Positions 1-32,774 of a DNA stretch of 32,774 bases are shown piece after piece. Origin of the DNA: Deltaproteobacteria bacterium (GTDB taxonomy: Bacteria > Desulfobacterota_D > UBA1144 > Nemesobacterales > N074bin48); contig SMWS01000042.1 of NCBI GenBank assembly GCA_004356685.1, forward strand, positions 1 to 32,774, in the 5' to 3' direction. The translations under genes and the position numbers were made by a program. The notes below the pieces were generated by a model. The model was given only the letters and a program-made list of their open reading frames with translations, ran no database searches and was not told where the DNA came from. How positions within the stretch are numbered: position 1 is the stretch's first letter; each line of letters begins with the position of its first letter.

Positions 1-50
1 ATGGATTTCTGATTTAACATTTATTTAGAATAATTGGTTATATATAATTA

Positions 51-182
51 TTATTTCACCCCAACCTTCATACACAAATCTTCAATCTTACATATATCAC
101 ATTTTGGTCCGATTGGTTTACAAATATTCTGACCATAGGCTACAAGAAGTGAATTAGTATCAATCTTGTATTTTATTGGAAG
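51..182 (-). pseudogene. Orphan 3' fragment of an endonuclease III (nth) gene: last 43 codons plus stop, with no upstream coding continuation
   Basis: Minus-strand translation is LPIKYKIDTNSLLVAYGQNICKPIGPKCDICKIEDLCMKVGVK*. It aligns without gaps to the C-terminus of the intact nth at 877..1533 (LPKRYWIDINSLLVAYGQNICKPIGPKCDICKIEDMCMKVGVKQ*). Nt 54..182 versus 883..1011 match at 116 of 129 positions by my hand count. Homology stops abruptly beyond about 182. Confidence 0.8.
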
Positions 183-266
183 ATTTATATCAGCTATCTT
201 CTTTATAATAAATAATACTAATTAATAGAAAAGAATTCTTATTATAACTAATCTAACATGGAGAAC

Positions 267-713
267 TTATTCTATTTCTTCAAGAACTTGTGCATCAATA
301 ATATCTCTGTCACGACCAGTAGATTTTTTATTCTTTATTAAATTACTCTTTGAAATAAAAGGAAGTATTAATCCATCTAGTTTTATATCTTGTTTGCTTT
401 CATATGCATCGGTAAAATTAATACCATCAATATCTGTTAGAATATCAATCCTACTTGGAGCAACTCCTATCTGAAATACAATATTTTTCTGAGAAAAGGT
501 TTTCGGGGTTATATTATCAAGTGGAGCTCCAAAGTCAGACAAAGCTTTGTATAATTTATCAGAGTTTTCTTCAGTATTACCAATCCATATATCAAAATCA
601 CCTGTTGCTCTTGGGTAGCCGTATGCTGCCATAGCATATGCGCCTACAATAAGGAATCTTACCTCATTTCTTAATAAGCTTTGCAACATCTCTTTGTAGT
701 CTTTGTTCAACAT
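267..713 (-). CDS. Minimal nucleotidyltransferase-fold protein (MNT/DUF6036-like), possible toxin-antitoxin-type module component
   Basis: 148 aa ORF. The N-terminal pattern VRFLIVGAYAMAAYGYPRATGDFDIWI (G-x-A..G..R.T.D.D) is typical of small pol-beta-superfamily nucleotidyltransferases. It overlaps the upstream small ORF by 50 nt in a different frame. Confidence 0.6.
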   Translation of the reverse strand: MLNKDYKEMLQSLLRNEVRFLIVGAYAMAAYGYPRATGDFDIWIGNTEENSDKLYKALSDFGAPLDNITPKTFSQKNIVFQIGVAPSRIDILTDIDGINFTDAYESKQDIKLDGLILPFISKSNLIKNKKSTGRDRDIIDAQVLEEIE

Positions 714-852
714 TTTTTCTTTCTTTGAAATACCAGGCTTCTTTTGTCAGTTCCCACACCATAGATATCCTCTCCTGAGGAGAAGCATCCACAAAACCAT
801 CATCCTTATCACTCAGTTTTTTAAGAGTTACTATATCTCTATTTACCTTCAT
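664..852 (-). CDS. Small (62 aa) partner protein of the nucleotidyltransferase-fold gene; function unknown
   Basis: ORF directly upstream of the NTase-fold ORF and overlapping it. Its C-terminal ..EQRLQRDVAKLIKK resembles small proteins I recall as commonly paired with such NTases; this is from memory and unverified. There is no SD, and a perfect extended -10 lies 6 nt upstream of the ATG. Confidence 0.45.
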   Translation of the reverse strand: MKVNRDIVTLKKLSDKDDGFVDASPQERISMVWELTKEAWYFKERKNVEQRLQRDVAKLIKK

Positions 853-858
853 ACATTA

Positions 859-867
859 ATTATATCA
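859..867 (-). promoter_or_regulatory. Extended -10 promoter element TGATATAAT (minus strand), predicting a leaderless transcript for the 62-aa ORF
   Basis: The reverse complement of 859..867 reads TGATATAAT. Only 6 nt (TAATGT) separate the hexamer from the ATG at 852, so the predicted TSS falls on or next to the A of the ATG. No SD is present. The element sits in the 24-nt gap after the nth stop. Confidence 0.45.
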
Positions 868-876
868 CAGATATAG

Positions 877-1533
877 CTATTGTTTCACCCCAACCTTCAT
901 ACACATATCTTCAATTTTACATATATCACATTTTGGGCCGATTGGTTTACAAATATTTTGACCATAAGCTACAAGCAGTGAATTAATATCTATCCAGTAC
1001 CTTTTTGGAAGTTTTTTTCTTAGTTCCATCTCACTGTCATCAGGAGCTTTTGTTTTTATGTATCCAAAACGGTTAAAAATTCTGTGCACATGAGTATCAA
1101 CGCATATTCCGGGTTTGTTATAGCCAAGTGTAATAACCAGGTTAGCAGTTTTGCGCCCTACTCCTTTTAATTTCAACAGCTCATCCAGATCGTCAGGAAC
1201 CTTTGAATCATAATTTTCAACCAGTTCCTTAGATATATTCTTTATCGTTTTTGCCTTAACCCTGTAAAATCCAGCCGGGTACAGCACTTTTTCAATTTGA
1301 GGGATTTTTAACTTAAGCATATCTCCCGGATTAGATGCAAGCTTGAAGAGCCTGTTAGAAGCATCTGCTGTTGTGCTGTCTTTTGTCCGAAGGCTAATAA
1401 TCGTAGAAATCAGCACGCGGAAAGGCTCTCTTTTTCTTTCGGCATCAACGGTTACAAAAGGAGTTTTAAATCTTTTATACTCTTTTTTTACGATTTTAAC
1501 TATTTCTTTAATATTTATATCTTCCATTACCAA
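877..1533 (-). CDS. nth: Endonuclease III (DNA-(apurinic or apyrimidinic site) lyase)
   Basis: 218 aa. HhH-GPD region (LLKLKGVGRKTANLV, CVDTHVHRI) and a C-terminal 4Fe-4S loop C-x6-C-x2-C-x5-C (CKPIGPKCDICKIEDMC). Confidence 0.9.
   Translation of the reverse strand: MVMEDINIKEIVKIVKKEYKRFKTPFVTVDAERKREPFRVLISTIISLRTKDSTTADASNRLFKLASNPGDMLKLKIPQIEKVLYPAGFYRVKAKTIKNISKELVENYDSKVPDDLDELLKLKGVGRKTANLVITLGYNKPGICVDTHVHRIFNRFGYIKTKAPDDSEMELRKKLPKRYWIDINSLLVAYGQNICKPIGPKCDICKIEDMCMKVGVKQ
883..1011. repeat. Direct-repeat partner of 54..182 (the 3' end of the intact nth)
   Basis: Gapless alignment to 54..182 with 13 mismatches in 129 nt by hand count. The two copies are in the same orientation and bracket the two-gene cassette at 267..852. 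Confidence 0.8.
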
Positions 1534-1623
1534 TTGATATTTGTTATGTTTGTATTTTCAACAATTTAGAAGTAATTATTAACATATAAAACCGATTTTA
1601 TTTAACATCAATTTTATATTCAA

Positions 1624-2841
1624 ATGGAATATCCAAAGTTAAGGTTTGTAGATACATTCCCTGTTGAGCACGATGGAGGTAAATACATCTGCATCAGAGA
1701 CCCTCAAAACACAAACGGCAATATGCTGCTTGTGCCGCGTCAGACTCTTTATATAATCGCGCATTTTACCGGCAAAAATTCTGTAGTAGACATACAGACG
1801 AGCATGAAAAAACAGTATGGAGAGCTTATAGAAAAAAATCAAATAACAGAGATTGTAAAACAACTGGATAATGCTCTTCTGCTAGACAGTGATAAATATA
1901 GAAATCATAAGAAGAAACTAGAAGAGGACTTTAAGAATTCAAATATTAGAGAATCCTGCCATGCAGGGCTTTCCTATCCAAATGAAATTGACGAACTAAC
2001 TTCATGGATTGATGGCTATCTTGAACAGACTCCAGATCAAACAGGAAATGCTAAAGATACCGTTGCTATCATTTCGCCCCATATTGACTTTAGTAGAGGA
2101 GGCAAATCCTATGCAAAGGCATATAAAGAGCTTAAAGACAATAAGGACTGCGACACTTTTATCATATTTGGCACCTCCCACTACGCATCTGTTGAAAACC
2201 CTTTCATTCTAACTAGGAAAAACTTTACCACTCCCTTTGGTGAGGCACAGATAGATTTAGATTTAATAAATAGCATTGAAAATGATTGTAATTGGGATTT
2301 ATATGAGGGAGAGATATATCATAAATCAGAACATTCAATAGAATTCCAGGTTGTGTTTCTGCAGTATCTTTTTAATAACAAAAAAGAGTTTAAAATTCTA
2401 CCAATTCTATGCAATTCATTCTATAAATTCATAGAAAAAGGAACCTCACCCAGTGAAGACAATAAAACAGCCACATTCTTAAATAGCATAAAAGAAATAG
2501 TAACCCGGTTGGGAAACAAAACCATAGTAATAGCCGGTGCCGATTTGGCTCATATGGGAAATAAATTTGGAGATGAAGAAACTGTAGACCAGAGCACCTT
2601 AAAATGGATAAAGAACAGAGATTACTTAAGCATTAAACATATTGAAAAATTAGAACAGGAGGCTTTTTACAGGTCTGTTGAAGAAGAAAAAGATAAAAGA
2701 AAGATTTGCGGTCTTTCTCCTATTTACGCCTTACTATCGGTAATAAACGCTAAAAAAGGTGAAATGCTTGATTATGGACAAGCCTTAGAACAAGACACAG
2801 GTTCTGTTGTTACTTATACCAGCATGGGGTTTTACTGCTGA
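1624..2841 (+). CDS. MEMO1-family / AmmeMemoRadiSam system protein B-like protein with an N-terminal extension of about 140 aa
   Basis: 405 aa. Motifs ISPHIDFSRGG..YAKAY, IIFGTSH and GADLAHMG match the Memo-like metal-site pattern. No AMMECR1 or radical-SAM partner is adjacent. Confidence 0.65.
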   Translation: MEYPKLRFVDTFPVEHDGGKYICIRDPQNTNGNMLLVPRQTLYIIAHFTGKNSVVDIQTSMKKQYGELIEKNQITEIVKQLDNALLLDSDKYRNHKKKLEEDFKNSNIRESCHAGLSYPNEIDELTSWIDGYLEQTPDQTGNAKDTVAIISPHIDFSRGGKSYAKAYKELKDNKDCDTFIIFGTSHYASVENPFILTRKNFTTPFGEAQIDLDLINSIENDCNWDLYEGEIYHKSEHSIEFQVVFLQYLFNNKKEFKILPILCNSFYKFIEKGTSPSEDNKTATFLNSIKEIVTRLGNKTIVIAGADLAHMGNKFGDEETVDQSTLKWIKNRDYLSIKHIEKLEQEAFYRSVEEEKDKRKICGLSPIYALLSVINAKKGEMLDYGQALEQDTGSVVTYTSMGFYC

Positions 2842-2842
2842 A

Positions 2843-3796
2843 ATGAGAAGAAAATTTCCGATATTTGATGGCCACCAGGATATTGCTTTTCACCTGAGTT
2901 ATTTTAGGCGAGACTTTGTTGCGCCAGAAATTCCCTGCATGATAACCCTTCCCGGACTAAAAAAGGGTAATATAAAATTCATATTAAATACAATATTTGT
3001 TCATCCTAAATTAAGACCTGAAAAAACAGTTGAGAACGCTAATCTACAATTTCAGGTTTATGAGGACATTTATACAGAGTTTGGCTCTGAAATTATGAAA
3101 ATTGAAGACAAAAAAGACCTGGATACCGCAATTAATGATAACAAGATTGGTTTTATCACTTTGATGGAAGGCGCAGACCCAATTGAACAGCCAGATGATT
3201 TGTATAAATATTACAATAAAGGTTTAAGAGTGCTGGGGCTGGCCTGGAATAACAAAAATGAATATGCTTCGGGCCCGGCAACCAAAGATGGTTTATCCGA
3301 AAAAGGAAAGGAAATAATTCAAATTATGAATGAATTAAATATAACTCTGGACCTTTCACACTTAAATGAAAAATGTTTTTGGCAAAGTCTAGAATCTTAT
3401 AATCATACCCCACTGGCAACTCATTCAAATGTAAGGAAATTAACAGATCATCCAAGAAACCTGTACGACGAACAGTTAAAAGAAATCTCAAAGCGTGGCG
3501 GCGTAATAGGTATAGTTCTTTATAACAATTTTCTTAAAACTACTGACGACCGGCCAACTTTAGAAGATATTTATAAACATATTGATTATATGCTTAATCT
3601 TTGCGGTGAAGACCACGTAGGAATAGGGAGCGATCTGGATGGCGCTGAGATAAAAGACTTTCCAAAAGAAATAAGGACAATCGCTAATTTACAGAAAATC
3701 CCTGAATATCTATCTAAAAAAGGTTACTCTGATGATCTTGTTAAAAAAATCTCGCATGACAATTTTCTCAGAGTTATAAGATACAATCTAAATTAG
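2843..3796 (+). CDS. Membrane dipeptidase, peptidase family M19 (renal dipeptidase-like)
   Basis: Motifs FDGHQD, DLSHLNE, ATHSN and GIGSDLDG. I prefer the ATG at 2843, 1 nt after the upstream stop codon (2839..2841), over the track start at 2807. The homologous region begins at MRRKFPIFDGHQD, and 2807 would add an unmatched 12-aa extension overlapping the upstream gene. Confidence 0.8.
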   Translation: MRRKFPIFDGHQDIAFHLSYFRRDFVAPEIPCMITLPGLKKGNIKFILNTIFVHPKLRPEKTVENANLQFQVYEDIYTEFGSEIMKIEDKKDLDTAINDNKIGFITLMEGADPIEQPDDLYKYYNKGLRVLGLAWNNKNEYASGPATKDGLSEKGKEIIQIMNELNITLDLSHLNEKCFWQSLESYNHTPLATHSNVRKLTDHPRNLYDEQLKEISKRGGVIGIVLYNNFLKTTDDRPTLEDIYKHIDYMLNLCGEDHVGIGSDLDGAEIKDFPKEIRTIANLQKIPEYLSKKGYSDDLVKKISHDNFLRVIRYNLN

Positions 3797-3824
3797 AAAG
3801 CCCGAAGCACATACTCCGGGCTTT
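3797..3824 (+). terminator. Possible stem-loop terminator after the dipeptidase gene
   Basis: AAAGCCCG (3797..3804) pairs with CGGGCTTT (3817..3824) around a 12-nt loop. The trailing T-tract is short (TTT then A), so this is a weak intrinsic terminator at best. Confidence 0.35.
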
Positions 3825-3956
3825 ATAGGGGAGGATGGAAATTAATAAACCATTCATCTTTATCTCTTATATATACTTTTAGATAATGATCGATTATAAA
3901 AGATTCAAATTAGCTTTTATATTATTTCTTGAATGTTTCTAGTAAAATAACAAATC

Positions 3957-4994
3957 ATGAAAATTAAAATCGGAATCTTGGGAGCAACAGGATATACAGG
4001 GGCTGAACTGCTGAGATTATTAGTAGGTCATCCCCATGCAGAAATTAAATGGCTAACATCAGAGAAATTTGCAAATAAGAAAATTTCTGAAGTTTTCCCG
4101 ACATTAAGAAATTTCATTGATCTTGAATGTAAATCTATAAGAGAAATAAACAAATTTAAAAATGTGGACGTAGTTTTTTCTTGCTTACCGCATGGAAGCT
4201 CTATGCATTTTGCTAAATTATTTTTGGATAAAGGCACGAAGTTTATAGATTTCAGTGCCGATTTTAGGTTTACAAATTTAAGCCTATACAACAAGCTTTA
4301 TAAGTTAAATCATATAAACCCTGAATTAAATAAAAAATCAGCATACGGCCTGCCTGAATTATTCAGGAAGAAGATAAAAAAATCAGAATTGATATCAAAT
4401 CCCGGATGTTATGCGACTGCTGCAATTTTAGGTTTAGCACCTTTGATTAAAAATAATCTAATAGATGCAAAATTTATCAATATTGATGCCAAAGCAGGAC
4501 TTTCAGGAGGCGGGAGAGCCCCAGTTAGTGAAAGGCAATTTTCTGAAGCTAACGATACAATTTCTATAAATTCAATCTCAAATCACAATCAAAAACCAGA
4601 AATTGAAGAACAACTCAGTATTCTATACAAAGCTAAATCAAAATTAGTTTTCTCAACATATAATATAAATATAGACAGGGGAATACTAACAACGATTACA
4701 GCAAAGCTGAAAAACTCCATATCGAAAAGTGAATTATTAGCAAAATATAAGAATTTTTATAAAAATGAAAATTTCATCAGATTAATTGATGATGAAAAAA
4801 ACATATCTACTAAAAATGTGCGATTTACAAATTACTGCGATATTGGAGTAAACATTCAAAACAGACATATTGTTTGTGTAACTGCCTTAGATAATTTAGG
4901 CAAAGGAGCTTCGGGACAAGCTGTGCAAAATATGAATATAATATTTAATCTAGAAGAGTCCGATGGCTTACAAAATACAGGGTTATATCCGTAA
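3957..4994 (+). CDS. argC: N-acetyl-gamma-glutamyl-phosphate reductase
   Basis: 345 aa. N-terminal GILGATGYTGAELLRLL..HP, active-site PGCYATA, and C-terminal DNLGKGASGQAVQNMN signature. Confidence 0.9.
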   Translation: MKIKIGILGATGYTGAELLRLLVGHPHAEIKWLTSEKFANKKISEVFPTLRNFIDLECKSIREINKFKNVDVVFSCLPHGSSMHFAKLFLDKGTKFIDFSADFRFTNLSLYNKLYKLNHINPELNKKSAYGLPELFRKKIKKSELISNPGCYATAAILGLAPLIKNNLIDAKFINIDAKAGLSGGGRAPVSERQFSEANDTISINSISNHNQKPEIEEQLSILYKAKSKLVFSTYNINIDRGILTTITAKLKNSISKSELLAKYKNFYKNENFIRLIDDEKNISTKNVRFTNYCDIGVNIQNRHIVCVTALDNLGKGASGQAVQNMNIIFNLEESDGLQNTGLYP

Positions 4995-5002
4995 TATTAA
5001 GA

Positions 5003-6472
5003 ATGAATAATTTTTATGAGATAATAGAGAAAAATCAAAAACTGGAAAAACCAGCGCTAGTAGATGATTTACAAAGCATCAGCTATAAAGATTTGTTTGT
5101 TCTTTGCAATAATCTATCATCATATTTAGCTAGCAAAAAAATAAGAAAAGCCGACCGAATTGCGATTTTTCTTCCAAATTCTATTGAATTTGCGCTAAGT
5201 TTTTTCTCCTGCTTAAATATTGGCGCTATAGCTGTACCAATCAACCCTAAATTCAAGAAAAATGAAATTCAGTACTATATAAATGACTCTAACCCCAAAT
5301 TAATAATAACCAGTGATACTTTAAGAACTATTTTATTAGAAACTAATAATAAATTAGAAAAAAAGATAATTTCTTTAAAAGGTGAAGAAGTAGACCTGGA
5401 TATTTTTAATCATAAATATTTAGGAGACAAATTAAATATTAATTCTATAAATGAGAATGATAAAGCAATATATTTATATTCAACAGGTTCTACGGGAATT
5501 CCCAAAAGAGTAACAAGAACACATAAAAACCTAATTTCACTAGCTAATAATCACAGCGAAACCGTGGGCCTGGATAAATCAGAAAAAATTCTGTTTACCC
5601 TGCCAATATCTCATACCTATGCGCTTGGCAATTTCATAGCGGCAATTAAGTCTGCAATGACATGTTACCTGCAGGGAGATTTTAACAGAAAGAAAGTAAC
5701 TCAAATAATTGAAAAGGAAAAAATAACAATTTATCCATGCGTGCCATTTATATTAGATGTTTTAGCGCAGTCTAACATTGATCCGAAATCGTTTAAAAGT
5801 TTAAAACTATTAATATCTGCCGGCGCTCCTCTTTCAAAAGAGGTATTTGATAAATTTTCTGAAAAGTTTGGAATTCACCCTAGACAATTATACGGTTCAT
5901 CAGAAACCGGGGTTATTTCTATTAATTTGGAAAAAGATATTACTAGCACACTTGGCTCTGTGGGTAAGCCGGTCAAAGGAGTGACAGTAAAGATCATTAA
6001 AGAAGATGGCAAAGATGCTAATACTAATGAACAAGGAGAGATAATTGTAAAAAGTGAAACAATGACAACCGGATATGACAATTTGCCCGAAGAGACTAAA
6101 GAAGTTTTTAAAAACGGATTTTATTACACAGGAGACTTGGGCTATGTAGATAAAAACGGTTTAATATATATAAACGGCAGAAAAAAACTGATTATCAATA
6201 TAAGTGGCAACAAAGTTGATCCCACAGAAGTCGAGAATATATTGTCATCTCATCCAAAAGTTAAAGAAGCCGCAGTTATAGGAATATCGCATCAAAGCAG
6301 TCATGAATCAATAAAAGCTTTTATAGTTTGCAATGAAAAGACTGAGAAAGGTGAAATAATCGTATATCTAAAAAATAAAATAGCAGATTATAAAATTCCT
6401 AATATAATAGAGTTTGTAGAAAACATACCTAAAAGTCCTACTGGAAAAATCCTTAGAAATAAACTAGGTTAA
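5003..6472 (+). CDS. Adenylate-forming enzyme (AMP-dependent synthetase/ligase; acyl-CoA or acyl-ACP ligase type)
   Basis: 489 aa. Core motifs YSTGSTGIPKR (A3), YGSSETG (A5), YYTGDLG (A7) and PKSPTGKILR (A10). It starts 8 nt after the argC stop. Confidence 0.85.
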   Translation: MNNFYEIIEKNQKLEKPALVDDLQSISYKDLFVLCNNLSSYLASKKIRKADRIAIFLPNSIEFALSFFSCLNIGAIAVPINPKFKKNEIQYYINDSNPKLIITSDTLRTILLETNNKLEKKIISLKGEEVDLDIFNHKYLGDKLNINSINENDKAIYLYSTGSTGIPKRVTRTHKNLISLANNHSETVGLDKSEKILFTLPISHTYALGNFIAAIKSAMTCYLQGDFNRKKVTQIIEKEKITIYPCVPFILDVLAQSNIDPKSFKSLKLLISAGAPLSKEVFDKFSEKFGIHPRQLYGSSETGVISINLEKDITSTLGSVGKPVKGVTVKIIKEDGKDANTNEQGEIIVKSETMTTGYDNLPEETKEVFKNGFYYTGDLGYVDKNGLIYINGRKKLIINISGNKVDPTEVENILSSHPKVKEAAVIGISHQSSHESIKAFIVCNEKTEKGEIIVYLKNKIADYKIPNIIEFVENIPKSPTGKILRNKLG

Positions 6473-6474
6473 TT

Positions 6475-6726
6475 ATGAGTGAAGAGTTAAAACTAAAGAT
6501 TAAAGAAATAATAATTAACAAATTTCAGCTGGAAATTAAAACCGCTCAATTTGATGAAAGTAAGCCATTTATTGAATATGGCGTAGGGCTGGATTCTGTT
6601 GCCAATTTAGAATTGATCTTAGAAATCGAAAAGGAGCTCAAGATAAACATAGATGAAGCTGAAATAGGAAGTGAAATATTGTTTAATTTCAAAAGCCTCT
6701 ATAATTTTATTAATAAGAGTATTTGA
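6475..6726 (+). CDS. Acyl carrier protein-like small carrier protein
   Basis: 83 aa, acidic, with the GLDSVANLELILEIE phosphopantetheine-attachment-type motif (DS). It starts 2 nt after the ligase stop. Confidence 0.75.
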   Translation: MSEELKLKIKEIIINKFQLEIKTAQFDESKPFIEYGVGLDSVANLELILEIEKELKINIDEAEIGSEILFNFKSLYNFINKSI

Positions 6727-7458
6727 TCACTTTTTAACTTTTTCTTTTTTCTTTTTATTTTCGAGATATTTCATCAGTGAATCCAGAAATTGAATCCTAA
6801 TCATCTCTGTAGCTTTACTTATAGGTTTCATCACAACACTGTCATAAACCTCTGAGGCAGTTTCCTCTAATTTTGTATCTCCTGCCGTTCTTGCAAGTCG
6901 CAAAACACCTACAGAGTTATAAAAAGTTGATTTTGAAATTGCCTTTCTAGCATCGTTAATCCTAAACTCCTCTAGGGCTTTTTGGGCTTCCAACAGCGAG
7001 TAAAAACCGACCCCAAAAAAAAGGCACAGTATCCTTTTAACTTCTTCAGTAGACATTACCTCCATAACATTGACCAAAGGCGCTTCTACAATTGCTTCCA
7101 GCTGTTTATTATCACTTCCGATTATATTAGCAAGATGCTTAAGCTTATCTTCATCAGCATCCTTCAGTAACCCGTTTATAGCGTCCCTAACAAATTCATG
7201 TGCAAAACTCTCCCTAATTTCCTCAAGTGCCAAACCCTCTGATTTAAGCGCTTTTATATATGCAAGTTTATCTACCGTATAGTCGGGAAAGTAAAGTGTT
7301 GTTGATTTACCCTTCACACCCTTAACTTTCCTTCTTTTCGGTTTAGGAAGAAGACCCAGTTTTACACAGGATCTTATAGTTTTCTCAGGATCAGCGCCTA
7401 AATTTATATTTCGCTCCTTTGAAATACTAATAAGATCAGAAATTGAAAGATCTACCAT
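6727..7458 (-). CDS. Hypothetical protein with a MerR-like N-terminal HTH interrupted by a lysine-rich insert
   Basis: 243 aa. LSISDLISISKE...TIRSCVKLGLLPKP followed by YTVDKLAYIKALKSEGLALEEIRE resembles the MerR HTH-wing pattern. The C-terminal half is unrecognised, and the tail is lysine-rich. Confidence 0.4.
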   Translation of the reverse strand: MVDLSISDLISISKERNINLGADPEKTIRSCVKLGLLPKPKRRKVKGVKGKSTTLYFPDYTVDKLAYIKALKSEGLALEEIRESFAHEFVRDAINGLLKDADEDKLKHLANIIGSDNKQLEAIVEAPLVNVMEVMSTEEVKRILCLFFGVGFYSLLEAQKALEEFRINDARKAISKSTFYNSVGVLRLARTAGDTKLEETASEVYDSVVMKPISKATEMIRIQFLDSLMKYLENKKKKEKVKK

Positions 7459-7611
7459 AACTCGATATTAAGATATTTTGTATGTTGTTGTCAATACAGT
7501 AATTTGTTTTTATATTAAATAAGAGTAAAACTTATAATATTATTTTGCTGCTAAACAAAAATTCCCAATAATTATAGTAAGTTAAATATTTTTTAACATA
7601 AAGCCTTCAGA

Positions 7612-8226
7612 ATGGTTAATTTAAAAGAGCATAAAATTGTTGCAGTAATACGGGCTGATAACACCTATGAAGCTATGTCAAAAGCCGAGGCCTGTATCGA
7701 TGGAGGAATAAATGTTATCGAAATTACCTTTTCATTTCCTAAATGTTGTGAAGTGATAAAGAATTTAAAGGACAGTTGTAAAATTATAGTTGGAGCCGGA
7801 ACTGTTCTAAACATTCAAGATGCTAGAAGGGCTTTGGATTCAGGAGCCGATTTTATAGTCTCTCCACATACAGACGCCGGTATTATTAATTTTTGCAGAG
7901 AAAACAATAAAATCGTTATATCCGGCGCGTCCACGTCAAATGAAATAGTTAGTGCTTACAAACTTGGAGCAAATATGGTAAAAATATTCCCTGCAAATAT
8001 TATTGGTGGCCCTAAATATGTAAAAGCCATCAAAGAACCGCTGCCATTTGCGCAAATATTTGTTACAGGAGGGGTCAATCTAGAGAATTGCAACGAATAT
8101 ATATCTTCTGGAGCCTCACTTATTGGAGTGGCAAGCGCTCTGTTTTCAAACACAGTAAATATGGACAAAAAAAAGATAATAGAAATAAATGCACGAAAGT
8201 TTATTGAAAAAGTAAAACAAATTTGA
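7612..8226 (+). CDS. eda: KDPG / 4-hydroxy-2-oxoglutarate aldolase
   Basis: 204 aa. Motifs VIEITF, GAGTVL, GADFIVSP and VKIFPA (Schiff-base Lys context). Confidence 0.85.
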   Translation: MVNLKEHKIVAVIRADNTYEAMSKAEACIDGGINVIEITFSFPKCCEVIKNLKDSCKIIVGAGTVLNIQDARRALDSGADFIVSPHTDAGIINFCRENNKIVISGASTSNEIVSAYKLGANMVKIFPANIIGGPKYVKAIKEPLPFAQIFVTGGVNLENCNEYISSGASLIGVASALFSNTVNMDKKKIIEINARKFIEKVKQI

Positions 8227-8267
8227 TACAAGATACTTAAACCTCTATTAACGTATTATCAAAACCT

Positions 8268-9737
8268 ATGAATATTCTAATTATAACCTCAGAGCTTGAT
8301 CCACTTACAAATATAGGAGGGCTTGGAGAAGTCACCGCATCACTATCAAAAGAACTACAAAATTTGGGATGTAATGTAAAGATAGTACTGCCTTTTTACA
8401 AAAACGTAAAAACTAATTTACAAAGTCTAAATATAAAACCAAAATCCATTAAAATAAATATAACAACCTGCATAGATTGGCTCCCGTTGAATGCAAAGGT
8501 GAAAGAAGTTTCTATAAACGGGTTAGAATGTTATTTAATTGAAAATAAAGATTTATTTGATAGAAACTATATCTATAATGCTTACGGATACGACGAGGGA
8601 GATGATGACATTAGATTTGGATTCTTCTCACTATGCGCTATTGAACTTGCAAAATCTTTAAATTTTCAACCCGACATAATTCATTGCCATGACTGGCAAA
8701 CTGCCTTTGTCCCACTTTTTCTAAAATGGCGAAAACATCTAAAAGACGACCCATTTTTCAAATTATCCAAAATAATATTTACTATTCATAATCTTTATTA
8801 CCAAGGCGAATTCGATAAAAAGATTTTAGAACAATTTGGTCTGCCTGAATATTTATTTACAAATCAAAATATTGAATTAAAAGGTAAAGTAAATCTCTTA
8901 AAAGCGGGAATATTGTTTTCAGATCTTCTAACCACAGTTAGTGAAACCTACTCGAAAGAAATAATTAATCCTGATTTTGGATTTGGTCTTGATAGGATTT
9001 TGAGAAGGGTAACTCAAGACTCAAACAAAATGTACGGAATTTTAAACGGGATAGACTATAAACTCTGGGATCCTAATAATGATAAGCACATATATAAAAA
9101 TTACTTTATCGATAACATACAAAATAAACAATTTAACAAAACAAAGCTCAAAGAAGAATTTAATTTAGACCAAAGTGAAGATAAACCTATTATCGGTGTC
9201 ATATCCAAACTCACAGACCAAAGAGGGATACAGCTAATTATAGAGTCCCTCCCACAAATAATAGACCTTGGATTTCAGCTTTTTATACTAGGAATTGGTG
9301 ATTCGAAATTCCACAAATCATTATTACAACAAAAAAAGAAATTTCAGGGGAATTTATGCTTAATTCTCAGGCAGGATGAAACCATAGCAAGAAAGGTTTA
9401 TTCCGGAGCCGATATGATTTTAATGCCTTCACGTTTTGAACCCTGCGGTTTAGTACAAATGATTGCACTTAGGTATGGAACTATTCCTGTAGTCAGGTCA
9501 ACGGGAGGTTTGGTTGATACGGTAAGAGATTATAATGATAATAATAAGCCCACTGGGTTTACTTTTAAGCAGTTTTCTAAGGTTAACCTTCTTGATACAC
9601 TTATAAGAGCAATTACAGTTTACGAACACAAAAATGAGTGGAAAAAGCTTATAAAAAATGCTATGCAAGAAGATTATTCCTGGAAAGTCTCTGCCCGGAA
9701 GTATTATGATTTGTACGAAAAAACCATAAATAATTGA
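8268..9737 (+). CDS. glgA: Glycogen (starch) synthase, GT5
   Basis: 489 aa. N-terminal SELDPLTNIGGLGEV, HCHDWQTA and C-terminal PSRFEPCGL..M..RYGT.PVVR..GGL.DTV. Confidence 0.9.
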   Translation: MNILIITSELDPLTNIGGLGEVTASLSKELQNLGCNVKIVLPFYKNVKTNLQSLNIKPKSIKINITTCIDWLPLNAKVKEVSINGLECYLIENKDLFDRNYIYNAYGYDEGDDDIRFGFFSLCAIELAKSLNFQPDIIHCHDWQTAFVPLFLKWRKHLKDDPFFKLSKIIFTIHNLYYQGEFDKKILEQFGLPEYLFTNQNIELKGKVNLLKAGILFSDLLTTVSETYSKEIINPDFGFGLDRILRRVTQDSNKMYGILNGIDYKLWDPNNDKHIYKNYFIDNIQNKQFNKTKLKEEFNLDQSEDKPIIGVISKLTDQRGIQLIIESLPQIIDLGFQLFILGIGDSKFHKSLLQQKKKFQGNLCLILRQDETIARKVYSGADMILMPSRFEPCGLVQMIALRYGTIPVVRSTGGLVDTVRDYNDNNKPTGFTFKQFSKVNLLDTLIRAITVYEHKNEWKKLIKNAMQEDYSWKVSARKYYDLYEKTINN

Positions 9738-9753
9738 TTGAGGGCTTTAGATT

Positions 9754-10056
9754 TTAAATCTCGTAATCAACCACCGCTCTGTCATCTCTTATTTCGTTAA
9801 CAAAATCTACTACTTTTACATGGTCAGGGTGTTTTTGATACGCTTGCAAATCTTGTAGTGAATCAAACTCCGAATACAGGACAACATCGTATGCCGCAGA
9901 AGATTTGTTGAAATTAATTCCTACTTCAATTTGTTTAATTACGCTAATTTTATTTTTTAAATCCTCGAGCACGGATTTTAGCTCTAACGCATTTTGATCT
10001 TTACTGGTTCCACGTGCAGAGTCTTTTAGTTTCCACATAACAATGTGTTTAATCAT
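9754..10056 (-). CDS. Dabb (stress-responsive A/B barrel) family protein
   Basis: 100 aa. MIKHIVMWKLKD... and ..YQKHPDHVKV pattern. A strong SD (GGAGGG) lies upstream of the ATG. Confidence 0.75.
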   Translation of the reverse strand: MIKHIVMWKLKDSARGTSKDQNALELKSVLEDLKNKISVIKQIEVGINFNKSSAAYDVVLYSEFDSLQDLQAYQKHPDHVKVVDFVNEIRDDRAVVDYEI

Positions 10057-10286
10057 TTATCCCTCCAAAGATTTTTTTTATCGAAAAATTAACTGAATAC
10101 TAATAATTTGCTAATTATGACTATAACAATAAATTAGATTCTAAAATAATTGAATACAACTATACGACAAAACAAGCAAGTAAGGATTTAACAAACTAGC
10201 AACTTATACTAAATTAATCCATTAGTTATTATTTTTGTTATATCTTAATCTTTGATGATGAGTTTTTTTGCCATTTGTATAGTCAT

Positions 10287-11270
10287 TTAATTCAACAAGT
10301 GGGAAACAAACTGATCGGATATTGATTTCCAGCTTTTAGAATTTGCAAATTCTAAAGCATTTTTAGAAAGGTAATTATATTTCCCAAATATTTTCTCGAT
10401 GTTTTCAGTTAAGCTATCACCCAAATAACCTGTAACTCCGTTTTCTATTACATCACAAGGGCTAGGCACATCATATGCAGCAACTGGAAGACCACAAGCC
10501 ATTGCCTCCAGGATTACTAACCCATAAGTATCATGCTTACTCGGAAATACAAAGACACGAGCCTTGCCGTACCATTTAGGCAGTTCTTTATGGTCAACAA
10601 AACCTGTGTATATCACATCGGAATATTTATTCTTCAAAGTATTCAAATATGGTCCATCACCAACAAGAATCTTATTGTATCCTTTGATTGAACAGAAATC
10701 ATCCAGGTTCTTATCTTTACTTACTCTTCCAACAAATATTATCGCATTTTCATTCCCACTGTTACTTTTATCTTTATTATTAAAGATTGATGTATCTACG
10801 CCTCTGCCCCATATTACAGAATTTTTAAATTTAAGCTGTTTTTCAATGCTCTTTGTACTAACTAAAACTCTGCTGCTTGTGGAATGAAACCATTTGATAT
10901 AGGCCATTGTAATAATTTTGGGAACCTTATATAAAACCCAGCCATAATCAGCAAGCTGTGTATGATATGATGTATTGAATTTTATATTATATTTTTTACA
11001 ATAATATCTGGCAGCAACTCCAAGACTGCCTTCTGTAGCTATATGAACTCTATCAGGCTTTTGCTGATCTAAATATCTTCTTACTACTTCAAATGGGTTT
11101 TTAAGTATTGGTATATTATAATAAAGATTAAATAAAGTCTTTGCCCCCTCAATCTTTGGATGCAAAATAAAAATATCATGATCAGTTATATTACTGATAA
11201 CGTTTTGCAGTGTATAAACCACCCCGTTCACCTGGGGTTTCCAGGCGTCGGTAACAAGCATTATTTTCAT
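10287..11270 (-). CDS. Glycosyltransferase, GT4 family
   Basis: 327 aa. N-terminal MLVTDAWKPQVNGVV and C-terminal VFVFPS..DTYGLVILEAMACGLPV (E-x7-E type). Confidence 0.8.
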   Translation of the reverse strand: MKIMLVTDAWKPQVNGVVYTLQNVISNITDHDIFILHPKIEGAKTLFNLYYNIPILKNPFEVVRRYLDQQKPDRVHIATEGSLGVAARYYCKKYNIKFNTSYHTQLADYGWVLYKVPKIITMAYIKWFHSTSSRVLVSTKSIEKQLKFKNSVIWGRGVDTSIFNNKDKSNSGNENAIIFVGRVSKDKNLDDFCSIKGYNKILVGDGPYLNTLKNKYSDVIYTGFVDHKELPKWYGKARVFVFPSKHDTYGLVILEAMACGLPVAAYDVPSPCDVIENGVTGYLGDSLTENIEKIFGKYNYLSKNALEFANSKSWKSISDQFVSHLLN

Positions 11271-11431
11271 TAAAAATTCCTTAGCACAAGGTTTGAATGT
11301 GAATACTTAAGTCCAATACCCCCATTCTTTGCTGCGCCATTTGTCAGGCATTATATATAAAAATAATAAAGAGCATATAGCAAGGGAAAGTGTTAAATGA
11401 AAATTAAACTTAAATTAAATATAAAACCAAA

Positions 11432-11459
11432 AATTAATAATTAATAATTAATAATTAAA
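11432..11459. repeat. 7-bp AT microsatellite, (AATTAAT) x3 plus one degenerate copy
   Basis: Read directly as aattaat aattaat aattaat aattaaa, in the intergenic region between the GT4 gene and the methyltransferase gene. Confidence 0.7.
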
Positions 11460-11489
11460 TAAATTAGATTAACCAGACTTTATATTAGT

Positions 11490-11930
11490 TTAGTGTATAA
11501 ATGGGATTAGCCGTTTTGTACCTCTTTTATAAATCAAATAGTCAGAGTTTCTATCTATTATTAATTTTTCCTCATAAACTAACTTTATATAAAGATCGAT
11601 AAATAAAATAATCCAAATAGCGATTCTTATAATAGAAAGGTCGTCTAAAACTATCATTAATGTGGTAAGTAGCAAGCATGAATACATAGGGTGCCTTATA
11701 ATCTTATAAGGACCTTTTGCAACTAATCTCGAATCCTTTGGAAAATTTGGTGTGAGTCGAAAATTTTTAAAATTGATTATCCACAGTGCCCATATACCAA
11801 GTGAAAGTGCGAGAACAAAAACTATCTGCAAAGGGAAACTACGTGGAACTAATCTTCCTGTTAGCAGTATCAAAGCAATACAGATTAGCTGGATTATAAC
11901 TAAAATTATGGATTTAAAATCTATATGCAT
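11490..11930 (-). CDS. Isoprenylcysteine carboxyl methyltransferase (ICMT)/phospholipid methyltransferase-family membrane protein
   Basis: 146 aa, with about 4 hydrophobic helices. GPYKIIRHPMY motif. Confidence 0.65.
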   Translation of the reverse strand: MHIDFKSIILVIIQLICIALILLTGRLVPRSFPLQIVFVLALSLGIWALWIINFKNFRLTPNFPKDSRLVAKGPYKIIRHPMYSCLLLTTLMIVLDDLSIIRIAIWIILFIDLYIKLVYEEKLIIDRNSDYLIYKRGTKRLIPFIH

Positions 11931-12094
11931 AAATTATGCTAATAATTTAAAAAGCTCTAATAGTCATTTAACTTCAAACCTTAATATCATTGATCTCTTT
12001 CATATAATCAAACATCTATACAGAATAAAATATAAGTTTTGTAATTAATAAATCTACATTTTTTAGCCCAATACTGCTAAACAAAAGGCGTTAA

Positions 12095-12487
12095 CTATCT
12101 ATTACATTCCTTGGAACTAACAATTAACCAAACATTTTTTTTAGTCCACCTGCCCCAACTCGGAGCTACCATTACGAACATTTTATTAATAGATTTCCCA
12201 AAAAGCTTAAATGTAATTTTATACCTGGATTGCTTCACTATAATTAAATCACCTGAATCTATAATATCTTTTTTAGCAAAATCTTCGTTAATTTCATTAT
12301 TTAGAATTTTATTAATTAAATGTTCAGTGCTAAACAGATCAGTTTCTATGGCTATTTGTCTATTTAAGTTATCAAATGAGTTACAGTTGGGTAGGTACCA
12401 CTTCTTTATTTCGATTTTTGCAGAATTAAAAATTAAAATTAATTTATTTTTATAATTTATTATATAGAAATTATCTGTTTCGCTCAT
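12095..12487 (-). CDS. Hypothetical protein
   Basis: 130 aa ORF co-oriented with coaX and overlapping its 3' end by 17 nt. No motif recognised. Confidence 0.4.
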   Translation of the reverse strand: MSETDNFYIINYKNKLILIFNSAKIEIKKWYLPNCNSFDNLNRQIAIETDLFSTEHLINKILNNEINEDFAKKDIIDSGDLIIVKQSRYKITFKLFGKSINKMFVMVAPSWGRWTKKNVWLIVSSKECNR

Positions 12488-13235
12488 AAATAATCCAGAG
12501 TCCCTTCAAAGCCAAATGTTCATCGATTTGTTCAATAGTATCACTCTCTTTTGAAATCAAATTAGCAAGTCCACCGGTAGCTAAAACTTTTGTACCGCTA
12601 CCCAATTCCAGCTTTATCCTGCCGACTATCCCATCTACAAGACCCGCATAACCATAAATGAGTCCTGATTGAATGCTCTGCACAGTGGTTTTTCCTATTA
12701 CATTTTCAGGTTTTTTGATTTCTACTTTTGGCAGTTTAGAGGCAGAGTCAAACAAAGCCTCAGAAGATATAATGATTCCCGGGGTTATTACTCCTCCTAG
12801 ATATTCGCCCTTTTTAGAAACACAATCAAACGTAGTTGCAGTACCAAAATCTACTATAACAAGGCTGGTTTTATATTCTTCATATGCCCCGATCGCATTA
12901 ACAATCCTATCTGCCCCTACTTCCTGAGGATTTTTATATAGTATCTGCATACCAGATTTAATGCCAGGGCCTACAACCATAGGTTTTATATCAAAATACT
13001 TCTCAATACATTGAACCAAAGTTTCCTGTAACGCGGGGACAACACATGAAATAACGGAGCCACAAAGTTTAGTTAAATCTACTTTCTTATATTCAAATAG
13101 GTTTCTTAACAACACCCCATATTCATCAAATGTCCTAGTTCTATCGGTCCCAATTCTCCAGAAATTATGAATATTCTTATTATTAATCAAACCAACAACA
13201 ATATTTGTATTTCCAATATCGATAGCTAATAACAT
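12471..13235 (-). CDS. coaX: Type III pantothenate kinase
   Basis: 254 aa. Motifs LAIDIGNTN, GADR, VDFGTATT and ATGGLA. Confidence 0.9.
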   Translation of the reverse strand: MLLAIDIGNTNIVVGLINNKNIHNFWRIGTDRTRTFDEYGVLLRNLFEYKKVDLTKLCGSVISCVVPALQETLVQCIEKYFDIKPMVVGPGIKSGMQILYKNPQEVGADRIVNAIGAYEEYKTSLVIVDFGTATTFDCVSKKGEYLGGVITPGIIISSEALFDSASKLPKVEIKKPENVIGKTTVQSIQSGLIYGYAGLVDGIVGRIKLELGSGTKVLATGGLANLISKESDTIEQIDEHLALKGLWIIYERNR

Positions 13236-13411
13236 TATTGTTCTATCACCTTATTATTTAGAAACTTCCTATAAGGGATCCCTATATCAATGAAACAATT
13301 AATTTTAAAAATCTTATATTCTTATTATTATGTTATGCAAGATAATCATAGCAGTAATCATTATAAATTAAAATTTATGAATAAGTAAATTTCATATTAT
13401 AACAATGTATC

Positions 13412-13439
13412 TTGACTAAATACAAGCAATCGTTAAGTT
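13412..13439 (+). promoter_or_regulatory. Candidate sigma-70 promoter for miaB (TTGACT-16 nt-TAAGTT)
   Basis: TTGACT at 13412..13417 and TAAGTT at 13434..13439. The -10 ends 10 nt before the miaB ATG, and no SD is visible, so the mRNA would be nearly leaderless. The -10 is weak. Confidence 0.25.
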
Positions 13440-13449
13440 CTATATTCAA

Positions 13450-14748
13450 ATGTCTGAAAAATATCTATACATAGAAACATATGGCTGTCAGATGAATGAC
13501 TATGATTCCGAAAGAATCAAAAACGTCATTGGCATACCGGAGACCAAAGATCCCAGCAAAGCAGACATAATCATTATAAATACATGTGCAATAAGAGCAA
13601 AGGCCGATCAAAAAGCCTTGAGCAGCCTCGGAAAATTCAAAAATCTTAAAAAAAACAATCCTAATTTAATTGTTGGCATGACGGGGTGTGTAGCGCAACT
13701 CTATGGTAAAAAGCTTCTAAGTAATGCACCTCATCTAGACTTTGTTCTCGGCCCAAGATCTATTCCCAAACTTCCTGAGATCATAAATAATATAGAAATT
13801 GAAAAAACAAGGATAGTAGAAACATCCTATGATGTTGAGGAACCCTTTGAAATAATGCCATATCATGACAAAGGTAAAGTAACCTCGTTTTTATCAATTC
13901 AGCAGGGTTGCAATAAGACTTGTACCTACTGCATAGTACCTACTGTAAGGGGTAAAGAGATAAACAGGCCAGCAGATGATATACTTTTAGAAGCTAACTA
14001 TCTAATACAAAAAGGAGTAAAAGAAATCACTCTAATTGGACAAACAGTAAACTCATGGAAAAGCAATGGACTAAAATTTTCTGATTTACTCAATTTAGTA
14101 GGTGAATTAGAATCTTTGGAAAGGATTAGGTTTACTACATCTTACCCCAGGGATTGTACAAAAAAATTAATCAAGGCTATGAAAACAAACCCCAAGGTCT
14201 GCAGCCATATTCATCTTCCAGTCCAGTCGGGATCGAATAATATACTTTCAAAAATGAACAGGACTTATACCAGTCAGTGGTATTTAGATGTTGTTAACCG
14301 TTTGAAAGACGAAATCGCAGATATGGCTGTTTCATCTGATATAATAGTAGGTTTTCCAGGTGAAACAGAAAAAGACTTTGAGCAAACATTAAAATTAATT
14401 GAAGAAGTAGAGTTTGACACGTGCTTTTCATTTAAATATTCCCCCAGGCCCGGAACACCGGCAGCTGTGATGGAAAATTTTATAGATAGTGATATAGCAG
14501 GTAAGAGACTGTCTATACTGCAGGAATTTCAGAGAAAAATCACATATAAGAAAAATGAAGAAAGGGCTGGCAAAATAGAAGAAGTATTGGTTGAGGGCAT
14601 AAGCAAAAACGATCCTGAAAACTTGATGGGAAGAACATCTCAAAACAGGATTGTAAACTTTGCCGCAAAAAACAACCTTGTTGGAAGGCTAGTTAATGTA
14701 AAAATAAATAATGGCTTTCAAAATTCACTATTAGGCACTATAATATAA
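13450..14748 (+). CDS. miaB: tRNA-2-methylthio-N6-dimethylallyladenosine synthase
   Basis: 432 aa. N-terminal YIETYGCQMN, radical-SAM CNKTCTYC, and a C-terminal TRAM region. Confidence 0.9.
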   Translation: MSEKYLYIETYGCQMNDYDSERIKNVIGIPETKDPSKADIIIINTCAIRAKADQKALSSLGKFKNLKKNNPNLIVGMTGCVAQLYGKKLLSNAPHLDFVLGPRSIPKLPEIINNIEIEKTRIVETSYDVEEPFEIMPYHDKGKVTSFLSIQQGCNKTCTYCIVPTVRGKEINRPADDILLEANYLIQKGVKEITLIGQTVNSWKSNGLKFSDLLNLVGELESLERIRFTTSYPRDCTKKLIKAMKTNPKVCSHIHLPVQSGSNNILSKMNRTYTSQWYLDVVNRLKDEIADMAVSSDIIVGFPGETEKDFEQTLKLIEEVEFDTCFSFKYSPRPGTPAAVMENFIDSDIAGKRLSILQEFQRKITYKKNEERAGKIEEVLVEGISKNDPENLMGRTSQNRIVNFAAKNNLVGRLVNVKINNGFQNSLLGTII

Positions 14749-14764
14749 TAGGAGGCGGCATATT

Positions 14765-15244
14765 ATGTTACATGAAATGAAAGTTAGTGGTATTGCTATC
14801 GATCCGTTCACAAACACCCCTATAATAATATTAAAAAATTTAAAGGGAGATAAAATGCTACCTATTTGGATAGGATTTATGGAAGCAAGTTCTATTGCAA
14901 TGGAACTCGAAAAAATCCCAAGGCTAAGACCATTAACTCATGATTTATTAAAAAACATATTAGACGATCTTAAGTATTCAGTCAGTAGAGTAGAACTTAC
15001 AGATTTGAAAGATAACACCTATTATGCAGCAATTCATTTAAAAAAAATGGATGATGTACACATTTTTGATTCAAGACCAAGCGATGCTATTGCAATTGCA
15101 ATAAGAACGCGTTCTCAAATTTTTGTACACGACTGTGTCCTGCAAAGTTCTAAACAGATTCAGGCTATCGATGAAGATAAAGAAAAACTTGCAGAAATGC
15201 TAGATAAAATACCACCTGGGAATTTTGGCAAATACAAGATGTAA
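14765..15244 (+). CDS. Bifunctional nuclease (BFN/DUF151) family protein
   Basis: 159 aa. Motifs PIWIG..EA..I, RPLTHDL and DSRPSDAIAIA. Confidence 0.8.
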   Translation: MLHEMKVSGIAIDPFTNTPIIILKNLKGDKMLPIWIGFMEASSIAMELEKIPRLRPLTHDLLKNILDDLKYSVSRVELTDLKDNTYYAAIHLKKMDDVHIFDSRPSDAIAIAIRTRSQIFVHDCVLQSSKQIQAIDEDKEKLAEMLDKIPPGNFGKYKM

Positions 15245-15254
15245 GGCAGAAAGT

Positions 15255-16679
15255 TCAACTATTAGAACTTTCTTCAAAAACCAGACTGTTTTCATTATTA
15301 CCTTCCCCTCCAATATCGTGTTTAACAAGTCTGTACCTAAGAGATCTTAGTGTAATGCCCAATTTTTTTGCGGCCTCCGTTTTATTACCGCCGGTCGATC
15401 CAAGTGTTTTCAGCAACATCTTTTTTTCTATCTTATCAAGTAAAGAATCAAGATTAGTATCAGATGATAAGTCATCTCCTATTTCAACATAGTCCTTGCC
15501 ACTTACAAGCGGGGGTAGAGTTTCGTGTTTGATTATATTGGTCGATTCTAAAGCTATAGATCTTGCAATTATATTTTCTAATTCCCTGACGTTTCCCGGA
15601 TAATCATAATTTTCTAAAATTTCTAAAGCCTTTGGCGAAATACCCCTTATTTCTTTCCCCATTTCATCTGAATATTTGTTTACAAAGCTAATAGCAAGCG
15701 GAGATATATCTTCTCTTCTATCTCTTAGTGGTGGCAAATGTATTCTAATAACATTTAATCTGTAATACAAATCTTCTCTAAACCTCCCTCCCGAAATTTC
15801 ATCTTCTAAAATTTTGTTTGTAGCGGCAATAACTCTAAGGTCAATAGAGGTTGTCTCCACTGTACCAAGTGGTCTAATTTCTTTTTCTTCTATAACTCTT
15901 AGAATCTTAACCTGCAAATGTATTGGCAGGTCTGCTATTTCATCAAGGAATATAGTTCCTTTATCAGCTTCTGCAAATAACCCTTTTTTATCTCTTATAG
16001 CACCTGTAAATGAACCTCTCTTATAACCAAAAAACTCACTTTCAATTAATGTTTCTGGAATTGCTCCGCAATTAACAGGTACAAAGGATCCCTGGCTTCT
16101 GTTTCCGGCATAATGAATTGCTCTTGCAACAAGTTCTTTACCAGAACCACTTTCCCCTGTTATTAGTATGTTTACATTTAATTCTGCAACCCTTTTAATT
16201 AATTCAAAAACCTGTAGAATGGCCGGGCTTCTGCCAATTATATTGCCAAATCCAAATTTATTTTCTAATTCACGTTTAAGTCTTGTATTTTCGGTAACTA
16301 ACCTTTTCTTTTCAAGTGCTTTTTTTATAACTAACTTTATTTCATCAATTTTGAAGGGTTTAGTGATATAGTCATAAGCACCGTGCTTCATCGCCTCAAC
16401 TGCAGATTCATGAGAGGCAAACGCTGTAATCATTATTACAGTAGTATCCGGGGCTTTTTCATTGATTTTTTTCAGTAGATCAAGGCCATCCATGGTTGGC
16501 ATCTGCACATCAATAATAGCTAGGTCAAACATCTGCGAGTTGATTTTCTCCTCTGCCTGCCTGCCATCACCTGCAGTAACAACACTATAGCCATCTTTTT
16601 GAAGCATTATTTCCAGGAACTCCCGCATTCCTGGTTCATCATCTACAACAATTATTCTTCCCCCACTAACTCGCCCCAT
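15255..16679 (-). CDS. pilR: Sigma-54-dependent response regulator (NtrC family), PilR-type
   Basis: 474 aa. Receiver domain (DD..D..MP), AAA+ domain with GESGSGKE, GAFTGA variant (GSFTGA) and ESEFFG, plus a C-terminal Fis-type HTH. It lies immediately downstream of a PilS-like kinase in the pil cluster. SD GGGAGG upstream. Confidence 0.85.
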   Translation of the reverse strand: MGRVSGGRIIVVDDEPGMREFLEIMLQKDGYSVVTAGDGRQAEEKINSQMFDLAIIDVQMPTMDGLDLLKKINEKAPDTTVIMITAFASHESAVEAMKHGAYDYITKPFKIDEIKLVIKKALEKKRLVTENTRLKRELENKFGFGNIIGRSPAILQVFELIKRVAELNVNILITGESGSGKELVARAIHYAGNRSQGSFVPVNCGAIPETLIESEFFGYKRGSFTGAIRDKKGLFAEADKGTIFLDEIADLPIHLQVKILRVIEEKEIRPLGTVETTSIDLRVIAATNKILEDEISGGRFREDLYYRLNVIRIHLPPLRDRREDISPLAISFVNKYSDEMGKEIRGISPKALEILENYDYPGNVRELENIIARSIALESTNIIKHETLPPLVSGKDYVEIGDDLSSDTNLDSLLDKIEKKMLLKTLGSTGGNKTEAAKKLGITLRSLRYRLVKHDIGGEGNNENSLVFEESSNS

Positions 16680-16702
16680 TTACTGCCTCCCGAAAATATA
16701 AA

Positions 16703-18331
16703 TTATATCGCATTTATCGATACTTTTTCCATAGTTATTATAAATGTAGTCCCCTCATCCACAGCACTCACAACGTCTATCTTACCATTATAACTTTCTA
16801 TAACTTTTTGCACAATTACAAGCCCAAGCCCAGTTCCAGAATTCTTGGTAGTGAAAAAAGGATCAAATATATTTGATATATTTTTCTGACTTATACCACA
16901 ACCACTGTCTGATATCTTTATTATTACACTTTGCCTTTCAGAAAAAGCTTCGACTTTTATTAACCCATCTCCAGATATTGATTGCATCGAATTTAGAAAC
17001 AGATTCCAAAAAGATTGTTTTAGTCTATATCTGTCGCAACTTACATAGATTTCGCTTTCAATATCTCTTTCTACATCAATGTCGGATCTCTTTATAGTTT
17101 TTGAAAATGTGTCTATAGTCTCATTAAGAATAACCGAAATATCAACTGGAAAACCTGCTTTTTGTATAGGATTTGTCAAAATTGAAAAATCTTCAACTAT
17201 CAAATTCATTCTTTCCATTTCTTGGGTAGCTACATTTATTAATCTTTGATTATCAGAACTTTTTTCTACTTCACTACTAAGTATCTCAATGGCGCCGCTA
17301 ATAGCGGAAAGCGGATTTCGTAATTCATGAGCAAGCCCCGACGCTAGCTGACCAAGGATTGCCAATTTCTCTGAATTTTTGAGTTTATCCTCTAATATCT
17401 TGATTTCTGTAAGATCCTGAAATATTAGAATATACCCCTGCGTCTCATCATCATCACCATGCAGGAGAGAGGAGGAAAATCCTAGAGTAATTTTATGGCC
17501 GGATTTAGTTGTATACAATATTTGCTCTCTTTTTGTTGATATTAGATTTTCCAAATTTAGGCCAGGGAAAAATTTATAAATATCAATATTTAGTAGCTCT
17601 TCATCAGAATCTAAATTCAAAATCTCTTTACTCATTCTGTTAACCGAAATAATAATGCCTTTTAGATCAAGAGTTATCACACCACTATCCAGACTCTTTA
17701 GAATATTCTCGTTAAGATTCTTTAAGACATTTAAACTCTTTTCACTTTGGCCTAATTCTTGTCTTACTAGCCTGGCTTTTTCTGAGAGATAGCCACTAAG
17801 TACAGCTGCCAGTAAGAACCCCGCTAAATTAAAATAGGTACTAACTAAACTCTGCTGATCTATTTGGGCACTTGCCTGCAATCTTATCTCATATGACTTA
17901 TCAGAGTGAAAAATTCTAGGCTTGGATACAACTATCAGCAAAAGAACAATAGCAAGCAAAAATGATAATCCATAACTAACTATCCGGCTTGAAAAAATGA
18001 TGTTCGTATATATTACAATAAGAGCAAAAAGAAATATAAAAGGGCTACCAATGCCGCCTGTGACTATTATTACTATAGAAGACAGAACTATATCAAAAAA
18101 GATCTGTATTGCATCTATAAATGTTTTATGTTTTAAAATAGAGGGTTTAAGCACTAGATATATTAGGCTTAAAAGGTAGACAACTGCTATTACAAATATT
18201 AGATATAGAGCAACCCTTGTTCTACCATTCATGTAATAAATAACAGCAGAAGAACCAAAAAGTAAGGTAGTTATTACTAATCTAATTAATACTATTCTAT
18301 TGTTAGTTGAATCTATCCAGTTAAGAAACAT
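16703..18331 (-). CDS. pilS: Sensor histidine kinase, PilS-type (multi-TM N-terminus, PAS, HisKA, HATPase)
   Basis: 542 aa. About 6 N-terminal hydrophobic helices, H-box HELRNPL, and G-boxes DSGCGI and GTGLGL. Its position between pilC and pilR supports the call. Confidence 0.8.
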   Translation of the reverse strand: MFLNWIDSTNNRIVLIRLVITTLLFGSSAVIYYMNGRTRVALYLIFVIAVVYLLSLIYLVLKPSILKHKTFIDAIQIFFDIVLSSIVIIVTGGIGSPFIFLFALIVIYTNIIFSSRIVSYGLSFLLAIVLLLIVVSKPRIFHSDKSYEIRLQASAQIDQQSLVSTYFNLAGFLLAAVLSGYLSEKARLVRQELGQSEKSLNVLKNLNENILKSLDSGVITLDLKGIIISVNRMSKEILNLDSDEELLNIDIYKFFPGLNLENLISTKREQILYTTKSGHKITLGFSSSLLHGDDDETQGYILIFQDLTEIKILEDKLKNSEKLAILGQLASGLAHELRNPLSAISGAIEILSSEVEKSSDNQRLINVATQEMERMNLIVEDFSILTNPIQKAGFPVDISVILNETIDTFSKTIKRSDIDVERDIESEIYVSCDRYRLKQSFWNLFLNSMQSISGDGLIKVEAFSERQSVIIKISDSGCGISQKNISNIFDPFFTTKNSGTGLGLVIVQKVIESYNGKIDVVSAVDEGTTFIITMEKVSINAI

Positions 18332-18378
18332 TAAAAAAGTAATTAAGCAAGTTAAGGTAGTTAGATAGTATTATAAGA

Positions 18379-19593
18379 CTATCCAGCCATAGTTGCAACT
18401 AGTTTAAACATTGGCAGATACATTGCTACGACTATAATACCTACTGTACACCCTAAAAAGAATATCATCGCGGGTTCCATAGCCGACAATAATGCAGCGA
18501 CTGCTACATCTACTTCATCTTCGTAAAAATCTGCAATTTTATCAAGCATATCATCAAGTTTACCTGTCTGCTCACCTACAGAAATCATTTGAACAACCAT
18601 TGGGGGGAAAATTTTGGGTCTGGCTGCAAGTGGCTCGGCAAGCAACTGTCCTTCGCTTACTTTCTTCCTTACTTCCATAATAGCTTCCTCAACAACAATG
18701 TTACCAGATGACTTAGCTGTTATTTCAAGCCCATCAAGAATTGGCAATCCACCCGATGTAAGTGTAGCAAGTGTGCGGCAAAATCTAGCAATTACTGTCT
18801 TTAAGAGTAAATCACCAATTAACCACAATTTTAGTAAAAAACCATCCATCAATCTCCGTGCTTTCAAAGATTTGCTATAAAGAGACGTTACACCAATTAC
18901 CATTAATACTATAGCAATCAAAAGATAAATAATATTACTTTTAAGCCAAGTACTAATGTTTACAATAACTAGTGTAAGAGACGGAAGCGTTGTTCCAAGA
19001 TCCTTAAATAACTCGGCGAAAGTAGGCACAACAAAAATCATGATTACAGACAGAACAATAACTGCAACTGATATGACAACTGCGGGGTATATCATCGCAC
19101 CCTTTATTCTTCTTTTAATTCCGTCCATTTTTTCTAGATAAGAGGCAAGTCTTTGTAAAACGACATCTAAAACACCGGCAGCTTCCCCTGCTCTAGCTAG
19201 ATTTGCGAATAATGAATCGAAGGCTTTAGGATGTTTTTCCAAGGCATCAGCAAAAGATGAACCCCCCTCTACATCCTCTTTAACTTTGCCTATGATAACC
19301 TTAAATGCCGCATTAGGCTGCTGCTCTCTTATTACTTCTAAAGACCTTACAAGGGGCAACCCTGCATCAATCATAGTCGATAACTGTCTTGTAAAAACAA
19401 CCAAATCTCTTGTTGGAATACCACCAAAAGCAATATTGAAATCAAGAAAACTGCTTTTCTCTTTTATCTTTTCGGGTATCGGTCTGATCTGCATACCCCT
19501 TAGACGAGCTAATACAGCAGACCTGCTCGGTGCTTCCATTTCCCCTTTTTCTATTTTTCCTTTTAGTTTTCCCTGCCAAACATAAACAGCCAT
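18379..19593 (-). CDS. pilC: Type IV pilus platform protein PilC (GspF family)
   Basis: 404 aa. Duplicated GspF-type domains and three TM segments, in pil cluster context. Confidence 0.9.
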   Translation of the reverse strand: MAVYVWQGKLKGKIEKGEMEAPSRSAVLARLRGMQIRPIPEKIKEKSSFLDFNIAFGGIPTRDLVVFTRQLSTMIDAGLPLVRSLEVIREQQPNAAFKVIIGKVKEDVEGGSSFADALEKHPKAFDSLFANLARAGEAAGVLDVVLQRLASYLEKMDGIKRRIKGAMIYPAVVISVAVIVLSVIMIFVVPTFAELFKDLGTTLPSLTLVIVNISTWLKSNIIYLLIAIVLMVIGVTSLYSKSLKARRLMDGFLLKLWLIGDLLLKTVIARFCRTLATLTSGGLPILDGLEITAKSSGNIVVEEAIMEVRKKVSEGQLLAEPLAARPKIFPPMVVQMISVGEQTGKLDDMLDKIADFYEDEVDVAVAALLSAMEPAMIFFLGCTVGIIVVAMYLPMFKLVATMAG

Positions 19594-19614
19594 AGTAAAT
19601 TACTCCTTATAACT

Positions 19615-20712
19615 TTATCTTCTCACTGCTCTTTGTTGGTTTGCAGGAGCTCCTTCAGCTAATATTCTTTTAATCTCATCAGGTTCTTGGCTTTTAATCA
19701 GTGTGTCTTCATAAGTTATCTGCTTTTTTAAATATAAATCAACTAAAGATTGATTTAAAGTCTGCATATTCCATTTCTCTTGCCCAATCTGCTGTTGAGA
19801 ATAAATCTGATGGACTTTATCTTCTCTGATTAAATTTCTAATAGCAGGGTTTGGAACAAGTACCTCAACTGCCAATACTCGACCACCACCAATGCGCGGA
19901 ATTAAAGTTTGACATATAATCCCTTCTAACACAAAAGACAGTTGCGTCCTTACTTGAGGCTGCTCGTGTGGTGGGAATACATCAATAACACGGTTAACAG
20001 TCTGTACAGCCGTATTTGTATGAAGTGTGGCAAAAGTCAAATGTCCGGTTTCAGAAAGGGTAAGAGCAATCTTGATAGTTTCAAGGTCTCTCATTTCTCC
20101 AATAAGTATAACATCGGGATCTTCTCTTAACACACTCCTAAGCGCATTATGAAAGCTCTTGGTATCACTGCCAATTTCTCTTTGATTTACAAGGCAGTTT
20201 TTATGAGTAAACATATATTCTATAGGATCTTCAATAGTAACTATATGCTCTCTTCTATCCTGATTAACCTGATCCACCATTGCAGCAAGAGTTGTAGTTT
20301 TTCCTGATCCAGTAGGTCCGGTTACCAGGATCAGTCCCCTGGGTTTTTTAATAAGATCAGAAATCACAGGCGGGAGACCTAACTCGTTTAAATCTCTAAT
20401 TTTGTAAGGAATAAGCCTAAAAGCTCCTGCGACAACACCCCTCTGCATATATACATTGCCTCTAAACCGCCCCAATTGCTGCATACCAAATGAGAAATCC
20501 AGTTCCCAATTTTCTTCAAATTTATGCTTTTGTAAATCAGTCAAAACACTGTAGCAAAGATCTTTTGTCTCCGGGGGTGTAAGTGGTGGATGTTTAATAG
20601 GAACAAGCTGCCCGTCAACCCTTATCACAGGAGGAGAATTGGTGGTAATATGCAAATCTGAGGCACCGTTGTCAACCATTACTTTTAGTAGCTGACTAAG
20701 TTGAGTAGCCAT
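19615..20712 (-). CDS. pilT: Twitching-motility retraction ATPase PilT
   Basis: 365 aa. Walker A GPTGSGKTTT, GEMRD, and the PilT-type AIRNLIRE motif. Confidence 0.9.
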   Translation of the reverse strand: MATQLSQLLKVMVDNGASDLHITTNSPPVIRVDGQLVPIKHPPLTPPETKDLCYSVLTDLQKHKFEENWELDFSFGMQQLGRFRGNVYMQRGVVAGAFRLIPYKIRDLNELGLPPVISDLIKKPRGLILVTGPTGSGKTTTLAAMVDQVNQDRREHIVTIEDPIEYMFTHKNCLVNQREIGSDTKSFHNALRSVLREDPDVILIGEMRDLETIKIALTLSETGHLTFATLHTNTAVQTVNRVIDVFPPHEQPQVRTQLSFVLEGIICQTLIPRIGGGRVLAVEVLVPNPAIRNLIREDKVHQIYSQQQIGQEKWNMQTLNQSLVDLYLKKQITYEDTLIKSQEPDEIKRILAEGAPANQQRAVRR

Positions 20713-20728
20713 AAAATAACCTCCTAAA

Positions 20729-22489
20729 TTAATTGTCCTGTGAAGTATTTCTAACTACTTCTTCTATTGTTGTAATACCTTGCTTGAGTTTTAGTAAAGC
20801 ACTTTGTCTGAGTGTTTTCATGCCCTGTCTTATTGCTTCTCTCTTCAGTTCAAGTGCTGAAGCCCCGCTTAGTATGAATTCTTTAACTTCCTCTGTTATT
20901 TTTAAAGCCTCATATATAGCAATTCTTCCTTTATAGCCTGTACCCATACAGATTTTACAATCTTCGCCACTACCTCTGTATACTTCATAATCTGAAACCT
21001 CTTTTGGCGGAACACCCAAATCGATAAGAACCTGAGGAGATGCATCAACTGCTTCTTTACAATCCAGACATATTTTCCTTACAAGCCTCTGGGCCAGTAT
21101 TGCATTCAGTGAAGCTGTAAGCAAAAATGGCTCCACACCCATATTGAGTAGTCGTGTGATCGTTGAAGGCGCATCATTTGTGTGCAGGGTTGATAGAACA
21201 AGGTGACCAGTTAAAGCGGCTTTAATTGATATTTCTGCCGTTTCATAATCTCTTATCTCACCCACCAAAATTATATCAGGATCTTGTCTCAAAAAAGCTC
21301 GCAAACAAGTAGAGAAAGTTAGTCCAATAGACTCGTGAATCTGAACCTGATTTATGCCAGATAAACTATATTCTACAGGATCTTCAGCCGTTGAAATATT
21401 AACATCTTCTCGGTTGAGCTCCATCATTGCTGAGTAAAGGGTAGTAGTTTTACCGCTTCCTGTTGGACCAGTAATAAGAACCATGCCAAACGGTTCATAA
21501 ATTGATTCTCTGAATAATTTTAATTCATCTTCATTAAAACCAAGCTCTGTTAAATCTAATTTCAGGGAATCCTTGTCTAAAAGTCTCAGAACCACTTTTT
21601 CACCAGTTATGATCGGCATGCAAGAGACACGATATTCCATTGTTTTTCCCTCGCCGACCCTTATCTTGATACGACCGTCCTGAGGCAGCCTTCTTTCAGC
21701 AATATCCAAATTAGCCATCACCTTAATTCTGGAAGAAACAGGGTTTTTAAGCTGTAAAGGAGGTTTAAGAATATCATATAATACTCCATCAATTCTAAGC
21801 CTAATTCTGTAGTCATTTTCATATGGCTCAATATGAATATCACTTGCTCCCCTTCTTATTGATTCAAGAAGCACGTGATTTACAAGTCTTACAACAGGGG
21901 CTTCTTCCGAAGCTTTTGCTAAATCGTTTAAATCAAGCTGTTCTTCTCCTCCTCCTCCAATATCTAAAACAAAGTCCTCTAAATCTCCGAACAGTTTTCC
22001 TACTTCTTCCTGACTTTTTTCAGCTTCAACTTTCTTTTGCCATTCTTGTTGAGAACCATAATGTTTTTCTATAGCGGTTTTTATCGATCTTTCCGAAGCA
22101 ACTACTACTTCAATGTTTTGTCCCGTAGCAAATTTTAAATCATCGATTGCAAAAATGTTGGATGGATCGGCCATAGCAACTACCAGAGTCGAACCAGACC
22201 TGTCAATTGGAACTAGTCTGTGTTTTAGTGCCGATTCTCTTGGAACCAGGTTAAGCGCCTCTTCTGAAACCTCGAATTGTTCTAAATTTATTGCGGGAAC
22301 GGCGTACTGCTTACTTAAGTATGCCACAAGTTGGTTTTCATCTATATATCCGAGGTTGAGTAAAGTTTCCCCTAATTTTCTACCTGAATGTTTTTGTTCC
22401 TGAATAGCGCTTTTTAACTGATCAAGGTTAATTACATCTTCTTTGATCAGTATATCGCCCATTTTGACGCCTGCTTTCTGTTGTTTCAT
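20729..22489 (-). CDS. pilB: Type IV pilus assembly ATPase PilB (GspE family) with an N-terminal MshEN-type domain
   Basis: 586 aa. Walker A GPTGSGKTTT, GEIRD, and a tetracysteine region (C..C...C..C). The N-terminus carries a tandem RLGxxLLxxGLLxxxxLxxxLxxQ-like motif. SD GAGGT at 22501..22505. An alternative ATG exists at 22462. Confidence 0.9.
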   Translation of the reverse strand: MKQQKAGVKMGDILIKEDVINLDQLKSAIQEQKHSGRKLGETLLNLGYIDENQLVAYLSKQYAVPAINLEQFEVSEEALNLVPRESALKHRLVPIDRSGSTLVVAMADPSNIFAIDDLKFATGQNIEVVVASERSIKTAIEKHYGSQQEWQKKVEAEKSQEEVGKLFGDLEDFVLDIGGGGEEQLDLNDLAKASEEAPVVRLVNHVLLESIRRGASDIHIEPYENDYRIRLRIDGVLYDILKPPLQLKNPVSSRIKVMANLDIAERRLPQDGRIKIRVGEGKTMEYRVSCMPIITGEKVVLRLLDKDSLKLDLTELGFNEDELKLFRESIYEPFGMVLITGPTGSGKTTTLYSAMMELNREDVNISTAEDPVEYSLSGINQVQIHESIGLTFSTCLRAFLRQDPDIILVGEIRDYETAEISIKAALTGHLVLSTLHTNDAPSTITRLLNMGVEPFLLTASLNAILAQRLVRKICLDCKEAVDASPQVLIDLGVPPKEVSDYEVYRGSGEDCKICMGTGYKGRIAIYEALKITEEVKEFILSGASALELKREAIRQGMKTLRQSALLKLKQGITTIEEVVRNTSQDN

Positions 22490-22523
22490 CTAAAAAATAT
22501 ACCTCAAAATATATTAAATATAA

Positions 22524-22539
22524 TGCAAAAATTATGCCA
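22524..22539 (-). promoter_or_regulatory. Candidate sigma-54 (-24/-12) promoter upstream of pilB
   Basis: The minus strand reads TGGCATAATTTTTGCA against the consensus TGGCACG-N4-TTGCW. GG and GC are separated by exactly 10 nt, and 10 of 12 defined positions match. The -12 GC lies 35-36 nt upstream of the pilB ATG, with the SD in between. Confidence 0.6.
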
Positions 22540-22720
22540 TTTATGATAAGTTTAAATAATTAAGGCCCAACCTACGTTAAATCGAAGTATTTATCCCTCC
22601 CTTAAGATAATTCCTTCCATACAATTAATCACAATTACCCCTATTACCCTCTATCCTTTATACTACATTTTTATCGTAAAGTCAATTGACACATATTAGA
22701 TACTTAATTCTCATATTGTA

Positions 22721-22740
22721 GTTGAGTTAAGTTGAGTTAA
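22721..22740. repeat. Perfect tandem 10-mer (GTTGAGTTAA x2) in the pilB/trmFO intergenic region
   Basis: Read directly from the sequence. It lies about 180-200 bp upstream of the candidate sigma-54 promoter. A perfect 10-bp palindrome, GTCAATTGAC, lies at 22681..22690. Confidence 0.6.
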
Positions 22741-22892
22741 ACTGAATTATTAAAGAAAATTATAAATATTTAATCCCCATTGTAGACAGTCTAATATTTA
22801 AAACAATATTTTAATATTCATAGAATCAGATAATACTATTTTAATTTTATTTATCCTTAATTGGAAACTTAGGGACATTAATAACAAATTAT

Positions 22893-24206
22893 ATGAATAA
22901 TAAAGTAACAGTAATTGGCGGGGGGCTTGCAGGTTGTGAAGCCTCGTATCAGCTTGCAAGAAATAAAATCAATGTTGATTTATATGAAATGAGGCCTACA
23001 AAACAAACTCCTGCTCACTGCACAGAAATGTTTGGTGAACTGGTTTGCAGCAATTCCCTAAAATCTAACTACTTAGAGAACGCAAGCGGCATCTTGAAAG
23101 AAGAGATGAGAAAGCTTGGGTCACTTATAATTGAATCGGCAGATAAAAACAGCGTTGCCGCCGGTAAAGCTCTTGCTGTAGACAGAATCAAATTCTCAAA
23201 CCACTTAACAAAAACATTAGAGCAAAACCCTTACATTACTATAAAGCGTAAAGAGTTTGATAAATTACCCGAACCTATTAACAATCCCATTATAATTGCT
23301 TCTGGGCCACTAACTTCTGACAGCCTTTCAAAGGAAATAAGTAAAATAACATGCTCAGATTATTTATATTTTTATGATGCAATTTCACCTATTATAGAAG
23401 CTGAAAGTATTAATTTTAATGATGTATTTCTAGCATCAAGATATGATAAAGGGCAGGATGAATTGGGCGATTATATAAACTGCCCTGTAGAAAAAGAAGA
23501 TTATTACAGATTGATTGATGATTTAGTTCGTGCAGACAGCATAGAAGTTAAAGAATTTGATGATGTTAAATATTTTGAAAGTTGTTTGCCTGTAGAAGTT
23601 ATAGCTAAAAGAGGCAGAGAGTCTCTTAGATTTGGTCCTATGAAATCAAAAGGCTTAACAGACCCCAAAACATCAAAAAGACCATATTCTGTAGTGCAGT
23701 TGAGAAAAGAAAACTCCAGTGGATCGATGTACAACATGGTCGGCTTTCAAACAAGGCTTAAATATTCCGAACAAAAAAGGGTGTTTTCCAGTATAAGCGG
23801 CTTAGAAAACGCAGAATTTCTTAGATATGGCAGTATGCACAGAAATACCTTTATTAATTCTCCAAGGCTTTTAAAATCAACACTACAATTAAAAGATAAC
23901 CCAAGGGTTTTCTTTGCTGGCCAGATAGTCGGTGTTGAGGGATATGTAGAATCAGCGGCTATGGGTCTTGTTGCCGGTATTAATGCAGCAAATTTAGTTG
24001 TTGGCAGGGAAATAAAAACTCCATGCAAACAAACATCAATTGGATCATTATTAAAATATATAACCGATCAGAGCTTAAAAGAATTTCAGCCTATGAATAT
24101 AAATTTTGGCCTTTACCCTGATGTAGAAATAAAATGTACTAAATCTGAAAAAAGAGGGTATATTGCTGATCGGGCTTTAGCTAAAATAACTGAATTTGTA
24201 GATTAA
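22893..24206 (+). CDS. trmFO: Methylenetetrahydrofolate--tRNA-(uracil-5-)-methyltransferase
   Basis: 437 aa. N-terminal [14 protein letters not shown] motif and overall Gid/TrmFO-like sequence (VCSNSLK, FAGQI.GVEGY.ES). Confidence 0.9.
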
Positions 24207-24216
24207 TTTTAATAAT

Positions 24217-25104
24217 ATGACATTCCAAAAGCTTTTATTAGAACTGCAAAATTATTGGTCGAAAAAAAACTGTATTCTATGCCAGCCCTATGATATAGAA
24301 AAAGGAGCGGGCACATTCCACCCAGCCACCTTTTTAAGATGCCTTGGCCCTGAACCATGGCAGGTAGCATATGTGGAGCCTTCGAGAAGACCTACTGATG
24401 GGAGATACGGCGATAATCCTAATCGTTTGCAACACTATTATCAATTCCAGGTATTAATGAAACCCTCCCCAGATAACATTCAGGATTTATATTTAGATAG
24501 TCTGAAATATTTGGGCATAAATCCTCTCGAACACGATATACGTTTTGTTGAAGATGACTGGGAATCTCCAACTCTGGGCGCCTGGGGACTTGGATGGGAA
24601 GTATGGCTAGATGGCATGGAAATTACCCAATTTACTTATTTTCAGCAGGCTGGAGGAATAGACCTCGATCCAATCTCTGTAGAGATCACATATGGAACAG
24701 AAAGGATTGCGATGTACATACAGGAAGTGGAAAATGTTTATGACATCGAGTGGTCTAAGGGAATTTCTTATGGTGAAATTCATCACAGGGACGAGGTTGA
24801 ATTTTCAAAATATAATTTTGAGTATTCTAATTTTGAAATGCTTATTGAACAATTTAATAAATTTGAGAAAGAATGTGAAGACTCCATAAAAAATGGGCTG
24901 ACGCTGCCCGCTTACGATTACTGCTTAAAATGTTCTCACGCATTTAATCTGCTTGATGCAAGAGGGGTAATTGGAGTATCCGAAAGAGCAAATTATATTG
25001 GAAGAGTGAGAAATTTAGCCAAAATATGCGCAGAATCTTATTTAGCACAAAGAGAAAAAATGGGGTTTCCTCTCCTGAAGAATAATCCATGGACACAGAT
25101 CTAA
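24217..25104 (+). CDS. glyQ: Glycine--tRNA ligase alpha subunit
   Basis: 295 aa. Highly conserved [33 protein letters not shown]. Confidence 0.95.
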
Positions 25105-27212
25105 TACTAGAAATTGGCACTGAAGAAATACCCGCAGGTTTTTTAGCTAATTCTGCTAAAAAGCTAAAAGAAATAACCACCCAGGTTTTATCAGACTCTT
25201 TTATTAGATTTGATAATATTACTGTTTATTACACGCCCAGACGACTTGTTCTCAGAGTAGAGGGTATTGCTGAAAAACAGGATGATATCACCGAGGAATT
25301 TACGGGGCCACCAAAGAGTATAGCTTTTGATAAAGATGGGAATCCAACGAAAGCTGCTTTGGGATTTGCTAAAAAGCAAAACACTGAATTTAAAAATCTT
25401 AAGATAATAGAAAATGAAAAGGGGCAGTTCCTTGGATTTGTAAAAAAAGTTAGGGGCAGAAAGTCCAACCAAATCTTAAAAGAAATAATCCCGGATATAG
25501 TTTTAAAAATCCCTTTCCCCAAATCGATGAGGTGGAGAACAAGCAAGATATCATTTGCAAGACCAATCAGATGGATTCTATGTTTATTTAATAATAAACC
25601 TTTGAAGTTTAAAATTTATAATGTGATGAGCTCAAATAAATCATATGGCCACAGATTTTTAAGTCCTAAGAGCTTTAAAATTGATAGTTGGGAAAGCTAC
25701 GTTTCAAATCTTAAAAAATCTTATGTTGTGCTTAATCAGGAGCAAAGACGGGCAATTATTGAAAAGGAAATTAAAATAAAAGCCGAGGAATTAAACGGTA
25801 CAATTATTGAAGATGAGCAGCTTTTAGAAACTGTAACAAATATAGTCGAGTATCCGGTTGCTCTTACCGGTGAGTTTGAGCAGGAGTATTTGGAAGTCCC
25901 TCCAGAAGTGCTTGTAAGCGTGATGAAGACTCACCAAAAATATTTTCCTGTCTACAAGAAACAAAGAGACAAAGGTGAGCAAATAAATATTAGGTCACTT
26001 GCTGACATTAAAAAGATAAACAGCTTACTGCCTTATTTTGTTTTTATTTCGGGCATAAAAGTAGCTAACCCTAGTACTATAGTTAAAGGAAATGAAAGAG
26101 TAATAAGGGCTAGGTTTAATGATGCCAGGTTTTTCTTGCAAGAAGACACGAAGCAGCATATTGAAAAATATGTTGAAAGACTGAAAACTGTAACCTATTT
26201 ATCTCTAGTTGGAAGCTACTTTGATAAAAAAACAAGGCTTGAAAAAACATCTAAGTATATTGCAAAATGTTTTAATAACATTAATGAAAATGATCTGATA
26301 CGGGCGGCGGCGCTGTGCAAGGCTGATCTAGTGACTCAAATGGTTTTTGAATTTGCCGAGCTTCAGGGAACAATGGGCAAATACTATGCTCTAATTTCTG
26401 GTGAAAAAAACGAAGTGGCAACGGCCATAGAAGAGCATTATATGCCCACCACAAGAGATGGTGAACTGCCAGGCTCTCTTCTTGGCAGCCTCCTGAGCAT
26501 TATAGAAAAAATAGATAATATATGCAGCTGTTTTTACTCTAATCTTATTCCATCAGGAAGTTCAGACCCATATGCCCTGAGAAGACAGGCAATTGGAATA
26601 ATAAGGATTATTATTCATAATAAAATTGATCTAAATATTAGAGAATTAATAAATAACTGGACCAAAAATTCGGATCTGGATTTTCCAGATGACAAAAAAA
26701 ATAACCTACTAAATCAGGTTTTAGGTTTTTTTAGAGAAAGGTTTAGAAACTTGCTTCTTGAAGAATATGATTTTGATTTTGATGTTATTGATGCGGCTTT
26801 GTCGGTTAACTCTGAAAACATTCTAGATTCTCTGAAGATCGTCGAAACAATTACCAGTTATAAACAAAAACAAGATTTCGAATCAGTAACAACTGCTTTT
26901 AAGAGGGTAGTGAATATCACAAAAAACAGTGATACGGGCAATATAGACAAATCACTTTTAGTAGAAAATGCAGAGCGCCAGTTGCACGATAAATTTTTCA
27001 AAACCAAAGATTTAATTCAAAAAGATTTAGAAAACGGAAATTACGAGCAATTATTTACTAAGCTCATTTCGTTAAGAGTTCCTATAGACAATTTTTTCGA
27101 CAGCGTGATGGTAATGGATAAAAATCCACAACTTAAAAAAAATAGGCTATCATTACTTAATGAAATAAAAAGTTTATTTTTTGAAATAGCCGATTTCTCA
27201 AAACTAAATTAA
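25089..27212 (+). CDS. glyS: Glycine--tRNA ligase beta subunit
   Basis: 707 aa. N-terminal [11 protein letters not shown], overlapping the glyQ 3' end by 16 nt as is typical of glyQS. Confidence 0.9.
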
Positions 27213-27342
27213 AAATATGTATTAATATTTTTATCATTTATCTTATTTTGAGAATTTAAATTATATTTTTATTGATAAGAAATACCTATTTATGTAATAT
27301 CTATAATTAACATTACTAATTTTCTGGAGGCACTCCTACACA

Positions 27343-28299
27343 ATGAGTACTACTAATCCATATGTAGCTTTAAAAGAAGAGATGGATAACTTGGTGATTG
27401 GACATGAGGATGTAAAAATGTCTTTACTTCTCGGCATAATTTCCAGAGAACATGTTTATATTGAGGGCCCCCCTGGAACTGCTAAAACAATGCTTTCTGA
27501 AATAATTTCCGGTGCTGCTCAGCTGCAGTTTTTCTTCTATCAGTTGCACAGAGATACAAGGTTATCAGAACTGATTGGCGATTTAGTAATATCTAAAGAA
27601 ACCACCGATGAAGGTGAAATAATAAAGCAAAAAATCGTAAAAGGGGGAATTCTTACAGCTGAAATATGCTTATTGGACGATATTTCAAGAGCACCCGGTG
27701 AATCACTAAATGTACTTTTACGCATATTAAATGAGAGAAAATTCTTTAAAGAATCTATACCTCTTTTAACAGCCATAGCTACCAGTAACCCAACAGCCGA
27801 TGAATATTATAATGAACCTTTAGACCCTGCAAACCTGGATAGATTTATTTTACAGATAAATGCTAAAGGGCTTTCCTATGGAAGAAAATGGGATCAGGCT
27901 TCAGAAGTAATAAAGTTATATTCTAAAAATCCAGACAGGCACGAAATTCCGAAAAGAGTAACCAGAGAATTGCTGGATACTTATTATAAAAAACTTAATT
28001 CAGTTAAAATTCCAAAAGAGATACAGGATCTATTAAAGAATTTTGTAATTACATTAATTGAAAAATATGGCTTAAATGAAACTAATTCACTTATTTCTGA
28101 TAGAACCTTCTTTGTAAAATCTTTAAAGATAATCAGATCTTACGCCCTGCTCCATGACAGGAAAAGTTGTATTCCAGAAGACCTTAAAGCTCTTAGATAT
28201 ATGACTGCTTTCAGACTTCCAGAAGAAGTTTATGCCAAGATAGACGAGATAATAGAAGAAGTAATAAGTCAAAAAAAAAAACCCAAGAAGAGCAGTTAG
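27343..28299 (+). CDS. MoxR/RavA-like AAA+ ATPase; the annotated stop lies 6 codons after an A11 tract
   Basis: 318 aa. Walker A GPPGTAKT, Walker B LLDDISRA, and LNVLLRILNERKF (sensor / arginine region typical of the MoxR class). SD GGAGG at 27327..27331. Confidence 0.8.
   Translation: MSTTNPYVALKEEMDNLVIGHEDVKMSLLLGIISREHVYIEGPPGTAKTMLSEIISGAAQLQFFFYQLHRDTRLSELIGDLVISKETTDEGEIIKQKIVKGGILTAEICLLDDISRAPGESLNVLLRILNERKFFKESIPLLTAIATSNPTADEYYNEPLDPANLDRFILQINAKGLSYGRKWDQASEVIKLYSKNPDRHEIPKRVTRELLDTYYKKLNSVKIPKEIQDLLKNFVITLIEKYGLNETNSLISDRTFFVKSLKIIRSYALLHDRKSCIPEDLKALRYMTAFRLPEEVYAKIDEIIEEVISQKKKPKKSS
28271..28281 (+). repeat. A11 homopolymer at the frame junction between the AAA+ gene and the VWA reading frame
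   Basis: Counted directly: 11 consecutive A. In the ATPase frame it reads caa aaa aaa aaa ccc. One extra A, or a -1 slip, enters the downstream open frame (acc caa gaa gag ...). Confidence 0.95.
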
Positions 28300-28673
28300 A
28301 TAATTTCGATAATAATTTCGAGTCTCAGATAGAAAATGAGGCAAGCGCCGAAGAAAAAGAAAATCAGGAATTATCTTCTGATGAGGCCGAAAAGGAAACT
28401 GATGAGCAACTTCGGGAAGCTCAAAAAACTTTCTTCGAGGCTTTAAAAGAACTCAAAGATAATATTGAGCAAGATCCAGGTTTACCCCCCCCAGATCAAA
28501 AATTCCCCAGTGTCCCTGATGGAAGAGCCGTAGAGAGTGGACAAGACGAAGATAGTGATAAATTATCCCCAGAAGCAGTTTATCCGAGTAAATCAAGTGA
28601 CCCAGGAGATGAAGATGAATACTGGGCAGGCGGGAAAAGAAATATAAATAGTGCGGATAATATCAAATCAATC
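28281..28673 (+). other. Start-less coding-like extension of the VWA reading frame (acidic, proline-containing linker)
   Basis: In the frame of the 28674 ATG there is no stop back to 28194..28196 and no ATG, GTG or TTG between 28197 and 28673. From 28281 the translation is TQEEQLDNFDNNFESQIENEASAEEKENQELSSDEAEKETDEQLREAQKTFFEALKELKDNIEQDPGLPPPDQKFPSVPDGRAVESGQDEDSDKLSPEAVYPSKSSDPGDEDEYWAGGKRNINSADNIKSI, followed by MKVLEG... Confidence 0.65.
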
Positions 28674-29477
28674 ATGAAAGTTCTTGAGGGAAATTTTCAA
28701 AGAAGTATTGCCTTACAGGCCGCCCATCCCGGAGGACAGCCAAGGAAATGGAAAAGAATGACCCATTTTGATGAATTAGAGGATATAGATCCATTTGAAG
28801 CTGTATTTTGGTGTTCATATACATCGCCCAGTTTACCGAGAGTTCACAAAAGGGAAAAAGATGTAATGGGTGGAGAAATTGCTATTCTAAGAGATGTGAG
28901 CACTTCTATGATGGGAGTTTATAGTGAATGGTCATCTTCGGTAGTAAAAGGAGTAATAGAGCTGGCAAGAACAAAAAACATGAAGGTTGGATATATCGAA
29001 TTCAACCATAAATCCTTTAAGCACTTAAGAAATAATAAATTCTTTTCAAGGGACTATAATTGGATGCTTGAAAGTGCAACTGCTACTGACTGCTCCGGAA
29101 ATACAAACTACGAAGACGCATTTAAGGATGCGTTGGCCGAATTTAAAGGAAGGGGTCTTAGAAATAAACATATATTATTCATAACTGACGGGATACCAAC
29201 CTCAGGAGATTGCGAAGTAATAGAACAAAGAAAGAAGGCTAAAAAACTAGGAGTCTGCATTCATTCAATATTTATAGGATTGAAAAATTTTCCAAGCATT
29301 CTGGATAAGATTTCCACCGAAACTCAAGGAACACAGTTTATTGCTTCTAGGAAAAACGACGGGTTCATAAGAATTCAGAGAAAAGACAAAAAATTTACTT
29401 TACCTAACATCGACAAACCGCATGTAGATCCTTTTGCTCAGGCATTTGTTCTCGCGTCTGGTGGGTCTAAACATTAA
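28674..29477 (+). CDS. von Willebrand factor A (VWA) domain protein with a complete MIDAS motif. These are minimal coordinates from the first ATG; the protein is probably longer or fused upstream.
   Basis: 267 aa from the first ATG. DxSxS (DVSTSM, nt 28893..28907), a later T (NTNYEDA) and D (FITDGIP) fit MIDAS. It is adjacent to a MoxR-class ATPase, as in the RavA/ViaA, CbbQ/CbbO and NorQ/NorD pairs. Confidence 0.8.
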   Translation: MKVLEGNFQRSIALQAAHPGGQPRKWKRMTHFDELEDIDPFEAVFWCSYTSPSLPRVHKREKDVMGGEIAILRDVSTSMMGVYSEWSSSVVKGVIELARTKNMKVGYIEFNHKSFKHLRNNKFFSRDYNWMLESATATDCSGNTNYEDAFKDALAEFKGRGLRNKHILFITDGIPTSGDCEVIEQRKKAKKLGVCIHSIFIGLKNFPSILDKISTETQGTQFIASRKNDGFIRIQRKDKKFTLPNIDKPHVDPFAQAFVLASGGSKH

Positions 29478-30499
29478 TCTCGGGATTTTTTTATCTGGTA
29501 TTTATATACAGCCATTCTATGCTCGTTATAATCTTTTGAAAAATAATGGCTTCCATTTCCCATGGAAACAAAGTATAGAAATTTAGTCTCATTGGGGTTT
29601 ATAGCTGCATGCAAAGATGCCTTACCAGGATTAGATATAGGAGTAGGCGGTAGTCCTGGGATCATATAAGTATTGTATTCAGTAAAAAGCTCCATGTCTC
29701 TCTTCCTAATATTTCCATCGAAACTATCTCCCAAGCCATAAATAATTGTAGGATCACTATCGAGCTTCATTCCAATCCTAAGTCTATTGTGAAATACAGA
29801 TGAGATTTGTGCAAGTTCGCTTTTCGATCCGGTTTCTTTTTCTATAATCGAGGCAAGCTTTATAATTTCATAGTCACTGCGCTTGTTTTCGATAGGGTAT
29901 TGTGATTTTAATTCACCGAAAACTTTTTTAAACATTCCAACCATTATTCTTGTAAACTCTTCGGGTTCGATGTCTTTCCAATAGTTGTATGTTTCTGGAA
30001 ATAAAAACCCTTCAAATGAATTAACTTCATTTCCTAATAACTCATTTTTAAAATTCTGATCCTCTAACACACTCAGGAACTGGCTTTCAGGAAATAAATT
30101 ATTTTTTTCAAATATCCCGGCAATTTGCTTTACAGTTAAACCTTCTGGAATCGTAACCTTTCTTAACTTCACCTCACCTCTTAAAAGCTTATCGGTTACT
30201 TCTTTAATTGTGATGTTTTTGGAAAACTCATATTCCCCTGCCTTCAGACTGCTCTGCAGCTTGTTAAATACCACGTAGAGAATAAACAACTTGTCGTTTA
30301 ATATGACTTTGTTTTCCTGCAGCTTTTTAGAAATTTCTTTAACACTTTCGCCCTTTTTAATCTCAACTATTTTGAGCTCAGAATTAAAAACAAACTTTTG
30401 AGTATAGTAATTAAACAAATAGAACGCGGATGTAAAAACAATAGCCGACAGGATTAATAAAAAAAAAATTATTGATCGAAATCTCATATCTAAATGCAA
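29474..30499 (-). CDS. mltG: Endolytic murein transglycosylase MltG (YceG family)
   Basis: 341 aa. N-terminal TM helix, then motifs ASIIEKE, VFHNRL..GM.L.SDPT..YG and YNTY...GLPP.PI.NPG. Confidence 0.9.
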   Translation of the reverse strand: MHLDMRFRSIIFFLLILSAIVFTSAFYLFNYYTQKFVFNSELKIVEIKKGESVKEISKKLQENKVILNDKLFILYVVFNKLQSSLKAGEYEFSKNITIKEVTDKLLRGEVKLRKVTIPEGLTVKQIAGIFEKNNLFPESQFLSVLEDQNFKNELLGNEVNSFEGFLFPETYNYWKDIEPEEFTRIMVGMFKKVFGELKSQYPIENKRSDYEIIKLASIIEKETGSKSELAQISSVFHNRLRIGMKLDSDPTIIYGLGDSFDGNIRKRDMELFTEYNTYMIPGLPPTPISNPGKASLHAAINPNETKFLYFVSMGNGSHYFSKDYNEHRMAVYKYQIKKSRD

Positions 30500-30511
30500 C
30501 CTAAGAAAAAT

Positions 30512-31645
30512 TTAAAGAACAACTAAGTCATCTCTGTTAATAATTTCATCGCTGTACTTGTATCCAAGAATTTTTTGTATATTAGAAGTTTTTTGACCAG
30601 CTAACTTTTTTATATCCGAAGCGCTGTATGAAGTTAAACCCCTCGCGACTTCATTCCCATCTCCGTCAACACACAAAACTAATTCTCCTATATCAAAATC
30701 TCCTTCTACACTTTTTATTCCTGATGGCAAAAGGCTTTTCCCAGAGTCTGTAATGGCTTTTTTTGCTCCATCATCTATAGATATTTTCCCCATTGGTTTA
30801 AGTGCATAAGCAATCCAGTGTTTTCTGCCGGTTAGCTTTTCTAAAGACGGCAAAAAGAATGTGCCGATATCTTGACCATCAAAAATTCCAGAAATATTGG
30901 ACGGGATTTTCCCGTTTGCAATTATTGTAGGCACGCCAAAAGCAGCTGCACTTTTTACAGCCTGAATTTTTGTTACCATTCCGCCGGTTGTGGTTTTGCC
31001 ATAAGTCTTACCTGCATATTTTTCTATATCACCATTTACTTCTTTTATTAAACTAAGAAGCCGGGCGTCCTTATTTTTATTTGGATCACCGCTGAAAAGT
31101 CCGTCTATATTTGTTAATAAAATAAGCAGATCACCTTCTATCAGACTTATGACAAGAGCAGCGAGGTTATCATTATCACCGACCATTATCTCTTCATTTG
31201 CAACTGCATCGTTTTCATTTATAACCGGAATAATCCCCATTTTCAGAAGCTTAAAAACCGTTTTCCTTGCTGTAATGAATCTTTTTCTATCAGAAAAACC
31301 TGCATGGGTAAGAAGTACCTGTGCCGTTAATTGTCCATTTTTTGAAAAGGAATTTTCGTATATGCCCATAAGTGTGTTTTGACCACATGCTGCCAAAGCC
31401 TGCTTCATCACAATATCATCAGGTTTTTTATCGATATTCAGTTTTTTCATTCCTGCGGCAATTGCTCCCGAAGATACAAGAACAACCTCTAAGCCAGAGG
31501 TTTTAATCTTAGATATTTCTGCAGCAATTAAGTCGAAGATCCCCTCATTTATCTCGCCATGCTCGTTTGTAAGAACACTGCTGCCAATTTTTATGACTAC
31601 CCTTTTTACTTTTCTTAAATAAGATTTTCTATCTGTATTGTCCAT
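30512..31645 (-). CDS. proB: Glutamate 5-kinase with a C-terminal PUA domain
   Basis: 377 aa. Motifs VVIKIGSS, VSSGAIAAG, NENDAV and GGM.TK. Confidence 0.9.
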   Translation of the reverse strand: MDNTDRKSYLRKVKRVVIKIGSSVLTNEHGEINEGIFDLIAAEISKIKTSGLEVVLVSSGAIAAGMKKLNIDKKPDDIVMKQALAACGQNTLMGIYENSFSKNGQLTAQVLLTHAGFSDRKRFITARKTVFKLLKMGIIPVINENDAVANEEIMVGDNDNLAALVISLIEGDLLILLTNIDGLFSGDPNKNKDARLLSLIKEVNGDIEKYAGKTYGKTTTGGMVTKIQAVKSAAAFGVPTIIANGKIPSNISGIFDGQDIGTFFLPSLEKLTGRKHWIAYALKPMGKISIDDGAKKAITDSGKSLLPSGIKSVEGDFDIGELVLCVDGDGNEVARGLTSYSASDIKKLAGQKTSNIQKILGYKYSDEIINRDDLVVL

Positions 31646-31719
31646 TTATTACGTATTCCTATGGTTAATTATGAGACAATTATATTAAATTTATATAGAT
31701 TATGGTGAAAAATCTAAGC

Positions 31720-31748
31720 TTGACAAGACAAATCAGTCTGGCTATCTT
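31720..31748 (+). promoter_or_regulatory. Sigma-70-type promoter for tRNA-Gly (TTGACA-17 nt-TATCTT)
   Basis: Consensus -35 TTGACA at 31720..31725, a 17-nt spacer, and -10 TATCTT at 31743..31748. The mature tRNA 5' end is 12 nt downstream. Confidence 0.55.
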
Positions 31749-31759
31749 TAAAGCTCTCT

Positions 31760-31836
31760 GCGGGAATAGCTCAGTTGGCTAGAGCGTCTGCTTGCCAAGC
31801 AGAAGGTCGCGGGTTCGAATCCCGTTTCCCGCTCCA
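31760..31836 (+). tRNA. tRNA-Gly (anticodon GCC), with encoded CCA
   Basis: Hand-folded cloverleaf: acceptor GCGGGAA/TTCCCGC, D-arm GCTC/GAGC, anticodon stem TCTGC/GCAGA with loop TTGCCAA (GCC), T-arm GCGGG-TTCGAAT-CCCGT, discriminator T, then CCA. It closely resembles E. coli tRNA-Gly(GCC). A T9 run follows. Confidence 0.9.
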
Positions 31837-31852
31837 ATTTTTTTTCCCCTAA

Positions 31853-32458
31853 TTATTGTTCAATTAAAACAAATCCATCTTCTGATTCGACTTTTTTAAT
31901 CCAATTATTTACAAATTCATATTTACTTAGGTCCATCCCGCCCTCGTACGAGAGCATTACATAGGGAAAACAAGCCATATCGGCAACTGAATAATCACCC
32001 GCAAGAAATACGTTATTACTTAGATGGTTATTTAGAATAGACAGCGTCTGCCCGCCCTGAGCTTGCAGCTTTTGCAGGTCTTCTTTTCTATATTGCCCTT
32101 CTCCTAAAAACTTCTTGTAATATCTAGCAACCGCCAGATTAGGATCGACTGAAGTTTTGCCAAAAATAAGCCACTGCATTATAAGACCATACTTTTTGGG
32201 GTCTTGAGAAAGGTACTTATTAGCTGAGTGTTTATTTGCAAGATATAGAAGTATCGCATTTGATTCCCAAAGAACAAACCCATCATCATCTAATACAGGT
32301 ATTTTTTGATTAGGATTTGTTTTTGTAAACAAATCAGTCTTATGTTCACCCTTAAATATGTCTATTTTTACTCTGTCATATTCAATTCCTAAATGACTAA
32401 GTAACAGTCTTACTTTATAACAGTTTCCGGAGAGTGGGTGGTCGTATAGTTTAATCAT
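31853..32458 (-). CDS. Glutathione S-transferase family protein
   Basis: I prefer the ATG at 32458 (MIKLYDHPLSGNCYKVR...), with an AGGA SD 7-10 nt upstream and starting 1 nt after the upstream stop codon. The track start at 32506 would overlap the upstream gene. GST N-domain features present: IPVL, ESNAIL. Confidence 0.8.
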   Translation of the reverse strand: MIKLYDHPLSGNCYKVRLLLSHLGIEYDRVKIDIFKGEHKTDLFTKTNPNQKIPVLDDDGFVLWESNAILLYLANKHSANKYLSQDPKKYGLIMQWLIFGKTSVDPNLAVARYYKKFLGEGQYRKEDLQKLQAQGGQTLSILNNHLSNNVFLAGDYSVADMACFPYVMLSYEGGMDLSKYEFVNNWIKKVESEDGFVLIEQ

Positions 32459-32459
32459 A

Positions 32460-32774
32460 TTAGTCCTGAATATAATTTTGGAATTTTTCTGTAAATCTTT
32501 CTTCACCTATTAAACTATAGAGTTTTTTCTTGTTAGGTATAAGATAGGTTACCTTGCCGGATACAGTAATTTTTTTATCCTCATCAATTATCTTAACATT
32601 TACAACTACTCTTCGACCTTTAATCGTTTTTATCTTACCTCTTATTTCAATATCCTTTAATGTCTCTACTTTTCGCTGATAATCAATCTCAATCTTAGCT
32701 GTAAGCCCTATCTTTTTTAATTTATCAAACATTGTCCAGAAAGCCACTTCATCCATTAAAGCGCACTGTATCCC
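32460..32774 (-). CDS. Hotdog-fold thioesterase (PaaI-like), 5'-truncated by the window edge
   Basis: The frame stays open to the window end (..GIQCALMDEVAFW..). The long beta-sheet C-terminal pattern (GRRVVVNVKI.DEDKK..VSGKVTY) is typical of PaaI/YbgC-type hotdog proteins. Confidence 0.5.
   Translation of the reverse strand, partial: GIQCALMDEVAFWTMFDKLKKIGLTAKIEIDYQRKVETLKDIEIRGKIKTIKGRRVVVNVKIIDEDKKITVSGKVTYLIPNKKKLYSLIGEERFTEKFQNYIQD

Follow-up and report, generated by a model that had tools for sequence, protein, structure and literature searches.

Orphan or displaced 3′ gene fragments within Rhs, CDI and T6SS effector-immunity arrays have been attributed to homology-facilitated illegitimate recombination (HFIR) (Kirchberger et al. 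2017, PMC5361080; PMC3240628). The locus described here lies at the start of a 32,774-nt stretch of DNA (the window; contig SMWS01000042.1 of assembly GCA_004356685.1) and holds a structure of this already known kind behind nth, the gene for endonuclease III. Read along the minus strand, on which all its parts within the window are encoded, its order is nth ending in the right copy (R) of a repeated nth tail, a two-gene cassette, the left copy (L) of that tail, and a gene designated X, i.e. an HFIR-type orphan fragment between modules. As in the Rhs and T6SS arrays, a conserved upstream gene forms the homology anchor and a new module adjoins it, followed by a same-orientation, 5′-truncated fragment of the anchor's 3′ end and then by an older module; both lack an integrase and occur as mosaic alleles. 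Unlike those arrays, the anchor is a housekeeping repair gene rather than a polymorphic toxin gene, the modules are mutually unrelated (a toxin-antitoxin-like pair and a secreted HEAT-repeat protein), and there is a single displaced fragment, with the single-module nth–X allele not observed.

The locus also invites comparison with islands and prophages that integrate into the 3′ ends of tRNA, tmRNA and protein-coding genes by means of tyrosine or serine integrases. In both, foreign DNA lies between direct repeats of the 3′ end of a gene that is left intact. Unlike att-type islands, however, the nth locus lacks an integrase, other carriers of the cassette do not have the repeat, and the empty site places the insertion after the stop codon. 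Moreover, the 145-nt repeat is diverged by 12% and ragged at its 5′ edge, whereas att-type islands feature a short exact core.

The nth tail repeat

A repeat search of the window reported one dominant direct repeat, in which positions 42–186 (L) match positions 871–1015 (R) over 145 nt, gaplessly and with 88% identity, leaving 17 differing positions; the source genome as assembled contains just these two copies. For the span compared in an earlier note on this DNA (54–182 against 883–1011), a recount gave 13 mismatches in 129 nt, exactly its figure. Its descriptions of a left copy in frame through the Fe-S loop to a stop codon with no nth body upstream, and of intervening DNA holding a 62-aa ORF, an NTase-fold ORF, a promoter-like site and nothing else, were borne out likewise.

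The intact gene (877–1533) is identified as nth by Pfam HhH-GPD (3.1e-23) and HHH and by TIGR01083 (nth, 1.9e-53). Its homologues, which carry the names endonuclease III and Candidatus Dadabacteria, begin at MEDINIKE, corresponding to window position 1527. R comprises the functional 3′ end of this 216/218-aa ORF plus 6 nt after its stop codon. Together with the HhH-GPD domain, the protein features the C-terminal 4Fe-4S loop of endonuclease III (C-X6-C-X2-C-X5-C), which is encoded in R and also in L. The latter is a 5′-truncated, non-coding fragment that comprises the last ~44 nth codons, the stop codon and ~10 nt past it; on the minus strand it reads ...NLPIKYKIDTNSLLVAYGQNICKPIGPKCDICKIEDLCMKVGVK and then two stops, in frame through the loop, with no canonical start codon.

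The window opens at base 1 of its contig, 41 nt from the repeat, and the source MAG is incomplete (74.5% complete, 163 contigs), which would favour an assembly artefact or a chimeric contig end. However, the overlapping part of the same 1100 nt recurs with 99.9–100% identity in at least nine independent metagenome contigs (L031–L036, L038–L040), drawn from JGI, ENA and NCBI and differing in sample and assembler. Both repeat copies are present wherever these contigs extend that far, and the contigs continue further left; in a tenth (L037), the match runs up to the stop codon of the left copy. Because nine independent assemblies agree across both copies and beyond, and because 17 differences between the copies preclude collapsed k-mer overlaps, the chance of an artefact is negligible. 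The nth tail repeat is neither a chance match nor a product of assembly.

A toxin-antitoxin-like cassette beside nth

The ~650-nt cassette is an acquired insert beside the nth 3′ end. Its first gene, the 62-aa ORF (664–852), is putatively the antitoxin-like partner of the NTase gene on the grounds of conserved pairing: of 42 loci from at least 10 phyla, 41 have a homologue directly upstream of the NTase homologue, and the two genes overlap there by the same ~47 nt. Searches of Pfam, NCBIfam and PADLOC gave no match to it. The second gene (267–713) is predicted, from modeled structure and motif, to encode a minimal NTase-fold protein of 148 aa that is TM1012/MenT1-like and toxin-like. Its AF2 model (pLDDT 89) finds its best Foldseek matches in TM1012 (E 2.5e-4) and in MenT1 within the MenAT1 complex (8an5_B, TMq 0.67), and its profile matches 8an4 weakly (E 0.039). 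We found 3143 homologues; residues T37, G38, D39 and D41 are invariant among homologues, and the motif aligns with the MenT1 stretch PRFTRDVD. In Pfam, no AbiEii/DUF1814-type family matched even at E values up to 10, the only match being to DUF2204 below the cut-off (E 0.023); PADLOC and NCBIfam likewise gave none. A promoter-like site (859–888; GTGAAA-18-TGnTATAAT, 10 of 12 consensus positions) precedes the cassette, and its −35 hexamer sits in the last nth codons, inside R.

Taken alone, the cassette is best compared with MenAT1 (Rv0078B/Rv0078A) and TM1012 (PMC10435456, PMC11375011; PDB 8an5, 2ewr). It shares with them a small upstream gene paired with an NTase-fold protein of ~150–190 aa, the fold itself (Foldseek probability 1.0, TMq 0.64–0.67) and a patchy spread across phyla; with MenAT1 it also shares an invariant T-x-D-x-D that aligns to the phospho-acceptor T39 and the catalytic D41 of MenT1. 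Unlike MenAT1, its NTase is shorter (148 aa), has no significant sequence membership in AbiEii/DUF1814-type families and keeps the conserved 47-nt out-of-frame gene overlap, and its toxin-like role is suggested by fold and motif. These data describe a widely transferred, putative toxin-antitoxin-like module that is present in at least 10 phyla.

Insertion site and alleles of relatives

An empty site was sought and found in a close relative (L108, nth 91% identical in amino acids) that has nth, 135 nt and nuoJ. Most order-level relatives examined show the same nth–nuoJ adjacency, with a spacer of ~120–180 nt. The boundaries of the cassette fall between L108 positions 3193 and 3204, at 5 nt and 16 nt beyond the stop codon of nth; the insertion point thus lies outside nth, and the L108-type site shows neither a duplication nor a replacement 3′ end. 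At the same site, the cassette occurs without the left copy in L050, L044, L041–L043 and the same-genus genome G001. These alleles show that the ancestral state was nth, ~135 nt and nuoJ, and that the cassette was inserted ~5 nt past the nth stop without duplication, a form that persists in several lineages. The earlier note's small cassette at the nth 3′ end was accordingly right as to an acquired insert, and misplaced in that the insert lands beyond the stop codon.

The nth–nuoJ spacer is an insertion hot spot across the Dadabacteria-like order, with cargo that differs by lineage and at least five different cargos in all. In L104 the gene directly behind nth is GDSL-like, and other families have an SDR or small ORFs there; among the relatives inspected, all of these other inserts lack the tail repeat. 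Between contigs of the source type (G000) and L050, identity is 98.8% in the cassette ORFs, whereas nth differs by ~8% and the spacer following the NTase gene by still more; the locus is a mosaic. This spacer (195–266 in the window) is common to G000 and the cassette alleles that lack L: homology to L044 and L050 extends from the cassette to ...AAGAAGATA (window 203–195) and ends there.

The left copy belongs to a strain-specific block

L occurs only at the upstream edge of a strain-specific block of 1.31 kb, of which the window contains positions 1–194 and which spans ~3237–4530 in L033. The block comprises L, ~20 nt, gene X, a truncated ORF (Y′) and 118 nt, and is carried by G000-type contigs, L051, L046, L047 and L111. 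In L044, L050, L041 and G001, ~50 nt of NTase–nuoJ spacer stand in its place. The no-block alleles and the empty site have AGTTCAARNCTTATARCC in common, and since this is missing from the block allele, the block is the derived state. These comparisons show that it was added downstream of the cassette in the G000-type lineage, replacing ~50 nt of spacer.

The first codons of X (MLNQKS...) occupy window positions 1–20, where the gene runs off the contig end. The complete gene, which is present in L038 and which an indel splits in L033, encodes a secreted HEAT-repeat protein of 273 aa with a signal peptide (HEAT_2, 8.8e-6, just under the Pfam cut-off). L is fused to X via the same short spacer in L033, L051, L046 and L047. 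The right-hand sequence of the block is common to L111 and L047, and L111 reaches the same right junction. In L055, X–Y follows unrelated genes, with homology starting 6 nt before the X ATG; X has a separate origin. Neither the ~20-nt linker between L and X nor the 118 nt that follow Y′ could be traced to a source, and the block is therefore made up of at least three pieces. Where it meets the NTase spacer, at window 194/195 (AAGAAGATA against GCTGATAT), the sequence is AT-rich and no clear microhomology can be defined. A transposon or MITE-type block was rejected, as terminal inverted repeats and target duplication are both absent.

L copies form a single clade (UFBoot 96). Among the tails compared, the R of G000 is the closest to L (14 of 133 positions mismatched, against 17–26 for the others), which suggests descent from an nth of the same genus; its placement among the genus tails, in a tree built on 133 nt, has supports of 16–34. 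Within the 3′ 113 nt, the L–R differences comprise six synonymous, two non-synonymous and one nonsense change, as expected if both were functional nth for most of their divergence. Moreover, L carries the states CTT, GCC and CAG (and AGT in L051 and L046), which match other tails of the genus, e.g. L108, and not the G000 R. The first ~32 nt differ in character: 8 of 32 positions mismatch, against 9 of 113 in the remainder, a conserved Trp is lost, and the stretch is far more diverged from every nth than the rest of L is. The longest exact runs between L and R (20–23 nt) lie inside the coding part, the edges are ragged (at the 5′ end the divergence is 25%), and the junction at which L starts is a one-off.

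L has no coding function. Although in the same frame as the NTase ORF, it is separated from it by two stops and lacks a start codon, which rejects a translated ORF or NTase extension. In other strains, L differs by non-synonymous changes (K>N, D>G, G>A), a pattern that fits neutral decay. No tRNA, ncRNA or terminator role was found for L, nor any Rfam match. A decayed second nth paralogue was likewise rejected, in agreement with the earlier note: upstream of L stands the spacer found behind the NTase gene in L-less alleles, with no remnants of an nth body. Gene conversion from L to R as the basis of their similarity found no specific support, since the divergence of the G000 R tail from L050 does not exceed that of the remaining gene.

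Origin of the displaced nth tail

The left copy is best described as a dead nth fragment at the join of two accessory inserts that lie one behind the other in a single hot spot, the short stretch from the nth stop codon to the nuoJ promoter; it arrived later than the cassette and together with the neighbouring gene, as an ordinary recombination scar. On balance, we favour an origin in which two crossovers, one homologous and the other illegitimate, joined an nth–cassette allele to an nth–X allele and left a 5′-truncated nth tail. X would once have stood directly behind nth in an alternative allele, nth–X–nuoJ, an arrangement that L104 shows for its GDSL-like gene. One homologous crossover, within nth or nuoJ as a flank common to both alleles, would have been accompanied by an illegitimate join of the post-NTase spacer to position −145 of the other allele's nth, the process being HFIR. 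Since a join that keeps both inserts must bring a piece of the second nth, L would be that piece. In one version, an nth–X recipient would have gained the cassette through the nth homology anchor, and L would be a displaced native fragment, as the earlier note proposed, although displaced by general recombination and not by a site-specific element. As a remaining patch of nth homology, L could anchor later exchanges, of which L037 looks like one: this contig is identical to L up to GGTGAAATA, then continues with L104-type post-stop sequence and a different, M16-like gene, a switch that fits a crossover inside L.

The postulated parent would be a full-length nth running directly into TAATAATTATATATAACCAATTATTCTAAATAAATG-X (a TAATAATTATATATAACC...ATG-X junction) with no cassette. 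Exact-pattern scans of metagenome and genome contigs for it gave known contigs or nothing, and it is absent from the contexts of all five X clusters and the closest nth clusters; the contigs with diverged X variants (L046, L047) break off inside the nth tail. Single-module alleles are represented by the cassette-only and empty forms, and the nth–GDSL arrangement of L104 shows that the nth–cargo type of allele exists.

The higher divergence of the first ~32 nt of L is not predicted by a simple crossover, and the composite make-up of the block also fits a one-step repair by template switching. On that account, a break in the NTase–nuoJ spacer would have been filled by copying first 145 nt of the nth tail, which lies 0.8 kb away, and next ~1.1 kb of X–Y from another locus or incoming DNA, and no nth–X allele would ever have existed. 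The patchwork of at least three segments with short linkers (~20 nt and 118 nt), the proximity of L to the resident R tail, the different native context of X–Y in L055 and the failure of the contig scans to yield an nth–X allele all speak for it. However, a 12% difference between L and R that is mostly synonymous in the 3′ part is easier to derive from another functional nth allele, the states that L shares with other genus tails are not those of the resident R, and this hot spot normally holds its cargo directly behind nth. We therefore consider single-step repair unlikely, though credible. That L is closest to the resident R would also suit a pair of unrelated events, in which the nth tail was duplicated locally to a place downstream of the cassette and X–Y′ was later inserted beside it by chance; yet no allele has L without a following insert or X without L, L037 has a different gene after L, and both edges of the 1.31-kb block behave as a single indel against the no-block alleles, all of which makes such a coincidence improbable.

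The reading put forward in the earlier note, in which the repeat is the integration scar of a site-specific element that carried a replacement 3′ end, displaced the native tail as L and later lost its integrase, has the exact bracketing of the cassette by direct repeats in its favour, as well as the cassette's acquisition and wide transfer and the largely synonymous L–R differences. Nevertheless, the same-site cassettes described above lack the repeat (L050, L044, L041–L043, G001), the empty site in L108 shows no replacement 3′ end and an insertion 5 nt past the stop, and both physical linkage and phylogeny tie L to the X block. No integrase was found among the ORFs between and around the repeats (the 62-aa ORF, NTase, X, nuoJKL), nor any tRNA or shared att core, none being evident at 182/183 or 1011/1012 where the repeat edges are ragged; the other inserts at the hot spot, moreover, all lack a tail repeat. 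We thus give very little credence to a site-specific element, while sharing that note's view of the left copy as a scar of recombination instead of a recent tandem duplication. A further history, in which nth–X was ancestral, the cassette was inserted once at the base of the genus and L with X was lost repeatedly, was rejected, because the block allele is missing spacer sequence found in both the no-block alleles and the empty site, and because L nests among the genus tails.

Going beyond the joining of two hot-spot alleles, it is possible, though we lean against it, that the last ~145 nt of nth constitute a reusable homology landing pad, at which this Dadabacteria lineage would repeatedly capture and stack accessory modules, every one of them anchored through nth homology, with L as a second pad at which downstream cargo is swapped; a radical version would have a recombinase in trans recognising the nth tail. 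The cargo found at L is X in most strains and the M16-like gene in L037. Were the landing-pad reading true, the locus would represent a housekeeping-gene-anchored counterpart of the Rhs/T6SS orphan arrays.

Implications

The nth tail changes no major concept. It does illustrate how a population of relatives can overturn a plausible reading of a single genome, and that a bracketing repeat need not be the footprint of the cassette between its copies. Moreover, the widespread, uncharacterised MenT1/TM1012-like module is now placed in a clear before-and-after insertion context, which is useful for toxin-antitoxin tests. For the uncultured Dadabacteria-like lineage itself, these data document that the DNA directly behind a conserved repair gene is a small hot spot for insertions, at which one displaced gene tail records the combining of two cargos without a dedicated recombinase.

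The nth 3' end is repeated around a two-gene cassette

The source genome is a 1.5-Mb metagenome-assembled genome (MAG) that is 74.5% complete; the window comprises bases 1-32774 of one of its contigs (C117), and the names of close homologues point to Candidatus Dadabacteria / Thermodesulfobacteriota. A repeat search of the window returned a single outstanding direct repeat, 42-186 vs. 871-1015 (145 nt, gapless, 88% identical), in which the 13 differences in 129 nt counted by the earlier note (54-182 vs. 883-1011) were recounted as exactly 13 mismatches. The right copy belongs to an intact minus-strand endonuclease III gene (nth, 877-1527/1533) with HhH-GPD, HHH and TIGR01083 matches, of which it forms the 3' end. 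The left copy, also on the minus strand, reads NLPIKYKIDTNSLLVAYGQNICKPIGPKCDICKIEDLCMKVGVK followed by two stop symbols. As the earlier note described, it runs in frame through the Fe-S loop to a stop codon at its end and has no nth body upstream; the four cysteines are kept, and a start codon is lacking. Between the copies lie, again as described, a 62-aa ORF (664-852, minus strand), a 148-aa nucleotidyltransferase (NTase)-fold ORF (267-713, minus strand) and a promoter-like site. The best candidate for the latter (859-888, minus strand) has its -35 hexamer inside the last nth codons and a TG-extended -10 box 7 nt upstream of the 62-aa ORF ATG, a spacing compatible with a leaderless transcript.

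Because the window starts just 41 nt to the left of the left copy, the repeat was checked as a possible artefact. Nine independent metagenome contigs (JGI, ENA, NCBI) match this 1100-nt region, as far as each covers it, at 99.9-100% identity, carry both copies wherever they reach them, and extend further left than the window; a tenth, L037, matches up to the stop codon of the left copy. The direct repeat is therefore real.

The cassette encodes a putative toxin-antitoxin pair

The 62-aa ORF is the upstream partner of the NTase gene and overlaps it by 50 nt at 664-713. The same arrangement and out-of-frame overlap (about 47-50 nt) recur in 41 of the 42 loci compared (L056-L097), from at least 10 phyla, and so long a conserved overlap points to obligatory translational coupling, or to a constraint of some other kind. 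Homologues of the 148-aa protein number 3143 and share 50-69% identity with it across Nitrospirota, Omnitrophota, Planctomycetota, Desulfobacterota and other phyla; most genomes of its own order lack it. Sequence libraries gave a sub-threshold DUF2204 match alone; by structure, TM1012 and MenT1, the toxin of the MenAT1 complex, match its AlphaFold model (pLDDT 89). The invariant T37-G-D39-F-D41 (family pattern T-G-D-x-D) lines up with MenT1 T39, the phospho-acceptor, and D41, the catalytic residue (PMC11375011). The shared motif is a hint that the antitoxin may induce auto-phosphorylation, as in MenAT1; the cassette would plausibly act as a MenAT-type nucleotidyltransferase toxin-antitoxin pair.

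The cassette occupies an insertion hot spot behind nth

The adjacency of nth and nuoJ is conserved across the order, usually with a spacer of 120-180 nt. Directly behind nth there is nothing in most relatives, including the L108 locus; the cassette in the source genome's allele (G000 type), the same-genus genome G001 and loci L041-43, L044 and L050; a 392-aa GDSL-like gene in L104 and L105; and, in other families, an SDR gene or small ORFs (one or two). The other inserts at this spot have no tail repeat. The nth-nuoJ spacer is an order-wide insertion hot spot. Its inserts differ by family, as an SDR gene, small-ORF pairs or opposite-strand ORFs (L004, L005, L007, L006, L019, L021).

An empty-site allele, which the earlier note had proposed to look for, was found in L108, whose nth (91% aa) is the nearest among lineages other than the G000 type: nth, 135 nt, nuoJ. 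Aligned to it, the ~650-nt cassette maps between L108 positions 3193 and 3204 and replaces ~10 nt. The proposal that the cassette entered at the nth 3' end thus holds for an acquired insert adjoining nth, and falls short in that the insertion lies 5 nt past the stop codon and made no duplication. The cassette occupies the same site without the left copy in G001 (NTase 76% aa), L041-43 (84%), L044 (93%) and L050 (97%), with 110-195 nt between the NTase gene and nuoJ. These relatives show cassette and left copy to be separate events.

The left copy belongs to a strain-specific block

The contigs that extend further left show, to the left of the repeat, a minus-strand gene X (MLNQKS...; 273 aa, signal peptide, HEAT-like repeats) that begins at window position 20 and runs out of the window. 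Some strains have X intact; in others a short indel splits it into 173 + 84 aa (L033 3412-4231 vs. L038 3573-4394). This heterogeneity is probably why the MAG contig does not reach beyond window base 1. Beyond X lie ~300 nt with a 44-aa signal-peptide ORF fragment (Y'), then nuoJ-nuoK-nuoL. The G000-type allele carries a 1.31-kb block (contig L033, ~3237-4530) that replaces ~50 nt of the no-block alleles and begins with the left copy (145 nt), followed by ~20 nt, X-Y' and, before the nuoJ promoter region, a further 118 nt. The no-block alleles can be aligned as far as ...AAGAAGATA (window 203-195); homology to nth begins at most 8 nt from there. In this genus the nth tail, with the same spacer, precedes every X found (L033, L051, L046, L047). 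The right-hand sequence of the block is common to L111 and L047, the former of which extends to the same right junction. L051 and L050 encode an identical NTase protein, with the block present in the former and absent from the latter, a within-population polymorphism. The spacer motif AGTTCAARNCTTATARCC occurs both in the no-block alleles and at the empty site but not in the block allele, so the block is the derived state.

The sole other X-Y context found is L055, where 7 nt separate X from an unrelated 536-aa gene in front of it, accompanied by a 1161-aa RTX/Ig-like protein. L055 is homologous to the G000 block from 6 nt before the X ATG to ~100 nt into Y. Within L055 1-5146, the larger protein exceeds 1161 aa and combines RTX-like GGxGxD with Ig-like repeats, the 536-aa protein has no Pfam match, and the region may be a secreted adhesin locus.

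The locus is a recombination mosaic

The left copies (G000 type, L037, L051) form one clade (UFBoot 96), whose placement among genus nth tails is unsettled on 133 nt. Over that length the left copy is nearest to the right copy of G000 (14 mismatches), followed by L050 (17), L104 (20), L108 and L041 (22 each) and G001 (26). Of the differences between left and right copies in the 3' 113 nt, 6 are synonymous, 2 non-synonymous and 1 nonsense, as would fit two functional nth alleles diverging; the changes accumulated in the left copy of L051 (K>N, D>G, D>S, G>A) look, by contrast, like neutral decay. The first 32 nt of the left copy are unusually diverged (8/32 mismatches, conserved Trp lost).

The locus is a recombination mosaic. 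Between the G000 type and L050 the cassette ORFs share 98.8% identity, amid nth genes ~8% diverged and a post-NTase spacer diverged still more; the cassette has therefore passed between strains at a later time than its surroundings. The high identity is seen at L033 2587-3155. L037 does not differ from the G000 type across cassette and left copy as far as GGTGAAATA, then continues with GTTTATGTTATTT, the post-stop sequence of an L104-type nth, and an M16-peptidase-like gene instead of X. At L037 4938-5236 the switch falls exactly at the stop codon of the left copy, the 13 nt after it match the sequence downstream of the L104-type nth, and the different gene is represented by an M16-peptidase-like N-terminus. 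The simplest reading is a crossover inside the left copy with an incoming allele carrying nth and then another gene.

Stacked inserts may account for the orphan nth tail

The aligned alleles show the order of events: first the empty site, next the cassette inserted past the stop codon, and last the block with the left copy, added downstream. The earlier note's site-specific integration scar is without support, as the cassette occupies the same site without the left copy in four lineages and the left copy is part of the block, in which a search found no integrase, tRNA, terminal inverted repeats or Rfam match. Its idea of a recombination scar adjoining the nth 3' end was right. We lean slightly towards homology-facilitated illegitimate recombination as the process that combined cassette and X alleles. 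An alternative allele would once have had X directly behind nth; one homologous crossover, in nth or nuoJ, would have joined it to the cassette allele, and a second, illegitimate join would have linked the post-NTase spacer to position -145 of the other allele's nth. A recombinant keeping both inserts must then carry part of the second nth, and the fragment would therefore be an nth tail that seems to bracket the cassette. Were the recipient the X allele, the left copy would be the displaced native tail, as the earlier note supposed; were it the cassette allele, the left copy would have been brought in with donor DNA. The main rival, one-step patchwork repair in which the nearby nth tail was copied as filler, strikes us as rather unlikely; in its favour, pattern scans of metagenome and genome contigs and the X contexts yielded no parental nth-X allele.

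Homology-facilitated illegitimate recombination is described for natural transformation and conjugation (PMC3240628); it is also a proposed origin of the displaced 3' fragments in T6SS and Rhs arrays (PMC5361080), which the orphan nth 3' fragment resembles. The left copy adds a further example to a known type of scar, the orphan 3' fragment that remains when inserts stack at a hot spot.

Follow-up and report, generated by a model that had tools for sequence, protein, structure and literature searches.

MoxR-class ATPases such as RavA, CbbQ, and NorQ are paired with VWA/MIDAS proteins (ViaA, CbbO, and NorD), each pair being encoded by two separate genes, and the VWA protein serves the ATPase ring as a sub-stoichiometric partner. 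In the chlD-type Mg/Co-chelatases, an AAA+ module, an acidic/Pro-rich linker, and a VWA domain are encoded by two overlapping ORFs of ~1,000 nt, split at an A_AAA_AAR motif directly after the AAA+ module; a −1 shift occurs there with 10 to 63% efficiency in Escherichia coli, and a short AAA+ and a long AAA+-VWA subunit are expected from one gene (Antonov et al. 2013, PMC3711429; review PMC5009743; PMC9227772). Strong downstream structure potential has been described at these sites, single-ORF fused homologs exist in other taxa, and chlI and chlD also occur as two separate genes. The clamp loader gene dnaX likewise yields two products with a common AAA+ module and different C-terminal extensions (the tau/gamma variants) from a poly(A)/Lys site with alternative-frame stops nearby. 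E. coli uses −1 programmed ribosomal frameshifting (PRF) at A_AAA_AAG, Thermus thermophilus uses transcriptional slippage on A9, and a two-ORF dnaX of the Chlorobi type carries A10; some dnaX genes need slippage on A10 to make tau (PMC3711429, PMC5009743, PMC9227772), so both polarities, long by default and long only after slippage, are found among relatives. Slippage is efficient at A/T runs of at least 9 (PMC5009743). In Buchnera and Blochmannia, A10 to A11 indels are conserved between species with no gene decay, and transcriptional slippage restores the full-length product (PMC3017870, PMC5009743).

Here, we analyzed a MoxR-linker-VWA locus in the window, the whole 32,774-nucleotide stretch of DNA under study. 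The locus resembles the chlD-type genes in domain order, in its two overlapping ORFs, in the position of the −1 shift, and in having single-ORF fused homologs; it resembles dnaX in its poly(A)/Lys site, nearby alternative-frame stops, and occurrence in both polarities. Our data make it very probable that the locus is one gene with programmed −1 recoding at an A11 run, giving a short and a long product. Table 1 lists its features.

Table 1. Features of the MoxR-linker-VWA locus (positions in the window; residues are those of the conceptual fusion)
Feature	Position	Strand	Basis or detail
ORF1 (0 frame), complete MoxR-type AAA+ module, 318 aa	27343..28299	+	ORF list, Pfam
TAG closing the −1 frame on the upstream side; 5' limit of the shift region	28194..28196	+	read from sequence
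A11 slippery run	28271..28281	+	0-frame codons CAA AAA AAA AAA CCC
Linker in the −1 frame (residues 314-444), acidic, predicted disordered, start-less	28281..28673	+	family alignment A1, pLDDT
0-frame TAG, 15 nt past the run; ends the short product, 3' limit of the shift region	28297..28299	+	
Conserved linker helix EAQKTFFEALKELKDNI (residues 374-390)	28461..28511	+	alignment A1 consensus EARKTFFQALKELKxNI
Segment with its own annotation as a 267-aa 'VWA protein'	28674..29477	+	
VWA domain (residues 512-667)	28875..29342	+	Pfam VWA/VWA_3/VWA_2, confident fold

Direct reading of the sequence bore out what the initial annotation had described: an A11 run with the ATPase frame ending shortly after it, a VWA frame open from 28197 and start-less over 159 codons, the junction peptide QKKKTQEEQLDNF..., and a fusion of about 711 aa. 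ORF1 is the short product of standard decoding; it closes with ...VISQKKKPKKSS before the stop, and the 0-frame C terminus reads ...EEVISQKKKPKKSS. The −1 frame opens at 28197, reaches the ATG at 28674 after 159 codons, and runs on to 29477. Over these 159 codons there is no ATG, GTG, or TTG, just ATA, ATT, and ATC, and the first start codon of this frame in the window lies 131 codons past the run. Given the base composition of the window, the chance of 159 stop-free codons is 7e-6, and that of 159 codons with neither stop nor start is 4e-9; this is the longest start-less lead in the six frames of the window, the runner-up being 74 codons. The run contains two in-phase A_AAA_AAA heptamers, at 28272-28278 and 28275-28281. 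Repairing the frame within the run yields a 711-aa protein that reads ...VISQKKKTQEEQLDNF... across the junction, with the trans-frame peptide TQEEQLDNFDNNFESQIENEASAEEK. The locus is thus a 0/−1 overlapping ORF pair whose conceptual fusion is collinear with single-ORF homologs (alignment A1), and the fusion matches more than 100 of these, ~640 to 710 aa long, over 97 to 100% of its length.

The fusion has the order AAA+ module, acidic linker, and VWA domain, and the shift site (residues 311 to 313) falls between the first two. Pfam places bpMoxR, AAA_5, and AAA_3 at residues 12 to 175 (bpMoxR, 2e-20) and AAA_lid_8 at residues 235 to 287. The closest solved structures of the ATPase are MoxR 2r44 and RavA. 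These two are the only sequence matches in the PDB (2r44 at 7e-26), and they also head the Foldseek ranking (2r44 at 1e-18, TMt 0.70), followed by MCM chains. The predicted structure of the fusion has pLDDT below 50 over residues 317 to 436, with a predicted helix spanning residues 348 to 377. The Pfam VWA match covers residues 513 to 667, where the MIDAS-like residues D518, S520, and S522 (LRDVSTSM) are invariant in alignment A1 and form a DxSxS motif. Because of this architecture, we considered membership in the ChlD/BchD family, which the Pfam, NCBIfam, and PDB searches led us to reject: the fusion has no Mg_chelatase Pfam match and scores 15.6 bits against TIGR02442, whose cutoff is 779. 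Unlike in chlD, the AAA+ module is of the MoxR type (bpMoxR/AAA_5/AAA_3) and not of the ChlI/Mg_chelatase type. Neither cobN nor chlH neighbors the gene; instead, it is flanked in the window by glyQ/glyS upstream and by mltG and proB downstream. The family and function also differ from those of the clamp loader dnaX.

To place the locus in its family, the conceptual fusion was compared by tblastn with 78 GTDB species-representative loci. In ~45 of the 78, from Dadabacteria, residues 1 to ~314 lie in one frame and residues ~311 to 703 in the −1 frame. When the shift is placed inside the run, these frameshifted loci give proteins of 702 to 713 aa that align end to end with the single-ORF homologs, and in about half of them the permitted shift window is just 22 to 31 nt, most of it the run. 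The frameshifted loci make up three deep clades, and amino acid identity within a clade goes down to 63%. In their printed contexts, all 46 listed frameshifted loci carry A9 to A11 with A_AAA_AAR in phase; the 0-frame stop lies 10 to 24 nt past the run in 43 of the 46, the outliers being 6, 7, and 50 nt. An A9 to A12 run is present at the junction in all 66 family loci with the KKK motif. Two close pairs are separated by run length alone, L055 (A11) versus L013 (A12) and L066 (A10) versus L022 (A11). At four loci (L065, L066, L072, and L037), off-by-one runs or Ns point to some assembly noise at the site. Downstream synteny with mltG/proB is kept in 50 of the 57 loci with a neighbor match, frameshifted and in-frame alike, and glyS lies upstream in the window's species and in L025.

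Homopolymers are prone to sequencing error, and the initial annotation had raised the possibility that the run is truly A12 and the gene a plain 711-aa ORF. The truncated 318-aa ATPase, however, recurs in many independent assemblies, Illumina as well as hifiasm. The exact 318-aa sequence was found in 53 blocks of public assemblies, whereas the exact 711-aa fusion had no match in ~15 billion proteins. A11 was read in 10 of 10 fetched loci from nine ENA, NCBI, and JGI samples, and a 1.73-Mb hifiasm contig carries A11C3. One contig of the species, L001/P0037, has A12 and reads through; it was rejected as an in-frame allele, since its coverage is 1.7x and it contains 51 mismatches, of which most are C>A and three are nonsense changes. 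A11 or its equivalents occur in all 19 other, reliable loci of the species, assembled by megahit, SPAdes, JGI, or hifiasm; the in-frame relatives L022, L033, and L013 assemble runs of A11 or A12 without trouble; and the same −1 offset recurs in ~45 species. These observations refute a hidden A12, and a sequencing or assembly error has a minute probability. A metagenome DNA-pattern scan with a variable gap over the run returned only the known contig SMVB01387416.1.

The same collection bears on phase variation, in which changes of run length in the DNA would toggle the fusion between ON and OFF within populations, as had also been suggested. Poly(A) tracts are classic contingency repeats (PMC3711429), and the A/C composition of the run does differ between strains: alleles 97 to 100% identical to the window carry A11C3, A10C4, A12C2, or A11C6. 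The frame offset, however, is the same in every variant. The 90% cluster holds 55 distinct ATPase sequences, its 15 listed members being 318 aa long with one of 319 aa, and no in-frame allele of the species was found among these 15 members, in the exact-sequence look-up, or in the 19 reliable loci. With the single apparent exception being the error-ridden contig above, and with a conserved housekeeping neighborhood rather than a surface or restriction-modification gene, the suggestion found no support and phase variation has a very slight probability. Recent pseudogenization of the fused gene is about as improbable as a sequencing error. Gene decay most commonly begins with a homopolymer frameshift, but this one is common to strains down to 97% nucleotide identity and to the sister species L025 (80% amino acid identity), both halves are under strong purifying selection, and no secondary stops or indels have accumulated.

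Selection on the downstream frame was evaluated from substitutions between species. For frameshifted-frameshifted species pairs, dN/dS was 0.041 in the ATPase and 0.045 in the VWA part, and it rose to 0.11 in the linker directly past the run; linker values between species were 0.10 to 0.11 in the frameshifted clades. Within the species, linker polymorphism is nearly neutral, with 7 synonymous and 16 nonsynonymous changes and no stops or frame-breaking indels; as this pN/pS (7:16) is too weak alone to show constraint, the between-species dN/dS was used instead. The substitution pattern indicates that purifying selection acts on the −1 frame of the linker past the run. This bears directly on a reading as two independent genes, in which the ATPase gene is complete at 28299, translation of the VWA protein begins independently at the ATG at 28674 or at a noncanonical codon, and the open frame upstream is a relic. 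NCBI and gene callers annotate the locus so (TDJ07819.1 and TDJ07820.1), and MoxR ATPases usually have separate VWA partners. No SD-like sequence precedes 28674, an absence that is not diagnostic because most genes in the window have only weak SD motifs ahead of them. Nevertheless, 28281-28673 is stop-free in the window, and the equivalent stretch is stop-free in the ~43 frameshifted loci that can be repaired to full length; together with the dN/dS of ~0.1, this marks the acidic segment as coding, as initially proposed. Moreover, blocks shared with single-ORF homologs lie upstream of the sole candidate start: the linker helix is ~55 codons upstream of the ATG at 28674, the block Y.SKS..PGDED..W.GGK.N..SADN also precedes that Met, and the Met itself is a conserved internal residue of the family alignment (..NIKSIMKVLEGN..). 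In many species, a TAA overlaps the start of the run and the −1 ORF opens exactly there; in some others, an ATG occurs 12 to 28 codons past the run, the start-less lead being species dependent. Two independent genes thus have a slim probability. The frame arrangement is real, fixed in the species, and conserved in ~45 species, with the −1 frame under purifying selection. Comparison of orthologs, with its conserved A-run, the same need for a −1 shift across three deep clades, and single-ORF homologs besides, strongly supports the initial proposal that a −1 slip or transcriptional slippage fuses the ATPase to the VWA part and gives two products.

A further alternative is a compensated ("savior") frameshift, in which a one-base poly(A) deletion was fixed by drift, slippage rescues the full-length protein, and the short product is a useless by-product, as has been proposed for Buchnera and Blochmannia genes (PMC3017870, PMC5009743). 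Documented cases exist of homopolymer frameshifts retained across species and compensated by transcriptional slippage (PMC3017870, PMC5009743), and the L055/L013 and L066/L022 pairs show how easily the state toggles. The cases in those drift-dominated endosymbionts are genome-wide, however, whereas in the 32.8-kb window the MoxR-VWA gene is the only one so disrupted, and the bacteria of the three deep clades in which its frameshift is fixed are free-living. The codons of the run are also informative. The junction KKK is AAA AAA AAA in 66 of 66 loci, GC-rich in-frame genes included, where other Lys codons are AAA in merely 7 to 23% of cases; junction Lys codons are AAA in 63/63 and 64/64, compared with 19 to 67% in other conserved Lys columns. 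Because the junction is all AAA even in GC-rich in-frame genes, codon usage argues that the A-run itself is under selection. An A9 or longer run is thereby kept at the nucleotide level in genes where truncation is the only effect it could have, and unlike in Buchnera and Blochmannia, the short product is apparently wanted.

The loci that have no run point in the same direction. In 11 of 11 SAR324/Lambdaproteobacteria loci, the A-run is missing and the fused gene has a stand-alone AAA+ gene in tandem, whose end corresponds to residue ~313, a parallel to chlI and chlD as two separate genes. Within 3 kb of the run-bearing loci, a stand-alone AAA+ gene was found in 0 of 66. As the tandem AAA+ gene is present only where the run is absent, the MoxR-VWA family appears to require a short subunit as a separate product. 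Run-less lineages that encode a separate short ATPase are not expected from a useless by-product, and a savior frameshift is considered unlikely. That the short product is functional is instead suggested by two observations, the conservation of the run's codons in in-frame genes and the two-gene arrangement of SAR324.

In the recoding scheme, the A11 run is the proposed place of a −1 shift or of one additional A in the mRNA. Standard decoding would stop at the 0-frame TAG and give the AAA+-only subunit of 318 aa. In a fraction of expression events, RNA polymerase may add one A on the run, giving an A12 mRNA, or the ribosome may slip −1 on an in-phase A_AAA_AAA heptamer; after the shift, translation would then cover the linker and the VWA domain and end at 29477, producing a protein of ~711 aa. 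Stimulatory elements are typical of efficient PRF, and transcriptional slippage does not require them. Single-sequence folding downstream of the run gave z-scores mostly between −1 and +1 (−0.3 for the window), RNAalifold predicted no consensus base pairs for clade A or clade C, the site has no Rfam match, and no clear SD-like stimulator was found upstream. A hairpin ~25 nt past the run occurs in one sub-clade and is not common to the others. With no conserved downstream structure, in contrast to the chelatase sites, and no clear upstream SD-like stimulator, efficient stimulated PRF is unsupported. The MoxR-VWA run, unlike that of chlD, always has at least 9 A's; since this holds at every locus and no conserved stimulatory RNA structure was found, transcriptional slippage is slightly favored over ribosomal frameshifting.

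By analogy with chlD and dnaX, we infer that the cell uses both products, which probably assemble into a single AAA+ ring as its short and long subunits, in a ratio set by slippage efficiency. In RavA-ViaA, CbbQ-CbbO, and NorQ-NorD, the two components come from separate genes, whereas here one fused frame would be joined by recoding. A broader reading, to which we give an even chance, is that the conserved A9 to A12 run is a family-wide dial of subunit stoichiometry. In-frame and frameshifted members alike would make both subunits for one mixed ring, the default product would have been flipped repeatedly by gain or loss of one A, and SAR324/Lambdaproteobacteria would have replaced the dial by gene duplication. 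Whereas dnaX shows both polarities among relatives, polarity in the MoxR-VWA family has changed repeatedly within one phylum.

In the literature searched, nothing was found on Dadabacteria and frameshift or on transcriptional slippage and MoxR, and no relevant title or abstract combined MoxR, frameshift, and von Willebrand. MoxR-VWA recoding, for which no report was found in that literature, joins a known kind with chlD and dnaX and adds a MoxR-family case to the few cellular genes that make two products by poly(A) slippage. Its public annotation as "ATPase" and "VWA protein" hides recoding across much of the candidate phylum Dadabacteria, and recognizing it corrects the annotation of dozens of genomes. 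The in-frame, frameshifted, and duplicated genes form a natural series on AAA+ ring assembly with a sub-stoichiometric adaptor domain, one that could also address the tuning of slippage efficiency, and the A9 to A11 runs with their lack of a stimulatory structure make a convenient case for separating transcriptional from ribosomal slippage. If the run does act as a dial, dnaX and chlD would be joined by a third AAA+ system that independently uses recoding to fix the composition of its ring, and whose polarity would have toggled reversibly in evolution.

Both the A11 run of the window (34% GC) and the start-less −1 frame reported in the initial annotation were confirmed in the sequence (see the table). 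The ATPase ORF ends in ...VISQKKKPKKSS*, and the −1 frame contains no ATG, GTG, or TTG from 28197 until 28674. At the base composition of the window, 159 stop-free codons have a probability of 7e-6, and codons free of both stops and starts one of 4e-9; this start-less open stretch is by far the longest in the six frames of the window, the runner-up having 74 codons. When the frames are joined inside the run, a conceptual fusion of 711 aa results, as had been predicted; it is collinear with the >100 single-ORF homologues (~640 to 710 aa, 94 to 100% query coverage) found when the fusion was used as the query; thus, the fused architecture is the family norm. In the AlphaFold model, two confident domains are separated by a disordered acidic linker, and the closest solved structures are MoxR 2r44 and RavA. 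The C8 run in the linker, the second long homopolymer of the recoded gene, codes for PPP and shows C>A at 28488 in one strain.

Features of the MoxR-VWA locus, its neighbor, and two two-gene loci
Feature	Coordinates	Remark
A11 run	28271-28281	window; read from sequence
ATPase ORF	27343-28299	window; 318 aa, through A11 run
−1 frame	28197-29477	window; bounded 5' by TAG at 28194-28196
C8 run	28485-28492	window; in linker
mltG/YceG ORF	29474-30499	window; minus strand, convergent, intact
VWA-frame and mltG stops	29474-29477	window; 4 nt shared
A10 run (T10 on coding strand)	30459-30468	window; near 5' end of mltG/YceG ORF
MoxR-type AAA+ module	12-175	fusion residues; bpMoxR/AAA_5/AAA_3
AAA_lid_8	235-287	fusion residues
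Acidic linker	317-436	fusion residues; disordered
VWA domain	512-667	fusion residues
L032 fused gene	2974-4989	
L032 stand-alone AAA+ gene	~5100-6050	
L053 fused gene	2986-4974	
L053 stand-alone AAA+ gene	4996-6042	

Between frameshifted species, dN/dS was 0.041 in the ATPase and 0.045 in the VWA part; in the linker segment directly following the run, it was 0.11. The linker blocks EARKTFFQALKELKxNI and Y.SKS..PGDED..WIGGK.N.ESADNVKII are conserved 5' of the single candidate start in the window, and the Met at 28674 is a conserved internal residue in the family alignment. These patterns indicate that the −1 frame is translated over its whole length downstream of the run.

The exact truncated 318-aa protein was found in 53 blocks of public assemblies, and the run was A11 in 10 of 10 fetched loci, from nine independent ENA, NCBI, and JGI samples; no copy of the exact 711-aa fusion was found among about 15 billion proteins. 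At 90% identity, the ATPase cluster comprises 55 distinct sequences; those listed, 15 in number, are 318 aa long, with one of 319 aa. Their tails (QKKKPKKSS, QKKNPKKSS, QKKKTKKSS, and QKKKPPKKSS) reflect a varying run composition. Accordingly varied runs (A11C3, A10C4, A12C2, and A11C6) were seen in DNA of strains sharing 97 to 100% identity with the window, among them a hifiasm contig of 1.73 Mb, and the frame offset is the same in every one. The sole A12 contig (L001, a homologous locus in another assembly) was assembled at 1.7x coverage and carries 51 mismatches, predominantly C>A and including three nonsense changes; its run length is unreliable. The initial annotation had also considered a homopolymer length error with a true A12 and a phase-variable switch; the recurrence of A11 in independent samples and the offset kept across run variants rule out the former, and the constant offset, with the only A12 unreliable, led us to reject the latter. 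A pseudogene was likewise rejected, since no stops or frame-breaking indels occur downstream of the run within the species. Polymorphism there comprised 7 synonymous and 16 nonsynonymous changes in the linker, a ratio uninformative on its own, and 26 and 18, respectively, in the VWA part. The glyS gene upstream of the ATPase (L002-L011) has two called lengths within the species, 705 aa or 707 aa, depending on the strain.

A scan of the GTDB species representatives, with the family alignment as the query, yielded 78 loci. Of the 57 loci having a neighbor match, 50 have mltG and proB downstream; therefore, these loci are orthologous. By tblastn with the conceptual fusion, ~45 Dadabacteria/Thermodesulfobacteriota loci encode residues 1 to ~314 in one frame and ~311 to 703 in the −1 frame. 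This shared requirement, with the linker dN/dS, supports the initial annotation's main reading, a slippage fusion at the A run. The comparison of orthologues that it had proposed revealed an A9-A12 run at the switch point in every family locus bearing the KKK motif, with shifted and in-frame single-ORF states both present. A −1 shift placed inside the run gives proteins of 702 to 713 aa. In about half of the shifted loci, a TAA that overlaps the run start marks the opening of the −1 frame and the 0-frame stop lies 14 to 22 nt past the run, leaving a permitted shift window of only 22 to 31 nt. The frameshifted state forms three deep clades in an NJ tree, with within-clade amino acid identity as low as 63%: clade A (16 species, A9/A10), clade B (the window and L025), and clade C (23 species, A10/A11). 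Among the in-frame relatives are Entotheonella, several Dadabacteria lineages, and the sister of clade B, P0001, where the in-frame sequence is CAA AAA AAA AAG. Frameshifted loci come from Illumina as well as long-read assemblies, and in-frame L022, L033, and L013 carry A11/A12 runs assembled without difficulty; therefore, run length alone does not produce the shift pattern. Two near-identical species pairs are separated by one A only (L013, A12 in frame, versus L055, A11 shifted; L066, A10 shifted, versus L022, A11 in frame), the runs of L065 and L072 are one A short of their clade relatives, and in L037 the run is directly followed by Ns. These differences may be real toggles or homopolymer assembly noise.

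RNA polymerase slippage and a ribosomal −1 shift are both compatible with the sequence. In every locus the run is at least A9, the threshold for efficient slippage by bacterial RNA polymerase (PMC5009743), and an in-phase A_AAA_AAA or A_AAA_AAG, the classic −1 shift heptamer (PMC3711429, PMC4066793), is always present. No stable or conserved structure was found downstream of the run (fold z-scores mostly −1 to +1; window, −0.3), no consensus base pairs in two clades, and no Rfam match. The L079-L089 subclade has a local hairpin (CCGGATCAGATGCCTGATTCGG) ~25 to 47 nt past the run, with z-scores down to −3.3, too distant for a classic PRF stimulator and not retrieved by consensus folding. We lean slightly toward transcriptional slippage because at least nine A's are kept even where A_AAA_AAG would be enough and because no stimulator was evident.

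The closest precedent by analogy is the chlD-type chelatase gene cluster, in which an AAA+ ORF and a downstream ORF, ~1 kb each, are linked by a −1 shift at A_AAA_AAR (10 to 63% in E. coli), with fused versions in other taxa and a proposed role as source of small and medium subunits (PMC3711429, PMC5009743, PMC9227772). ChlD family membership was rejected: the locus has a MoxR-type AAA+ module, reaches 15.6 bits with TIGR02442 (cutoff, 779), and lacks a cobN/chlH neighbor. The same logic holds for dnaX, including variants in which tau requires A10 slippage (PMC3711429). No description of such an event in Dadabacteria or in MoxR-VWA genes turned up in our literature searches; the evidence supports a recoding event that was previously unannotated, is undescribed in the literature searched, and belongs to a known class.

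The main rival explanation is that the shift persists as a slippage-rescued frameshift, endosymbiont style (PMC3017870). Lys codons outside the run are about half AAA (7 to 23% in GC-rich members), and other conserved Lys columns are 19 to 67% AAA; the junction Lys codons are AAA in 63 of 63 and 64 of 64 sequences, a bias indicating that the run itself is under selection. Stops lie 0 to 15 codons past the run in both alternative frames of in-frame genes (except L021, with a +1 frame of 25 codons), and third-frame stops 2 to 17 codons away in frameshifted genes. In in-frame loci L012-L034, the conserved linker dipeptide (L/I)-E is coded NTA GAN, which puts a TAG in the +1 frame 8 codons past the run; in-frame and frameshifted genes thus share the position of this ATPase-frame TAG, which may be a conserved hidden stop. 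Retention of the run in in-frame genes, where slippage can only truncate, suggests a use for the truncated product. All 11 SAR324/Lambdaproteobacteria loci (L032, L038, L046, L048, L050, L053, L061, L063, L064, L071, and L075) have a fused AAA+-VWA gene without an A run and, immediately downstream, a tandem stand-alone AAA+ gene ending at the equivalent of window residue ~313, the run's place; such a paralogue was found in 0 of 66 run-bearing loci (3-kb flanks). By its arrangement, this gene pair represents a two-gene alternative to recoding, and a short subunit seems to be needed.
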